NCBI GenBank assembly: GCA_963662335.2
Contig: CAXXVD010000003.1
Coordinates: 128,001-192,000, forward strand
DNA length: 64,000 bases
Origin: Chloroflexota bacterium
Lineage (GTDB): Bacteria > Chloroflexota > UBA11872 > VXOZ01
Reading direction: 5' to 3'
In this document: one piece after another, positions 1-64,000 of the stretch
Numbering within the stretch: position 1 is the stretch's first letter
Layout: each line of letters begins with the position of its first letter
Notes under the pieces: generated by a model
The model's database searches: none
The model's input: only the letters and a program-made list of their open reading frames with translations
What the model was told of the DNA's origin: nothing
Translations under genes and position numbers: made by a program

Positions 1-306
1 GAAGTCTTTGGCCTCGATGGCGATGGTGAGCGGGTAGTCCGCCGTGAACGTGATGGTCTCGGCGTTGAAGGAACGCTCCGTGGTGATGGGCACCGAATCC
101 TCGCCGACCAACTCGCCGTTGACGTAGAGCGCGAACCAGTTGTCGGCCCACACCTCGGCCTTGAATTGCGGCGCGCCGCTTTGGCTCGTGGCGGTGTCCG
201 GCGCGGCCGCCCCGTTTGCGCCGCCGTCATCGCCGGAACCGCAGCCGGCGACCAACCACACGGCGACCAGCACGGCCGCTACCCACTTAACGAAGAACCG
301 CTCCAT
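1..306 (-). CDS. Secreted lipoprotein, N-terminal part (runs off the window start)
   Basis: Own translation from ATG at 306: MERFFVKWVAAVLVAVWLVAGCGSG...WADNWFALYVNGELVGEDSVPITTERSFNAE; signal peptide with LVAG-C lipobox; frame open to position 1. Confidence 0.7.
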   Translation of the reverse strand, partial: MERFFVKWVAAVLVAVWLVAGCGSGDDGGANGAAAPDTATSQSGAPQFKAEVWADNWFALYVNGELVGEDSVPITTERSFNAETITFTADYPLTIAIEAKDF

Positions 307-486
307 GCGTCTTTCCCCACTTCACGCTATTTCACTGCTGTGCTGCCGCGCTGCACAACCGGCTTGAACGCTTAGCCAGCATACGCGCCGCAGCCGGCGG
401 GTCAGAGCAACCAGTCCCTTTACCCCTTGCCTATAGACAGTATACTGTAGGCAAGAGAGAGTACGCACAATGGCAGAGGCGGAGAG

Positions 487-714
487 ATGGAAAACATCAC
501 TGACTGGGCGCCTACGGTCGTCGCGGTGGCGGCGTGGCTTAGCCTGCTCTGGCGCTTCGAGAGTCGCATATCAGGCGCCGAGAATCGCTTGGGCGAACGG
601 ATAGCGCGCATCGAAGGGACGCTGGAAGGCTTCGCAACCAAGTCCGACGTCGCGCGCATTGAGGGGCTGCTAGAGGGCTACTTCATGCAGGCTGGCAAGC
701 GAGAAGAGAGCTAG
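487..714 (+). CDS. Small membrane-anchored coiled-coil protein (75 aa)
   Basis: GGAG RBS, N-terminal hydrophobic helix, repeated ARIEG heptads, FATKSDV motif; followed by a hairpin. Confidence 0.65.
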   Translation: MENITDWAPTVVAVAAWLSLLWRFESRISGAENRLGERIARIEGTLEGFATKSDVARIEGLLEGYFMQAGKREES

Positions 715-735
715 ACCCCAAACGCCGTCTACAAC

Positions 736-763
736 AGAGCGCACCCGTGAAGGTGCGCTCTTT
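736..763. terminator. Intrinsic terminator hairpin between convergent genes
   Basis: AGAGCGCACC-CGTGAA-GGTGCGCTCT-TT. Confidence 0.6.
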
Positions 764-783
764 GCATTACCGGATTTGTGCTG

Positions 784-1764
784 CTACAGCACCGAGTGGT
801 AGATGGCGTCCACCAGTTCCATCGTCTTGGTAGCGTCGCCAAAGTGAGTGTCCGGCTGGCGGCCGGTCTTGATGCAGTCGATGAAATGGCGGTTCTCGCC
901 AAAGAAGCCGTAGGCGTGGTAGCGCGCGTCGTTGCCGGCGGCCGTGTTCACGTCCAGCACCGCCGGTTCGCCGTTGCCGTCGGTGTAGACCCGGGCCGTT
1001 TCGTCCGGGTCGATGTAGGCGGTGATGCCCTTGCCGTGAATTTCGAATATGTGCCGCCGCGTGCCGGCCACCCAGTTCGCCTGCAGGTAGCCGGCGCAGC
1101 CGTTCTCGAAGCGCATGAGCGCGTTGAAGACGTTGGGGTAGTCGGCGTACACCTCGCGCACGTCGCTGGCCACGGCCGCCACCTCGCTGCCGCCCAGCCA
1201 GCGGCAGACGTCCACCGCGTGCACCGCGTCGCAACTGAGGATGTCGGTCGCGCCGCCGTAGTAGGGCAGATCGCCGGGCGGGGTGAACTGGTGCTTGAGG
1301 AAGACCGACTGGAACTGGATGATCGGCCCCCGCGCCTCCACCTGGGCGCGCACTTCGCGCATCAGCGGGATGAAACGCCGGTTGAAGGCCGTCATGGTGA
1401 GCGCGCCGTACTTGGCGGCGGTCTTCGCCATGCTGCTGGTCTGATAGGCGTTGAGCCCCGGCGGCTTCTCCACGAAGAGGTTGTGGCCCCGCTGCAGGAC
1501 GTTTATCGAGATGTCGTAGAGGTGGTGCGGCGGCATGAGGCAGTAGACGCCGTCCGGCTTTTCCTTATCCAGCATCTCGCGGTAGTCGGCATAGGTGGCG
1601 GCGATGTTGAAGCGCGCCGCCGTGCTTTGCAGCCGGTCCGCGTCCAGGTCGCACGCGGCGGCAATTTCCACGTCCTCCATTTCGCTCAGAGACGGGTAGT
1701 GCATGGCGTTGGCGAGACTGCCCGCGCCAATCATGCAAATGCGGACTTTATCCGGGCCTGGCAT
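784..1764 (-). CDS. Gfo/Idh/MocA family oxidoreductase
   Basis: IGAGSLA Rossmann motif, EKP motif, AVHAVD; start moved to MPGPDK after a GGAGG RBS. Confidence 0.9.
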   Translation of the reverse strand: MPGPDKVRICMIGAGSLANAMHYPSLSEMEDVEIAAACDLDADRLQSTAARFNIAATYADYREMLDKEKPDGVYCLMPPHHLYDISINVLQRGHNLFVEKPPGLNAYQTSSMAKTAAKYGALTMTAFNRRFIPLMREVRAQVEARGPIIQFQSVFLKHQFTPPGDLPYYGGATDILSCDAVHAVDVCRWLGGSEVAAVASDVREVYADYPNVFNALMRFENGCAGYLQANWVAGTRRHIFEIHGKGITAYIDPDETARVYTDGNGEPAVLDVNTAAGNDARYHAYGFFGENRHFIDCIKTGRQPDTHFGDATKTMELVDAIYHSVL

Positions 1765-1931
1765 CGGTTCCTCCGTATTGGGTGTATGCGCGTGGATGGC
1801 TTGCTTGCGCTTCATGATAGAAGCCGTACCGGGGAAATACAAGCGTTCGCCAGAGCGGGGGTAAAGAGTCTATCATCAAGGAAGATTGCAAGCAGGGCAC
1901 AGGCGAAGGACTCAAAGGGAGAAGCGATACG

Positions 1932-2810
1932 GTGGATGGCAATGTCGAACTCTTGGTGGATCAACACGCCCTGGTGGGCGAGGGGCCGCTGTGGGACGAG
2001 CAGGAGCAGGTGCTCTACTGGGTGGACATCCTAAACTCCACGCTCTTCATCTACGATCCGGCCACCGGCGAAAACAAGGAGATAGACGTCGGCCAGCACG
2101 TGGGCACGGTGGTCACCCGCGATTCCGGCGGGCTGATGCTGGCGGTGCGGGAAGGCTTTGCGTCTCTTGACCTGGAAACGCGGGAACTCACGCTCATTGC
2201 CAATCCGGAAGCGCACGTTACCGGCAACCGCTTCAACGACGGCAAGTGCGATCCGGCGGGCCGCTTCTGGGCCGGCACCATGGCCTACGAGAATCCGAAG
2301 GATTCCGGCAGCCTCTACCGCCTCGATACCGACCTGAGCGTGCACAAGATCTTTGGCGGCGTGGCAATCTCCAACGGCATCGTCTGGAGCCTGGACCACA
2401 CGACCATGTACTACATCGATACCCTGCGCAAGAACGTGCGCGCCTTCGATTACGACAACGACACCGGCGACATCAGCAACGAGCGGGTCGTCATCGACGT
2501 GCCGGCGGAGACCGGCCTGCCCGACGGGATGGCGATCGACAGCGAGGGCATGCTCTGGGTGGCGCACTACGGCGGTTCGCGCGTCTCGCGCTGGAATCCC
2601 GCTACAGGCGAGAACCTGGGGCACATACCTTTGCCGGTGACCCAGGTCACGGCCTGCGCGTTCGGCGGGCCGGACATGACTACTCTCTTCATCACCTCGG
2701 CGGCGCAAGAACTCGACGCGGCGGCACTGGCGCGCCAACCGCTGGCCGGGGGACTCTTTGCCATCGAGACGCCGTACCGGGGCGTGCCGTCCTTCCGGTT
2801 TGGCGGCTAG
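1932..2810 (+). CDS. SMP-30/gluconolactonase/LRE family protein
   Basis: GEGPLWD, RFNDGKCDPAGRFWAGTM, SNGIVWS and PDGMAIDSEG motifs. Confidence 0.93.
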   Translation: MDGNVELLVDQHALVGEGPLWDEQEQVLYWVDILNSTLFIYDPATGENKEIDVGQHVGTVVTRDSGGLMLAVREGFASLDLETRELTLIANPEAHVTGNRFNDGKCDPAGRFWAGTMAYENPKDSGSLYRLDTDLSVHKIFGGVAISNGIVWSLDHTTMYYIDTLRKNVRAFDYDNDTGDISNERVVIDVPAETGLPDGMAIDSEGMLWVAHYGGSRVSRWNPATGENLGHIPLPVTQVTACAFGGPDMTTLFITSAAQELDAAALARQPLAGGLFAIETPYRGVPSFRFGG

Positions 2811-2940
2811 CGGTAGATTCACGTAGGTGAGTGTTGTACAGCATGACCGTAAGTGCTCTTGATTATAGGGGTCTTTATCTCCTTGCGAATTACCGACCGG
2901 GAACGGGCCCTTCTTTTCCCGTGCGTCGCTTCCCACGCCG

Positions 2941-2964
2941 GCGGGGGACAAGCCCCCGCGCTAC
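2941..2964. repeat. GTAG-type REP hairpin GCGGGGGACAAGCCCCCGCGCTAC (family A, representative copy)
   Basis: Identical copies at 11941, 20584(rc), 20765, 32714(rc), 33980(rc), 35085, 39833, 53772 and 63380; all intergenic. Confidence 0.9.
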
Positions 2965-3080
2965 GTCAATTCAAGAGCGCCGACAGCCACTGCGCTACGT
3001 TAAGGCGAAGGAGCCGGCAGGCACCGCGCCCCCGGCAAGCCCCACCACTTTCCGGTCAGATACGCTCTCCCTGGGGAGAG

Positions 3081-3229
3081 GCTGACAGGGGTAGGTGAAT
3101 GTCATTCCGAGCGCAGCGAGGAATCTAGGGATGCTGATAATGCAAGTCCACGCTCTAGATTCCTCACTCCGCTGCGCTCCGTTCGGAATGACAGGTGAAG
3201 TCGATTCTAAAGTGCCTACCCCTGTCAGT
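3081..3229. mobile_element. MITE family 2, with CTGACAGGGGTAGG TIRs and 9-bp TSD, carrying a GTCATTCCGA palindrome
   Basis: TIRs at 3082-3095 and 3215-3228; TGGGGAGAG duplicated at 3072-3080 and 3230-3238; internal palindrome 3101-3192. Confidence 0.75.
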
Positions 3230-3302
3230 TGGGGAGAGGGCCGGGGTGAGGGGAAGAGGCGCGGCTAAGACTTCCAACTGGACGTGAGAAAGGAACTCAC
3301 TC

Positions 3303-4430
3303 ATGCAAGCGCTTGCGCCGCGACAGGACTTCATCGGCGTGGCGGATTCGACCTATCTCTACACCGGCGCGGAATCGGCGCCGCTGAAGTCACAGGCTCA
3401 GGCGCTGGAACGCTATCTCCACGAGCGCCCGCGCGCCGAGGCCGGACGGGCGGAGCACATCGCAACCGAACAGCGCTGCAAGCGGCAACTCGCCGACCTC
3501 ATGGGCTGCGGCGCGGACGACGTTGGTCTGGTGGGCAGCGCTTCCGAGGCCATCATCCTGATTGCCAGCGGCATCGCCTTCACGCCCGGCGACAACATCG
3601 TGACCAACGACCTGGAGTTTCCCAGCACGGTGCTGCCCTGGATACAGATGAAGCAGCACGGCGTCGAGGTGCGCCTGGTGCGCAGCCGGGACTGGCAATT
3701 CACGCCCGAGGACGTGATCGCGCAAATCGACGGGCGCACGCGCCTGGTGGCGGTGAGCCACGTGAGCTATCTCTCCGGGCTGCGGCTCGACCTCGAACCC
3801 ATCGCGCACGCCGCCCATGCTCACGGCGCGCTGCTGCTGGCGGACGTGACCCAGTCGCTGGGCGTCGTGCCGGTGGACGTGGGCGCGTATGACTTCGCGG
3901 TAGCCAGCACGTATAAGTGGCTGCTGGGCATCCACGGCGGCGGCGTGCTCTACTGGAACCGCGCGCGCTTGCCGGACTTTGCGCCGGGCGCGGTGGGCTG
4001 GTTCTCGGTGAGCGACTTTCTCAGCGACGACCGCTTTGAAAGAATCACGTGGAAGCCGACCGCCGAGCGTTTTGAACTGGGCATGCCGTCGTACGCGGCG
4101 ATCTACGCCCTGGAGAACGGCGTGCGCTACCTCCAGCAGTTAGGCGCGGACCGCATCGGCGCGCACGTGGAGGCGCTGGGTGACGAACTCATAGCGGGAC
4201 TGCGAGGACAAGGCTGGACGGTGATGACGCCCGTGGCGCGGGAGCACCGCGCAGGTAACATCTCAATCGCGGTGGCAGACGCGGTCACCGTGCGCGACGC
4301 CCTCATCGAGAAGAACGTCCACACGTGGGGCGGCGACGGGCGCGTGCGCGCCTCGCTCCATCTCTATAACGATAGCGCGGACGTAGCCGCCTACCTTGCG
4401 GCCTTGCGGCCGTTCGCCCCGGGTCGCTGA
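3303..4430 (+). CDS. Aminotransferase class V PLP-dependent enzyme
   Basis: DVTQSLG, STYKWLLG (PLP lysine), RFELG and RASLHLYN motifs. Confidence 0.88.
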   Translation: MQALAPRQDFIGVADSTYLYTGAESAPLKSQAQALERYLHERPRAEAGRAEHIATEQRCKRQLADLMGCGADDVGLVGSASEAIILIASGIAFTPGDNIVTNDLEFPSTVLPWIQMKQHGVEVRLVRSRDWQFTPEDVIAQIDGRTRLVAVSHVSYLSGLRLDLEPIAHAAHAHGALLLADVTQSLGVVPVDVGAYDFAVASTYKWLLGIHGGGVLYWNRARLPDFAPGAVGWFSVSDFLSDDRFERITWKPTAERFELGMPSYAAIYALENGVRYLQQLGADRIGAHVEALGDELIAGLRGQGWTVMTPVAREHRAGNISIAVADAVTVRDALIEKNVHTWGGDGRVRASLHLYNDSADVAAYLAALRPFAPGR

Positions 4431-4432
4431 CG

Positions 4433-4867
4433 GTGTTCGCGCGCGAGTTCACCGTCGCGGCGCACCGCGACAAGGTGGCGCAGTTTCATCGCAGACGGCA
4501 AAGCCTTGTCGAGATCACGCCGCCGCCTATCATCGTGCGCATCCATTCCGGCCCAGAGGTTCTCTCATCAGGTGACGAGATGCGCTTTACACTCTGGCTC
4601 GGCCCGTTTCCCATCCGCTGGCACGCCGCCATCGCAGCCGCGCCGGGCGGGTTTGCCGATCGGCAAATACGCGGCCCGTTCGCGCACTGGGTCCACCGGC
4701 ATACGTTCATCGAGAGCGGCGGGGGGCTAACGACGGTGCGCGACGAGATCGAGTACACCTACAAGCGCCATCCCATCTGGGGCCTAATCGGGCGGCTCTT
4801 CGTGCTGGGCCTGCCGGCGCTCTTCGCCTACCGCGCTTGGAAGACACGGCGGCTGCTGGCGAAGTGA
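4433..4867 (+). CDS. SRPBCC (cyclase/dehydrase-like) family protein
   Basis: ITPP, FADRQIRGPFAHWVHRHTF and VRDEIEY motifs. Confidence 0.8.
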   Translation: MFAREFTVAAHRDKVAQFHRRRQSLVEITPPPIIVRIHSGPEVLSSGDEMRFTLWLGPFPIRWHAAIAAAPGGFADRQIRGPFAHWVHRHTFIESGGGLTTVRDEIEYTYKRHPIWGLIGRLFVLGLPALFAYRAWKTRRLLAK

Positions 4868-4936
4868 GGGAACTAAAGCTAAACGCCAACTGGCTGACTC
4901 TCCTGCTCTTGAGGCATGTGGAACACACGTCGTTCT

Positions 4937-6097
4937 CTAGTTGTCGCCATCGTGGAACAAGGCAATGTAATCTTCGTATCGGAATACCCTCCCGCGCCCC
5001 TTTCCCGTAATCTCGTGCAGGATGCCGCAATCCACTAATTGCGAGACGAGCGAGTTTGCTGAAGGATAGGAACTCTCGTTCAAGTCTTGCACTACCTTTA
5101 CTGAAAGTAGTGCTCTTTCGAAGAGGTAGTCCAGTACGCGATGCCCATTTCCGGCCCGACGGCCAAGCCGCTCATTTATCAGATAACGGTGGCGTTCGCG
5201 GAGATCGAGGATTCTGCGTGCAGTCTCTGTAGCTTGTTTGCTCACCTCGATGACCCCACGCAGAAAGAAAGCAAGCCACTGCTCCCAGCTACCTGAATCA
5301 CGCACGGCTTGCAGTTCTTCATAGTACTGTTGACGGTTCTGCTTGAAGTAGTGGGAGAGATAGAGGACAGGCTTGAGCAGCACCCCGCGCTCACAGAGCA
5401 GAAACGTAATGAGGAGTCTGCCTACGCGACCATTGCCATCGAGAAACGGATGAATGGTCTCGAATTGGGCGTGAGCTAACCCTATCCATATAAGGGTTGG
5501 GAGATCTCCTGGATCGTTGAGAAACTTTTCCAAATCCCCAAGAGCTTGACGAACTTCCGTAGGCGGAGGTGGGATAAATGCGGCATCACTAAGGGAGGCG
5601 CCGCCTATCCAGTTTTGGCTCGTTCGTACTTCGCCTGGTGTGAGGTGAGAGCCACGGACCCGTTGTAGAAGTCTGGCATGTATTTGGCAGATCAGCCGTA
5701 CGGAAACAGGCAGGGTCTCGAGTTGCGCCAGCCCGAGTTTCAGTGCTTCAATGTAGTTGATGACCTCATATGCGTCACCCAAGGGGCCAGCAGAAAGAAT
5801 CCTTGCCTCAGCTGCCAATACGTCTTGTAGTGTGCTTTGCGTTCCCTCTATTTGGCTTGATAGCAGCGCTTCTTGGCGAATGTACATAAGTACAAAGAGA
5901 TCCGAATCTGGTAAGGTTTGAATAGAGCCATCGAGGCGTCCCAGTGACAGGTCAGCTTCGGAAAGCAAAGCTTGCAGTTCTCCGTCAATGTGAATTGGCG
6001 GGATAGGCGGCAGTGGATTTGGGATGAACGCGCGGTAGCCGCCAATTTGCCTAATGTATTGACCGGATCTAGTTGGGTTGTCGGAGAATGTCTGCAT
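4937..6097 (-). CDS. Fic family protein (Fic_N + Fic + C-terminal wHTH)
   Basis: SSQIEG inhibitory-type motif and HPFLDGNGRVGR Fic motif; AT-richer than neighbours. Confidence 0.95.
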   Translation of the reverse strand: MQTFSDNPTRSGQYIRQIGGYRAFIPNPLPPIPPIHIDGELQALLSEADLSLGRLDGSIQTLPDSDLFVLMYIRQEALLSSQIEGTQSTLQDVLAAEARILSAGPLGDAYEVINYIEALKLGLAQLETLPVSVRLICQIHARLLQRVRGSHLTPGEVRTSQNWIGGASLSDAAFIPPPPTEVRQALGDLEKFLNDPGDLPTLIWIGLAHAQFETIHPFLDGNGRVGRLLITFLLCERGVLLKPVLYLSHYFKQNRQQYYEELQAVRDSGSWEQWLAFFLRGVIEVSKQATETARRILDLRERHRYLINERLGRRAGNGHRVLDYLFERALLSVKVVQDLNESSYPSANSLVSQLVDCGILHEITGKGRGRVFRYEDYIALFHDGDN

Positions 6098-6135
6098 AAG
6101 CGTAGACCGGCGCAGTGGAGCACCCGTTAGTTATT

Positions 6136-6153
6136 GAACGTACGTTTAGTATA
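6136..6153 (-). promoter_or_regulatory. Putative LexA (GAAC-N4-GTTY) box abutting a TATACT -10 upstream of the Fic gene
   Basis: GAAC-GTAC-GTTT at 6136-6147; AGTATA at 6148-6153 reads TATACT on the minus strand. Confidence 0.45.
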
Positions 6154-6270
6154 CTAGCTCCGCCAGTGTCTTATTAAAGAAAATGCCGTTTTTCTTACAT
6201 AAAACGGTCACTCACGCGCGCAATTAAAGGTTCCTTACATACCGAACCCCGTGACAGCCGGTGCGACCGG

Positions 6271-7665
6271 TCATTCTTTCCGCGCGCGGGCCGCCATGAA
6301 GTCCATCAGCGGATAGGGGCTGCCCGGATGTTGACCCGGCAGGCGGGCGGGCAGGGGTTCGCCCAAGAAGCCTTCCAGCCGGGCGCGCTGTTGCGCCACC
6401 ACGTCCGGGTGTTCGGCGGCCACGTCGTCGAAGTTATCAAGGTCCTGGTCGATGCGGTAGAGCTTCCATTGCGGCTCGGCTTCCTGGATATTCACCACCG
6501 CGTTCCAGGTATGGTCGCGCACGCTGGCCTCGTAGCCCCAGACCGTCAGCGTCCAGTCCCGCAGCGCGCCGCGTGCGCCGGTAGCCAGCGGCCACATGTT
6601 CTCGCCGTCCAGGCGGTCGTGGGGCACTTCCAGCCAGTTGAGGATCGTCGGCGCCACGTCGATGTGCTGCACGAACGGCGTAATCACCGTATCGCGCGGC
6701 CCGTGCGGATGGCGCACCAGCATGTTCACGCGGGTATTGTAGGCGTTCATGTGGCGTTGGCTCTTGCCGAACTCGCCGTGCTCGTTCATCTGCGTGCCGT
6801 GGTCGGAGGTGAAGACGATGATCGTCTCGTCCAGCAGCCCGCCGTCGGCCAGGTGGTTCAGCAGCACGCCCAGCCACTTGTCGATGAACGTCAGCGAGCC
6901 GTAGTAGAGCGCCCGCACCCGGTCTTCTTCCGCCGCCGACAGGGGCTCGCCGCGCGGCTGGATTGGCTCGATGCCCTGCCAGGGCGCGTCCATGTAGGCG
7001 TCGGCGTACTCGAACGGCGGGTGCCACGGCTCGTGGGCCTCGAACGAATCGATCCAGAGGAAGAACGGGTGCTGCTCGCGGCTGTCCTCGATGAACCGGA
7101 TGGCGCGGCGGATGCACTTGGCAAAGGTGAAGTCCTCTTCCGTTGTGCGGTCCTTCACGTTCCAGAGCCACTGGCGCAGCACGAACGGCACGTTGTCCGG
7201 CCGGTGGGTGTAGCGCGCGGCCTGCAGTTCCTCTTCCGTGCCCAGCCGGTAGGGATCGGCCTCCTGCCCGCGCAAGAACTCCCAGTTCATGAAGCCGCGG
7301 GTGAAGTTCATGGTCGGCTTGAAGAGGTGGTAGGTATCGGCCACCAGGCCGGTGGCGTAGCCCGCGCGGGAGAGACGCTCGGCCAGGGTCTGCTGGTGCG
7401 GCGGCACGCCGTGCCACCCCGGCATCCCCGGCGCGCCCGGCGAGGAGCCGGTGGTGTCAATCGTCCAGCGCCAGGGAAAGCCCCGGATGCCGGTGAAGAG
7501 CGAGCGCCGCGCCGGCACGGTCGGCAGCGCCTCGGCAAACGCGTTTGCGAACCAGACCCCGTCCCGCGCCATGGCGTCCAGCGTGGGCGTCCGCATAGCG
7601 TGCGCGCCCAGATGCCGGATGCAATCGGCGCGAAAAGTGTCGAGGCAGATGACGATGCAGTTCAC
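6271..7665 (-). CDS. Sulfatase-like hydrolase (alkaline phosphatase superfamily)
   Basis: LDTFRAD, PTVPARRSLFTG, TSDHG and HIDVAPTIL motifs. Confidence 0.88.
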   Translation of the reverse strand: MNCIVICLDTFRADCIRHLGAHAMRTPTLDAMARDGVWFANAFAEALPTVPARRSLFTGIRGFPWRWTIDTTGSSPGAPGMPGWHGVPPHQQTLAERLSRAGYATGLVADTYHLFKPTMNFTRGFMNWEFLRGQEADPYRLGTEEELQAARYTHRPDNVPFVLRQWLWNVKDRTTEEDFTFAKCIRRAIRFIEDSREQHPFFLWIDSFEAHEPWHPPFEYADAYMDAPWQGIEPIQPRGEPLSAAEEDRVRALYYGSLTFIDKWLGVLLNHLADGGLLDETIIVFTSDHGTQMNEHGEFGKSQRHMNAYNTRVNMLVRHPHGPRDTVITPFVQHIDVAPTILNWLEVPHDRLDGENMWPLATGARGALRDWTLTVWGYEASVRDHTWNAVVNIQEAEPQWKLYRIDQDLDNFDDVAAEHPDVVAQQRARLEGFLGEPLPARLPGQHPGSPYPLMDFMAARARKE

Positions 7666-7697
7666 CAGGGCCTTCCTTACAATTGGCCGGTTCTTGG

Positions 7698-7916
7698 CTA
7701 CTCCTCGCTTGGCTTGCCAACGTCTTGCGGCCTTTCGGCAGCGCCTTCGATCCGAGACACGCGCTGATATAGTTCGAAGATGTGGTTGCGCATGTCGCGG
7801 TTATCCTCCCTGATCGCGTTCTCGCCCTGCCTGATAAACGTAATAATGGCAACGCCGACGCCGATAGCAACGATGATAATGGCAAGGGTTGAGACCAAGA
7901 GTTCGTATTGTCCCAT
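7698..7916 (-). CDS. Small membrane-anchored coiled-coil protein (72 aa)
   Basis: GGAG RBS, TM helix, then heptads ending VSRIEG. Confidence 0.6.
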   Translation of the reverse strand: MGQYELLVSTLAIIIVAIGVGVAIITFIRQGENAIREDNRDMRNHIFELYQRVSRIEGAAERPQDVGKPSEE

Positions 7917-7930
7917 TTTGCTCCCTCCGC

Positions 7931-8265
7931 CTACCGCTGCTTATTCGCCGGAGGATTCAGTGCGGCTATAAGGTCGCGTTCCTCCAAGTACCTGTTCACC
8001 GTGCTGCCATTCTTGTGCGCCAAGACATGCGTCGGTCCATAGCGCATGATTTCTTGATTGCTTCTTTGTTCACTCAGTCTGTTCTTGAAGTTATCGGTCT
8101 CGCCGACATAGATTACGGCCCACCCGGATGGCTCAGCCACCCTGGCAAGAACGTAGTTGCCCGGCTCTTGGCTGCCGACCCAATCAATGGGAAAACCCAG
8201 TAGGTGTACGCCACGCCGGATGATCCAGCCAGGCTTAACGTGGGCCGCAGTTCTACCATTTGCAT
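7931..8265 (-). pseudogene. GIY-YIG-like small nuclease gene split by a 1-nt frameshift near 8190
   Basis: RBS and ATG at 8265 give MQMVEL...GSSGVAYTYWVF; the continuation PIDW...PGNY...IYVGETDNFKNRL...EERDLI..NPPAN is in the -1 frame. Confidence 0.6.
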
Positions 8266-8348
8266 ACTTTCCTCGTTGTCCCGGAGCAAGCGCGGATAGC
8301 TTCAGTATACAACAGGGCCTATACGGATGAAACGACCTATTCACGCCG

Positions 8349-9218
8349 TCATGCCCGTCTTTGCGTCCGCAGCGCCAGGTAGATGCCCAGCAGCACCAAC
8401 CCGCCGCCGGCCGCTTGCAGCAGTGTCAAACCCTCGCCCAGGATGAAGAAAGCCAGCATGCTCGCGCCCACCGGCTCGCCCAGGATAGCCACGGCGACCA
8501 CGGCGGCGGAGACGTAGCGCAGGGTCCAATTGTACGCCGTGTGGCCGAGGAGTTGCGGCCCCAGCGCCAGGAGAACCATCACGAGATACGTCGCGGGCGC
8601 GTAGCCGGTGAACGGCTGTCGCGTCACCAGCGCCGCGGCCAGCACCAGCAGCGCCGCCATGCCGTAGACCGCCGTGATGTAGGGCAGCAGGTCCAGCCGT
8701 TGCCGCAGGCGCTGTCCCAGCAGCAAGTAGGCGGAGTGAAAGACCGCGCCCAGCAGCGCCAGCGCGTCGCCAAAGAGCGCCTGGCCTTCCACCTGGAAGT
8801 CGCTGTAGCCGATCAGGATGCCGCCGGTCACCGAAAGCGCGATGCCCCACACCAGCAGCGGATGGAGCCGCTCGCGGAAGATGACCACCATGCCAAGCCC
8901 CACGAAGATGGGGTTGATCGTGACGAGCACCACCGAACTGGCGACCGACGTGTACTCCAGCGAGGCGATCCAGGCGATGAAGTGCAGACCCAGAAAACTG
9001 CCGGCCACTGCCGCCACCAGCCAGTCGCGGCGGCGCAAAGCCTGGAGATGCGGCCTGCGTAACGCAAGCGTCAGCGGCGCCAGCACGAGCGCGGCGACGC
9101 CCAGCCGGTAGGCGGCAATGATGAGCACCGGCGCGTCGGCCAGCTTGATCAGGATCGAGGCGCTGCTGATGATCGCCACCGAGGCGCACAAGGCCAGGAC
9201 GACACGGATATAGGGCAT
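8349..9218 (-). CDS. DMT/EamA family transporter
   Basis: About 10 TM helices, SLEYTSVASS and GEPVGA motifs. Confidence 0.9.
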   Translation of the reverse strand: MPYIRVVLALCASVAIISSASILIKLADAPVLIIAAYRLGVAALVLAPLTLALRRPHLQALRRRDWLVAAVAGSFLGLHFIAWIASLEYTSVASSVVLVTINPIFVGLGMVVIFRERLHPLLVWGIALSVTGGILIGYSDFQVEGQALFGDALALLGAVFHSAYLLLGQRLRQRLDLLPYITAVYGMAALLVLAAALVTRQPFTGYAPATYLVMVLLALGPQLLGHTAYNWTLRYVSAAVVAVAILGEPVGASMLAFFILGEGLTLLQAAGGGLVLLGIYLALRTQRRA

Positions 9219-9284
9219 GGAAACTCCCGCGCTCCGCCATTATTGCCGGGTAGCCGCGCCGGCCGACCGGGGGAGAGACTCCGC

Positions 9285-10058
9285 TTAATCCACCGCTTGC
9301 AGCGCCATGGCCGCCGTGGTGCCGCCGTCCACGTAGAGCACTTGGCCGGTGACGAAGTCGGCGGCGTCGGAAGCCAGGAAGGCCGCAACCTTGCCGATGT
9401 CCGCCGGTTTGCCCACCCGGCCCCACGGCACCTGGCGCGCGCCTTTTTCGGTGGTATACGCCGGGTTGTCGAAGTAGCGCGGCACCTCGATGAGGCCCGG
9501 CCCAATCGTATTGACCCGCACGCCGTGCGGCGCAAGCTCGATCGCCAACGTGCGGGTCAGGGCGTTCACCGCGCCTTTGGTGCCGGCGTAGGCCACGTGC
9601 TGAGGATAGCCGCCGTAACCGTGCACGGAAGAGATATTGACAATGCTGCCGCCGCCCCGCGCCCGCATGTGGGGCAGCGCCTGCTGCGCGCAGAAGAAGT
9701 AGCCGCGCACGTTCAGGTCGAACATCAGGTTGTAGTGCGCTTCGCTCGTCTCCGCGAACGGCGTCTCCACCGTCACGCCGGCGTTGTTTATCAGCACGTC
9801 CAGGCCGCCCAGGCCGGCCGCGGCCTCGTCCACCGCCCGGCGGCATTCCGCCACGCCGGTCAAGTCGGCCTCCAGCGGGATTGCCGTCCCGCCGCTCTCC
9901 GCGATGCGCGCCACGGTCTCCTGCCCGCCTGCCACGCTGTCGGCGTAGTAGTGCACCGCCACCGCCGACCCCTGCCGCGCCAACTCCAGCGCAATGCCCT
10001 GCCCAATGCCAATCCCCGCGCCGGTCACCAACGCCCGCCGGCCTTCAAGTGCGTTCAT
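9285..10058 (-). CDS. SDR family oxidoreductase
   Basis: TGAGIGIG, NNAG, YAGTK and VDGG motifs. Confidence 0.95.
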   Translation of the reverse strand: MNALEGRRALVTGAGIGIGQGIALELARQGSAVAVHYYADSVAGGQETVARIAESGGTAIPLEADLTGVAECRRAVDEAAAGLGGLDVLINNAGVTVETPFAETSEAHYNLMFDLNVRGYFFCAQQALPHMRARGGGSIVNISSVHGYGGYPQHVAYAGTKGAVNALTRTLAIELAPHGVRVNTIGPGLIEVPRYFDNPAYTTEKGARQVPWGRVGKPADIGKVAAFLASDAADFVTGQVLYVDGGTTAAMALQAVD

Positions 10059-10192
10059 CGTATTCTCCTGTCCCTGAACCTAGTCGCGTGTCTCAAACCG
10101 TAATTCTGGATGCGCCCTGCTTCCATTTTCGGGTAAACACCTGCCAAAGTAAACGACGCCGCGCCGCCGTTCGATCCGCGCCGCGCTCCACA

Positions 10193-11611
10193 TCAGTCAC
10201 CAACCGCTTCGCGCTCCTCCAGGCTGGTCGCGCCGGACGACGGCGATAGCAGCGCAATGAGCGGGCGAATGTCCGCCAGCGTCTCCAGCCGTTCGATTTC
10301 GCGGAAGACGCGCTCTGCCGATTCTGCGTCCAGCGGATGGTGCGCATAAGCGGCGCAGGCGCGGAACTTCTCCCAGCGTTCGGCGCGGGTTAGAGGCAGG
10401 TTCGGTTCGCCCTTGATGTTGGCGTGGCTTACAGTGGTTTGGCGGCCGTCTTGCAGGGTGAGCGTGAGGCGCTCCAGCGTGCCGCGATCGGCGTTTGGCA
10501 GGCGGCGCGGGTGGACCTTCTCCGCCAGGGCCTGCACGTCCGTGGCCGCGCGCACCGCTTCCGGCGCGAAGTCCGCCAGTCCCGGCGCGCCGCGCAGCAG
10601 CGCGTGCGCCACCGTCCACTGGGCGCTGAACTGCGCGTCCACCTGCGGATTCTGCCGGATCCGAAAGGGCTGGCCGATGAGGGCGTGGGCGCGGGGATGC
10701 AGCCGGACCTCCACGGCGGCGATGGCTTGTGGGTCGAACGGGCGCAACGCCGCGGCCGCCTCCAGCGCCATGTCGATGGGCCGGTGCGCCGCCCGGCAGC
10801 AGGGATACGGCTTCAAGGCGATCTCCTCCACCGCGAAGCGTTCGCCCAGCCCCGCCGTCAGCGCGCGCTCGTCACCCTTACCGCCGCCAAAGAGCGCAAA
10901 GAGACCAAAGTCGCCCGCCGCAATGGCGCGCGGCCCGTTGACGCCGATTTCCGCCAGCAGCGCGGCGTGCACCCCCGCGCGGGCGCTGAAAGCCGGTGTC
11001 AGGCGCTTGGCGAGCGTGCCTTCCAGCAGACCCTGGCGGTTGCCCTGGGTTTGGGCGTAGGCCAGCCCGACGGCGTCAGCCAAGCCCTCTCTTGTCAAGC
11101 CAAGCAGTTTCGCGCTCGCCGCCGCCGCGCCCAGGCCGCCAAAGACCGCCGTGGGCAGCCAACCGACGTGCAGGTGGGGCAGCACGGCCAGACCCACGCG
11201 GATTTGCAACTCCGCCGCGCCGGCCAGCGCCGCAATCAGGTCGCGTCCCGCAACCGGCCGGCCGAGACTCTCGGCGGCGGCCAGCGCCGCGGGCAGGAGC
11301 GTGACGTAGACGTGCTGGTTGGCGGCGCGGTGCGAATCGTCGAAGTCGTGGGCGTGGAGCATGGCCGCGTTGAGCCAGGCGGCCGTGGGCGCGGGCAGGC
11401 GGTGGCCGTAGACCAGCGCCGTCGCCTCCGGCGCGCCGCCCCAGCGCGCGTGCCGCGCCACGATCTGCGGCGTCAACGGCGCCGCCGACCCGGCCAGGGC
11501 GCACGCCACCGCGTCGGCGACCTGCGCCTTGACCGCGTCCACCGCGCTTGGCGACAGGTCTGCATACCGCATTTCGGCGGCGAACGCGAGCAGTCGTTTC
11601 AATGGCTCCAT
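10193..11611 (-). CDS. MmgE/PrpD family protein
   Basis: HAHDFDDSH, KPYPCCRAAH and AQFS motifs; start taken at MEPLKRLL. Confidence 0.88.
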   Translation of the reverse strand: MEPLKRLLAFAAEMRYADLSPSAVDAVKAQVADAVACALAGSAAPLTPQIVARHARWGGAPEATALVYGHRLPAPTAAWLNAAMLHAHDFDDSHRAANQHVYVTLLPAALAAAESLGRPVAGRDLIAALAGAAELQIRVGLAVLPHLHVGWLPTAVFGGLGAAAASAKLLGLTREGLADAVGLAYAQTQGNRQGLLEGTLAKRLTPAFSARAGVHAALLAEIGVNGPRAIAAGDFGLFALFGGGKGDERALTAGLGERFAVEEIALKPYPCCRAAHRPIDMALEAAAALRPFDPQAIAAVEVRLHPRAHALIGQPFRIRQNPQVDAQFSAQWTVAHALLRGAPGLADFAPEAVRAATDVQALAEKVHPRRLPNADRGTLERLTLTLQDGRQTTVSHANIKGEPNLPLTRAERWEKFRACAAYAHHPLDAESAERVFREIERLETLADIRPLIALLSPSSGATSLEEREAVGD

Positions 11612-11821
11612 GCACGAATCCCACCCGGCGCTGTCGCCCCAAATACTGCCGGCAAGCGGCCGGGCCTGCGGCCAACGCAATGCGGCGCAGGCACCGGCCG
11701 TGACGACATTCTATTCTACCTGTAACACCACCTCCGGATGCCGGACCCGTACCGCGTACCGGGCAAATTTCCTCGCCGTCATGCTGGCATTACGCAAAGG
11801 TCTGCGGCGGGGGACAAGCCC

Positions 11822-11964
11822 CAATGCTGTCGCATTAAACTGAGCGACCGCAAAACTCGCATCCAAAATCTCCGGTAGCGCAGGTTTGCAACCTGTGAAG
11901 CTGTTAGGTCAGTTTTCTCGTGTCAGTCTCGATAGTTCCGGCGGGGGACAAGCCCCCGCGCTAC
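11822..11964 (+). mobile_element. MITE family 1, copy lacking the right TIR
   Basis: GGGACAAGCCC (11811-11821) then CAATGCTGTCGCATTAA; internal GTAGCGCAGGTTTGCAACCTG and REP A; no right TIR after the REP. Confidence 0.7.
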
Positions 11965-12060
11965 TGTGGAGGATGGAGTCAAGGCTGCGCCGCGGGTAGT
12001 AATACGCGCCGTGACGTGGTGAAATAGGTGTGAACCGGGCGCAGAGGAGGGAGTAGAAGG

Positions 12061-12684
12061 TTGAAAGCGAGGCGGTTGCTTCTCAGGTTTGCCCTGCTGT
12101 GCGCGCTGGCGCTGGTGGGTTGCGATTTCACGGCCGGGTCCGCGCCGGAGAGACGGCAAGTTCGCCTGGACTATAGCTGGGTGGCCGCGGCGCCGCGGGC
12201 GGAACTGGCGGCGCACTTCGACCGCGCCAACGTCTTCATGGCGGCGGACTACTACCGCCGCCAGGCGGGCTACGCCAGTGGCGAGATTCCGCCGCCTCAC
12301 CTCCTCTACAATGCCTATTCCAGCCACCCGTTGGCGTACTACGCCTTGCGGAGAGACGCCGCCAAGCGTCAAGCCGCTGCGTACAAAGCGGAGCCAACGA
12401 GCGGCAATGCCGGCGCACAAACCGAGTCGGCGTCCGCGATGGCGGCCCGGCACTTCGCCCGCGGCCTCATCTTCTACGACCTGGGGGACTTCGATAGCGC
12501 CATCGCGGAGTTAACCCGCGCCATTCAATTCGATGCCCGCCACGCCCGCGCCTACGCCTTCCGCGCGCTCGCCCACCGCTACACCGGCAGCCCGGCCAAG
12601 GCGCACGCCGACCTGCAAAGCGCCATCCGCCTTAAGGCCGAGCCCATGCTCATCGCTGAAGTGCGGCGGGCGCTGAAGCAGTAG
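12061..12684 (+). CDS. TPR-containing lipoprotein
   Basis: LVG-C lipobox; C-terminal TPR pair (RGLIFYDLGDFDSAIAELTRAI, AYAFRALA). Confidence 0.7.
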   Translation: MKARRLLLRFALLCALALVGCDFTAGSAPERRQVRLDYSWVAAAPRAELAAHFDRANVFMAADYYRRQAGYASGEIPPPHLLYNAYSSHPLAYYALRRDAAKRQAAAYKAEPTSGNAGAQTESASAMAARHFARGLIFYDLGDFDSAIAELTRAIQFDARHARAYAFRALAHRYTGSPAKAHADLQSAIRLKAEPMLIAEVRRALKQ

Positions 12685-12774
12685 CCGGAAGCCACGTGTG
12701 CGTAGGTCGCAAAGGCACTCAATGATTGAGTGGGAATATAGGAGCCGCCACCATTGATTCGCCAGTTGCAGCGA

Positions 12775-13422
12775 CTACTGCGGAATGGCGGCCTTCATCA
12801 ACCCTTGACAGTAATCGGCAATCTCTTGAGACCCCGTTAACTCATTGCAAAGAACGCTGAATAAGTCGTGCAGTGCGGAGGGAGTGCCTGTTACGTTTTC
12901 GTAGAAAGATGTGCCGTCAATCTCAAAGACGGGGCGTTGTGTTCTTAGCCGCTTCTCATAGCGCTTGGAAGTCCTCGGAACGATAATCACCAAGTACCCT
13001 CTCCAGCCCCGGCCCTTTACTCTAACGGCGGTATCCAAGTCGCCGGCTACTTTATCTCGATTGCTTGCGTTCATTGTATTGTGCTTGTTCTTTATCTCAG
13101 CGATAGCCCTTTGGCTTTCACATTCCAGGTCATAGCCGGCGTCGTGGTTTACCCATCCCTCTACGCCTGAGAGAACATCCTGATGGAAGTGGCCGAGCGC
13201 GTTCGACATCCCTCTCACTGCGGACTCGCTCTCCTGGAACCGTGTCAAGACCTCTCTCTTGTCGATGCTAAAAGTCGAAGCGATCAGCAAAGAGAGGAAC
13301 GGGTCGATGACGTTCTTCTGTTGGCGCCGTCTTGCATCATCCAGTGCGCTCGCGGCGGCATTGCGGAACTTCACCAGTGCTCTTTCCAGGTCTTCATCGG
13401 ATATCCAGCCTAGCTTAGACAT
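12775..13422 (-). CDS. Type II restriction endonuclease, Eco47II-like family
   Basis: SNALGHFHQ and YDLE...AEIKNKHNTMN PD-(D/E)xK motifs; overlaps the MTase stop codon. Confidence 0.8.
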   Translation of the reverse strand: MSKLGWISDEDLERALVKFRNAAASALDDARRRQQKNVIDPFLSLLIASTFSIDKREVLTRFQESESAVRGMSNALGHFHQDVLSGVEGWVNHDAGYDLECESQRAIAEIKNKHNTMNASNRDKVAGDLDTAVRVKGRGWRGYLVIIVPRTSKRYEKRLRTQRPVFEIDGTSFYENVTGTPSALHDLFSVLCNELTGSQEIADYCQGLMKAAIPQ

Positions 13423-14251
13423 CGCCGACCTGCTGTTGAGAATAAAGCTGTTCTTGAACGTACTCCTCGTTAATCTCAATGCCTATCGGTACTCGCCCGA
13501 GACGTTCCGCAACGCGGTAGGTGGTGCCGCTACCGGAGAACGGGTCGAGCACCACGTCGCCTTCGTCGGTGAACAACAGGATGAAGAACTCCGGCAGCCA
13601 TTCCGGGAAAGCGGCGCTGTGGCCGGTGTTATGGGCGATTGGCGAGCGATGCAGGACGTTGCTGGGATACACCGTTCTCTTTCCTTCCCAGGCAGCCATG
13701 CGTCGGCCCACTTTCGAGTTCGTCCGTGATTCTTGCCGGGAGCGGTCGTTTTCGCTCATGTTCCTGAGGCGGGTTTTCGTCCAATCCCCAACCGGAATCT
13801 TGACGGCATCCTGCCGCATCTTCAGCTCCCGGGTCTTGCTGAAATGCAGCAGTCTTTCCCATGAGTCCCTGAATCGGTACTTCCACTTGCCCGGCGCAGC
13901 CGTGGTCTTATGCCAGATGTACTCTTCTACCCAGCGGAATCCGACCTCGCGGTTTAGCGCCAGGATTAGCTCCAATACATACGGATGCCGCTGTCCGTCA
14001 ACTACTTTTTCCTTGATATTGAGAACGAACGAGCCCGATGGCTTGAGCAAGCGCAGCATCTGTGCGGCCCGCTCTGTGAACCAGGCCACATAGGCGTCCG
14101 GGTGGACACCGCCATAGGTATGTTGCCGCGCATCGGCGTATGGGGGAGAGGTCACGATGAGGTCAACAGAATCTGAAGGCATAGCCTTCATTACATCGAG
14201 ACAATCCCCCAGATGAACACGGTTCCTCCACTTGGAAACATCTTCATTCAT
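13415..14251 (-). CDS. N4/N6 DNA methyltransferase, beta class
   Basis: TSPPY (motif IV) precedes LDPFSGSGTT (motif I); HSAAFP motif. Confidence 0.92.
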   Translation of the reverse strand: MNEDVSKWRNRVHLGDCLDVMKAMPSDSVDLIVTSPPYADARQHTYGGVHPDAYVAWFTERAAQMLRLLKPSGSFVLNIKEKVVDGQRHPYVLELILALNREVGFRWVEEYIWHKTTAAPGKWKYRFRDSWERLLHFSKTRELKMRQDAVKIPVGDWTKTRLRNMSENDRSRQESRTNSKVGRRMAAWEGKRTVYPSNVLHRSPIAHNTGHSAAFPEWLPEFFILLFTDEGDVVLDPFSGSGTTYRVAERLGRVPIGIEINEEYVQEQLYSQQQVGDV

Positions 14252-14302
14252 CGTCGCGTCAGCCCTCTTGCTGCATTTGCCCCGACTTTGAACATACCAC
14301 AA

Positions 14303-14330
14303 GTAGGGGCACGACATGTCGTGCCCCTAC
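14303..14330. repeat. GTAG-type perfect palindrome GTAGGGGCACGACATGTCGTGCCCCTAC (family B)
   Basis: Identical core at 63191-63218; variants at 22261-22286 and 25398-25425. Confidence 0.85.
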
Positions 14331-14388
14331 CGCGCAGGTGGCGATGATGTCGCGCCCCTACCGCAGGGCCGGGGAAGATGTCGCGCCG

Positions 14389-15585
14389 CTAGCTCACCAG
14401 CGCGCCCAACGCCGCGTGGGCGGCTTGTTCGCCGGCGTAGATTTCCCGGATGCGCTCCTGCAACGCGGCGCGCAAATCGGCGCTCTCAGCGTCCGTGAGC
14501 GGGAAATCCTGGCTCAGGGCCTGCTCCAGGGCGCTGAGTTGCGTCCAGATGCCCTTGATTTCCGCAGTGGCGGCCGGGCCTTGGCTTAGGAAAAGCTCTT
14601 CCCGGCGGGCGATCAGGTCTTTCGCTTCGCGGAAGGGAGCCACGTCGTCGGGCAGCGCCGCGTCGGCCAGCGCGCTCCACTTGCGGCCCAGGTCGGCGTA
14701 TTCGTCCGCCAGCGGCAGGAGAGCGTCATCGTCCAGCGCCGCGGCCGCCTCGCGGAAGAAGGCGGCGTAGAGCGGGCGCATCAGGCCGCCGCCGGTGTGG
14801 TAGCGCTCGATGAAGTCGTAGACCGAGCGCAGGCCTTGCAGCAGGCGGTGGCCGGGCGGAAAGACCTGCTCCCAGCTATCCTTGCCCTTACTGCCGTGAA
14901 TGCGGTCGGCCCAGGTCTTGAAGGCCTCCAGGGTGAAGTTCTTCATGCGCGCATTTTGCAGGCCATCGTGGCACGCCTTGACGCCCGCCAATACAGCCTC
15001 GCGCAAGTCTAAATCCTCTTGCGGGCCGCCCACGGTCAGCACCCGGTTCTTCTGCTTCTTGATGCGCGCGCGGGCCTCCGCAAGATCATCCAAGGGAATG
15101 GCGATCGGTTCAGCGGTCAGGTCGCCAATCAGGGCCTCGCCGTCGCTCAAGCTATAGACCGTGATGACGTGGTAGCCGCCGCCCGCGTAGAAACTCGGTA
15201 TGCCCCGGTACGCCAAGAGCGCCATTTCCACCCAGGCGATGGCGCAGCCGCTGGCTTCAACCGCCTCGGCCAGTTGCGCGGCGGCCTTCTTCTTGCCGCC
15301 GGATTCGAGGACGGTCGGCGTGACGCCAAAGCGGTCGCAGGCGTCGTTCAGGTAGGCGTCGCTTTCGTGCCAACGGTGGCGTCCGGCGACGTAGAAGCTG
15401 GCGAAGTCCTCAGCCGCGTAGTAGAAGTGGAACACGCCGGCGCCAATGCCGCCGGCAATGCCAAAGACCATAGCTTCTGTAAAGGGCTCGCCCGTCTGCG
15501 GGTTCGTGACGCCCGCGTGGGCCAACGCGGCGCGCAGAGCGGTTGTCTCCGGGTGGATGCCGGGGAAGTGCGGAGAATCGGGCAC
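14389..15585 (-). CDS. BtrH_N/DUF4872 domain protein
   Basis: GIHPET, TEAMVFGIAGGIG, GGGYH and TGGGLMRPLYA motifs; GTG start after GAGGAG. Confidence 0.75.
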   Translation of the reverse strand: MPDSPHFPGIHPETTALRAALAHAGVTNPQTGEPFTEAMVFGIAGGIGAGVFHFYYAAEDFASFYVAGRHRWHESDAYLNDACDRFGVTPTVLESGGKKKAAAQLAEAVEASGCAIAWVEMALLAYRGIPSFYAGGGYHVITVYSLSDGEALIGDLTAEPIAIPLDDLAEARARIKKQKNRVLTVGGPQEDLDLREAVLAGVKACHDGLQNARMKNFTLEAFKTWADRIHGSKGKDSWEQVFPPGHRLLQGLRSVYDFIERYHTGGGLMRPLYAAFFREAAAALDDDALLPLADEYADLGRKWSALADAALPDDVAPFREAKDLIARREELFLSQGPAATAEIKGIWTQLSALEQALSQDFPLTDAESADLRAALQERIREIYAGEQAAHAALGALVS

Positions 15586-15654
15586 GGTAGCGCTCCTCTT
15601 TTGATGCCTTTGCAAGACCCCTTCCCGCTTCAGGGCTGACAAGGGTATGTACGT

Positions 15655-15772
15655 GTCATTCCGAGCGCAGCGAGGAATCTACGTTGATGCCCGCCAAGAG
15701 CGGCCCCTTAAATGGCGTATCCCGTCGCTCCCGTTGCAACGCCCTTAGATTCCTCGCTGCGCTCGGAATGAC
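15655..15772. repeat. GTCATTCCGAGCGCAGCGAGGAATCT...AGATTCCTCGCTGCGCTCGGAATGAC inverted-repeat element (family C)
   Basis: Same arms at 3101, 16981, 19105 (x3), 33804, 59434 and a half copy at 63448; loops differ. Confidence 0.9.
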
Positions 15773-15839
15773 AGCTTGGGTGATAAGTCGTGCTGAAGAC
15801 GCATTCAGCAAAAGGGTGGCGCGCGCTTGCCGCCGCGGG

Positions 15840-16907
15840 CTACGCGCCGCGCCGCAACTGGTACTGCGGAATAGCCACCGGCCGGCCGCCGTCGGCGGCG
15901 GATTCGGCGGCGCAGACCCCCGGCAGACTGTACATGATGCCTTCGTAGACGTCGATGGGGGCGGGGCCGCCGGTGCGAATGGCGTTGAAGAATGCCTCCA
16001 GCATGTACCATTCGGCGGTGCCGTGACCGCCCAGGGCGGCTTTTGCCGGCGCATCGGGGAAGTTCCTGCCTAGCGGGAGTCCCTCCGGCACGGTGAATTC
16101 ACTCGCGCCCGCGTAACGGAACTTCGGCTCGTCGATGCCGATCCACCCGGAATCGAACGTCGCCTTGGTGCCCATGAACACGTGGCGGTGGTGGCCCCAG
16201 TGGGAATTGGCGAACGAGCACGAAATGCGCACGATGCTGTCGTCCGTCATGCGGAAGATGGCGACCTCGATGTCGGTGAGGTGGGACTCGTAGTGTTCCC
16301 GCGTGCCGAGGCAGACCACCTCCACCGGATACTGGCCGGTGACCCACATCACCGGGCCCAAGCTGTGGGTGAGATAGGTGATCGGCGGCATGGAGGCCCG
16401 CCAGAAGAGCTTGCCGTGTTCGTCGCGCCGCAGGCGCGTGATGTTGTGAATGTACTCGGCTTCCGCGGCAAAGATCTCGCCAAAGTCGCCCCGCTCGTTG
16501 AGGTGCTTGAGCGTGTGCACGTAGGCCCAATAGTTGCAGTTTTCGCCGCACATGTAGAGGGCGTCGCTTGCTTCTTGGGCGGCCACCAGTTGCTCGGCCT
16601 CTTCCCGCGTGGCGAGAATGGGAATCTCGGATATCACATTCACGCCCGCTTGGAGTACCTGTATGGAATGCTCAGCGTGCTGCGGCGCCGGCGTGGCCAC
16701 AACCACCAGGTCCAAGTCCTCCGCCAGCAACTCCTCCAGCGAGGCATAGCCCTTGGGCACGTGGTGCTCCGCGCATACCTCTTGCAAGCGCTCGGCATTC
16801 TTATCCGCCACCGCCGTGAGGCTTACGCCCGGCATGGCCTGGAGCACGCGCACGAAACTCCGCCCGCGCCGCACTCCCAATACGCCCGCACGCAATTCGC
16901 TGCTCAT
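15840..16907 (-). CDS. Gfo/Idh/MocA family oxidoreductase (tandem paralog B)
   Basis: 355 aa, GVLGVRRG, SEIP and YLTHSLGP; colinear with 17164-18231. Confidence 0.9.
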   Translation of the reverse strand: MSSELRAGVLGVRRGRSFVRVLQAMPGVSLTAVADKNAERLQEVCAEHHVPKGYASLEELLAEDLDLVVVATPAPQHAEHSIQVLQAGVNVISEIPILATREEAEQLVAAQEASDALYMCGENCNYWAYVHTLKHLNERGDFGEIFAAEAEYIHNITRLRRDEHGKLFWRASMPPITYLTHSLGPVMWVTGQYPVEVVCLGTREHYESHLTDIEVAIFRMTDDSIVRISCSFANSHWGHHRHVFMGTKATFDSGWIGIDEPKFRYAGASEFTVPEGLPLGRNFPDAPAKAALGGHGTAEWYMLEAFFNAIRTGGPAPIDVYEGIMYSLPGVCAAESAADGGRPVAIPQYQLRRGA

Positions 16908-16960
16908 AGCACTCCTCTCTCCGCTTTGGCTCCAGAAGGGAATCTATGCCCTCTCCTGGC

Positions 16961-17122
16961 ATTGGCAAGACTTTGTAAATGTCATTCCGAGCGCAGCGAG
17001 GAATCTAAGGAAGCCGGTTTTGCAGGACTCGGCTTTGGATTCCGCGAACAAGGTTCGACACCCGCCACGCTCCGTTCGGAATGACACGTGAAATCCACTA
17101 TGGAATACATCTCTCTGTCAAC
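16961..17122. mobile_element. Degenerate MITE family 2 copy
   Basis: Ends TTGGCAAG...CTCTGTCAA; near-TSD TCTCCTGGC/TCTCCTGGG; internal family C palindrome 16981-17085; right part resembles 3190-3240. Confidence 0.55.
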
Positions 17123-17163
17123 TCTCCTGGGGGAGAGGGCGTCCAAACGGATACAGCTTCTAG

Positions 17164-18231
17164 CTACGCCTCGCGCTGCAACTGATACTGCGGAATGGCG
17201 ACCGGCCGGCCCCCGTTGGCGGCGGATTCCGCCGCGCAGACGCCCGCCAAGCTGTACATGATGCCCTCGTAGACGTCGATGGGCGCCGGGCCGCCGCTGC
17301 GAATGGCGGTGAAGAATTCCTCCAGCATGTACCATTCGGCGGTGCCGTGGCCTCCCAGGGCCGCCGCCGCCGGCGCATCGGGATAGTTCGTGCCCAGCGG
17401 CAGGTTGTCCGGCACGGTGAATTCGCTCTCGCCCGCGTAGCGGAACTTCGGCTCGTCCTTGCCGATCCAGCCGGAATCGAACGTGGCCTTGGTGCCCATG
17501 AAGGACTGGCGGTGGTTGCCCCAGTGGGCGTTGGCGAACGAACACGTAATGCGCACCACGCTATCGTCGGTCATGCGAAAGAGCGCCATTTGGATGTCGG
17601 TCAGGTCCGGCTCGAAGTGATTCGCCGTGCCGAGGCAGACCACCTCCACCGGATACTGGCCCATGACCGACATCACGGGCCCCAGGCTGTGGGTGAGATA
17701 GGTGATTGGCTGCATCGAGGCCCGCCAGGTGGGATTGCCGTGCTCGTCGCGCCGCAGGCCGGGAATGCTGTGAATGTACTCGGCTTCCGCGGCGAAGATC
17801 TCGCCAAAGTCGCCCCGCTGGTTCAGGCGCTTCAGGGAATCGACGTACGCCCAGTAGTTGCAGTTCTCGCCGCACATGTAGAGAGCGTCGCTCTTCTCCG
17901 CGGCGGCCACCAGTTGGTCGGCCTCTGCCCGCGTGGCGAGCACGGGGATTTCGGAGAGCACGTGTACGCCGGCCTCCAGCGCCTGTATCGAGTTTTCCGC
18001 GTGTTGGGCTACCGGCGTTGCCACCACCACCAGGTCCAAATCTTCCGCCAGCAGTTCATCCAGCGAGGCGACGCCCTTGGGCACGTTGTGCTCCGCGCAG
18101 ACCCGCTGGCGCCGCTCCGCGTGCATGTCCGCCACCGCCGTCACGCTGACGCCGTCCATAGCCTGCATCACGCGCACGAAGCTCAGACCCCGCCCGACAC
18201 CCAATACGCCCGCCCGCAATTCGCCGCTCAT
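17164..18231 (-). CDS. Gfo/Idh/MocA family oxidoreductase (tandem paralog A)
   Basis: 355 aa, GVLGVGRG, SEIP and GGHGTAEWY. Confidence 0.9.
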   Translation of the reverse strand: MSGELRAGVLGVGRGLSFVRVMQAMDGVSVTAVADMHAERRQRVCAEHNVPKGVASLDELLAEDLDLVVVATPVAQHAENSIQALEAGVHVLSEIPVLATRAEADQLVAAAEKSDALYMCGENCNYWAYVDSLKRLNQRGDFGEIFAAEAEYIHSIPGLRRDEHGNPTWRASMQPITYLTHSLGPVMSVMGQYPVEVVCLGTANHFEPDLTDIQMALFRMTDDSVVRITCSFANAHWGNHRQSFMGTKATFDSGWIGKDEPKFRYAGESEFTVPDNLPLGTNYPDAPAAAALGGHGTAEWYMLEEFFTAIRSGGPAPIDVYEGIMYSLAGVCAAESAANGGRPVAIPQYQLQREA

Positions 18232-18289
18232 CGCATTCCTCGCTTAGAAGTGTGCTGCCGAAACTACACGCTCTTACTGCGCCTGCCGC

Positions 18290-19054
18290 CTAGTCCAACG
18301 TGCCGATCTCCTGCCGGAGATTCTTCATGCCTTCGCTGACGAATACGCTATCGTTGCCGAACCAGAGGTAGCGGAAGCCCTCGGCCACGCGCTGTTGGGC
18401 CTGCTCATAGCTCTGGCAAACGTAGCCGGCCGCGGTGCCGGTGCGCTTGCTGGCGGCGGCCACCTGCTGCACCAGCGCCTCGTGATGGGCCTCGTCGTGG
18501 CCGTGGGCGCGCACGTTGATCATCAGGTCGCCGGGGCCGATGAGCACCACGTCCACGTTCTCCACCCGCATGATGCTCTCCACGTTGGCGATCGCCTCTT
18601 CGCTCTCCACCATCACGATGACCATGACCTCGTCGTTGGCGCGGGCGAAATAGTCCTGCGCCGTGCCGCCGCCGATGAGGCCGAGCCTGATGCCGCCGCC
18701 GGAGCGCGTGCCCGTGGGCGGAAAGTAGGCCGGACTCGCCATGGCCGCGGCCTGTTCGGCAGTCTCGATCATGGGAATGATGACGCCCATGGCGCCCATG
18801 TCGAGCACGCGGTTGATTGTGCCCGGCTCGTGGCCTTTCACGCGCACGATCGGCACGGTGCCGGTGTGGAGAAAACGCGCCAGCGCGTTGTTGAGCGAAA
18901 GCTCGGTCCACTGCCCGTGCTGCCAATCGAAGTTGACGAAGTCGAAGCCCACGTGGGCGACCTGCTCGGCCAAATCCGGCGAGTCGATGCCCATGGCCGG
19001 CCCGGCGGTCACGCCGCCGGCGCGGAGCTTGGCCAGCGCCCGGTTCTGCTGCAT
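18290..19054 (-). CDS. HpcH/HpaI aldolase family protein
   Basis: GFDFVNFDWQHG, LDMGAMGVIIPM, MVES and IGPGDL motifs. Confidence 0.9.
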   Translation of the reverse strand: MQQNRALAKLRAGGVTAGPAMGIDSPDLAEQVAHVGFDFVNFDWQHGQWTELSLNNALARFLHTGTVPIVRVKGHEPGTINRVLDMGAMGVIIPMIETAEQAAAMASPAYFPPTGTRSGGGIRLGLIGGGTAQDYFARANDEVMVIVMVESEEAIANVESIMRVENVDVVLIGPGDLMINVRAHGHDEAHHEALVQQVAAASKRTGTAAGYVCQSYEQAQQRVAEGFRYLWFGNDSVFVSEGMKNLRQEIGTLD

Positions 19055-19104
19055 CTCTTCCGTACTCCTTTATCTCCTAGTCCAAGCCTGTATTTGCACA
19101 ACAT

Positions 19105-19444
19105 GTCATTCCGAGCGCAGCGAGGAATCTAGCGCCTACACCCCGCGTATCCCGGCCTGCGAGACCTCTTAGATTCCTCACTGCGCTGCGCTCCGTTCGG
19201 AATGACACAGACTTACACAGCATGTCATTCCGAGCGCAGCGAGGAATCTAGCGCCTACACCCCGCGTATCCCGGCCTGCGAAACCCCTTAGATTCCTCAC
19301 TGCGCTGCGCTCCGTTCGGAATGACACAGATTTACACAGCATGTCATTCCGAGCGCAGCGAGGAATCTAGCGCCTACACCCCGCGTATCCCGGCTTGTGA
19401 GACCCTTTAGATTCCTCACTGCGCTGCGCTCCGTTCGGAATGAC
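19105..19444. repeat. Tandem array of three family C palindromic units, 119-bp period
   Basis: Units start at 19105, 19224 and 19343; loops nearly identical. Confidence 0.92.
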
Positions 19445-19508
19445 AGAGGGTACGAAGTATGCCGGTGACGGGCGCAATTCCTCAACCGCTGCTGCGCCAA
19501 TCCTGCCG

Positions 19509-20507
19509 CTATTCCTGCCGCCCCAGTCCCTGCAAGAGCGCCCGCACGTAGCCCACCGAATAGGCGGTGTACTGGCGGCCGTTGTCCGTATCGCCGGTCA
19601 ATTGCATCACGTGGTCGAAGTCGATCGCGCCTTGGTAGTGTACATCATGCAGCGCCTCCACGACTGCCTGCATGTGCATGTCGCCTTCGTCCAGGAAGAC
19701 CTCGCTGTACGCGCCGTCGGCGGGCAACGTGCCGCGCACGTTGCGGAAGTGCACGTGCACGATCTTGCCCTGGCCGCCAAAGCGGCGGATGCCCTGGAAG
19801 ATGTCCTCGCCGGATTCGTAGCGCGTGCCGACGCAGAACGTCATGGTGTTTCTGGGACTGGGAACCTCGTTGAAGAGGCGGTCGAAGTCGGCAAAACGGC
19901 ACATGACTTGCGGATTGCCGTAGAGTTCGTAGAGCGGCGGGTCGTTGCCGTGCATGGCGACGTTGATGTTTGCGCTTTCCGCCACGGGAATGACCTGCCG
20001 ATAGGTAAGCAAGAGATTCTCCCAGAGTTGCTCGGCGGTGACGGTGAAGCGCGGCGCCGGCTGCGCCGCTTCTTCCGCCGCCAGATCGAAGTGGTAGTAG
20101 CGGTAGCCGCCGCGGCCCTCGGGCCACGAGCGCCCGCTGCCGCCGCCGGCGCTCGCGCTCGCGGCCTGAAAGCACTGGACGCCGAACACGGGCACGTCTA
20201 TCTCTCCCAGCAATTCCGCCATGGTACAGAGATTGTCGCGCTGCCGGGCCGCGTCCGGGCCGCCAATGAGGGCGTCGTGGTGGTTGGCATTGATGGCGTT
20301 GGCGCGCTCGATGCGCAGGCCGGCCGCCTCAAAGCGCCGCACCAGGTCGTGCAACGCCGCCCGCGTGAAGCAGCCGGTCTCGTTGTAACCCGCCACCAAT
20401 CCCAGTTCGATGTCTATGCAGTCCACGCCAATCTGCTGCAGGAACCGTAGGTAGTCGTCGCCCCGGTTATCCAGCGTGTTGCGGTTCGCGCGTACACCAA
20501 TGCGCAT
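19509..20507 (-). CDS. Mannonate dehydratase (UxuA)-like protein
   Basis: QLWENL, MHGNDPP, TFCVGT, HVHFRNVRG, EVFLDEGD and DHV motifs. Confidence 0.85.
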   Translation of the reverse strand: MRIGVRANRNTLDNRGDDYLRFLQQIGVDCIDIELGLVAGYNETGCFTRAALHDLVRRFEAAGLRIERANAINANHHDALIGGPDAARQRDNLCTMAELLGEIDVPVFGVQCFQAASASAGGGSGRSWPEGRGGYRYYHFDLAAEEAAQPAPRFTVTAEQLWENLLLTYRQVIPVAESANINVAMHGNDPPLYELYGNPQVMCRFADFDRLFNEVPSPRNTMTFCVGTRYESGEDIFQGIRRFGGQGKIVHVHFRNVRGTLPADGAYSEVFLDEGDMHMQAVVEALHDVHYQGAIDFDHVMQLTGDTDNGRQYTAYSVGYVRALLQGLGRQE

Positions 20508-20644
20508 GGGTCTTCTCCTTTGCCTGCTCAGTTTAGCGCCTGGATCCGCCCGGGTACCTCGTGCCACAGGCGCGCTCTCTCCCGTAGCGCGGGGGCTTGT
20601 CCCCCGCCTCTTGGCTCGTCACCCGTAGCGCAGAGGTTTGTCCC

Positions 20645-20806
20645 CAATGCGGCCGCATTGAGTTCAATTGCGGTGTGAACTCCGCCTCCAATATCCGGTA
20701 GCGCAGGTTTTCAACCTGCTGGTCTGCGGGATCAATCCCTTTTGAGTCCTTATCTCAAACTCTGGCGGGGGACAAGCCCCCGCGCTACCTCAATGCGACA
20801 CTCTTG
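20645..20806 (+). mobile_element. MITE family 1, full-length, in a REP A of opposite orientation
   Basis: CAATGCGGCCGCATTGA...TCAATGCGACACTCTTG; flanks AGGTTTGTCCC and GTGCTTGCCCC are decayed GGGCTTGTCCC. Confidence 0.75.
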
Positions 20807-21006
20807 GTGCTTGCCCCCCGCGTCCTGGCCGGATGCGGCGGGCACCCAGTCCGGCAAGGCGCTCCGTTCGCCTACAATCGCTTAATCTGCGCAACCTCTC
20901 GGGTTTGCGCTCTGCTCGTGCCTCATATGCTACACCGTAGGCGCCGCGCCGACACGTTGGAGCGCCCGCAACTCATACGTTCCTGACACTATCCGCTCTC
21001 AACCGG

Positions 21007-22209
21007 CTACGCTACCGCCGCCTGCGCCGGCTGCCGCTTGATGAGCGCGAGCGCCGCCAGCGCCGCCAAGACGGACACGCCGCCGGAAAGCGCGAACGCG
21101 CCGCCAAGGCCCAGCAGGTCGGCCACCGCGCCGGCCGTCATGGGGCCGACGAACATGCCGATGGCGTACACGGCCTGGAAGACGCCCATGGCGGTGGCGC
21201 GGTCCTCGCCGGAGATTTCGCGTATGCTCAGCCCCATGAGCAGCGGGTAGACGATGCCGCGTCCGATGCCGTTGACGCCCTGCGAGGCGGCCAGCAGCGG
21301 CACGTCGTGGATGAGCGGCACCACGAACGTGGTGGCGGCCATGATCATCATGCCGGCGAAGACGGCCCAATTGTCGCCCAGCCGCTGGGCAAAGCGGTGA
21401 TTCACCAGCGACGCCAGCGTGTACGGCACCAGCGAGACCACGCCGATCAGGCCCAGCGTGAACTTGCTCGCGCCCAGTTCGTCGGCGTAGACCGGCACGA
21501 AGCTGAAGGTGGTTGCCCAGAAGGCGTAGTGGTTGAGCGCCGTCACCGACGCCGCGACCAGCAGCGCCGGATGCGTCATCACCCGCCAAATCTGCCGCAG
21601 CGTGGGCGGCGGGCGCGTGACGCGCTGCTCCTTGATCGGCACGGTGGAGAGCAAACCGATGACGGCCAGTCCCGCCCCGGCGTAGAACGTGGCTACCATG
21701 CCCCACGATTCGGCAATCTGCCCGCCGGCGAGGTTGACGACGATGAGCGAGACGCCGTTGATGGCCGACATGATGCCCATGGCCTTGGGCGCTTCGTCGG
21801 ACGGGAAATAGCTGGCGTAGAGCACCGTAAACGCCACCCACGTGGCGGCGCTGATGCCCAGCACACCGCGAAAGACCGCCAGATACGTGGCCGTGGGCGC
21901 AAGCGCCAGGCCCAGACAGCCGACGATGTTGAAGAAGTGCCCGGCATAGAGAAACGGCAGCCGCCGCCCCCAACGGTCCGATACGATGCCCAGCGGGATC
22001 CTGAGCACCATCTGCACCAGGCCGTACGTGCCTACCACAATCCCAATGAGCGTAAACGTCGCGCCCAACGATTCCGCGTAGACTGAGAGAATCGGCGAGT
22101 AGACGTAGAGCGCGCCCCAGTAGAGGAACGTGCCGACGTAGAAGGCCCAGACGGTCAGCCGGTCAGGCCGGTAGCGCGCGGCGGTCGTCGTCTGCTGGGT
22201 CGTGGCCAC
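21007..22209 (-). CDS. MFS transporter
   Basis: About 12 TM helices, GIVSDRWGRR motif A; start uncertain. Confidence 0.88.
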   Translation of the reverse strand: MATTQQTTTAARYRPDRLTVWAFYVGTFLYWGALYVYSPILSVYAESLGATFTLIGIVVGTYGLVQMVLRIPLGIVSDRWGRRLPFLYAGHFFNIVGCLGLALAPTATYLAVFRGVLGISAATWVAFTVLYASYFPSDEAPKAMGIMSAINGVSLIVVNLAGGQIAESWGMVATFYAGAGLAVIGLLSTVPIKEQRVTRPPPTLRQIWRVMTHPALLVAASVTALNHYAFWATTFSFVPVYADELGASKFTLGLIGVVSLVPYTLASLVNHRFAQRLGDNWAVFAGMMIMAATTFVVPLIHDVPLLAASQGVNGIGRGIVYPLLMGLSIREISGEDRATAMGVFQAVYAIGMFVGPMTAGAVADLLGLGGAFALSGGVSVLAALAALALIKRQPAQAAVA

Positions 22210-22282
22210 AGGATTGTTCGCTTCTGCTACGTTTGCGGAGGTCGCGCCTGGCGCTCCCGGGTAGGGCACGACCTGTCGCGCC

Positions 22283-23092
22283 CTACTGCCGCGCCCGGTT
22301 GATTTCCGCGTGGAGCTTTGCGGCCGCCTCTGCCGCGGCGGCCGCAAAATCGCGTTTGGCGCTGGCGTAGAGGATACTGCGCGAGGCGTTGATGAGCATG
22401 GGCGCGGTCGGGCCGGCGGCCTGGACGGTGGCTGTCAGGTCGCCGCCTTGCGCGCCGATTCCAGGAATGAGCAGCGGGAGACTGGGCGCAACGCTGCGCA
22501 CCCGCGCCAAGTCCTCGGGGTACGTCGCGCCCGTCACCAGGCCGCAATTGTCGTTCACGTTCCATGACTGCACGGCTCTGGCCACCGTGACGTAGAGCCG
22601 CTCGCCGGTTGCAGCGCGCAGGTCCTGGAAGTCGCGCGCGCCGGGATTTGAAGTGCGGCAGAGCACGAAGACGCCCCGGTCCGGGCGGCTGAGGAAGGGT
22701 TCCAGGGCTTCGGCGCCGAGATACGGGTGCGCGGTAACGGCATCGAAACCCAGCACGTCGAATACGGCCGCGGCGTAGTGGACGTTCGTTGAGTCGATGT
22801 CCCCGCGCTTGGCGTCGGCGATGGCGATAACGTCGGGGGGAATGTGCCGCCGCACGGTTTGCAGCGCCTCCGGCCCCCACGTGCCCATGCTTTCGAAGAA
22901 GGCGAGATTTGGCTTGTAGGCGGCGGCATATGCATGGGTGGCATCGATGATCTCCCGGCAGAAGGCAACGACACCGGCTTGATCGCGGGAAAACTCCGCC
23001 GGCAAACGGGGCAAATCCACGTCCAGGCCGATGCACAGCGCGCTGTTCCTCGCGGCGCACACCTGTTCGAGGCGGTGGTTGAAGATCGACAC
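22283..23092 (-). CDS. pyrF: Orotidine-5'-phosphate decarboxylase
   Basis: LCIGLD, YKPNLAFF, DAKRGDIDST, RTSNP, PGIGAQGG and NASRSI motifs. Confidence 0.95.
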   Translation of the reverse strand: MSIFNHRLEQVCAARNSALCIGLDVDLPRLPAEFSRDQAGVVAFCREIIDATHAYAAAYKPNLAFFESMGTWGPEALQTVRRHIPPDVIAIADAKRGDIDSTNVHYAAAVFDVLGFDAVTAHPYLGAEALEPFLSRPDRGVFVLCRTSNPGARDFQDLRAATGERLYVTVARAVQSWNVNDNCGLVTGATYPEDLARVRSVAPSLPLLIPGIGAQGGDLTATVQAAGPTAPMLINASRSILYASAKRDFAAAAAEAAAKLHAEINRARQ

Positions 23093-23110
23093 GACGCGCT
23101 TCTCCCCGGT

Positions 23111-23926
23111 CTAGCGCAAGTTGAGCATCCGGTAGCCGGCGGCTTCGAAGTGGCGCTGTCCCCACCGGCTGATGAGATATTTGGAAAACTGCGAAAGCGT
23201 GATTGGGTACCTGGTTTTCTGCGCGGTGCCGACGTAGTAGATAATCGGGCGGTGGGCCTGCTCGGGAACCGGCGCCAGAATGCGGATGTCCTCTCCCGCC
23301 GCGGCGCCTGACGAGGAATAGAGCAAGGCGGCGTCTACCTTGCCGGCGCTGAGTTTCTCCACCAACTCTTGCTCGTTGCCGGTCTTTGCCAGCCGCGGCC
23401 GCAGAATCTCCCAGAGGCCAAGGTTGTCCAGGGCTTGCTGCGAGTAGATGCCGAGCGCCGACTCTTCCCAGTCCGCGATGCCGATGCGCTCCGCGTCCTC
23501 GTGGAAGAGGTCGCGCGCCGCCCGGATCTTGAGCGAACTGGCCGCCGGCGCAGCGATGACGAGCCAGTTAGAGGCAATCGGCCGCATGGTGCCGAGCTTT
23601 ATCTGCCCGGCTTCCACGAGCGGCACGCCGAACGTGTCGCCGCCAAGCATTACGGCATCGAAGCGCTTCCCGCGCAGGATGGATTTCGCGATGGCGCCGG
23701 AAGACTGCGGCGAAAAAGCAAGCAACACGTGGGGGTTGGCCTGCTCGAAGTCCGCCTTGAGCATGGGAAACGTGGGCGCGAGGCTCGCGTCGGCCAGCAC
23801 GGTCACGCGCTCCCGGTCGTCCGGCGCGAGCAGCGAGCGGACATTGTCGAGGGGCGCGCAGCCGGCGGCCAGGGCGGCCAGGCCAACCGGCGCCGCCGCG
23901 CGGAGAAATGTACGCCGGCCGTTCAT
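23111..23926 (-). CDS. modA: Molybdate ABC transporter substrate-binding lipoprotein (Tat signal)
   Basis: RRTFL Tat motif, LAAG-C lipobox, ASL, SSGAIA, ASNWLV, GIYSQQAL and PIIY. Confidence 0.75.
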   Translation of the reverse strand: MNGRRTFLRAAAPVGLAALAAGCAPLDNVRSLLAPDDRERVTVLADASLAPTFPMLKADFEQANPHVLLAFSPQSSGAIAKSILRGKRFDAVMLGGDTFGVPLVEAGQIKLGTMRPIASNWLVIAAPAASSLKIRAARDLFHEDAERIGIADWEESALGIYSQQALDNLGLWEILRPRLAKTGNEQELVEKLSAGKVDAALLYSSSGAAAGEDIRILAPVPEQAHRPIIYYVGTAQKTRYPITLSQFSKYLISRWGQRHFEAAGYRMLNLR

Positions 23927-24247
23927 AGCGTTCTTGCCGCCCCTTAAATGAAAAGCGCTCCCGTAGCGATTGTTCCACAGGAGGCTGCGCTCGTGCGTAT
24001 TCGTGCCCAACTTCCGGCAAACCAGCGCCAGCTTTCGCTCATGGTAGCATCGTCTTTGGCGCGCGGGCAAGCGGCCGGCGCGCGCGACCTACCTCCCAAT
24101 GGGGCTGCGAGTATATAATTCCCATAGCTGAATCGCATTGGTTGCCGCGGCGGCCGCATTTCGAGCCTGGCGGCGCCGCATGATGCGCCCAAGAGCGCAA
24201 GCGCCCGTTGGCGGAAATGACGGCGCTTCCCAACTAAGGAGTGGACT

Positions 24248-25330
24248 ATGAGCTACGGACTGGACTTCGCTGCCGACGCCGGACGTGACTTCATCTCGCT
24301 GGGGGCGCTGGTGCACCGGCTCGATCCGGGGATCATCCCCTTTCGCAAGGCCAACACGTGCGCAATCCACGTGAGCGGCGGCGAGTTCAATACGGCGGCC
24401 AACCTGGCCAATTGCTTCGGCCTGGACACCGGCGTCGTCAGCGCAATGGTCGATTATCCCATCGGCCACCTGATCGCCGAGCGGGTGCGGGCGATGGGCG
24501 TCACGCCGTTCTACAAGCATTTTGCCCACAACGGCGTGAACGGCCCGAACATGGCGACAGTCTACAGCGATCGCGGCCAGGGCGTGCGCGCGCCGGTGGT
24601 CTTCTACAACCGCTGCAACGAGGCGGCGGCGCAACTCAAACCCGGCGACTTTGACTGGGACGCGATCTTCGCCGGCGGTGTGCGCTGGTTCCACAGCGGC
24701 GGCATCTTCGCGGCGCTTTCGCAAACCACGTCGGAAGTCATCATCGAGGGGATGCAGGCGGCCAAGGCGGCCGGCGCGAGCGTCTCGTACGACTTGAATT
24801 TCCGCGCCAAGCTCTGGGAAATCTGGGGTGGGGAAGACCGCGCCAGCGAAGTCAACCGGCGCATCGTGGAGAACGTGGACGTGCTGGTGGGCAACGAGGA
24901 AGACCTGCAGACGGGCCTCGGCATCCCCGGCCCGGAGGTGGCGGCGGCCTCCAAGCTGGATCCCAGCGCCTTCACCGCCATGATCGACCAGGTGGTGGGA
25001 CAGTTCCCGCAGGTGAAGATCGTCGCCACCACGCTGCGCGAGGTGCACTCGACGAACCGGCATAGCTGGAGCGCGGTGGCCTGGATCAACGGCGAAACCC
25101 ATCTGGCGCCCACCGCCGAACTGGACGTCTACGACCGCGTCGGCGGCGGCGACGGCTTCGCCTCGGGACTCATCTACGGGATACTGAGCGGAGAGACGCC
25201 CGCCGACGCCGTGAAATTGGGCTGGGCGCACGGCGCGTTGATTACCACGTTCCCCGGCGATACGACGATGGCAACGGTGGAGGACGTGCGCGCGTTTGCG
25301 GCCGGCGGTTCGGCGCGCATCCGGCGCTAG
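24248..25330 (+). CDS. PfkB sugar kinase, 2-dehydro-3-deoxygluconokinase-like
   Basis: SGGEFN, SYDLNFRAKLW, NEED and DRVGGGDGFASG motifs. Confidence 0.9.
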   Translation: MSYGLDFAADAGRDFISLGALVHRLDPGIIPFRKANTCAIHVSGGEFNTAANLANCFGLDTGVVSAMVDYPIGHLIAERVRAMGVTPFYKHFAHNGVNGPNMATVYSDRGQGVRAPVVFYNRCNEAAAQLKPGDFDWDAIFAGGVRWFHSGGIFAALSQTTSEVIIEGMQAAKAAGASVSYDLNFRAKLWEIWGGEDRASEVNRRIVENVDVLVGNEEDLQTGLGIPGPEVAAASKLDPSAFTAMIDQVVGQFPQVKIVATTLREVHSTNRHSWSAVAWINGETHLAPTAELDVYDRVGGGDGFASGLIYGILSGETPADAVKLGWAHGALITTFPGDTTMATVEDVRAFAAGGSARIRR

Positions 25331-25528
25331 GCTCGATTGCTGCGCTCGCCGGCGCGCCGGTCGGGCACGGTTCCCGTGGTAGGAGACGGCTCCCGTGGTA
25401 GGGGCACGGCATGCCGTGCCCCTACCACGGGAGCATTCCTGCCGCCGTCCGGGGTCTTTGTGTTTTCTTACCTTTGTGCGGCTTCGGCAGGGCTATGGTC
25501 ATACCATGAAAACAGCGCGTCAGCCTCC

Positions 25529-25598
25529 GTCATTCCCGCGAACGCGGGAATCCATCTTCGCCGCGCACGCAGTGGATTCCCGCGTTTGCGGGAATGAT
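25529..25598. repeat. ATTCCC-N8-GGGAAT paired palindrome (family D, dRS3-like)
   Basis: GTCATTCCCGCGAACGCGGGAATCC...GGATTCCCGCGTTTGCGGGAATGA; related single unit at 43270-43295. Confidence 0.8.
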
Positions 25599-25652
25599 GG
25601 ACTATGTCTTTACCTGCCGTGGTGTCGGTAGCGTGACCCGCAGACCCTAGCC

Positions 25653-27167
25653 ATGTCTCCTGAATACGCCATTGGCATCGACGTCGGCAGCACCGCGACC
25701 AAAGTAGTCCTTTGCGATGGCGAGGGGACGATCTCGGCGCGGGGCAGCGCGCCCACGCGCATCGAACGCCCGCGGCCGGGCTGGGCGGAGATTGACTTTG
25801 TCCGCTGCTGGGAAGGCGTGGCGGCCGCTTGCCGCGCGGCGCTTGCGTCCCTGCCTGGCGATGCCGAGCGCCGGCGCATCATTGGGATCGGTCTCACCTC
25901 GCTCGCGCCGTCGGTGGCGCCGCTGGCGGCGGACGGCGCGCCGCTGTGCAATGGCATCATCTATGAAGACCGGCGCAGCGCGCGGCACGTGGAGCGCATT
26001 CTCGCCCGCGCAAGCCAGTCGCGTATCGCCGCGCGCACCGGCATGAGGCTGGAGAGCGGCAGCACGACGCTCAGCAGCATGGCGTGGCTGGCGGCGGAGC
26101 GGCCCGAACTGGTGGCGGCGTGCGCCTATCTTGGCTCTCTGACCACCTATCTTGCCCATCGCCTCACCGGCAGCTTTGGCATCGATTGGGCGCACGCCCA
26201 GCTTACCGGCCTCTTCGCGCTGGACGAGCCGCCGCGCTGGTTGGACGACTGGTGCCGGCAGGTTGGCGTGCCGCCGGCGAAACTGCCGCCGCACGCGCCG
26301 TGCGAGGCGAAGATCGGCGAGGTTACGCCGGCGGCCGGGGCGCAACTGGGCATTGCGGCGGGCACACCGGTGGCCATGGGCGGCGCGGACGCGCAAGCGG
26401 CGGCGGTGGGCGCGGGCCTGGCGACGCCGCAAGCCGGGTTGCTCTCGCTCGGCACGACGAATGTGCTGACGGTCTGCACGGAGCGCCGCGCAACTGATCC
26501 GCGTTTCTACACGCGCCGCCACGTCGTGCCGCAACGCTACCTGCACGTGGCGCCCACCTTGAGCGGCGGCGCGACCCTGCGCTGGGCGGCGGCGCTCTTG
26601 GGCGTGGAATCCGTGGGTGAACTGGCGGCCCTGGCCGGGGCGAGCAAGCCCGGGGCCGGCGGCGTGGTCTTCCTGCCCTACCTGACGGGCGAGCGCGCGC
26701 CGTTGTGGGACCGGGCGGTGCGGGGCGTCTTCGCCGGTTTGCGCCTGGAGACGAGCCGCGCGGGCCTGGCGCGAGCGGTGGTGGAAGGCAGCGCGTTCGC
26801 GCTGCGCAACGTGCTGGAGCAGATGGAGGGGCGCCTTGGCGCGCCGGTTGCTCCGCTGGCGGTCACCGGCGGCGCGGCCTTTCCGCCGGTCGTGCAGACC
26901 CTCGCCAACGTGCTGCAGCGCCCCTTAGCTGTCATTGAGGGCGGCGACTGTGCGGCGCAGGGCGCGGCGCTGCTGGCGCTCGTTGCCGCCGGCCGGGTGG
27001 ATTCGGCCTGGCTTGCCGCGTGGCGGCCGGCAATTCATGAGACCTACACGCCGGATACGGCTGCCGCCGCTATGTACGACCGGCAATACGCGACATTCCT
27101 GGCCCTGTACCCGGCCGTGAAAGACGCGCTGCCGCATGACGGCTCCCTAGCGGAGGCAGAAACGTAG
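25653..27167 (+). CDS. FGGY family carbohydrate kinase (xylulokinase-like)
   Basis: IGIDVGSTATK, GGADAQAAA, SLGT, LPYLTGERAP and TGGAA motifs. Confidence 0.9.
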   Translation: MSPEYAIGIDVGSTATKVVLCDGEGTISARGSAPTRIERPRPGWAEIDFVRCWEGVAAACRAALASLPGDAERRRIIGIGLTSLAPSVAPLAADGAPLCNGIIYEDRRSARHVERILARASQSRIAARTGMRLESGSTTLSSMAWLAAERPELVAACAYLGSLTTYLAHRLTGSFGIDWAHAQLTGLFALDEPPRWLDDWCRQVGVPPAKLPPHAPCEAKIGEVTPAAGAQLGIAAGTPVAMGGADAQAAAVGAGLATPQAGLLSLGTTNVLTVCTERRATDPRFYTRRHVVPQRYLHVAPTLSGGATLRWAAALLGVESVGELAALAGASKPGAGGVVFLPYLTGERAPLWDRAVRGVFAGLRLETSRAGLARAVVEGSAFALRNVLEQMEGRLGAPVAPLAVTGGAAFPPVVQTLANVLQRPLAVIEGGDCAAQGAALLALVAAGRVDSAWLAAWRPAIHETYTPDTAAAAMYDRQYATFLALYPAVKDALPHDGSLAEAET

Positions 27168-27223
27168 CCTACGCTTCAGCCACGGCGGCGTGAGCCCAGT
27201 GAAAGACGCGCGGTGCGATGCCG

Positions 27224-27772
27224 CTAGAAGATCTCGTCGGAAGCGATGATGAATCCCGTTAACGTGGGCGAGGCAAGGGATTGGCCTTCACCGCACACGC
27301 CTATCTCCGCAAAGCCTTGCGTGTCACGCACAAGCACCGTGACCGTCTTGGCTTCAGTGTCCACAATCCAGTATTCTCGCACGCCGTGCCTTGCGTAGAG
27401 GGCACGCTTGAACGTGAAGTCGCGCTCGGCGGTGGAAGGCGAGAGGATTTCGATGACGAGGTCCGGCGCGCCTTGGACGTTCTCCTCCGTAATGATGTGT
27501 TCGCGCTCATTGGAGATGAAGAGCAAGTCGGGCTGCACCACGTCAGTGTTCGACAGCACCACGTCGAAGGGAGCGGCGTAGACGCGGCCTGCGCCGAAGC
27601 GATCTGCAGCCTGCAGGAGCAGCATATTGAGTCTGCCCGAAATCCTTTGATGGGCCTCTCTCGGCGCAGGAGTCATGACCAAGTCTCCATCCAATAGCTC
27701 ATAGCGCCTGTCTTCCGGCGCGTTGCGATAGTCCTCGTACGTAAACTTGATTGCCGGTGTCGGTGTAGCCAT
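27224..27772 (-). CDS. Uma2 family endonuclease (copy 4)
   Basis: RYELLDG, HQ, VQPD, PDLVIEILSPST, K..LYA..GV.EYW. Confidence 0.92.
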   Translation of the reverse strand: MATPTPAIKFTYEDYRNAPEDRRYELLDGDLVMTPAPREAHQRISGRLNMLLLQAADRFGAGRVYAAPFDVVLSNTDVVQPDLLFISNEREHIITEENVQGAPDLVIEILSPSTAERDFTFKRALYARHGVREYWIVDTEAKTVTVLVRDTQGFAEIGVCGEGQSLASPTLTGFIIASDEIF

Positions 27773-27840
27773 GGTTGTCGTCCTCTCTCGGTGCAAGCCG
27801 CATACTGCGAGCGGGTCGCGTCGTATAGCAGCCGTGGCGT

Positions 27841-28398
27841 TTACGCGCCCTCGAATATCTCGCCCGGATCGATGATAAATCCCGCGAGAGTTGGCGATTC
27901 CAGGGTTTGGCCTTCCCCACACGCGCCAACCTCCGCAAAGCCGGCGGTATCCCACACAAGCACCGTGACCGTCTTGGCGTCGGTATCTACCAGCCAATAC
28001 TCTTGCACACCGTGCCGGGCGTAGAGGGCGCGCTTGAAGGTCAGGTCCCGGTCGGCGGTGGACGGGGAGAGGATTTCCACCACCAGGTCCGGCGCGCCTT
28101 GGACGTTTTCTTCAGTGATGATGTGCGCCCGCTCATTGGAAATAAACGACAGGTCAGGCTGGACGACGTCGGTATCCGAGAACACCACGTCGAACGGCGC
28201 GGCATAGACGCGGCCTATCCCCCTGCGCTTAATGAACTGCCCAAGTAGAATGGCGAGATTCATGGAAGCCCTTTGATGGTGCTCCCGGGGCGCTGGCGTC
28301 ATGACTAAGTTTCCATCCAATAGCTCATAGCGCTTGTCTTCCGGCGCGTTGCGGTAGTCCGCGTACGTCAGCTTGATTGCCGGTGTTGGGGTAGCCAT
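27841..28398 (-). CDS. Uma2 family endonuclease (copy 3)
   Basis: Same Uma2 motifs as copy 4. Confidence 0.92.
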   Translation of the reverse strand: MATPTPAIKLTYADYRNAPEDKRYELLDGNLVMTPAPREHHQRASMNLAILLGQFIKRRGIGRVYAAPFDVVFSDTDVVQPDLSFISNERAHIITEENVQGAPDLVVEILSPSTADRDLTFKRALYARHGVQEYWLVDTDAKTVTVLVWDTAGFAEVGACGEGQTLESPTLAGFIIDPGEIFEGA

Positions 28399-28471
28399 GG
28401 TTGTCATCCTCTCTCGCGGCGCGGGCCGCATTCTGCGAGCGGGCCGCCTCAGTTGTAGCAGCGCTCACGCG

Positions 28472-29020
28472 CTAGAAGATCTCGCTTGGATCAATCGTAA
28501 ATCCACTGAGGGTCGGTGAATCAAGGGTCTGGTTTTCATCGCAGACGCCCAATTCCGTAAAACTGCCGGCGTCGCGCACAAGCACCGTCACCGTCTTGGC
28601 GTCGGTATCTACCAGCCAATACTCTTGCACGCCGTGCCGGACGTAGAGGTCGCGTTTGATGGTGATATCACGGTCGGCAGTGGACGGGGAGAGGATCTCC
28701 ACCACCAGGTCGGGCGCGCCTTGGATGTTGTCCTCGGTGACTACGTGCGCCCGCTCGTTGGAGATGAAGAACAAGTCGGGCTGCACGACGTCCGTATCCG
28801 AGAGCACCACGTCGCAGGGAGAAAGAAATACTTCTCCCAGCGAGCGCTCTTCCACAAACTGGTCCAGCCGGTTACCCAATTTTTTTAGCATTCTCTGGTG
28901 ACCCACACGCGGCGCTGGGGTCATGACCAAGACTCCCCCCAATAGTTCATAGCGTTCCCCGTCCGGCGTGTTGCAATAATCCTCGTAGGTGAGCTTGACA
29001 GCAGGTATAGAACGAGCCAT
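28472..29020 (-). CDS. Uma2 family endonuclease (copy 2)
   Basis: Same Uma2 motifs as copy 4. Confidence 0.92.
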   Translation of the reverse strand: MARSIPAVKLTYEDYCNTPDGERYELLGGVLVMTPAPRVGHQRMLKKLGNRLDQFVEERSLGEVFLSPCDVVLSDTDVVQPDLFFISNERAHVVTEDNIQGAPDLVVEILSPSTADRDITIKRDLYVRHGVQEYWLVDTDAKTVTVLVRDAGSFTELGVCDENQTLDSPTLSGFTIDPSEIF

Positions 29021-29092
29021 GAGTACTATCCTCCCTTGCGCCACCGGCCCGGTTCTGCGCATGCGCCGCCTCAATCCCGTAGCGGCCGCGCG

Positions 29093-29647
29093 CTAGAAGA
29101 TCTCGTCCGGGTCTATCGTAAATCCCTCAAGTGTCGGTGAGACCAGTGATTGGCCCTCACCGCACACGCCTACCTCCGTAAAGCCTTGGGAACCCCGCAC
29201 AAGCACCGTGACCGTCTTGGCGTCGGTATCTACCAGCCAATACTCTTGCACACCGTGCTTGGCATAGAGGTCGCGCTTGATGATGAGATCCCGGTCCGCC
29301 GTTGAGGGGGAAAGAATCTCCACCACCAGGTCCGGCGCGCCTTGGACGTTCTCTTCGGTAATAATATGCGCCCGCTCATTGGAGATGAAGAGCAGGTCGG
29401 GCTGCACCACGTCGGTGTCCGAGAGCACCACGTCGAAGGGCGCAACGTAGACCCGGCCGGAGTTGGTATCCTTTACCGCCTGAAACAGAAGGTAGGAAAG
29501 ATTCATCAAGACCCTCTGGTGGAGCTCTCTAGGCGCAGGCGTCATAACCAACTCTCCATCCAGCAACTCATAGCGCTCGTCGTCGGGCGTGTTGCAGTAG
29601 TCCGCGTACGTGAGCTTGACAGTGGGCGCTGAGCGAGCCATGACCAT
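29093..29647 (-). CDS. Uma2 family endonuclease (copy 1)
   Basis: Same Uma2 motifs as copy 4; directly downstream of recX. Confidence 0.92.
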   Translation of the reverse strand: MVMARSAPTVKLTYADYCNTPDDERYELLDGELVMTPAPRELHQRVLMNLSYLLFQAVKDTNSGRVYVAPFDVVLSDTDVVQPDLLFISNERAHIITEENVQGAPDLVVEILSPSTADRDLIIKRDLYAKHGVQEYWLVDTDAKTVTVLVRGSQGFTEVGVCGEGQSLVSPTLEGFTIDPDEIF

Positions 29648-29695
29648 TCTCTCCTGTTGCGGTCTCTCACGAATACATCATAAGCGGCGGCGCAT

Positions 29696-30457
29696 TCAGG
29701 CTTCAACCTCCGGCCAGCGGTCGTCGTCCGTGCCGCGCCGTTCATGCCAAAGCTCGTCGACCACTTGTTCGACGAGCTCGTACCCGAAGCCCCGGCGGGC
29801 GAGAAACCCGCCAAGCTGCCGGCGAAACCGGATGGGGTCGGCGGTACTAAGCGTTGCCGCGCGCTTGCGGGCGGCCCGGCGCGCCAGCGCCGCCTCATCG
29901 CTGCCAAAGCGCGCCAGCGCGTCTTCGATGATCGCGTCGGCCACGCCCTTGTGGCGCAGTTCCCAGGCCAGCGCCCGCGTGCCCTTAGGCCGGTGCGCGT
30001 CGCGGCTCTCCACCCAGAAGCGGGCGAACGCCGCGTCGTCCACGTACCCCAATTCCGTGAGTCGCCGGAGCGCGTGGTCGCGGGCCGCGGCGTCGAACGC
30101 CTTCTTGCGGAGGTGGTCGGACACCTCCTTGGCGCTGCGCGGGCGGTAGGAGATGAAGTTCAGGCCGGCCTCCACGGCGCGCCGGTCGCTGTCATCGCGC
30201 TGCCAGGCAAGGATGCCGGCGGCGTCAACCGGGTCGCCCACGTTCAGCCCCCGCGCGGCCACCGTTTCCGCCCGCAGGCGCAAGGTCTCGCCGGTGCTCA
30301 GCGTAACCCGAAAGGAAGTCGCCTTGGCGCCAATGGGACGCAGTTCGGCGATCTTGACCTCCGCAGTCACATCCCGGTTTGCGGGCGCGGAATCTTCATC
30401 TGCGTGAGCGGACTCGTTGCGCACTGCGCCGGACGCGGGCTCGTCTGCTGGTTGCAC
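29696..30457 (-). CDS. recX: Regulatory protein RecX
   Basis: SYRPRSAKEV, LGYVDDAAFA, ELRHKGV and FLARRGF motifs. Confidence 0.9.
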   Translation of the reverse strand: MQPADEPASGAVRNESAHADEDSAPANRDVTAEVKIAELRPIGAKATSFRVTLSTGETLRLRAETVAARGLNVGDPVDAAGILAWQRDDSDRRAVEAGLNFISYRPRSAKEVSDHLRKKAFDAAARDHALRRLTELGYVDDAAFARFWVESRDAHRPKGTRALAWELRHKGVADAIIEDALARFGSDEAALARRAARKRAATLSTADPIRFRRQLGGFLARRGFGYELVEQVVDELWHERRGTDDDRWPEVEA

Positions 30458-30493
30458 GGCTCAATTCTCCGGCGCACACGCGGCAGCGGGCGG

Positions 30494-31120
30494 CTACTGG
30501 CTTCCCCGGCTCAACGATATGCGACGCTCGGTGCCCGCCAGCAGCCGGGAGATGTTATCGCGGTGCTGCACGAATATGACCGCGCCGCCCACCACCGCGT
30601 AGATGAGATACGCCACCGGCACCTGGAACCAAAGCATCGCGACGGCAAGCAGAACCGGGGCCGCGGCGACGGTGGTGAGCGACGCGAGAGAGACGTAGCG
30701 GCTGATGAACATCACCGGCAGGAAGACGACCCACAGCACGGCGATGATCGGCGGCGCCATGAAGGCCAGTCCCGCCGCGCCCGGCACGATCCCCCGGCCG
30801 CCGCGAAAGCCGATGAAGAGCGGCCAGTTGTGGCCCAGGATGGCCGCAAAGGCCATGAGCACCTCGCCGGTGGGATTGCCCGGCAGCGCCAACCGCAGCG
30901 CCACCAGCGGCAGGAGCACTTTCAGCGTATCCCCCACGAACGACGCGACGCCGGCCGCCACGCCGAACGTGCGCCAGACGTTGGTGGAGCCCGTGCGCCC
31001 GCTGCCGTGCTCGCGGATGTCCGCGCGGTGGAAGACGCGCGCTACCAGCCACCCGCTGGGAATGGACCCGGCCAGGTAGCCAACGACGATGAAGAGCGCG
31101 TACCACAGAAGTTCAGTCAT
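30494..31120 (-). CDS. plsY: Glycerol-3-phosphate acyltransferase PlsY
   Basis: YLAGSIP, DIREHGSGRTGSTN, GHNWP..FRGGRG and HRDNISRL; start MTELL overlaps the der stop. Confidence 0.93.
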   Translation of the reverse strand: MTELLWYALFIVVGYLAGSIPSGWLVARVFHRADIREHGSGRTGSTNVWRTFGVAAGVASFVGDTLKVLLPLVALRLALPGNPTGEVLMAFAAILGHNWPLFIGFRGGRGIVPGAAGLAFMAPPIIAVLWVVFLPVMFISRYVSLASLTTVAAAPVLLAVAMLWFQVPVAYLIYAVVGGAVIFVQHRDNISRLLAGTERRISLSRGSQ

Positions 31121-32471
31121 GATGGCCGTGGAAGAGCAGCCGGATGGGCGTGCCGTCGAAGCCAAAGCTCCGCCGGATGTTGTTCTCCAGGAAGCGGCGG
31201 TGGGAGAAGTGGGCGAGCGCGGGCTCGTTGACGGAGAAGACGAAGGTCGGCGGATGGACGCTCGCCTGGGTCGCGTAGTAGATGCTGAGCCGCCGCCGCT
31301 TGGACGAGAGCGTGCGGTCGGCCAGCCAGGCGCGCAGCGCGCGGTTGAGCGCGCCGGTGGTGACGCGCCGCCCGCGCTCGGCGTAGACCTGCAATCCCGC
31401 CGGCAGCACCCGCCCCAGGTGAAAGCCGGTCTTGGCGGATATGACCACCGCCGGCGCGTGCGGCATCCAGCGCAGCCGTTGCTGTACCATACGCTGCGCC
31501 TCACCGGCGTCACCGTCTACCAGGTCCCACTTGTTGAGCACCACCACTAGCCCCTTGTACGCCTCATTGACGTAGCCGGCCACGTGCACGTCTTGCGCCG
31601 TCAGACCCTCGGCGGCGTCTACCACCAGCAGCGCCACGTTGCACCGGTCCAGCGCGCGCAGGGTGCGGAGCACGCTATGGGATTCCACGCCCCGCTGCAC
31701 CTTGCCGCGCCGCCGCAGGCCGGCCGTGTCGATGAGCACCGCCGTGTCGTCGCCGTAGGTCACCTCGGTGTCGATGGCGTCGCGGGTAGTACCGGGCACG
31801 TCGCTGACGATCGTGCGCTCGTCGCCGAGTAGGGCGTTGAGCAGCGCCGACTTGCCGACGTTGGGCCGCCCGACGATCGCGAACTGGGGTAGCGCTTCGG
31901 TCGTGTCTTCTGCCGCCGCTTCCGGCAAATGAGCGCAGACGGCGTCCAGCAGATCCCCCGTGCCCAGGCCGTGCAGGGCCGAAAGCGAGACCACGTCGCC
32001 GACGCCCAGCGAGTAGAACTCGTAGGTTTGCAGGTGGGTCTGCCGGTTGTCGGCTTTGTTGGCGGCGATGACGATGGGCTTGCGGGTGTGGCGCAGGAGC
32101 GCGGCAATCTCGGCGTCCTGCGGCGTGATGCCGGCCGGTGTATCCACGACGAAGACGATGACGTTCGCTTCTGCAATGGCCGCTTGCACCTGCCCGTAGA
32201 CGGATTCGGCCAACTCGTCGCGTTCCTCGGCAATGCCGCCGGTGTCGGTGAGGGTGAAGGCGCGGTCTTGCCACTCCGCCACGCCGTAGACGCGGTCGCG
32301 GGTGGTACCGGGCTCGTCCTCCACCACGGCCTGGCGCCGCCCCAGCAGGCGGTTGAAGAGGCTCGACTTGCCCACGTTCGGCCGCCCAATGAGGGCGACG
32401 ATGCCGCACGGCGCGGCGCGGGCGTCCGCGGACAGGGCCGCGGCGTCGGGTTGGTCGGGTGTCGTGCTCAT
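31113..32471 (-). CDS. der: Ribosome biogenesis GTPase Der (EngA)
   Basis: Two GRPNVGKS G-domains, NKAD/NKWD, C-terminal KH-like domain. Confidence 0.97.
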   Translation of the reverse strand: MSTTPDQPDAAALSADARAAPCGIVALIGRPNVGKSSLFNRLLGRRQAVVEDEPGTTRDRVYGVAEWQDRAFTLTDTGGIAEERDELAESVYGQVQAAIAEANVIVFVVDTPAGITPQDAEIAALLRHTRKPIVIAANKADNRQTHLQTYEFYSLGVGDVVSLSALHGLGTGDLLDAVCAHLPEAAAEDTTEALPQFAIVGRPNVGKSALLNALLGDERTIVSDVPGTTRDAIDTEVTYGDDTAVLIDTAGLRRRGKVQRGVESHSVLRTLRALDRCNVALLVVDAAEGLTAQDVHVAGYVNEAYKGLVVVLNKWDLVDGDAGEAQRMVQQRLRWMPHAPAVVISAKTGFHLGRVLPAGLQVYAERGRRVTTGALNRALRAWLADRTLSSKRRRLSIYYATQASVHPPTFVFSVNEPALAHFSHRRFLENNIRRSFGFDGTPIRLLFHGHHD

Positions 32472-32776
32472 GAGGGTGCTCTGCGTAGGCTGCTCGATTC
32501 CGCGCGCTCCGCCCCGCGGCCGCTGATGAAGAGCCGCGATCGCGCCTATGCGCGCTGTGCCCGGTTGCTGGCTCTACGGTACTCCAGAAGCGAGGTAGTT
32601 GTACACTGCGCAGGGCGCTCCGGAGAAAGATGCTGCCGCGCGGCCGCTGAAGCGCGCGTGGAGAACGAGAATCCTGCTAAGTACGTGAAAACAGCGAGTG
32701 CGGTCACACTAAAGTAGCGCGGGGGCTTGTCCCCCGCTTCCCGCGCAACGGCTGAACGGCGCCGGGGGCAAGGCGC

Positions 32777-33637
32777 TCAAGACGGAACCGCGTCGAGTTC
32801 CTTCAGCCAGTCCACCACCTCGTGCACCGACCAATCGGGCGTGGACGCGCCGGCGGTGACGCCGACGTTCTCCGTGTTGGCAAACCAGGCGGGGTCCAGT
32901 TCGGCGGCGGATTCGATGTGGTAGGTGGGCGTGTTCGCCTCGCGGCCAATCTCCGCCAGGTGGGTGGTATTGGCGCTGTTGCGGCCGCCCACGACGATCA
33001 TCACGTCCACCTGCGGCAGCACGTCGCGCGCGGCGGCCTGCTGTTTGGTGGTGGCAAAGCAGAGCGTATTGACCACGTGCACTTCCAGCGCGTCCTCCAG
33101 CGCCAAGTCCATCAAGCGGCGCGCTACGGCTTGGAAGCGTTCCACCGTCTGCGTGGTCTGCGAAACCAGGCAAATCTTGCGGCGCAGGCGCACCTCATCC
33201 AGTTCCGCGGCGCTCGCCACGGCTACGCCCCGGCCGGCCGACCAGCCCAGAATACCGCGCACTTCCTTATGCGTGGGGTCGCCAAATATCAGGATCTGAT
33301 AGCCGCGCTCGGCGTGCTCCTGCACGATGCGGTGCACCTTGGAGACGATCGGGCAGGTGGCGTCCAGGAGCGCCAGGTTGTGGTCGGCGATCTCTTCAGT
33401 GACTGCCTGGCCGGTACCGTGGGCGGTGATGGTGGCAACGCCGTCTTGCGGGATGCTCTCCATGTCCGCGACCACCTCGATGCCGTCCTGCTTGAGCCGC
33501 TCGATCACGGACGGGTTGTGCACAAGCTGTCCCAGCGTGTAGAGCCCGCCCTGCTCTTTGGCGGCCGCCTGGGTCATCTCGATCGCGCGCTTGACGCCGT
33601 AGCAAAACCCCATCTCTTGCGCCAGGATGATGTTCAT
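32777..33637 (-). CDS. ispH: 4-hydroxy-3-methylbut-2-enyl diphosphate reductase
   Basis: GFCYGVKRA, VHN, AHG, DATCP, QTT, NTLC, SAN and TAGASTP motifs. Confidence 0.96.
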   Translation of the reverse strand: MNIILAQEMGFCYGVKRAIEMTQAAAKEQGGLYTLGQLVHNPSVIERLKQDGIEVVADMESIPQDGVATITAHGTGQAVTEEIADHNLALLDATCPIVSKVHRIVQEHAERGYQILIFGDPTHKEVRGILGWSAGRGVAVASAAELDEVRLRRKICLVSQTTQTVERFQAVARRLMDLALEDALEVHVVNTLCFATTKQQAAARDVLPQVDVMIVVGGRNSANTTHLAEIGREANTPTYHIESAAELDPAWFANTENVGVTAGASTPDWSVHEVVDWLKELDAVPS

Positions 33638-33803
33638 CGCAGTCCCTCTGCATGTAGCTGATTCTGCCTTAATTGTAGCGGATTGGAGGCGGCGGGAACA
33701 ATGCGCCGGGTTGCGGGGAGCGTTAGACCGTCACTCCTGTCATGCCTGCGCTGTTTGTGATTGTCATTCCCAACGGATCGGAGCGCGAAGATCTGACCGC
33801 TTG

Positions 33804-33950
33804 TCATTCCGAACGGAGCGCAGCGGAGTGAGGAATCTAGGGCGCAGCGGTATGCGGTCGGCTGCGGTATGGACGCTAGATTCCTCGCTGCGCTCGGAAT
33901 GACACGCAGAGGGTGCTCGGAATGACGCGCCGGGGGCGCTCGGAATGGCA
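33804..33950. repeat. Family C element with trailing 23-bp-period GCTCGGAATG reiterations
   Basis: Arms 33804-33903; GCTCGGAATG at 33892, 33915 and 33938. Confidence 0.8.
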
Positions 33951-34048
33951 GTCAAGGTTGCGCTTGGAAGGGCAGAACCGTAGCGCGGGGGCTTGTCCCC
34001 CGCTCTTTGGCGAGGGACGCGCACGTCCTCTTTGCCAAGGCGCTTAGT

Positions 34049-34774
34049 TCAGGCGGGCGCATTCCCCTCGTCCAGCAGGGCGACGACCCGCTGCCGCAGC
34101 GATTCCGCGATGGCGTCCGCCTCGTCGCCGCTGAGTTTCTTGCCGTAGTGCTCGTGGAGTTCAATGGGTTCGTCGAAGGTCACGCTGATTCCCACCCGCG
34201 GACGCGGAATCGCGCTGCCGCGCGGCAGGGCCTTTTCGGTATTGCGGATGGCGGTGAGCACGATCGGCACCCGTTGGCGCACGGCGATGCGCACGAAACC
34301 GGCGTTGAACGGGCCGACCGCGCCCGTGCGGCTGCGGGTGCCCTCGGGAAAGAGCACCACCGCCTCGCCCTGCTTGAGCAACTGCATGAGCAGGCGCACG
34401 CTGCGCACGTCGGCGGTCTGGCGGATGATTGGGTAGGTGCTCCAGCGGGGCAGCAGCACCCGCAGCAGCCAAATGCGGAAGAGTTCCACCTTGGCCATGA
34501 ACGAGAGCGCGCGGTGCGGGCAGGCCACGCCGACGGCAAACGGATCGAGATTGTTGCGGTGGTTGCAGATGATGAGCAACGGCCCGCTGCGCGGCGGCTT
34601 GCTCCCCCGCACGCGCAGGCCCAGGTAGAGATGGAAGAGCGGCAGCAGCGCCAGGCCGCCGACCACGAAGTACCAGAACCAATTCCGCTTGTTGCGGTGG
34701 CTGCGCTGATACGCCACGTCGGCCGCGGTTATCTGCGAGGGGTCCAAACGCGGTTCGATGCTTGCTTGCCCCAC
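34049..34774 (-). CDS. plsC: 1-acyl-sn-glycerol-3-phosphate acyltransferase
   Basis: NHRNNLD, MAKVELF and FPEGTRS motifs. Confidence 0.88.
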   Translation of the reverse strand: MGQASIEPRLDPSQITAADVAYQRSHRNKRNWFWYFVVGGLALLPLFHLYLGLRVRGSKPPRSGPLLIICNHRNNLDPFAVGVACPHRALSFMAKVELFRIWLLRVLLPRWSTYPIIRQTADVRSVRLLMQLLKQGEAVVLFPEGTRSRTGAVGPFNAGFVRIAVRQRVPIVLTAIRNTEKALPRGSAIPRPRVGISVTFDEPIELHEHYGKKLSGDEADAIAESLRQRVVALLDEGNAPA

Positions 34775-34963
34775 GTGCGTCTCTCCCGTTGGCGGCGGCG
34801 CGCTCGCTTGCCCGCGCGCCCGTATCTGTCAAGGATACCCAAACGTGCGGCTGGCGGCTAGCGTTCACTGCGCATCCGGCGCGCGCGCGTCCACTGGTAG
34901 CGGCAGCCGCTTCTCACAGTTGCCAGAGAGAGGCTGCGTCCATGGTGAAAGAAGGCGTTACGG

Positions 34964-35126
34964 TAACGCTGTCGCATGAAACGTAATGGCAATGAGTACC
35001 ACTTGTCACGTCTCCGTTAACGCAGGATTGCAGCCTGAAAAGTTGGCGGGACAATCCTCATTCGTGTCCTTTTCTCTTGCTCCGGCGGGGGACAAGCCCC
35101 CGCGCTACACTAATGCGACAGCACAA
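34964..35126 (+). mobile_element. MITE family 1, full-length (163 bp)
   Basis: TAACGCTGTCGCATGAA...CTAATGCGACAGCACAA with internal REP A; flanks share TTACGG only. Confidence 0.75.
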
Positions 35127-35212
35127 CGTGTTTACGGCGGCTATACCGCGTGCTACGCTGAAAGCCGGACTCAGAATGCCGCTACGCGAGTCCCATAACG
35201 AGGAGCAAATGG

Positions 35213-35512
35213 ATGTTCACCCTTACGGAAGCCGCCGCGCGCCGCATCAAGGCGCAGATGGCAGCGGAAGGCGAGGGCGAGATGTACTTGCGGGTGTTCG
35301 TGCGCCCCGGCGCGGAGGGCATGCAGTTCGGCATGTCCAGCGAGGAGCAACCCGGCAAGAACGACGAGGTCAGCGACCAGCACGGCCTGAACGTGCTGGT
35401 GGACAAACTCAGCCTGCGCACCCTCGACGGCGTGGTGCTGAGCCTCACGGCAGACGGCGGCTTCAGCCTCGGCAAGCCGGACGCCGCAGAGACGGAATCC
35501 GCCGAGGCGTGA
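35213..35512 (+). CDS. HesB/IscA-fold protein lacking cysteines
   Basis: TLTEAAARRIK, LRVFV, VLVDKLSL..LDG pattern; GAGGAG RBS. Confidence 0.75.
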   Translation: MFTLTEAAARRIKAQMAAEGEGEMYLRVFVRPGAEGMQFGMSSEEQPGKNDEVSDQHGLNVLVDKLSLRTLDGVVLSLTADGGFSLGKPDAAETESAEA

Positions 35513-35712
35513 GCGGTTCGTTCATTACCTTGACAAGCCTCTGTTAAATCGTGCCGGGTTCCACCGGTTCGACAAAATGCAGCGGTGGTCGTACCTGACG
35601 TAGCGTACTCCAATGGTGTCCCGCTGACGCGGACCAAGGCATCCCCAACAACATCGTGGGTGGGATATATCATTGAACAGGTCAACTTGCCACATTGAGG
35701 AGAACGGTTGTA

Positions 35713-38700
35713 ATGCGTAGGCCTACCGTCTTTGGTGTACTTGCGCTACTGCTTGCCCTCGCCGCTATAGTGCTGTCCGGGTGCAACGGTCATCCTGATC
35801 CTCGACCCCCCAGGGTCTTCCAGCCCGGGGACGTGTTTTGGAGTTACCGGCACGCGAGCAAAGCGGTAGAGTCTCCGCCGGTCGTTGTGGATGGCGTGGC
35901 CTACGGCGGTTTTGCCGGCGGTGTCTATGCGCTGGAGACCGACTCTGGCAAGCTTCTATGGCACCTGTACCTTGACCGTAGTGTGAGATATCCTCCCGTG
36001 GTAGCTGGTGGCGTGGTCTATGTCGGCTATGACTATGGTGGCGTGCATGCGTTAAGCGCTGCGACCGGTGATATCTTGTGGCAATTCAAATTGAAAGGGG
36101 AAATGAGGGAGCCTCTGGAACTGGTCGAAGGCGTATTGTTCGTACGTTCCTGGAAGAACCGCAGGGATGAGGAACTGTACGCCCTCGACGCCGCGACGGG
36201 AGAGTTGATTTGGGATGCAAGTGAGTACAAGCTTCACTTTCCAGTGAAGATAGAAGATGGCGTAGTTCTCAATGAATCCTGGGTCGATGATCGCCTCCGA
36301 TACGTGCTTGCATTCGAGGCTGCTACCGGGGAACTTCTGTGGCGCACCGATTTAGAGCGCGATCTCGGTGAGACTACAACGGTGGCTGATGGCGCGGCAT
36401 ACATCGGCGTCTGGGGCACTAGCGTCTATTCCTTGAGCCTCCCTACCGGCGAGCTATCGTGGCGCTTCCCGTTAGATAATGCAATTTGGGGCCCGCCGGT
36501 TCGGGTTGATGGTTCTATCATCTTTCGTACAGATGACGGGCAAGTCTTCGCCCTGGACGCCACGAGCGGCAAACTCCGCTGGCGCTTTCAAGCAAGTGAC
36601 AAGATATATAGGCACCCAGTAGCTGGTCGAGGCTTGGTCTATGTTTTTTCAGAAGACAATAATCTCTACGCCCTGGATGCGGCGAGCGGAGAGCTCCGCT
36701 GGCACTTTCGCACAAGTTCAAGTTTGACTTCGTCTCCCGCGATAGTTGAAGGCGTAGTCTACGTCTTCACTCACTATTCGGACATGTACGCTCTGGATGA
36801 AGCAACGGGCGAGCTTGTCTGGCACTACAAGACAGAAGATTGGGTGGAAGTGCCTCCAGTAGTAGTTGACGGTACGGTCTTTATTAGACCGTCCGCCGGA
36901 CACATCGTAGCGCTCGACGCCGTGAGCGGCGAGTTTCTGCGCAGATTCGAAGCAGGCATGTACCTAGCGGCGTTCACCGTTGTCGACAGCACCGTCTACA
37001 TAGGTCTAAATGGCGGCTATATTGGGGCATTCGACACTACTTCCGGTGAACGGCTTTGGCGCTTCCACACCGATGTTACGAGAACTGCTTACCCGGCCGT
37101 GAACGACAGCGTGCTCTACGTCGCCTTGGGCACCGACCATATTTATGCGCTCAATGGCGCGAACGGAGAGTTTTTTTGGCTCTATCAGACCGATGGCAAG
37201 GTTCTGGCCTCTCCGGTGGAGGCAGACGGCACGGTCTACGCTACCTCGGAGGATGGACGACTCTACGCGCTGGATGCGGTGACCAAAGAGTTGAAGTGGA
37301 GCTATCAGACGGACGGCGGCATCGTTTCCTCACCGGCGGTGGCTGACGGGCTGGCCTTTGCCGGTGCCACCAGTGGGTCTGTCTATGCGCTCGATGCCGC
37401 CAGTGGCGCGCTGCGCTGGCGTTTCCAGGCCGGGGGTGAAGTGCGGTCTGCTCCGGTGGCGGCCGGTGGCGTGGTTGCGGTAGTCTCGCGCGACGGCTAC
37501 GTGTACGGGCTGGATGCCGACACCGGTGAGCAACTGTGGCGCTTCCAAAGCGGCTACTTCGTGGAATCATCGCCGGCGATGGCGGACGGCGCGGTCTACG
37601 TGGGATCGGATGACGGCTATCTTTACGCCCTGGATGGTGAGAGCGGCAAACTGCTGTGGCGCTATGCAACAGGGGGAGAAGCTTGGGGCTCTCCGGCGGT
37701 GGTCGCCGGCGCCGTGTACGCCGGTGCAGACGATGGCTTCGTGTACGCGCTGGATGCCAGGAATGGGGAGTTGCTCTGGCGCGCTGAGACAGGCGACTTC
37801 GTGCAGCAAGCGCCAGCCATGGGTGGCGGCGTCGTGTACGCGGGGTCGGAAGATGGCTACGTCTACGGCCTGAGCGCCGAAAGTGGGGATCTTCTGTGGT
37901 GGTCCCAGATTGATAGCGCGGTGCGGGACTCCCCCGTAGTCAGGGACGGCAGAGCCTACGTGGCTTCCGAGAGCGGAACCGCCTATGCGTTGTTCCTTAA
38001 CGAACCCGAACCGCAGGTTCAGCCGGAAGGCAAGCTCATTTGGCGCTACCAGACGCGCAACAATGTCGCTTCCTCGCCGGCAGTGGCAAATGGCGCGGTC
38101 TACTTCAGTTCTTTCGATCGCTACCTGTACGCCTTGAACACTGCCTCCGGCGATTTCCTCTGGCGATATGAGATTGGGTCGTATCTGCATTCCTCGCCGA
38201 CGGTAGCAAACGGTGTGGTATTCATAGGCTCGCACGAGGGCTACGTTTACGCCTTCGACGCCGTGACCGGCGACCTTAGATGGCGCTATGCAACGGAAGG
38301 CGAAGTGTCTGAACCTCCCACCGTGGTCAGGGGCGTCGTGTACGTTGGCTCGGAAGATCGCCACGTCTATGCGCTGGACGCCGCAAGTGGCGAGCCCATC
38401 TGGAACTTCCAGACCGGCGGCCCTGTGTTTTCCTCCGCTGTGGTTTCGCAGGGCGTGGTCTACGTCGGCTCAGGTGACGGCTATTTGTACGCCCTAGACG
38501 CCGCGACCGGCAAACTCCGCTGGCGCTTCAAAACGGGTGACACAATCTACTACTCCCCGGCAGTCACGGGCGGTGTGGTCTATGTAGGCTCCAGCGACCG
38601 TTACCTGTATGCCCTCGATGCCAAGAGCGGTGAACTCATTTGGTGGTCTGGGAACTACTCCCATGACAGCTACGGGGGCCTCGGCCCTGCGGTGGTTGAT

Positions 38701-38994
38701 GGTGCGGTATTTGCGAAGTTAGCCGATCGCTACTTGCATGTCGTTGACGCCCTTTCCGGTGAGTTCCGCTGGCGCTTTCGAGCCGGTGGCGGCATTACTG
38801 CCCCAGAAGTGGTAGACGGCGTGGTCTATTTTGGGTCATATGACGGCTATGTCAATGCCCTCGTCACAGATTCCGGTGAATTCCTCTGGCGCTACAAGAC
38901 AGACGGTTCTGTTCAGTCTTCCCCAACAGTAGTTGACGGCGTGGTCTACGTCGGCTCCGAAGATGGCTACCTCTACGCACTAGAGGCCCGTTAG
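35713..38994 (+). CDS. PQQ-type beta-propeller repeat lipoprotein
   Basis: LSG-C lipobox; 26 repeats of ~40 aa (W..sP.v.dG.VY.gS.Dg.lYALDa.tG). Confidence 0.92.
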   Translation: MRRPTVFGVLALLLALAAIVLSGCNGHPDPRPPRVFQPGDVFWSYRHASKAVESPPVVVDGVAYGGFAGGVYALETDSGKLLWHLYLDRSVRYPPVVAGGVVYVGYDYGGVHALSAATGDILWQFKLKGEMREPLELVEGVLFVRSWKNRRDEELYALDAATGELIWDASEYKLHFPVKIEDGVVLNESWVDDRLRYVLAFEAATGELLWRTDLERDLGETTTVADGAAYIGVWGTSVYSLSLPTGELSWRFPLDNAIWGPPVRVDGSIIFRTDDGQVFALDATSGKLRWRFQASDKIYRHPVAGRGLVYVFSEDNNLYALDAASGELRWHFRTSSSLTSSPAIVEGVVYVFTHYSDMYALDEATGELVWHYKTEDWVEVPPVVVDGTVFIRPSAGHIVALDAVSGEFLRRFEAGMYLAAFTVVDSTVYIGLNGGYIGAFDTTSGERLWRFHTDVTRTAYPAVNDSVLYVALGTDHIYALNGANGEFFWLYQTDGKVLASPVEADGTVYATSEDGRLYALDAVTKELKWSYQTDGGIVSSPAVADGLAFAGATSGSVYALDAASGALRWRFQAGGEVRSAPVAAGGVVAVVSRDGYVYGLDADTGEQLWRFQSGYFVESSPAMADGAVYVGSDDGYLYALDGESGKLLWRYATGGEAWGSPAVVAGAVYAGADDGFVYALDARNGELLWRAETGDFVQQAPAMGGGVVYAGSEDGYVYGLSAESGDLLWWSQIDSAVRDSPVVRDGRAYVASESGTAYALFLNEPEPQVQPEGKLIWRYQTRNNVASSPAVANGAVYFSSFDRYLYALNTASGDFLWRYEIGSYLHSSPTVANGVVFIGSHEGYVYAFDAVTGDLRWRYATEGEVSEPPTVVRGVVYVGSEDRHVYALDAASGEPIWNFQTGGPVFSSAVVSQGVVYVGSGDGYLYALDAATGKLRWRFKTGDTIYYSPAVTGGVVYVGSSDRYLYALDAKSGELIWWSGNYSHDSYGGLGPAVVDGAVFAKLADRYLHVVDALSGEFRWRFRAGGGITAPEVVDGVVYFGSYDGYVNALVTDSGEFLWRYKTDGSVQSSPTVVDGVVYVGSEDGYLYALEAR

Positions 38995-39346
38995 GCAGAG
39001 TCCGGCACTGGGTGGGGCGGAAGTCGCCCCAATACTATGTTGCCTGACGAAGCGGTTCGTTTTGGTGGGCGTTGATACGTCAGCCAGCGGCAAGAGTCGA
39101 GTTGCAACCCTAGGAATGAAGCGCGGGCGGCGCGTTTGTATGCCCGTCGCATTCGCTAATAGCCGCAGCCGAGTCCCGGTTCACGCCTCGTTCTTTCAAA
39201 GTGGGTCGAATCGTTGAGGCGTATCCGTTGCCGGGAGACTGCGGCGCGGCCAGTATGCGCATACTGTAGTGGACTACCGCGCATACTGGCACGGATTGTC
39301 CTGAGGACACCCGTTGCTGCGGTATAATATAAGGGAATCGCCTTCT

Positions 39347-39432
39347 GGAGGGGTGTCCGAGTGGTTTATGGAGATGGTCTTGAAAACCATTGACCGAAAG
39401 GTCCGGGGGTTCGAATCCCTCCCCCTCCGCCA
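39347..39432 (+). tRNA. tRNA-Ser (anticodon TGA)
   Basis: GGAGGGG/CCCCTCC acceptor stem, ATGGT-CTTGAAA-ACCAT anticodon arm, long variable arm, GGTTCGAATCC, CCA; TATAAT at 39323. Confidence 0.96.
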
Positions 39433-39553
39433 GTGTGCGCGTGTGAGGCGCCGGCCGGTCGCGCGGCGCCGCTTGCGTAGTAGGGTATAATAGAAGCAAC
39501 TCCGCGCGTCGCCCGATTGCCACAGGCAGTTTGGCGGACTCGCCGGAGCGCAG

Positions 39554-39647
39554 GGAGGGGTCGCATAGATGGTCTAGTGCGGTCGCCTGCTAAGCGATTG
39601 TGGGGTTAATAGCTCCACCGAGGGTTCGAATCCCTCCCCCTCCGCCA
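39554..39647 (+). tRNA. tRNA-Ser (anticodon GCT)
   Basis: GGAGGGG/CCCCTCC acceptor stem, GTCGC-CTGCTAA-GCGAT anticodon arm, long variable arm, CCA; TATAAT at 39486. Confidence 0.96.
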
Positions 39648-39660
39648 CGGAAACAAGATA

Positions 39661-39707
39661 AAGAGGACGGCGCGAACTCCCTGGAGTTCGCGCCGTCCTC
39701 TTCTTAT
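39661..39707 (+). terminator. Intrinsic terminator after the tRNA-Ser pair
   Basis: AAGAGGACGGCGCGAACTCC-CT-GGAGTTCGCGCCGTCCTCTT-CTTAT. Confidence 0.85.
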
Positions 39708-39735
39708 CGTGCCGCATACCGTGGGGCCGCGGTCG

Positions 39736-39856
39736 GTAGCGCAGGTTTGCAACCTGCGCCTGCTGGAAGGCCCTAGCCACTTTTCCTTACATGCGGAAAT
39801 GTCGGCAAGTGCGCCCCGCGCCGTTTGCTCCTGCGGGGGACAAGCCCCCGCGCTAC
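39736..39856. repeat. REPIN-like inverted pair GTAGCGCAGGTTTGCAACCTGCG ... REP A, without MITE ends
   Basis: Same two hairpins as inside MITE family 1, with a different spacer. Confidence 0.7.
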
Positions 39857-39873
39857 GGTGAAGCGGCCACGCG

Positions 39874-41301
39874 CTACGAAACCGCCGTGCGCACGGCGCG
39901 TTCGATTTCCGGCATCATATCCGCCACCGGCCGTGCGCCGGAGATAGCCTGGCGCAGCGGCTGGGCCAGATTGCGGGCCAGCGCCTGGCGGCCCACCACC
40001 GGCGACGGGCTTTCCTGGTCCAGCAGATCCAGGTACTCCATGTACGTGGGGGTGAAGCTGGTCACCAGTTTGGCCATGGGGTACTTCCACTGGGGCTTGA
40101 ACGGCAGCGTCAAGCCGGTGCCGCCCAGGTAGTCTTGCAGCGTTTCCCGCGTGTAGAGGAACGTGAGCAAGTCCCAGCCGGAGGTCGGATTGCCGGCCGC
40201 GGCCGGAATGGCGATCTGGTTCGACCAGACCTGGGTCGCGCCCGCGCTGCCGCTGGGCCCTTTGGGCAGGGGCAGCCAGTGGAATTGCAGGTCCGGCGCT
40301 TGTTGCGCCGAGTGCACGCGCACGGCGTGATTGATCGCGTCGGCGTTCACCACCGCCATGGAGGCGCGGCCCTGCACGAAGAGGTTTGCCGAGTTCACGT
40401 AGGGCGACGGGTCGCCGCTCACCTTATCCTCGGTGACCAAGTCCGCCAGGAACTGGAGCGTCGCTTGGGCGTCCGGGTTATTCACCACCACGTTGCCGCC
40501 GTCGGCGTTGCCCTGGAAGAAGCCGGTGTTGTTGCTGTAGAGCCAGGTAAGGACTTGCAGCCAGTCGGCGCTCACGTGCATGCCCGGCCGCTGCACCCGG
40601 TCGCCCTGGCGCTGGGTGAGGGCGAGGGCGGTTTCCCGCAGGTTGTCCCAGCCCCATTGCTTGAAGGCTTCCACGTCCACGGACAGGCCCGCCTCTTCCA
40701 CGTGCTTGGCGTTGATTGCCAGGCCGATGGCTTGCGGGTCGTCGTAGGGGATCGCGTAGGTCTTTTCGTTCACGACGGCGTAGGGCAGCACGCCCTGGAC
40801 GAATTGCTGCAACTTGACGGTGCGGGGCCACTCCAGGTTCGGGGTGAGGTCCTGCACCAGCGAGGCCTCCGCCCAGCTTGGCAGCGCGCCCATGGGCACG
40901 TGCACGGCGTCCGGCGCGCCGTCGCCGGCGGCGGTCGCCTGCGCCAGCCGGCTCTCCACCGCGCGTTGGCTGCCCAGGAAGACCGGTTCCAGCGTGTTGC
41001 CCGTGCGGGCGGCGAAGAGGTCGTGGACGTCCGTCAGCCACTGCTGGGTAGGACCGCTGGCCCAGGTCCAGAAGGTGACGAGTCCGGGCCGGCGAATGAT
41101 GGGAATCGGCCCCTGCACCGGCGTCGGCGTGATGGGAATGATCGGCGTTGGCGTGGGGACGCACGGGCCGTCGCAGCGGCGGCGGTTCAGGCCGCTGCAC
41201 GCCGAGCCGAGCGCGGCCGCGGCCGCGCCAAGGCCCAGCGCGCCCAGGCTGCGCAGCACGCTGCGCCGCGAGTGGCCGGTGTGAGTCGTTGTATCGTCCA
41301 T
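39874..41301 (-). CDS. Tat-exported extracellular solute-binding lipoprotein (carbohydrate-type SBP)
   Basis: SRRSVL Tat motif, GSA-C, PTP linker, APDA, YAIP and FVQGRASM. Confidence 0.85.
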   Translation of the reverse strand: MDDTTTHTGHSRRSVLRSLGALGLGAAAAALGSACSGLNRRRCDGPCVPTPTPIIPITPTPVQGPIPIIRRPGLVTFWTWASGPTQQWLTDVHDLFAARTGNTLEPVFLGSQRAVESRLAQATAAGDGAPDAVHVPMGALPSWAEASLVQDLTPNLEWPRTVKLQQFVQGVLPYAVVNEKTYAIPYDDPQAIGLAINAKHVEEAGLSVDVEAFKQWGWDNLRETALALTQRQGDRVQRPGMHVSADWLQVLTWLYSNNTGFFQGNADGGNVVVNNPDAQATLQFLADLVTEDKVSGDPSPYVNSANLFVQGRASMAVVNADAINHAVRVHSAQQAPDLQFHWLPLPKGPSGSAGATQVWSNQIAIPAAAGNPTSGWDLLTFLYTRETLQDYLGGTGLTLPFKPQWKYPMAKLVTSFTPTYMEYLDLLDQESPSPVVGRQALARNLAQPLRQAISGARPVADMMPEIERAVRTAVS

Positions 41302-41585
41302 TATGCGCATACCTCCGTCCTTGCAGGCGCGGCGGGCGGCGCCGCGCATACCGTGCTCGTGTTTGAAAGTGGCAAAGATTACCTACGCGAATGGCATACT
41401 CTACCTATTCCTACACAGTCTACGCTCTTTCGCGAAGTTTCGCTACCCGCTGGCCCCATTCGCCGCGCGGTTTTGGGGGAAATCCTTTCTTAGGAACTTC
41501 TTAGCCGGAAACGATACGCTGCCAATGCCGCTGTGCTACGATGAAGTCAAGTCATCTTACCACAGCACTGAGGGGGAAAGTATCA

Positions 41586-43211
41586 ATGGGGTCGACCGGA
41601 TCCTGGCGCAGGGATTTTGCGTCCGGCGCGATTGCCGCCGTGGTCTTTCTGGCCGTCATTTTCGTCGCGCGCTTCGCGTGGCAGATTCCCGCCTTGCCGG
41701 AAGCGGTGGCGGAACGCATCCTGAGCTTCGTGCCGCCGGCGCTCTTCGAGGCCGTGGTGCAGGTGCTTGGCACGCTGGCCAAGAAGCTCAACTTCTACGC
41801 GATTCTCGTCGCCATCGTCGGCGCGGGCGGACTCCTGGGGCTGCTCTACGGCCGGCTCCTCGCCCGGCTCGGCCCCGGCGCGGGCGGCGGCGAACGAACG
41901 TCAATGGCGCTGGTGTACGGCCTGGGCTACGGCCTAGCGCTGTGGCTCGTGTACGCGGTGACCATGTCGCCGTTCGTGTTGCGCGGCTTCTTTGGGCTCG
42001 ACGCCTCCGTGCCGGTCTACCAGGCCGTGGCAACCGACGTGATCGCCTTCCTGGCCTTTGGCCTCACGCTGGCGTTCGTGCGGCAGCCGTTCACGCCGGA
42101 GGCGCTGGCCACCGGCTCTGAGAACTTGCTCTCGCGCCGCTCGTTGGCGCCGTTGGCGGCGTCCGGCCTGGCCGTGGGCGGCGCGTACGCCCTCAACCGC
42201 GCGCTGGGCGCGCAATCGCAAGGACTGGCGGCGGAACCGGTGGTTACGACCACCACGTCTCCCAGCGGCGAGGAACTCCCCATCTTCCGCCAGGGCTTCG
42301 AGGGATTGCAACCGCTGGTAACCCCCAACGATCAGTTCTACGTCATCTCCAAGAACATGATCGACCCCACCGTGGACGTGAACGACTGGACTCTCACCAT
42401 CACCGGCATGGTGGACAACCGGATGGAGTTAGACTACGCGGCGTTCACGGCTCTGCCCACCCAGCAGCAGTACTGCACCCTGCAGTGCATCAGCAATGAG
42501 GTGGGCGGCGATCTGATAGGCAACGCGCTCTGGGAAGGCGTGCGGCTGTGGGACCTGCTGACTATGGCCGGCATCCAACCGGGCGTGAAGGACATCGTGC
42601 TGCACGCGGCGGACGGCTACCAGGAGAGCATCCCGCTGGAGAAGGCGCAGGACCCCAACGTGATCGCGGCCTTCCGCATGAACGGTGCGACGCTGCCCAA
42701 CAACCACGGCTTTCCGGTGCGCCTGGTGGTGCCGAACATCTACGGCATGAAGAACGTGAAGTGGCTGACCCGCATCGAGCCGGTGGACCACGACTTCAAG
42801 GGCTTCTGGCAGCAGCGCGGCTGGAGCGACGAGGCGATCATCAAGACCATGTCCCGCATCGACGCGCCGCTTCACGGCGCAAACGTGAGCGCCAAGGTGG
42901 AGCGGCAGGTCTTGATCGGCGGCATCGCCTTTGCCGGCAATCGCGGCATTAGCAAGGTGGAGGTGAGCATCGACGAGGGCGGCGCGTGGCAAGAAGCGGA
43001 ACTGGGCACGGCGCTGGCGCCGTTCTCATGGGTGCAGTGGAAGACCACCTGGGAACCGCCGGTGGCGGCCGGCTACACCATCCGCGTTCGCGCGACCGAC
43101 GGCGACGGCGAACTGCAGGACGAGACGGAAATCGAGCCCGCCCCCAACGGCGCCTCCGGCTGGCATACCATCGAGACGCGCATCAGCGGCATCAGCGACG
43201 GACAGAAATAG
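41586..43211 (+). CDS. Membrane-anchored molybdopterin oxidoreductase (sulfite oxidase family)
   Basis: N-terminal TM helices, TLQCISNEVGG Mo-ligand Cys, HGFPVRL, YGMKNVKWL, dimerisation domain. Confidence 0.92.
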   Translation: MGSTGSWRRDFASGAIAAVVFLAVIFVARFAWQIPALPEAVAERILSFVPPALFEAVVQVLGTLAKKLNFYAILVAIVGAGGLLGLLYGRLLARLGPGAGGGERTSMALVYGLGYGLALWLVYAVTMSPFVLRGFFGLDASVPVYQAVATDVIAFLAFGLTLAFVRQPFTPEALATGSENLLSRRSLAPLAASGLAVGGAYALNRALGAQSQGLAAEPVVTTTTSPSGEELPIFRQGFEGLQPLVTPNDQFYVISKNMIDPTVDVNDWTLTITGMVDNRMELDYAAFTALPTQQQYCTLQCISNEVGGDLIGNALWEGVRLWDLLTMAGIQPGVKDIVLHAADGYQESIPLEKAQDPNVIAAFRMNGATLPNNHGFPVRLVVPNIYGMKNVKWLTRIEPVDHDFKGFWQQRGWSDEAIIKTMSRIDAPLHGANVSAKVERQVLIGGIAFAGNRGISKVEVSIDEGGAWQEAELGTALAPFSWVQWKTTWEPPVAAGYTIRVRATDGDGELQDETEIEPAPNGASGWHTIETRISGISDGQK

Positions 43212-43464
43212 CGGGAGCCTGAGCGCGCCGGCCACACAGTGGAATGAAACGTGGGACGGCCCCCTGACCGTCATTCCCGCGTTCACGGGAATGACGGAGG
43301 CTATGGTGATTGCTCTGCGCAGCATGTGGCTTGCGCTTCATTGGTGTGCCGCGTTTCAGCGCACTGCCGCTCGCGTGCGGCAGGCTTGACCGGGTTTGTC
43401 GAGCCTGCCTATCATGGCGCCGTCTCTTGCGGCCCACGCCCGCCATTGAAAGGACTCTCGTCAG

Positions 43465-44856
43465 TTGGAGCCGGTGATTTCCCCCAATGGAGGCAGCGTT
43501 CAAGGCCGTGAGGCGCTTCACGAGCGTTTCGGCAGCCGCATTTCCGTCAATGCCGACTTCACGCGCAAGGCGGTTTCCTATCAAGGAAATCGAGCCGTCC
43601 CCGGTCTGCGCTGGATGAAGTACAAAGAGGGCTTTTCGCGCGGGCTCGTCGAGCGCTTCATCGCGGAACACAAACCAACGGCCGTGCTCGATCCGTTTGC
43701 CGGCATCGGCACCACCCCCTTGATTGCCGCGGGCAAGGGGACTGCGGCAACGGGGATTGAGATAATGCCCGTGGGCGTGTTGGTGGGCAGCGCGATTACC
43801 CATGCCGCCAACGGGGTTTCCAAGGCGGCGCTCGCAGCCGCGGGCAGCGAATTGCTTGGCAGCGTGTCGTCCAACGAGCCTGCTCCAGAAGGGTTTGCGT
43901 TTCCTCACGTCGCCATTACGCGGGCGGCTTTTCCCGAGGCGACGGAGATAGCCATTGCCAAGGCCCGGCAGTTCATAGCCGCCGTCGATGATCAGGCGCT
44001 GCAAACGCTGCTGAACGCGGCCTGTATGACAATCCTGGAAGACGTCAGCTATACGCGCAAGGACGGCCAGTACCTGCGGTGGGACTACCGGTCCGGCCGC
44101 ACGCTGCGGGCGAAAGTGCACAAGGGGCCAATTCTCTCGTTCGAGCACGCGCTGGGGGCGCGGCTCTTCGAGATGGTTCAGGACATGGACACGCTGAAAC
44201 AAGAATACGGTGGCAGCAGTCCACAGTTGATCGTTGGGTCTTGCCTGGATTCGATGCGGGAGATGGAAGATGCGCGTTTCGACATGGCGCTGACTTCTCC
44301 TCCCTATGCCAACAGGTACGACTACACCCGCACGTACGCGCTGGAACTTGCCTGGCTCGGCTTCGATCAGAACGGTTTTGCCGAACTCCGGCAACAGATG
44401 CTCTCCGCTACGGTAGAGAACAAGACGAAGTTGCGGTGGCTGCGCCAGGTGTACGGCAAGAATCCTCGCCTGCTGGATGACGCGCTGCGCATGTACCAAG
44501 GCCAGGAAGCAATCCACGAAGTGCTCACTATCCTCAGGAGCCGCGTCGATGAGTTGGGCAACCGGCACGTGATCAGGTTGTTGGAAGGGTACTTCCAGGA
44601 GATGGCAATCGTCGTGGCGGAATTGGGCCGGCTCATCCGCCCCGGCGGCACCGTAATCATGGTAAACGACAACGTCCAGTACCACGGCGAGGAGGCGCCG
44701 GTAGACCTCATCCTGTCCGACTTTGCCGAGCAGGCGGGGTTCAGGTGCGAGCATATTTGGATGCTGCCGCGCGGCAAGGGGAACTCGAGCCAGCAGATGG
44801 GCCGATTCGGCAGGCGCGAGATCAGAAAATGCGTCTACAAGTGGGTGCGGACGTGA
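43465..44856 (+). CDS. DNA methyltransferase, alpha motif order, probably N4-cytosine
   Basis: YKEGFS, LDPFAGIGTT (motif I) before TSPPYANRYDY (motif IV). Confidence 0.9.
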   Translation: MEPVISPNGGSVQGREALHERFGSRISVNADFTRKAVSYQGNRAVPGLRWMKYKEGFSRGLVERFIAEHKPTAVLDPFAGIGTTPLIAAGKGTAATGIEIMPVGVLVGSAITHAANGVSKAALAAAGSELLGSVSSNEPAPEGFAFPHVAITRAAFPEATEIAIAKARQFIAAVDDQALQTLLNAACMTILEDVSYTRKDGQYLRWDYRSGRTLRAKVHKGPILSFEHALGARLFEMVQDMDTLKQEYGGSSPQLIVGSCLDSMREMEDARFDMALTSPPYANRYDYTRTYALELAWLGFDQNGFAELRQQMLSATVENKTKLRWLRQVYGKNPRLLDDALRMYQGQEAIHEVLTILRSRVDELGNRHVIRLLEGYFQEMAIVVAELGRLIRPGGTVIMVNDNVQYHGEEAPVDLILSDFAEQAGFRCEHIWMLPRGKGNSSQQMGRFGRREIRKCVYKWVRT

Positions 44857-45797
44857 CCGGTCTGGACGACGCGCGGCTCCGGTCAACGCTGATGTCGGAG
44901 CGAATCCGGCAGCGGACTGATCAAACGCTCAGAAGGCTGATCCAGGATTTCGCGGAAGAGTTGGACTACCTTCCGCTTGATGAGCTGATGATCAGCGAAC
45001 AAGCCTGGCGCCTCGTCATCGCATCCGGGAGCGAACCCAGGCTCGTGTTTGCCCATCCCGACGTGCTGCAAAGACATCCCCAAACCTCGCAATACTACCG
45101 CGGCATAGCGCTGCTGCCGCAGAAGCGGGTTGCGGACATCGCGGCGCCTGTATCCTCCTGGGAAGACGGCACACGCAAGTCACCCATCCGAGACGAACAG
45201 AGCTTGCGCGTAGCTCGACTCTATAACGCGGTGATCTCCTCGATCATCGAGGGCACGACGAATTGGACCCTTGAGAATGGCTATCGGAACATCATCGCCA
45301 ACATGGGTATTGGGCTTGATGGGACGTTTCGCAATATCATCGGTCAGGATGCCGAGAAGCTGGTTAAGACGCGAATCAAGAACTGGCTTCACAGCCGGCA
45401 ATTGATTCTGGACGAGAGCGCCGACGGAACAGAATTTCAACTGCCAAGCGGCTACCGGATGCAATTCGGCTCCGAACCCGACATTCTGTTTCTCCAAGAG
45501 GCTGAGAGCCGGCAGATTGAGATCGCAACCATAGAAGTCAAGGGGGGCAAAGACCCGGCCGGCGCGCTCGAACGCCTTGGCGCGATGCAGAAGAGCTTCG
45601 AAGCAACCCCGCCTGGCTGCGTGAATTTCCTGGTCGCGGGCGTGGTTACACAGGAGATGAAAACCAGGCTGAACGCCATGGGCGTGGTAAAGGTGTTTCT
45701 GCTCGATGAGTTGTCCCACGACGGGGAGAAATGGAGCGACTTTCTCAACGAAGTCTTCCACTATACGGTGCGGATTACCAAATCGGTCGTGACTTAG
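44853..45797 (+). CDS. Type II restriction endonuclease, XcyI-like family
   Basis: GTGA overlap with the MTase stop; FRNIIG, SEPDI...IEVKGGKDPAGALERLGA. Confidence 0.75.
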   Translation: MTGLDDARLRSTLMSERIRQRTDQTLRRLIQDFAEELDYLPLDELMISEQAWRLVIASGSEPRLVFAHPDVLQRHPQTSQYYRGIALLPQKRVADIAAPVSSWEDGTRKSPIRDEQSLRVARLYNAVISSIIEGTTNWTLENGYRNIIANMGIGLDGTFRNIIGQDAEKLVKTRIKNWLHSRQLILDESADGTEFQLPSGYRMQFGSEPDILFLQEAESRQIEIATIEVKGGKDPAGALERLGAMQKSFEATPPGCVNFLVAGVVTQEMKTRLNAMGVVKVFLLDELSHDGEKWSDFLNEVFHYTVRITKSVVT

Positions 45798-45907
45798 GGT
45801 CTCGCCGGATCAAGAGTTGCTTGACTCCGTCACTTGCACTACGCGCTCCGGGCCGGATTAGCGCGTGGCGCTACCCGGCGCATTGAGAATACCGCTTGAA
45901 GCAAGAG

Positions 45908-46969
45908 CTAGAGGCGGCCTGAGAGCGAGCCAATGCCCAGGGTTGCCGCCATGGCGTCCAGGTCTTCCACGATTTGGCTGGCGAAGGCGATGCCGTCGCG
46001 CAGGAAGTTCTCTTTGCGTTCCAGTTCGATTTCGCCGGGCAGGTAGATGCGCTCTACGCCTTTCGCCTTTTCCGAGTCGCGCATCTGGCGGATTTGCGCG
46101 TCCATGCGCTCTTTGAACTCGTCCACCGGCATCATGTGGGCGATGTCCAGCGCCAGGAAGAGGTGGCCCATGGCCTGGGGGGTGTTGGGAATGCCGCCCC
46201 GGCGCACGTCCTGGCCGAAGAGCGCGCCGGTGAGCACGCCGCAGAGCGCGTCCATCACCACCGCCAGGCCGTAGCCCTTGGGGCCGCCGACCGGCGCCAT
46301 GAGCGTGGCGATACTGGGGTCTGTGGTGGGCACACCCTCGTCGGTCAGCGCCCAATCGAGCGGTATCGGCTCGCCCTTGCGCTTGGCCAACGCCACCTTG
46401 CCGGCCGCCACCACGCTCACGGCCATGTCGAGCATCAGCGGGCGTTCCTCACCCGCGGGAATGGCGTAGGCCAGCGGGGTGTTGCTCAAGCTGGGCGTGA
46501 CGCCGCCAAAGGGCGCCATGACCTGCACGCCGTTGGTGGAGCAAAAGCCGACGGCGTCGTGGTCCAGGGCGCGCAGGGTGTAGAAGGCGGCCGCGCCGAA
46601 GTGGTTGCTCTCGCGCACGCCCACCGCGCCGATGCCGAATTGCTTCGCCTTTTCAATTGCCAGGTCCATGGCCTGAACGGCCGCCAGTTGTCCCATGGCG
46701 TTGCGCCCGCTGATGAGGGCGGTGGCCCCGCTGTCACTCACTACCTCCGGCGTAGCGGCGGGGTCGATGGCGCCAACCTGGATCCAATTGGCGTAGAGCG
46801 GCAGGAAGTTGCTGCCGTGGGTGAAGACGCCGGTCAGATCGGCATGGACCAACGACTGCGCCACAAGCGATGCTTCCCCCGGCAGCATACCGACTTTGCA
46901 GAGCGCTTCGGTGTCGAACTCTTCCATAGTCGTGGCCGGGACGCGGACGATTCCAGCTTCAGCGGACAT
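45908..46969 (-). CDS. Ldh_2 family (malate/L-lactate/sulfolactate) dehydrogenase
   Basis: ADLTGVFTHG, SNHFGAA, LDMA, GGPKGYGL and YLPGEIE motifs. Confidence 0.92.
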   Translation of the reverse strand: MSAEAGIVRVPATTMEEFDTEALCKVGMLPGEASLVAQSLVHADLTGVFTHGSNFLPLYANWIQVGAIDPAATPEVVSDSGATALISGRNAMGQLAAVQAMDLAIEKAKQFGIGAVGVRESNHFGAAAFYTLRALDHDAVGFCSTNGVQVMAPFGGVTPSLSNTPLAYAIPAGEERPLMLDMAVSVVAAGKVALAKRKGEPIPLDWALTDEGVPTTDPSIATLMAPVGGPKGYGLAVVMDALCGVLTGALFGQDVRRGGIPNTPQAMGHLFLALDIAHMMPVDEFKERMDAQIRQMRDSEKAKGVERIYLPGEIELERKENFLRDGIAFASQIVEDLDAMAATLGIGSLSGRL

Positions 46970-47037
46970 AGATTACGTCTCCCTCATTGGTTCGTTCAAC
47001 ACTGGCGCGCTCAGCAAGGCCATACCCGCGACCCGTC

Positions 47038-48129
47038 TCAGCGCGCGCCGTCGTTCCACATCCGGGCGCGTTCCATGAAGACCAACGGACTCTCCGTCCA
47101 TTCCGCATAGCCGATGCGCCGGTTGTCGGTCAGCCAGTTGATCTTTTCATCGATGCACGCGGCGAGCGCGGCATCCTCGATGGCGAGCGTAAAGCCGCCG
47201 TGCTCCACCGCCTCGTCCAAGGCCGTAACCGCCAGGCCGTCGCCGGCGGCGCGCGCGGCGTCGCGGTTGCCGATTTCGCCGCGGGCCAGCGCGTCGACCT
47301 CGCCGGCGCGCAGGGCCGCGATTAGCTCCGCCTCGCCCAGTTCATCCCCCAAATAGACCACCTGCGGCTTGGTCTCGTCAGGCGGGTAGAGATGCCGCCT
47401 GCCGCTGAGATTCTCCGTTGTGCCCGCGGCGGTGATGACGTAGTTGGCGCTGCCGTCGGCGGTCACCATGCCCTGGGGCGTCTCGACGCGCGTACCCGCC
47501 GCCAGCACGCCGTTCGCGTCTACCAGGCCGGTCAGTTCCAGCAGGCGGAATTCGCCCGTGGTGCCGGCCAGCGCGCCCACGCGCACGCCGCCGGTCAGAG
47601 CGGCGTGGCTGTCCAGGCGTTCCGTGTCCGCGGCGCGCACCAGCAGCGACTGGCGAAAGATGATGTGTCCGCCGGTAAAGACGACCGCCGGCTTGCCCGC
47701 CGTATCCCGGGTGCGCGACTCAAGGATCGTGATGCCGCCGCCGATGATGTCGTACTCCGGTCCGGCGGAGCGCAGCCAAATGCCGTCCCACTGCGCGATG
47801 CCCCGGCGGGAGAAAGCCAGACCCGCGCCTTCTAGAGCTTCCAGCGCGCTGAGCAGGTCCGCCTCGTAGCCGCGATGCGCGTTGAAACCGGCGGCGTCCG
47901 GGTCGGCGGCGGCGCTGTAGCTCACGGGCGCAAAGTAGGCGTAGAACCCCACGTTCAACACGCGCCCCGGCTCCACGCAGGCTGCCCTGCTATCCACCGC
48001 CACACGTTCGACTCGGGCAACACCCGCCCCGCAAGCGGCAAGCCACACCAGCGCAATGCCCAGCGCCAGCGCCTTGATTGAAATCACGCTAAAGCCGGCA
48101 ACGGCCGCGGTCAACAAGAGCCTCCTCAT
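47038..48129 (-). CDS. Substrate-binding lipoprotein (amino-acid SBP-like)
   Basis: LAA-C lipobox, GYEADL, GGIT...R, GTTGE and GEVDA. Confidence 0.7.
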   Translation of the reverse strand: MRRLLLTAAVAGFSVISIKALALGIALVWLAACGAGVARVERVAVDSRAACVEPGRVLNVGFYAYFAPVSYSAAADPDAAGFNAHRGYEADLLSALEALEGAGLAFSRRGIAQWDGIWLRSAGPEYDIIGGGITILESRTRDTAGKPAVVFTGGHIIFRQSLLVRAADTERLDSHAALTGGVRVGALAGTTGEFRLLELTGLVDANGVLAAGTRVETPQGMVTADGSANYVITAAGTTENLSGRRHLYPPDETKPQVVYLGDELGEAELIAALRAGEVDALARGEIGNRDAARAAGDGLAVTALDEAVEHGGFTLAIEDAALAACIDEKINWLTDNRRIGYAEWTESPLVFMERARMWNDGAR

Positions 48130-48218
48130 GAGGGGATAGCGTGTAAGCCTCTGGACGCGAACAATCTAGTGCTCTGCCAGTATAGCATTCATGGCGCCGG
48201 TCGGCGGACGCTGGCCGG

Positions 48219-48809
48219 TTAGGCGCTTGCCGGCTCGCCCAGCGACGCGACCAGCGCCTCCGCCTCGGTGGGTTTCCGCAGTTCAATCACCCGTAGGTGA
48301 GAAAAAGCCCTGTCATTGAGGATTTTCCTGTACTTCCGCCGCCGTCTCCGGTAGCCGGCAACCGCCCACAGGATGATGGAATCCCGGCTGAAGAACGCCT
48401 GCCGGATAGTCTCCCGATTGCCGGACCACATCTCTTCCCGGCTAATCGCCCGCCTGGTGGTGCGGTACAGGGCGCGCCACAACACCACCCGGAAGGAATA
48501 GTTGAGCCAGACGATAGCGGTGGCCCGGCCCCAGACGATGTCCCGGCTGACGCTGTAGTTGCCGTCCACCACCCACCTCTCCCCGGCCACGGCCTCGCTG
48601 ACCAGTTGGCGGAACTCCTGCGCCGGACGGGCTTCCCAGTTGGGCTTCCAGTTGATGGCGTCCAGTTCGACGTGGGGCGCTCCCAGCGCCAGGGACAATT
48701 GCCGCGCCAGGGTAGTCTTGCCGGAGCAGCTATTCCCCATTACTACCACCCGCGCCAGCGCCGGCCGCGCGGCCCCGCCCACCGTTGCCATTCCGGGGTC
48801 TCGTCGCAT
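48219..48809 (-). CDS. Adenylate-kinase-like P-loop protein (FlaR-like)
   Basis: GNSCSGKTT, LDAINW.PNW and WVVDGNY motifs. Confidence 0.82.
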   Translation of the reverse strand: MRRDPGMATVGGAARPALARVVVMGNSCSGKTTLARQLSLALGAPHVELDAINWKPNWEARPAQEFRQLVSEAVAGERWVVDGNYSVSRDIVWGRATAIVWLNYSFRVVLWRALYRTTRRAISREEMWSGNRETIRQAFFSRDSIILWAVAGYRRRRRKYRKILNDRAFSHLRVIELRKPTEAEALVASLGEPASA

Positions 48810-48821
48810 CTGGCCCTCACC

Positions 48822-49868
48822 TCAATTGGGAGCCGGCTTCTTGCGGGCCGCCCGCAGCAGCAGCCCCGCGATCACCAGGCAGATGGCGCCGGACACGCCC
48901 AGCAGCAGTATTGATGCTACCGTGTCCAGGAAGTGCAGGCGGCTGACGCTCTCGGAGACCTGCTTGAGGGCCACGGCCGCGCCGCCGCTCAGCACGGTCA
49001 CGCCGAATAAGCCGCGTATCCGCCCGGGTTCGACGAACTTGGTGGCTGTGGCGCCGACCTGCGCGCCGGCCGAGGCGGCGGCCAGCATGATGACGGCCAT
49101 GAGCAGGTCCACGTGGTTGCCGAGGGCGTAGATGAACGTGCCCACGGAGCCGGTGATGATGATCTGAAAGAGGTCGGTGCCGATGGCCATGACGGTGGGG
49201 ACTCCCACCACGTAGACCAACAACGGCATCAGGATGAACCCGCCGCCCGCCCCTAGCAGCCCGGCCATGAAACCCACGCCGAAACCGATGCTGACGGGCA
49301 CGAAGACGGAGATGCTCTGAATCCCCGAGAGGGGCAACGCTACCCGCGTGGGCGTGACTCCCCGCCCCGGCAGCCAGAGCGTGTGGGGCGGAATGCGCAG
49401 CGCCTGCACCCGGCGGGCCAGATTCTCGGTGGAAACCGCGTCGGCTTTGGCGGCGGCGCGGCGGCGCACCTTGACGTAGTCGTAGACGATGAACGAGCCC
49501 AATGCCCCTAGGAAGATGACGTAGATTAACCGGATGACCGGGCCGATGACGCCCGCCGCTTCCAGGGCCACGTTCAGCCGCTCCGCCAGAATCTCGCCGG
49601 GCACGGTGCCGCAGACCATCAGCAGCCCCAGCCGGAAGTCCACGTTGCCCAGGCCCTTGTGCTTCAGCATGTTGATGATGGAGGAACCCATCACCAGGGT
49701 GAGGCCGGTGCCCACGGCAAAGATGGGCGGCACGCCAAAGACCAGCAACCCGCCGGTGATCAGGAAGCCGCCGCCCACACCGAAGAAGCCGCCCAGGGTG
49801 CCCACGATCAGCCCCAGCAGCACGAGGAGCGCCGGGTCAACCACGACCCCGGCGTTGGGAAAGAACAC
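48822..49868 (-). CDS. Sulfite exporter TauE/SafE family protein
   Basis: GGFFGVGGGF and GLLGAGGGF repeats, AIGTDLFQ; GTG start inferred. Confidence 0.9.
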   Translation of the reverse strand: MFFPNAGVVVDPALLVLLGLIVGTLGGFFGVGGGFLITGGLLVFGVPPIFAVGTGLTLVMGSSIINMLKHKGLGNVDFRLGLLMVCGTVPGEILAERLNVALEAAGVIGPVIRLIYVIFLGALGSFIVYDYVKVRRRAAAKADAVSTENLARRVQALRIPPHTLWLPGRGVTPTRVALPLSGIQSISVFVPVSIGFGVGFMAGLLGAGGGFILMPLLVYVVGVPTVMAIGTDLFQIIITGSVGTFIYALGNHVDLLMAVIMLAAASAGAQVGATATKFVEPGRIRGLFGVTVLSGGAAVALKQVSESVSRLHFLDTVASILLLGVSGAICLVIAGLLLRAARKKPAPN

Positions 49869-49870
49869 GG

Positions 49871-50044
49871 CTACTCCCGCCCCCGCGCGCCGGCCCAGGC
49901 GGCTGCGAGCCACCGCAAGACCACTTCCCAGAGGACGTAGAGGCCCAGCGCCGCCCCCGCCACCACCGCCATGACCAGCAAGGCCCACAGCAGCGGCGCC
50001 TGGCGGCCGGTTTCCCGCAAGAATTCGGTGAGCGCGTCGTACAT
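49871..50044 (-). CDS. Small single-TM protein directly upstream of TauE
   Basis: 57 aa MYDALTEFL...LLWALLVMAVVAGAALGLYVLW; stop 2 nt before the TauE start. Confidence 0.65.
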   Translation of the reverse strand: MYDALTEFLRETGRQAPLLWALLVMAVVAGAALGLYVLWEVVLRWLAAAWAGARGRE

Positions 50045-50376
50045 GGCTCTCAGTATAGCCAACTGCGGCCTGAGGCTGTAGACGAGGAAGTCTGCGACAG
50101 GCTCCAGCCGCAACGTGATGGCGTGTAAGCAAAGCCTGCGCAGCGGCCCGCTGGCAGTCATCCGGCGCCGTGACGCGCCCCGTTCCCGGCCGGCGGCTAC
50201 CATTGCCGTGCCGTTTCTCTTGATCATGGACAATCGCCGTCTTGAGAACTTTCAATTCTCGCGAATAGTCACTGGTAGTGGACTACAGTTGACATGTCTA
50301 GTCTATATGATTATCCTAACTCACATATTGAGCGCCGCGGCAGCGGACACTGCCGCCAGGGACTGGAGGAGCGCCC

Positions 50377-52260
50377 ATGAAACGGTTCGCGGTGTTCTTT
50401 GCCCTAGCCCTCTTCCTGCTCGCGCCGGCCACACTTTCGGCGGCGGAGTGCCAGTTCGTCCTCGGCTTCAAGACCTTGCGCGACCTGGTCGGCCACGATG
50501 TCGTCGGCGAGTGCCTGGAGAACCAGCGCTACTCTGCCAACGGGAACGCGGAGCAACAGACCACCGGCGGCCTGCTGGTCTGGCGCAAAGCCGACAACTG
50601 GACCGCCTTCACCGACGGCTACCGCACCTGGATCAACGGCCCCAACGGCCTGGAACAACGGCTCAACACCGAGCGCTTCCCCTGGGAGACGGACTACGCC
50701 CCCGGCGGCGGGAGCGCTACCCCTGCGCCCACGCCTACACCAAGTTCAACAGCCGATACTACAGCCACCCCGGTGGCCGCGACTACGCCACTTCCAACGC
50801 CTGAAGCCACAGCCACTCCTGGGCGCACACCCACACCAATTCCAACACCCGATCGCACACCCTCTCCTACGCCGACGCCCGATATGACGTTGAGGGTCGC
50901 TGCGGCGACACGGGAGGTCTATGCTCTGCCTTGGGCGCGGGATGGTGAAAGCCTAACTAAGCTAGAAAAGGACGCACTACTTTATCTGCAGAGTGTTGCT
51001 GGATACTTCCCAGATGTGGCGATGGTTCTCGTGCGGAGGCCTTGGCTGCGTGACGGTGTGAATTGGGAAGAACATCAGGTGATAATTCAACTGCCTCATG
51101 TCATCAACTGGCTGGACGCTGAGTCAGCCTTACGATTTGTGAAGATGCCTTTCCTCGAGGCGTCTGCGTCAATGGAGGATAGCGTTGTTCTGTATACTCT
51201 CGTAGACATGATGACCTACAGTCCAAACCCGGACAAACGAGAGGTCCTGCGAGAGGCGCTCGCGGATCCCTTGCTGCGCGACGGCATCGAGGACGGTTAC
51301 CGAAATCGCGTGGAATTCGTAGCAATTGGCAAACGGTCGCCTGAGATTGTGGCAGCCATCTACTCTTTGCCCTGGATCCAGGACGGCGTTGAAGGCTCCG
51401 AATGGGCTGCCATGACCGTACTCAGCGAAGCATCCATAAGAGCGCCGCAGTTTATCCCAGAATTGGTCTCGCACTCTTGGGTACAAGATGGTCTCGACAA
51501 GGGCGAGATAGACAGGGCTTGGAAACTCTTGGGTCAATCATCCGGGCCCGCGCCCACACCAACGCCCGATATATCGGCTGAGGTCGCTGCGGCGAAACGG
51601 GAGATTTCCGCATTGCCCTGGGTGCGGGACGACGTCAAAGAACCCCCGGATTGGGGAATATCATCATTCCCACTTAGTACACTCGAGGAACTACGGCGAG
51701 CGCTACACCGATTGCAGACAATCGCTGAGAATTCTCCAAGAGCGGCGAGGGTTCTCGTGCGGAGACCTTGGCTTAGGGATGATTTGAGTGAGCCTGAGTA
51801 TCAGGCATTGATGCGTCTATCCTATTTCGCTAAGTTCGATGCGGAGTCAACCCTCAAACTTGTGAGGATGCCTTTCCTCCATTCGTCTGTAGACCGGGGC
51901 GACGCAAGTATCCTGCATGCATTGGACAGCATGATTGCACACAGTACAAATAAGCAAGAGGTCCTGCGAGAGGCGCTCGCGCATCCCTTGCTGCGCGGCG
52001 GCATCGAGGACGGCTACCGCACGCGCGTGGAATTCGTAGCTATCGGCCAACGGTCTCCTGAGATAGCAACAGCCATTTACTCCCTACCTTGGATCCAGGA
52101 TGGCCTTGAAGGCTCTGAGTGGGAAGCGATTACCGTCCTCTACGAGGCGACCTACTTTAAAGAGTTTATCCCAGTCTTGGTTTCGTATCCCTGGGTACGA
52201 GACGGCCTCACTAAGGCCGAACAAAAGAAGGTTTGGGAACTCATGAGGGAGTACTTTTAG
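50377..52260 (+). CDS. Secreted protein: N-terminal domain, Pro/Thr linker, two ~220-aa helical repeat modules
   Basis: GGAGGAG RBS, signal peptide, PTPTP linker, duplicated modules with PW..DG sub-repeats. Confidence 0.85.
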   Translation: MKRFAVFFALALFLLAPATLSAAECQFVLGFKTLRDLVGHDVVGECLENQRYSANGNAEQQTTGGLLVWRKADNWTAFTDGYRTWINGPNGLEQRLNTERFPWETDYAPGGGSATPAPTPTPSSTADTTATPVAATTPLPTPEATATPGRTPTPIPTPDRTPSPTPTPDMTLRVAAATREVYALPWARDGESLTKLEKDALLYLQSVAGYFPDVAMVLVRRPWLRDGVNWEEHQVIIQLPHVINWLDAESALRFVKMPFLEASASMEDSVVLYTLVDMMTYSPNPDKREVLREALADPLLRDGIEDGYRNRVEFVAIGKRSPEIVAAIYSLPWIQDGVEGSEWAAMTVLSEASIRAPQFIPELVSHSWVQDGLDKGEIDRAWKLLGQSSGPAPTPTPDISAEVAAAKREISALPWVRDDVKEPPDWGISSFPLSTLEELRRALHRLQTIAENSPRAARVLVRRPWLRDDLSEPEYQALMRLSYFAKFDAESTLKLVRMPFLHSSVDRGDASILHALDSMIAHSTNKQEVLREALAHPLLRGGIEDGYRTRVEFVAIGQRSPEIATAIYSLPWIQDGLEGSEWEAITVLYEATYFKEFIPVLVSYPWVRDGLTKAEQKKVWELMREYF

Positions 52261-52366
52261 CTACGGATGAAGGCTGGTCAAACCGGCGGCGTTCTACACT
52301 TGCAATGTGCCATTGTTGGACGATAGAGACGAGTTCGATGCGCTGGCGTAGAGGTGATCGAACAGC

Positions 52367-53560
52367 CTAGTCGTCACTTTGATCCTCTTCCTGGATGCGC
52401 AAGTTCTCCAGCTTCAGCAGTTGCCGTTCCATGGCGCGGCGTCTGGTGCCGGTGAGGGTATCGAAGTCGTTGGCCAGGCGCTGGAAGTCGTTTTCCAGTT
52501 TTTCCAGGGCCTCGGCGTAGCGCGACCATTCTTTGGAGAACGCGCTCAGGAGGGCGAGCGTCTCGCCGGCGGTTTGCTGGAGGGTGAAGAACTCGGCGGC
52601 CTGGCGGATGACGCTGAGCACGCCAAAGAGGCTGAACGGCGAGCAGAGGACGACGCGGCTGGCCAGGCTGTCTTCCAGCAGCGCGCCGTCGCGTTGCAGG
52701 ATGAAGCCGTAGACTTGCTCCAGCGGGATGAAGAGCAGGGCGCAATCCACCGTACTGGCGGCGGGATCGATGTACTCGCGGGTGGCGACGGCTTTCACGT
52801 GGCCGCGCACGTCGCGCAGGAATTGTTGTTCCAGGCGCTCGCGGGCGTCGCCGTCTGCCGCCTCCAGGGAGCGCAGGTAGTTGTCCAAAGGAAACTTGAC
52901 GTCCATGTTCAGGCGGCGCTCGTTGGGCAGGGAGAAGGTGAAGTCCGGGCGCGTGCCCGCGGCCGTGGTCGTTTGCTTCGTGTAGTGGATGTTGGGCAGC
53001 AGGCCGGCGGCTTGGAGCACGTCCTCGGCCATGCGCTCGCCCCACGCGCCCCGGGCGCGGCTGTTCGCCAACGTCTCGCGCAGCGAGTTCGTGGTCTCGG
53101 TGAGCCGTTGGGTCTGGTCGGCGGTGTTGCGGATTTCGGTGGTCAGGGCGCTCAGCCGCTCCCCGCTCTGGGCCTGCACGTCGGTCATGAGCGCGCGCAC
53201 CTGCTCCAGGGTCGCGCCCATCTGGCCGAGTTGCTGGTCGATCAGCCGCTTCTTGGCGTCGAAGTCCTGGGAGCTTTGCGTCTGCTGCGCGCCCAGTTCG
53301 CCCTTGGCGATCTCCACCAACTGGCCGGTGCTTTGGTTCAGCGCTTGCAAGGAGAGCGTGCCGAACTGGTCGGCCACCTGTTGCAGGAGCGCCTGGATTT
53401 GCTCGTGCTGGGCGCGCTCGGCCTGCGCTTGGATGCGCGCGCCGACTTCCGCGGCGGCCCGCCCGCGCCAGAAGCCCAGCAGCCACGCCAGGACGAGACC
53501 GAGAATCAGCCCGGCAAGGCCGCCGATGATGAGTTCTGAAAAGTCGATTGCGCTATTCAC
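52367..53560 (-). CDS. rmuC: DNA recombination protein RmuC
   Basis: TM plus coiled coil, RGAWGE, RPD, DVKFPL, YIDP and LFIP.E motifs. Confidence 0.92.
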   Translation of the reverse strand: MNSAIDFSELIIGGLAGLILGLVLAWLLGFWRGRAAAEVGARIQAQAERAQHEQIQALLQQVADQFGTLSLQALNQSTGQLVEIAKGELGAQQTQSSQDFDAKKRLIDQQLGQMGATLEQVRALMTDVQAQSGERLSALTTEIRNTADQTQRLTETTNSLRETLANSRARGAWGERMAEDVLQAAGLLPNIHYTKQTTTAAGTRPDFTFSLPNERRLNMDVKFPLDNYLRSLEAADGDARERLEQQFLRDVRGHVKAVATREYIDPAASTVDCALLFIPLEQVYGFILQRDGALLEDSLASRVVLCSPFSLFGVLSVIRQAAEFFTLQQTAGETLALLSAFSKEWSRYAEALEKLENDFQRLANDFDTLTGTRRRAMERQLLKLENLRIQEEDQSDD

Positions 53561-53650
53561 AGCAACCTTCCGCTTGGAAGTGAAATCGCACCCTCACCCC
53601 GGCTCTCTCCCCAGGTAGGGAGCCATTCCGCACAGGCGGGGGACAAGCCC

Positions 53651-53813
53651 TCATGCTGTCGCACTAGACAGAACGATAGCAAAACCCGCGTCTCAAATCT
53701 CCAGCAGCGTAGGTTTGAAACCTATGAGGCTATTAGGTCAATCCTTTTTCATGTCAGTTTCAATAGTTCCGGCGGGGGACAAGCCCCCGCGCTACGTTAA
53801 TGCGACAGCATAG
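53651..53813 (+). mobile_element. MITE family 1, full-length with perfect 11-bp TSD
   Basis: GGGACAAGCCC at 53640-53650 and 53814-53824; TIRs TCATGCTGTCGCACTAG and TTAATGCGACAGCATAG. Confidence 0.85.
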
Positions 53814-53883
53814 GGGACAAGCCCTCGCGCTACGGCCCTCTCCCGCGGAGAGAGGAAGATAGAGTTGCGGCCGCTTGTCGGTG

Positions 53884-54690
53884 TCACGCCAGGCCGCGGC
53901 GGGCGCCGGCGTCGATGTCGATCGACGTGCCGGTGATCATGGCCGCCTGGTCGGAGGCCAGGTACGCCACCAGATTGGCTACGTCTTCCGGCAAAGTCAC
54001 GCGCCCCAGCGGGTTGGGGGCGCGCATCTCCGCCGCGGCCGCTTGCGCGGACGTGCCCCGCAGCCGCTCGACTTGCGCGGCCATGTCGTCGATCAGGCCG
54101 GTCTCCGTCAGGCCGGGATTCACCATGACCACGCGAATGCGGTCCTGCGCCACCTCGTCGGCAAACGTTTTGGTGAAGGCCAGCAGGCCGGCGTTCATCA
54201 CGCTGGCGATTGCCAAGCGGGTCGAGGGGTCGTGGGCCGAGCCGCCGCCGATGAGGACGATCGCGCCGCCGCCGCTTTGGCGCAGGTAGGGTACGGCCTC
54301 GCGGGCGGCGCGGATGTAGCCCAGCAGCTTGAGGCGGATTTGCTCCTCCCAGGCGGCGTCCGGCACGTCCAGCGTGCCGCCGATGGTGCCGCCGCCCGCG
54401 CAAGCCACTACAGTGTCCAACCGGCCAAGTTGCCCGTGGGCCGTACGCAGGGCGGCTTGGACGTCGCTGAGTTGCGTCACGTCGGCGGTGAGGCCGATTG
54501 CGCGGCGGCCGGTCTCCTGGGCGATGGCGCGGGCCGCCCGTTCCACGGTATCGGTCGTGCGCGCCAGCAGCGCCACGTCCGCGCCCCGCGCGGCCAGAGT
54601 GCGGCCGATTGCCCGGCCGATGCCCCGGCTGCCGCCGGTAACAACCGCGGCGCGGCCTGCCGCCCGGCTCTCCGAGATCTGCGATTCCAT
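53884..54690 (-). CDS. SDR family oxidoreductase (atypical active site)
   Basis: TGGSRGIG, VNPG..ET and IDAG; no YxxxK. Confidence 0.88.
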   Translation of the reverse strand: MESQISESRAAGRAAVVTGGSRGIGRAIGRTLAARGADVALLARTTDTVERAARAIAQETGRRAIGLTADVTQLSDVQAALRTAHGQLGRLDTVVACAGGGTIGGTLDVPDAAWEEQIRLKLLGYIRAAREAVPYLRQSGGGAIVLIGGGSAHDPSTRLAIASVMNAGLLAFTKTFADEVAQDRIRVVMVNPGLTETGLIDDMAAQVERLRGTSAQAAAAEMRAPNPLGRVTLPEDVANLVAYLASDQAAMITGTSIDIDAGARRGLA

Positions 54691-54817
54691 AGCATTGCTC
54701 CCGCGTTCTTGGCGCCGCCGCTGCGCGCGGCGGGCGCTCACCTTGTTGCATACAGTACGTCTATGTTATAATTGTTGAAAAGCGCGCGTGCTGTTTTGCA
54801 GATACGCACAAGCCACA

Positions 54818-54846
54818 TTGCAAGTTATGAAAGAATGTTCTATACT
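54818..54846 (+). promoter_or_regulatory. Sigma70-type promoter
   Basis: TTGCAA-N17-TATACT; another TGnTATAAT at 54764-54772. Confidence 0.55.
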
Positions 54847-55019
54847 TTATCGAAAAGAGGCCATGCGCTCGCCCAAAGCGCCGTCCGCACCTTCGCGCCG
54901 CGTACCGTGCCTGGCCTCGTGCCGCGTTCCAGGTTGCGCATCGCGGCGAGAACGGGCCGGCGGTGCGCGGCGGTCGCGGCAGGCGGCGGCGTTCCTTCTG
55001 GTATCTTGCGCGCTATCGT

Positions 55020-55043
55020 TGCTACAATGAATCATGTGTAGCA
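55020..55043 (+). promoter_or_regulatory. Palindromic operator overlapping an extended -10 of the efflux operon
   Basis: TGCTACA-ATGAATCATG-TGTAGCA, containing TGnTACAAT. Confidence 0.5.
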
Positions 55044-55147
55044 TATCCCATTCCGCTGCAAAGTGCCGCTCAGGGCGCCTGGGAGCGCGCGGACGGCGGC
55101 CTTGAACCGAGCTAACGCAACGTAGTACGAAGGACGGAGAGAAGACT

Positions 55148-57088
55148 GTGGCCAGATGGCAGAAGATTGCGCTATTGGTTGTCGTGCTGGGGGCGCTGGT
55201 CGCCGCCGGGCGGTTCGTCGTCTTGCCGCGCCTGAGCGGTGGTTCGGGCGACGCGGTGGCGGTGGAAGAGACGACGTTCGTCACCATCGGCCGCGGCACG
55301 CTCAAATCCACGGTCAGCGCCTCCGGCAGCATCGTCTATCCGGAGCAGGTGAATCTCGGCTTTCCGGTCGCGGCAGACTTGCGTGAAATCCTGGTGGCCG
55401 TGGGCGACGAGGTGGCGGTGGGCGCGCCGCTGGCCGCCATTGACGACACCGATCTGCGCATCGCGGTGCAGGAGCGGGAGGCGGATCTGCGCACGGCCGA
55501 GTTGAACTACGAGAAGCTGGCGGAGCCGGCGCGCACCGAAGACGTCCGCACCAAAGAACTCGCGGTGGCCGATGCCGAGACCAGGCTGGCGGAACTGCTG
55601 GACGGCCCGACGCAAACCGAAGTCAACGACGCGGAGACGGCCGTGCTCAGCGCTCAAGTTGCCTACGATAGAGCCGTCACGGCGCTCGAGGCCCTGCGCA
55701 ATCCCACGGCAAGCGACGTGTCCGCCGCCCGCAACGAGGTCAAGAGCGCGGAAGCGGCCCTGGCGGCGGCGCAGGAGAATCTGGACGCGCTGCGGGCGGG
55801 CGGCACCGAGGCCAGGGTGCAAGCGGCCGCTAATGCGCTCCTGATAGCACGGAACAGATATTACGAGGAGAGAGAGCGCATAAAGGATGAGATCCAGAAA
55901 CTCATCGATGAGTTGGAAGACGCCGAAGAGCGTCTGGATGATGCCAAAGAAGAGCATGAGGAGCGGAATAACGCCTTTACCGAGCGCGTCCTGGAGGATG
56001 CGCAGGAGAACTACGACGAGGTAAAGGAGAAGGTGGATGAAGAGGTAGAGGAGTTGACCCTGCAACTCCTGCCAAACCCGTCGCGCGGCACGAGAGCAGG
56101 CGAACTCTTGGGCGCGGCGAGAGAGGCGGAGTCAGCGTATGAGAGTGCGCAAGTGTCGGCAGCGGACGGCGAGCAGGCGGCTGAGCGCAGCGTGGATAGC
56201 GCCATGCGCACCCTGACTGTCGCGCAGGATAGGCTCGAAGCCTTGCTCAACCCCGCGGCGGAAGACGTGACGCTGGCCGAAAAGGAGGCGCAGAGCGCCC
56301 GCTTGAGCCTGGAAAACGCCCAGCGCAAGCGAACCGAGGTGCTGGAGGGCCCGCAGAGCGATGAAGTGGAAAAGGCGCGCAACGATTTGGAACTCAAGCG
56401 CCTCGACCTGCAAGAGACCCGCGCCGGGGCCGCCAGCGAGGATCTTGAGTTGGAACGCCTGAAAGTGGAGCGCGCCCGGCGCAACCTGGAAACGGCCCAA
56501 CAAGACCTGGCGGACGCCATCCTGCGCGCGCCCTTTGCCGGCGTGGTGGCGGCCGTGAACGGCAGCGTGGGCCAGAAGCCGGAAGCCGTTGTGGTCACGC
56601 TGGTGCGCACGGACCGGGTGGAGATGCACGCCCGCGTGGATGAGGCGGACGTGACCAGCGTGCAGAAAGGCCAACCGGTGGTCGTGACGCTCTTCGCCTC
56701 TCCCGACGCCAGTATCGCCGGCACGGTGGACACCATCTCGCCGGTTTCCACTACCGAGCAGGGCGTGGTGCTCTATCCCATCACCATTCGCCTGGATCCG
56801 GGCGGCCAGCGCCTGCCGGGCGGCCTCTCCGCCAACGCGATCATCGAGGTGGCCAGCCGCAGCAACATCCTGCTGGCGCCAAATCGCGCCATCCGGCGCG
56901 AGGAAGAAGAGCGCGTGGTCTACGTGCGCGTGGATGGGAACACCCTGGAGCGGCGCGTGGTGGAAACCGGCGTGCGCGACAACGAATTCTCCGAAATCCT
57001 CAGCGGCTTGAGCGAAGGCGAAGAGGTGGCAATCATACCGCGCACCGGCGGCACTATCGGCAGCGGCTTCAACGTGCGCACTCGCTAG
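55148..57088 (+). CDS. HlyD/MacA-type adaptor subunit with very long coiled coil
   Basis: N-terminal TM, lipoyl halves ([16 protein letters not shown]), [15 protein letters not shown]. Confidence 0.88.
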
Positions 57089-57152
57089 CCGGGCGCGCCA
57101 GGGCCGGACAAGGCCCAAAGCGCGCGCCGGACCGAGAGATGGGACGACGACC

Positions 57153-58112
57153 ATGCGCGACCCCGTAATCGAGACGACCGAACTCCGGAAGACCTACGTG
57201 ATGGGGGATTCTGAGATCCACGCCCTGGACGGCGTCTCCATCCAGATCGGGCGAGGCGAACTGCTGGCGATCACCGGGCAATCCGGCTCGGGCAAGTCCA
57301 CGCTCATGAACATCCTCGGCTGCCTGGACCGGCCCGACGGCGGCGTCTACCGGCTGGAAGGCGAGGACGTCTCCACGCTGAACGATAACCGCCTGGCGGA
57401 AATCCGCAGCCGCAAGATCGGGTTCGTCTTCCAGTCGTTCAATCTGCTGCCCCGCGTGAACGCCCTGGAGCAGGTGGAACTGCCGCTGCTCTACGGCGGC
57501 GGCCGGCGTGAGCAGCCGCAAGAGGCGGGGCCGGCCGCGGGCCGCGAACGAGGCCCGGCCGGCGGGCAGGAGCAGCGCGTCGCCACGGCCCGCAGCCTGC
57601 TGCTGCAACGCGGCGGCTCCCGCTGGCGCGACCGGGCGCGCGAAGCCCTGATCGCCGTGGGCCTGGAAGACCGCATGAACCACAAGCCGACGGAACTTTC
57701 CGGCGGCCAGCAGCAGCGGGTCGCCATTGCCCGCGCCCTGGTGACCGACCCGGCCATCATCCTGGCCGACGAACCCACCGGCAACCTGGATTCGCGCACT
57801 AGTGAGGAACTGATGGCGCTGCTGCTCACGCTCAATAGCGACCGGGGGATTACGGTAGTCTTCATCACCCACGAGGAAGAGATCGCGCGCCGCACCAACC
57901 GCATCCTGCGCATGCGCGACGGCCGCATCGCCGGCGAGGAGCGCGGTGAAATGGGCGGCGCAAACAAGGCCGCGCCCGCCCCACCCGCCGCAGACGCGGC
58001 GCCAACGCCGCTGGGCGCGCAGAGCCGGGGCGCGGCGGCAGGCGCCCTGCGGCAAGCGGGGGCGTCGCCGGTGCCGCCGGCGCAGCCGCCGCGTGACGAG
58101 GCCGGCCCGTGA
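57153..58112 (+). CDS. ABC transporter ATP-binding protein (MacB/LolD type)
   Basis: [35 protein letters not shown] and ITHE motifs. Confidence 0.95.
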
Positions 58113-59365
58113 ACGTCGCCACGCTCAAAGTGGCGCTCAGCGCCCTGGCCGCCAACAAACTGCGCACCATCCTCACCCTGCTGGGCATCGTCATCGGCGT
58201 GGCCTCGGTCACGGCGCTCATGTCGATCGGCCGGGGCGTGGAGAAGCAGATCACCGGCGAACTACAGGCCACCGGCACCAACGTGCTCTTCATCTTCAGC
58301 GGGCGGCCCAGCGGCTCTTCCAGCGAGGCCCGCGTCGAGGAACTCACCTACGAGGACGCGCAAGCCTTGGAGGAGTTGACGTGGGACGGGACGTTGGTGG
58401 GCGTGGCAGCGGCGGGCAGCGAGTTGCGGCTGAACGTGGTGGCGCAGGGCCGGGACACGAGCGTATCCGTGAGCGGCGTGACGGCAAGCTATCCCGACGT
58501 GAACAATCTCACGCTGGCGTATGGCGATACGCTGACGCAGTCGGACATCGACTCCCGCGCCACCGTGGCCGTACTGGGGGCTAACGTGGCCGCTGACTTG
58601 TTTCCGGACGCCGACCCGATCGATCAGACTATCCGCGCCGCAAACCTGCGCCTGCGCGTGATTGGCGTGCTGGAGGAACAGGGCGGCGGCGGCTTTGGCG
58701 GCAGCCCGGACGACATCGTCCTGATTCCCATCACCACCGCCCACGCCCGCCTGAGCCGCTGGCTCACCGCCCGGGGCGAACAGCCGGTCAGCAGCATCAG
58801 CGTGGAACTGCTGGACGCCGAGGAAGAGACGATAAACACCGGCTCGGCCGCCATCCGGGAGATCCTGCGCGAGCGGCACGAGATTCCCGACGAAGAGGAA
58901 GATGACTTCATCATCATCAGCCCGATAGACCTGATTGCGGCGGTGAGCGGCGCTTTAGCCGTCTTCACCGCCTTCCTGGGGGCGATTGCGGGCATTTCCC
59001 TGCTGGTGGGCGGCATCGGCATCATGAACATCATGCTGGTCTCCGTGACCGAGCGCACCCGCGAGATCGGCATCCGCAAGGCCGTGGGCGCGAAACGGCG
59101 GGACATCCTCATCCAGTTCCTGGTGGAAAGCGTGGTGGTGAGCCTGCTGGGCGGCCTGCTGGGCATCCTGCTCGGCGCGCTGATCTCCTTTGGCATCGCG
59201 CAGATTCCGCTGGGCGGCGACGGCGAAACCCTGCAAACGGCCATTACGCTGGACATCATCCTGCTGGCCGTGAGCGTCTCGGCGACGGTGGGCATCTTCT
59301 TCGGCATCTATCCCGCCAACCGCGCCGCCCGCCTGGACCCCATCCAAGCCCTTCGCTACGAGTAA
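58109..59365 (+). CDS. ABC transporter permease (MacB/FtsX type)
   Basis: [38 protein letters not shown] and [10 protein letters not shown]. Confidence 0.95.
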
Positions 59366-59433
59366 CGGCCCGCCGCCCGGCGGCAATCATGTCCCCTGTC
59401 CCTGAAGAGACCTTTGCAAAACCCCCGGCGTAT

Positions 59434-59561
59434 GTCATTCCGAACGGAGCGCAGCGGAGTGAGGAATCTAAGGTGAAACCCGCCAAGAGCAGCGCCTCTG
59501 CTGAAGTGTCCAGTCGATTCGGCTGCAACGCCCTTAGATTCCTCGCAGCGCTCGGAATGAC
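59434..59561. repeat. Family C inverted-repeat element
   Basis: Arms as at 33804; loop homologous to that of 15655-15772. Confidence 0.85.
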
Positions 59562-59637
59562 AGCACGGGTGACCAGGTATACAAATAGCTCCTTCGCATA
59601 GAACCGTCTGCGGAGCTAACTGACAGGGAGGTCTGCT

Positions 59638-60249
59638 GTGCAACAAGGATCCTCGTACGATGAGCGCTATGCGGCCCCGGCGTATCACTGGGGCACGAAA
59701 CCCTCTGCCATTTGCGCGCGCGTCTTGCAATTGCTGCCCCCGGCGCGGCGGCCCTTGCTGCTGGACATCGGCTGCGGCGAGGGCAGGAACGCGGTCTACT
59801 TTGCGCGCAACGGGTATGCGGTGACGGCGTTCGATCTGGCGGCGGCCGGGGTGGCCAAGACGGAACGCCTGGCGGAGGCTGCGAACGTGCGGCTGGCGGT
59901 CTTTCAAGCCGACATGAACGAGCACCGGTTGGCGGAGAGTTTCGACGTCCTGTTCTCAACCGGCGTCTTCCACCTCGCGCCCCGCGCGCTGCGCCAGGAG
60001 CTTTTTTCCCATTACAAACAACACACGAATTGCGGGGGGTTGAACGTCTTCTCCGTCTTCGTGCGCAAGCCCTTCATCGGCAAAGCGCCGGATAGCGACC
60101 CGGGCGCGGAGCCGTGGCTCTCGGGCGAACTCCTCACGCTCTACCACGATTGGAAGATCGAGTACTGCACTGAAGAGATCTTCGACTGTATGTCCGGCGG
60201 CATTCCGCACCAGCACGCGATGAGCCGCATGATCGCGCGGAAGCCATAG
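59638..60249 (+). CDS. Class I SAM-dependent methyltransferase (TehB-like)
   Basis: LLDIGCGEGRNAVYFA and GELL..Y.DW motifs. Confidence 0.85.
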   Translation: MQQGSSYDERYAAPAYHWGTKPSAICARVLQLLPPARRPLLLDIGCGEGRNAVYFARNGYAVTAFDLAAAGVAKTERLAEAANVRLAVFQADMNEHRLAESFDVLFSTGVFHLAPRALRQELFSHYKQHTNCGGLNVFSVFVRKPFIGKAPDSDPGAEPWLSGELLTLYHDWKIEYCTEEIFDCMSGGIPHQHAMSRMIARKP

Positions 60250-60270
60250 ACGCCCCGCGGGGCAGTCCCT

Positions 60271-61776
60271 TTACACGGTCACCCAGACCGGCGTGGTCCA
60301 GGCGCACTGGCCGTTGCGGGCGGTGAGGCGCGCGTAGTAGTAGTCGGTGGGGCGTTCCGGCGCGGTGTCATCTACGGTGGCGCCAAAGGTGTAGTCCTGC
60401 GCGGGCACGGCGCGGTGGATGCGCACGGCGGGACTGCGAAAGCCGTCGCTAAGGTGGGCGCGCGTGCCGGTGAGCAGGTCGTGGAGCGTGTGCGCGGCAG
60501 TGTAGCCGTTGGCCGTGAGCGTCAGCGTGGCGCCGACCGGCATCTCCACGTGCAGGATGAGCCCCTGGGTGGTGGGGTGGCGGGTAGTCACGTTGCCGCG
60601 CGTTACCGAACGCCACGCCACGTGTTGCGCCGATTGTTCGGTCACGGCATGGGGTATGGTCTCGGCCACGCCCTCCACCTGCTCGTGGCGCAGCACCGGG
60701 TCGCCGCGGAAACAGGTCTCGCAGTCCAGAATTGCGCCGTCGTCCACGCGCACCGCCATTTCCCAGTTTGCGTCCCGGTCAACCGCGGACCAGCCCCATT
60801 CGACGTGAATCTTGGCGCGCAGGCGGCGGCCCTTGTCCGGCAGAACGTAGCTGGGCAACGGCGCCCACCGCCGCCAGACCCGGCTATTCTTGATGATCTC
60901 GATCGTATCCCAGAAGTCCGCGCCCTCGGCGCTGACGCTGATTTGCCGCCGGTCGCCGTGGGTCTCGCCGCCCAGCATAGCCTCATTGACGTGGAAGCCG
61001 ACCGCCATCTTATCGCCGGTCACGGCATAGGTGCGGCGGTTCCAGAGCGCGTCCCAAATGGCGTCGCGCGACAATTCGGTGGCATACACGGCCAGCCGGC
61101 CGTCGCCGTACGAGCCCGGATAGCCGGAGTGCTGGTCGGTGGAAGCCACGATGCCGAAGCGGTGCCCGCGCTCGAGCCCGGCCTGGATCGTGCTGTCGTG
61201 GTCGCGGGGGCCCATGGTGTTGAGCATGGGATAGGGCGCTTCGTCGCTTTCCGAACAGCCGTGCATGGAGTAGGTCTCGACGATGGGCGAGTGCGTGGGG
61301 TCGTAGGCGTCCCAGTTGATGCCGCGCCCGCCCAGCGGATAGCCGATGTGATGCGGTTCGAGGATGAACGGCTGGCCCGTTTCTATGAGACTCTGCCGCA
61401 GTTCCGCCAGCGTTGCGCCGCCCAGCAGCGGCCCGCGCGTGCCCTTGTAGAGCACGTGGTGGTCGCCGTACGCCCGCGAGTGCCACTCGTAGCTGAGAAA
61501 CGGGATGAAGCCCGCGCCGTCGTCGAACGACGCGAACGTATCCTGCACCGTGTCCCAGTTCCTGTGCAGTTTGGCGAACCCCTCCTGGTGGTAATCGATG
61601 ATCGCGGCGAACTTCTCCCGGTCCGTCGGAATGTCCGGCCAGAAGGCGTGGCCGGTGACGGAGGCGAAGTCAAGCTGCTGCCGCGCCAGCGTCAAGGCCC
61701 GCTCCAAACTGCCGTGCCCGTAGCTGATGCCGCAGTGGTTGTGGATGTCGCCCCAGAAAAGTTGATACCGCATCAT
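60271..61776 (-). CDS. DUF3604/PHP-like metallohydrolase
   Basis: WGDIHNH, LDFASVTGH, YEW, PHH, E.YSMHG, ASTDQH and RRTYAVTG motifs. Confidence 0.8.
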   Translation of the reverse strand: MMRYQLFWGDIHNHCGISYGHGSLERALTLARQQLDFASVTGHAFWPDIPTDREKFAAIIDYHQEGFAKLHRNWDTVQDTFASFDDGAGFIPFLSYEWHSRAYGDHHVLYKGTRGPLLGGATLAELRQSLIETGQPFILEPHHIGYPLGGRGINWDAYDPTHSPIVETYSMHGCSESDEAPYPMLNTMGPRDHDSTIQAGLERGHRFGIVASTDQHSGYPGSYGDGRLAVYATELSRDAIWDALWNRRTYAVTGDKMAVGFHVNEAMLGGETHGDRRQISVSAEGADFWDTIEIIKNSRVWRRWAPLPSYVLPDKGRRLRAKIHVEWGWSAVDRDANWEMAVRVDDGAILDCETCFRGDPVLRHEQVEGVAETIPHAVTEQSAQHVAWRSVTRGNVTTRHPTTQGLILHVEMPVGATLTLTANGYTAAHTLHDLLTGTRAHLSDGFRSPAVRIHRAVPAQDYTFGATVDDTAPERPTDYYYARLTARNGQCAWTTPVWVTV

Positions 61777-61915
61777 GGAATCCTCGCAATTCTGTTGGCG
61801 GGGGACTGTGGCCGTCCAGCCGGCGCCCCGCGAATCCTCTGCCGCGTGCGGGCGCGGATGGCGGCGGCGTGGCTTGTGTGGCAAGAGAGCGCGGGAATCA
61901 CGCCGGAGGCTGCGC

Positions 61916-62269
61916 CTATTCCGCTGGCCGAGCAGCGCGCTCTGCCGCGCTCACCGGTTCTGTCGCGCCGAGGTCGATCCAAACAACGTCGCGCTCGATG
62001 GCGCGGCGGAAGCGCGGCCGCAGGGTATCCAGCATCAGCACGTCCACGTGGCAGCCGAACTGGGCTTCCAAGTAGTCGATGACGGCAAAGTACTCCCGCA
62101 CAGTCTGATGCTCCGGCGGCAGGTCGATGACCACGTCGAGGTCGCTGGCGGCTTGCGCTTCGTTGCGGGCCACCGAGCCGATGAGGCCGATGGCCTTGAC
62201 GCCGAGCGCGGTTATGTCGTCTCGATGCGCCGTAAGCGTCTGAATTGCTTCACTTCTCGTCCAAGGCAT
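61916..62269 (-). CDS. Minimal nucleotidyltransferase (MNT antitoxin)
   Basis: IGSVARNE, SDLDV and HVDV motifs. Confidence 0.88.
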   Translation of the reverse strand: MPWTRSEAIQTLTAHRDDITALGVKAIGLIGSVARNEAQAASDLDVVIDLPPEHQTVREYFAVIDYLEAQFGCHVDVLMLDTLRPRFRRAIERDVVWIDLGATEPVSAAERAARPAE

Positions 62270-62300
62270 AGGACTTCACCCCGCAGATCTTGCCAAGATG

Positions 62301-62639
62301 TCAGCTCTTGCCTGCTATTTGTTCCAGGGATTTAAGCAGTTCTGAAACATCAATGGTAGCCATATCCCAAACCACCCTATTTGCAACGGTCCAGTAATGG
62401 TGCGCGAGCCTATCTCGCATGCGCGCTAACGCCGACCAGTCAATATGAGGGGCAGCGGATTTTGTTTCCCCAGAGAGTGCCTTAGACGCTTCTCCAAGCA
62501 GGAATAAGGCGTGAGTAACGGCAAATTGCTTCTCCTGGTCGGTAGCATACGACTCGTAGTCGGAGCTTCCGATGAAGCGCCGAATAGCATGGCATAAGTC
62601 TATCATATCTTCGATGCGTTCCCGTTCAGTTCGGCTCAT
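62301..62639 (-). CDS. DUF86/HepT HEPN ribonuclease toxin
   Basis: LGEASK, PHIDW and MRDRLAHHY (Rx4HxY). Confidence 0.9.
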   Translation of the reverse strand: MSRTERERIEDMIDLCHAIRRFIGSSDYESYATDQEKQFAVTHALFLLGEASKALSGETKSAAPHIDWSALARMRDRLAHHYWTVANRVVWDMATIDVSELLKSLEQIAGKS

Positions 62640-62771
62640 GGCACTCTCCGTGATCTGGAAGCCGTTACGCATAGTCTCGCCGGCCGCATTGGCTTAAATG
62701 TCCCACGCCTGCGCCCCGCGTGCTACAATTGGCGCGGCATTCAGTGACAGTGTACGGCACGGAGCGCACCG

Positions 62772-63125
62772 ATGGCGGATACTGACAGTCCCGAAAAGTC
62801 GCCGGCGGAGCCGGACAACACCGATAACTCGCCGGCGGAGCCGGATAGCGCCAACAAGACACCGGCGGCGGAAAACCGGGAAGAGACCCTGGCGTTATTT
62901 ACGGAGGCGGGCTTTACCGAGCCTCAGGCGCAGGCCTTAGTCGACGTCATGGAAGAGGCGCGGCGCCAGACCGTCACCCAGAACGACCTGCAAGCGCTGG
63001 AACTGCGCATCGAGCGGCGGCTGCAACGCCAAACGAGCATGCTCATCCTGCTGCACCTGATGCTCGGCGGCCTGGTGATTCTGGTGGGTGTGCTCGTGAT
63101 CGCCATCCTCGCGTTGATCGTCTGA
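62772..63125 (+). CDS. DUF1640/CCDC90-like coiled-coil protein with C-terminal TM
   Basis: AGFTEPQAQALV, VTQNDLQALE, hydrophobic C-terminus. Confidence 0.65.
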   Translation: MADTDSPEKSPAEPDNTDNSPAEPDSANKTPAAENREETLALFTEAGFTEPQAQALVDVMEEARRQTVTQNDLQALELRIERRLQRQTSMLILLHLMLGGLVILVGVLVIAILALIV

Positions 63126-63175
63126 CCGGCCTGCGCCATCTCCCCGCGCCTTGCCGCCATTCCCGCAAAAGTGAT

Positions 63176-63233
63176 GCGCCGCCCGTCGGTGTAGGGGCAC
63201 GACATGTCGTGCCCCTACACCGACGGGCGGCGC
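63176..63233. repeat. 58-bp perfect palindrome centred on a family B REP
   Basis: GCGCCGCCCGTCGGTGTAGGGGCACGACA followed directly by its exact reverse complement. Confidence 0.9.
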
Positions 63234-63258
63234 GCCAAAACCGGCAGGGGACAAACCC

Positions 63259-63421
63259 CAAGGCTAGCGCACTTAACCCATTGGCGATAGGAGCCACGCC
63301 CCTACATCTCCGGCAGCGCAGGTTTGTAACCTGCGAGGCTTTGGCGTCAATCCTTTGCGTGTGCTTTTCTCTTGCTCCGGCGGGGGACAAGCCCCCGCGC
63401 TACGCGAACGCGGCGCCATGC
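63259..63421 (+). mobile_element. MITE family 1, degenerate copy
   Basis: Left flank GGGACAAACCC, decayed TIRs, both internal hairpins at the same offsets as in other copies. Confidence 0.65.
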
Positions 63422-63447
63422 GCGGCGGAAGCGCCCGCACTGCGCCC

Positions 63448-63560
63448 TAGATTCCTCGCTGCGCTCGGAATGACACGAGTAAGAAACGTGCTCGGAATGA
63501 CACGAGTAAGAGAGGTGCTCGGAATTACTCGAATATGAGCCGTGCTCGGAGTGACACCAC
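63448..63560. repeat. Family C right arm followed by four 27-bp-period reiterations
   Basis: GCTCGGA(A/G)T(G/T)AC at 63463, 63490, 63517 and 63544. Confidence 0.8.
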
Positions 63561-63636
63561 GAGGAATCACGCGAAGAGCCTACGCAAGCGCGCGGGGAAA
63601 ATGGACGGCGATTCCTGAGGCGCGCTTTGCCCCGGT

Positions 63637-64000
63637 TCATACCGCCGCCGGGACACGGGCGCTTGCGAAGATTTCCTCCAGCCGCGTGATCACCGCCGGC
63701 GCCTCGCTCAGGCGCAGTTCGACGGGATCGATATAGAAGAAGCCCTCGTCGACGTGGTGGGCGCGCGGGTGGATCGAGGGCGTGCCCGCTTTCAGCGCGT
63801 CGCAGACTTCCTCAGCCGTCGTGCCGGTCACGTCCGGGTCGACGATGAGCTTAGCGCGGGTCTGCGGATTGCCGGTAATGTCCGGTTCGGATATTGCCGT
63901 CACGCCCGGCACGCCGGCCATGGCCGCCACCACCATATCGGTCTTCTCGTCCATGCCGGCGGCGTAGGCGTCGCGGTCGAACGTCCGCAGCCACTCCATG
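63637..64000 (-). CDS. C-terminus of a SelA/DgaE-like PLP enzyme (truncated by the window end)
   Basis: PDITGNP...LKAGTPSIHPRAHHVDEGFFYIDP pattern. Confidence 0.55.
   Translation of the reverse strand, partial: MEWLRTFDRDAYAAGMDEKTDMVVAAMAGVPGVTAISEPDITGNPQTRAKLIVDPDVTGTTAEEVCDALKAGTPSIHPRAHHVDEGFFYIDPVELRLSEAPAVITRLEEIFASARVPAAV

Follow-up and report, generated by a model that had tools for sequence, protein, structure and literature searches.

Anatomy of the element and its insertion site

The window analysed here (the whole 64,000-nt stretch G000:C3:128001-192000, from a 3.23-Mb assembly of 64.5% G+C in 5 contigs) holds at 53651-53813 one 163-bp copy of a MITE family of ~162 bp, which lies between the two halves of a REP palindrome and itself bears a complete REP. 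The question raised by this arrangement is what moves such an element, how its landing site is chosen and whether the REP that it carries is of any consequence. The features of the locus and of the four other elements in the window are as follows.

53651..53813, + strand: full-length MITE copy (163 bp), both TIRs present
53651..53668, + strand: left TIR, begins TCATGCTGTCGCACTAG; family consensus (C/T)AATGCTGTCGCATTAAAC
53796..53813, + strand: right TIR, ends GTTAATGCGACAGCATAG; forms a stem with the left TIR when folded as single-strand DNA
53771..53795, + strand: carried intact REP-A, GGCGGGGGACAAGCCCCCGCGCTAC; GTAG-headed on the minus strand; invariant in the alignment
~53704..53726, + strand: internal REP-C-like hairpin, family consensus GTAGCGCAGGTTTGTAACCTGCG; inverted relative to the carried REP-A
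53640..53650, + strand: left copy of the 11-bp TSD, GGGACAAGCCC; 0 mismatches
53814..53824, + strand: right copy of the 11-bp TSD, GGGACAAGCCC; perfect match to the left copy
53635..53650, + strand: left half of the split target REP-A
53814..53833, + strand: right half of the split target REP-A (GGGACAAGCCCTCGCGCTAC)
11822..11964, + strand: MITE copy without right TIR, in the same orientation as its target REP-A; left half of the target at 11806-11821; ends at REP-A 11940-11964
20645..20806, + strand: MITE copy of 162 bp, in opposite orientation within a degenerate REP-A; right TIR degenerate
34964..35126, + strand: MITE copy of 163 bp at a non-REP site; TSD only approximate, GTTACGG versus GTTTACGG (by eye)
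63259..63421, + strand: degenerate MITE copy with degenerate TIRs; REP-A-like left flank at 63243-63258

The complete REP-A of the 53651 copy lies directly before the right TIR and has the same sequence as the 499 REP-A copies of the genome and the REP-A that flanks the RAYT gene, while REP-C, likewise GTAG-headed, is found ~45 nt upstream of it. When the flanks of the copy are joined, a GTAG-headed palindrome is obtained, GGCGG followed by GGGACAAGCCC and TCGCGCTAC, which is REP-A, and the duplicated 11 bp form the tip of its stem-loop. All five window elements are homologous on alignment, and the columns of the internal REP-A are invariant across six aligned rows (five window copies and one copy from the congener G011). 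The initial annotation had reported five related elements at these positions, one with a perfect 11-bp TSD (the 53651 copy), one in opposite orientation within a REP-A (the 20645 copy) and, by implication, one without a right TIR (the 11822 copy), and all of this held.

The single-strand DNA fold of the element is more stable than that of 200 shuffled sequences (z = -5.0). Within it, REP-A makes its own hairpin, REP-C and REP-A are unpaired with each other, and the TIRs give a long stem.

Genome-wide census

Seventy-two MITE bodies, each comprising a left TIR, the internal REP-C and a complete internal REP-A, were counted in the 3.23-Mb genome, together with 8 further records in which the internal REP-A is interrupted by another MITE copy. 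The copies are spread over all 5 contigs with unrelated flanks, and the family is characterised by TIRs of ~18 bp, a TSD of 10-11 bp and a size (162-163 bp, multi-copy) that leaves no room for a transposase gene. Searched against its own genome by blastn, the element gave 532 matches, 91 of them of at least 70 bp; the best other genomic copy, C3:579638-579794, is 88% identical to the 53651 element. The 15-nt TIR core occurs 202 times in the genome at up to 3 mismatches, as against 28 occurrences of a reversed control pattern. REP-C was found in 198 genomic copies, 88 of which stand in the MITE arrangement.

Eleven of the 41 MITE-spaced TIR pairs in this genome are bounded by a perfect TSD in the fixed 11-bp frame, and the other pairs show one mismatch (4), two (4) or at least three (22); several TSDs are 10 bp long or shifted by 1 nt, and some TIR pairs are nests. 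The median pairwise identity among the copies of this genome is 72%, a low value which indicates that they are old and which fits the imperfect TSDs. A possible further MITE family, sharing the left TIR and having the palindrome REP-B (GTAGGGGCACGACATGTCGTGCCCCTAC), was considered and rejected: in 5 of 5 examples there was no right TIR within ~380 nt inward of the left one.

Targeting of the REP-A hairpin apex

Fifty-five of the 72 bodies are inserted at one fixed position, the apex of the REP-A hairpin, REP-A making up 0.39% of the genome. Among these, 39 are oriented like the REP and 16 opposite to it (binomial p = 0.003). The earlier description of a MITE that enters a REP hairpin at a fixed position, in both orientations and with an 11-bp TSD, while carrying an intact REP (at 53771-53795 in the window copy), is borne out at genome scale, the REP targeting by these 55 insertions and the cargo by the complete internal REP-A of all 72 bodies. 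The remaining 17 bodies lie outside REP-A and have placed REP-A at non-REP-A loci. Some of them are found in the palindrome GTAGGGGCGGTTCGCGAACCGCCCCTAC with a 10-bp TSD and others in a repeat of the CCCTCACCC type, REP-D is also among the targets (TSD GTTCGCGAAC), and the copy at C5:640040 has a perfect 11-bp TSD, CGGGCATTCTC, at a site that is neither palindromic nor a REP.

With up to 3 mismatches allowed, REP-A (GTAGCGCGGGGGCTTGTCCCCCGCC, GTAG-headed) is present in 499 copies, of which 259 are exact. A single Y1_Tnp match, an open frame of 166 aa taken as the RAYT, was found in the genome, and this gene is flanked in inverted orientation by REP-A, two copies to one side of it and four to the other. 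The RAYT orthologue of G011 scores 95.9 bits on NF047646 (REP_Tyr_transpos; cut-off 80). REP-A is therefore an ordinary RAYT-associated REP, exploited by the MITE and by the IS described below.

The autonomous partner, an IS4-family element

Two long-spaced TIR pairs in this genome enclose DDE_Tnp_1 matches, and both of these IS copies are broken. One, at C2:441580-442637 (1058 bp), is frameshifted and lacks the initial ~83 positions of the IS4 model; the other, at C3:445030-445786 (757 bp), has a TGA stop inside. PF01609 matches the two translated fragments of the broken IS of this genome. The intact IS is present in four copies in the congener G011, each of 1194 bp and coding for a 367-aa protein (P0001). 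A search of the other 15 of 16 congeners with a 192-aa fragment as query (E <= 1e-10) found no intact IS, and in the present genome one could be unassembled (5 contigs, 96% complete).

P0001 scores 156.9 bits on the NCBIfam model transpos_IS4_1 (NF033592; cut-off 115), and the YREK motif, Y(2)R(3)E(6)K, is visible in it as YRKRWQIELFFRWLK. The ends of the G011 IS, CAATG(C/T)TGTCGCATTAA, are the same TIRs as those of the MITE. The end CAATGCTGTCGCATTAA and the 11-bp TSD fit the IS4-subgroup pattern -AATR--------WTW with direct repeats of 10-13 bp, as tabulated in PMC2266710 (Table 1). In its size of 1194 bp the IS lies below the 1400-1650 bp given there for the IS4 subgroup, which is a typical range and not a strict criterion, and its relatives measure ~1211-1235 bp. 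The IS4-like affiliation surmised in the initial annotation is thus supported by model score, motif, ends and direct repeats, and the proposed look for a transposase gene within the same TIRs led to this element, intact in G011 and broken twice here.

All four G011 copies of the IS are in REP apices with perfect 11-bp TSDs (GGGCTCGTCCC, GGGACAAGCCC twice and GGGCTTGTCCC). One of them is located inside the carried REP of a MITE, and another in a REP adjoining a RAYT gene.

The proteins nearest to P0001 in the databases are 50-56% identical, mostly on contigs of ~1.2 kb, and where their sources name them they are called 'IS4 family transposase'. Nine related loci (37-57% aa identity) from other Chloroflexota and one Rubrobacteraceae MAG were inspected. 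Eight of them (L032-L039) have related terminal repeats on both sides, those of L038 and L039 diverging further from the family consensus than those of L032-L037, which are close to it, and in L040 the left end only was recognised. By eye, several of these ISs are placed at the tip of other GTAG...CTAC palindromes with TSDs of 9-11 bp: the TSD of L035 is perfect (CGGGCTTGCCC), the IS of L039 is within GTAGGGGCGAGGCATGCCTCGCCCCTAC, L034 is a further palindrome-tip case, and no clear TSD was seen in L033. Since related ISs are found at the tips of other palindromes, hairpin-tip targeting looks like a property of the IS clade as a whole, and that these palindromes are unrelated in sequence is a hint that structure is what is recognised.

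Recent mobility in a congener

MITE or REP-plus-TIR matches were found in 16 of 16 congeners and in none of the 24 genomes searched from other genera of the same class. Across the congeners the module of REP-A plus right TIR is 93-98% conserved; this includes G012, in which no MITE body can be recognised upstream of the REP. G011 gave 66 matches in this search, and 20 copies were fetched from it, these being the top full-length matches and not a random sample. All 20 are 162 bp long, and a perfect 11-bp TSD surrounds 19 of them; the twentieth fits with a 1-nt shift (by eye). Their median pairwise identity is 96%, compared with 72% in the present genome. Thirteen are inserted in REP-A in the same orientation, six in the opposite orientation and one (L068) in a different hairpin; the apex of a REP-A-type hairpin is the site of 19 of the 20, and 18 of these share one 11-bp frame. 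The MITE family has been recently active in G011, and is old and probably inactive in the genome under study. MITE activity correlates with an intact IS, as both are found in G011.

Empty sites were sought by BLAST of the G011 MITE flanks against the present genome, followed by local alignments of the flanks. At 10 G011 loci both flanks were colinear here, and these comprised 2 clean empty sites, 2 ambiguous cases and 6 without a homologous REP. At the two clean sites (L058 and L066) the flank alignments overlap by exactly 11 bp on a REP-A that is intact here, as an empty site should show. No informative empty site was found for the copy at 53651-53813, whose orthologous intergenic region in G011, G006 and G012 is without REP-A and MITE; the genes flanking it are conserved in 16 of 16 congeners and the intergenic DNA is not. 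For the copy at C5:640040, the same three genomes are without a whole block of ~330 bp, the target included. Orthologous empty sites, on which the original proposal depended, do exist, and its expectation of consistent TSDs stands for G011 and holds in part for this genome, where 11 of 41 TIR pairs are perfect.

Nests and loss of the right terminal repeat

The MITE-inside-MITE nests anticipated earlier are present as dimers and one trimer arranged head to tail, each following copy beginning exactly at the GCCC of the carried REP-A before it. Five of the 8 nest host records pair a host with an inner unit only 0.54-0.74 identical to it, and these five are independent insertions rather than tandem duplications; in the three others, with identities of 0.91-0.94, duplication is possible. 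The right end was detectable in five nest chains, and comparison of the outer-left flank with the right flank gave matches at 9-10 of 11 positions in three, a partial match in one and none in one.

The right TIR is missing from 23 of the 39 same-orientation copies, the window copy at 11822-11964 among them, as against 4 of the 33 others (Fisher p = 6e-5) or 3 of the 16 opposite-orientation copies (p = 0.008). Those without a good right TIR outside the same-orientation class are these 3 opposite-orientation copies, two of which keep a partial right TIR (score 10 of 18, by eye), and 1 non-REP copy. Among the young insertions of G011, the right TIR is kept in 13 of 13 same-orientation copies examined. 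Arrays of the 38-bp unit (REP-half plus TIR), uncollapsed or expanded, are also present. The single copies without a right TIR, like the nest pattern, may have arisen because same-orientation insertion leaves 38-bp direct repeats that collapse.

Proposed mechanism

With the anatomy, TSDs, target position, partner IS, nests and empty sites established by sequence comparison, the reading that we consider best, at a probability of about 0.9, is that the family would be a non-autonomous DNA transposon of ~162 bp that targets the REP-A apex, is mobilised in trans by an IS4-type transposase, carries REP-A as cargo and decays by a 38-bp deletion. The DDE transposase of the 1194-bp IS, which has the same ~18-bp TIRs, would act on the MITE by cut-and-paste chemistry, as expected from what is known of the IS4 family. 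Its two cuts would be offset by 11 bp (sometimes 10) and lie symmetrically about the tip of a stem-loop palindrome, and it might recognise its target by structure rather than by sequence. The preferred target would be the RAYT-associated REP-A, GGCGG[GGGACAAGCCC]CCGCGCTAC, in either orientation, with other palindromes and some non-palindromic sites used less frequently.

Each insertion into REP-A would split one REP-A and deposit one intact copy, which could later serve as the landing site of another MITE or of the IS. An insertion in the same orientation would leave at the right end a near-tandem direct repeat (REP-3'part ... TIR-R ... REP-3'part), and a 38-bp deletion at this repeat would remove TIR-R and so immobilise the copy. 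The same 38-bp collapse within nests would yield head-to-tail dimers and trimers.

Alternative explanations and the role of the carried REP

Two other origins were weighed against transposition by the IS4-type enzyme. The RAYT (HUH/Y1) might have moved a REPIN-like REP-C/REP-A doublet, or a 136-nt single-strand unit, into REPs, with the TIRs being incidental. The two inverted GTAG-headed palindromes of the interior, the head-to-tail arrays and the 23 copies that resemble a unit of ~136 nt inside REP-A, without right TIR, would suit such a history. Yet Y1 transposons (IS200/IS605) are not known to generate a TSD, whereas the unit from TIR to TIR lies between perfect 11-bp TSDs in 19 of 20 young copies and at non-REP sites, an IS with the same TIRs and TSD exists, and the same-orientation copies of G011 retain the right TIR throughout, so that movement by the RAYT appears very improbable. 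It is still harder to credit that the element is immobile, a BIME-like mosaic whose copies were multiplied by recombination, slippage and segmental duplication alone. Slippage and duplication are indeed at work here, as seen in the 38-bp arrays of REP-half and TIR and in the tandem units, 91-94% identical, at C2:162310-162443 and C2:747122-747550, but copies dispersed over every contig between unrelated flanks, precise TSDs, empty sites that differ by exactly the element plus 11 bp, and a burst confined to one genome with an intact IS all speak against it. Both the RAYT-mobilised and the purely recombinational origin were rejected on the evidence of the TSDs and the IS.

More evenly balanced is the role of the cargo within the IS4-mobilised element. 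The carried REP was the target in 6 of the 55 REP-A insertions, compared with 17.7% expected under equal use (p = 0.22); its reuse is therefore real, and no preferential self-targeting is apparent. The number of intact REP-A is the same before and after an insertion into REP-A, 409 of the 499 REP-A copies are outside the MITE arrangement, and a RAYT flanked by REP-A exists. All of this would agree with an ordinary REP-targeting MITE whose cargo REP serves no function and whose self-renewal makes no measurable difference either to the MITE or to the REP population, a possibility to which we give a little less than an even chance. Against it stand the 90 of 499 REP-A copies that are MITE-borne, the 17 of 72 copies outside REP-A that have put REP-A at new loci, and the conservation of the REP-A plus right TIR module among the congeners, G012 included. 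The claim of a self-renewing system in the initial annotation survives, then, as to reuse of the carried REP and not as to any preference for it or gain in intact REP-A; that of a RAYT-independent spread of REPs is weakened by the intact RAYT flanked by REP-A and by the larger share of REP-A outside the MITE arrangement, and a major contribution of this kind is not supported.

A stronger version, which we regard as speculative and rather unlikely, is that the IS4-type lineage might be both a second-order parasite and a partial propagator of the REPIN-RAYT system. It would land on a REP, carry a REP together with a second inverted GTAG palindrome, renew its own targets and seed REPs at new loci, and it might even have two mobilisation routes, one by DDE through the TIRs and one by HUH through the REP pair.

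Relation to known systems and significance

REP-specific ISs are established, namely IS1397/ISKpn1, IS621, ISPpu9/10, ISPa11 and ISPsy8 (PMC1525189; PMC3184786), and GTAG REPs have been reported in Chloroflexi (PMC3733652). The closest parallel to the present element is ISRm22 of Sinorhizobium meliloti, which likewise has an IS4-family DDE transposase and of which all copies are in REPs, inserted on the palindrome axis with 6-bp direct repeats (PMC1525189). It differs in the length of these repeats (11 bp here) and in its assignment to the subgroup IS4Sa (PMC2266710), the ends found here fitting the subgroup IS4 and not IS4Sa; the account of ISRm22 in PMC1525189 mentions no REP-carrying MITE derivative. 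The partner IS resembles the IS4 subgroup, with IS4 of E. coli as type, in its ends, direct repeats of 10-13 bp, single ORF and YREK motif, and departs from it in combining a shorter length than is typical with a 367-aa transposase; some members of that subgroup are described as having strong conservation in the target arms (PMC2266710). IS1397/ISKpn1 (IS3) and IS621, ISPpu9, ISPpu10 and ISPa11 (IS110) also occupy a fixed position in REPs or palindromic units, as here (PMC1525189; PMC3184786). They belong to other transposase families, with TSDs of 0-3 bp and, for the IS110 members, no TIRs, and no REP-carrying MITE is described for them in the relevant text of these two papers.

The REPIN-RAYT system is similar in two respects: a GTAG-headed REP (REP-A, 499 copies) surrounds a single RAYT in inverted orientation, and the MITE contains two inverted GTAG palindromes. 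Unlike a REPIN, in which two copies of the same REP are inverted and form one long hairpin, the MITE contains palindromes that differ (REP-C and REP-A, not identical arms) and do not pair as a hairpin-forming doublet, and the mobile unit has TIRs and TSDs at its borders and a DDE IS as its counterpart. As an origin of the element, the capture of a REPIN put forward in the initial annotation is hypothetical. Plant MITEs were reportedly found by Jiang and Wessler in 2001 to be inserted within other MITE copies; such nesting is a consequence of a short target and a high density. The nests described here are alike in being MITEs inside MITEs and differ in that the MITEs land in a host repeat which they also carry as cargo.

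In the full-text literature (supplements and ISfinder being outside this scope) no description was found of a MITE that both targets REPs and carries an intact one, and the main text of the MITE review PMC10969869 leaves REPs unmentioned. As far as these sources extend, REP-specific ISs, one of them from the IS4 family, are known, and the new feature is a MITE that both targets and carries a REP.

With an intact IS and a recent burst in G011 and only decayed copies in its relatives, a clean natural system is available in which one can ask how a DDE transposase recognises a hairpin tip, how the unrelated DDE/MITE and HUH/REP mobile systems interact, and how orientation-dependent deletions inactivate MITEs. 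For annotators there is a practical warning as well: of what is annotated as "REPs" in such genomes, about one fifth may be cargo of MITEs and not products of the RAYT.

Orientation of the MITE and the products of insertion

Comparison of each MITE with the REP-A palindrome that it had entered revealed a predominance of the same orientation throughout the genome to which the window belongs, with 39 insertions in the same orientation as the target and 16 in the opposite one (p = 0.003), and the corresponding counts in the congeneric genome G011 were 13 and 6. Arrays whose units of ~38 bp consist of the 3' part of REP-A and the TIR occur at four places in the window's own genome, outside the window. 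These are probably the products of same-orientation insertion, either left uncollapsed or expanded by slippage.

Arrays of ~38-bp units (contig:position)
C1:361580
C2:43038
C4:25192
C3:380627-380900

Elements sharing an end with the MITE or its IS partner

In G011, an intact copy of the IS lies within one of several REPs immediately flanking the RAYT gene (locus L023, 1145-2950), and the REP-targeting IS thus adjoins the very gene that is thought to spread its targets.

In a second congener, G012, a module of REP-A and the right TIR is located ~110 bp from many contig ends, including that of locus L020 (G012:C49), and the DNA upstream of the module's REP bears no recognisable similarity to the body of the MITE from the window's genome. 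This suggests that the module belongs to another multi-copy element, which has this end in common with the MITE.

The left TIR of the MITE also heads a second repeat type in the window's genome, outside the window. The sequence following the TIR is similar to the IS end (CAATGCTGTCGCATGAACCGC...), and ~90 nt further on lies a different palindrome, GTAGGGGCACGACATGTCGTGCCCCTAC, of which the genome holds 91 copies. In all five examples, the stretch of ~380 nt that extends inward from the left TIR contained no right TIR.

Examples of the second left-TIR repeat type (contig:position)
C1:356156
C1:673248
C2:569662
C1:37575
C2:538999

Other repeats within the window

Further repeat families were observed in the window, among them a dispersed repeat with the core GTCATTCCGAGCGCAGCGAGGAATCTA.

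Other repeats (window positions)
19084-19450, 3080-3127, 15634-15681 and 16960-17007: dispersed repeat with GTCATTCCGAGCGCAGCGAGGAATCTA core (families D7 and D10)
19094-19450: three 119-bp units in tandem, part of the same dispersed repeat
27218-29659: four ~622-bp units in tandem, 70-88% identity (families D1 and D2)
35922-38981: many diverged repeats with a period of 120 nt (families D4, D8, D9 and D11)

The 120-nt-period repeats may correspond to blade units in a repeat protein, for example a beta-propeller, which they resemble.
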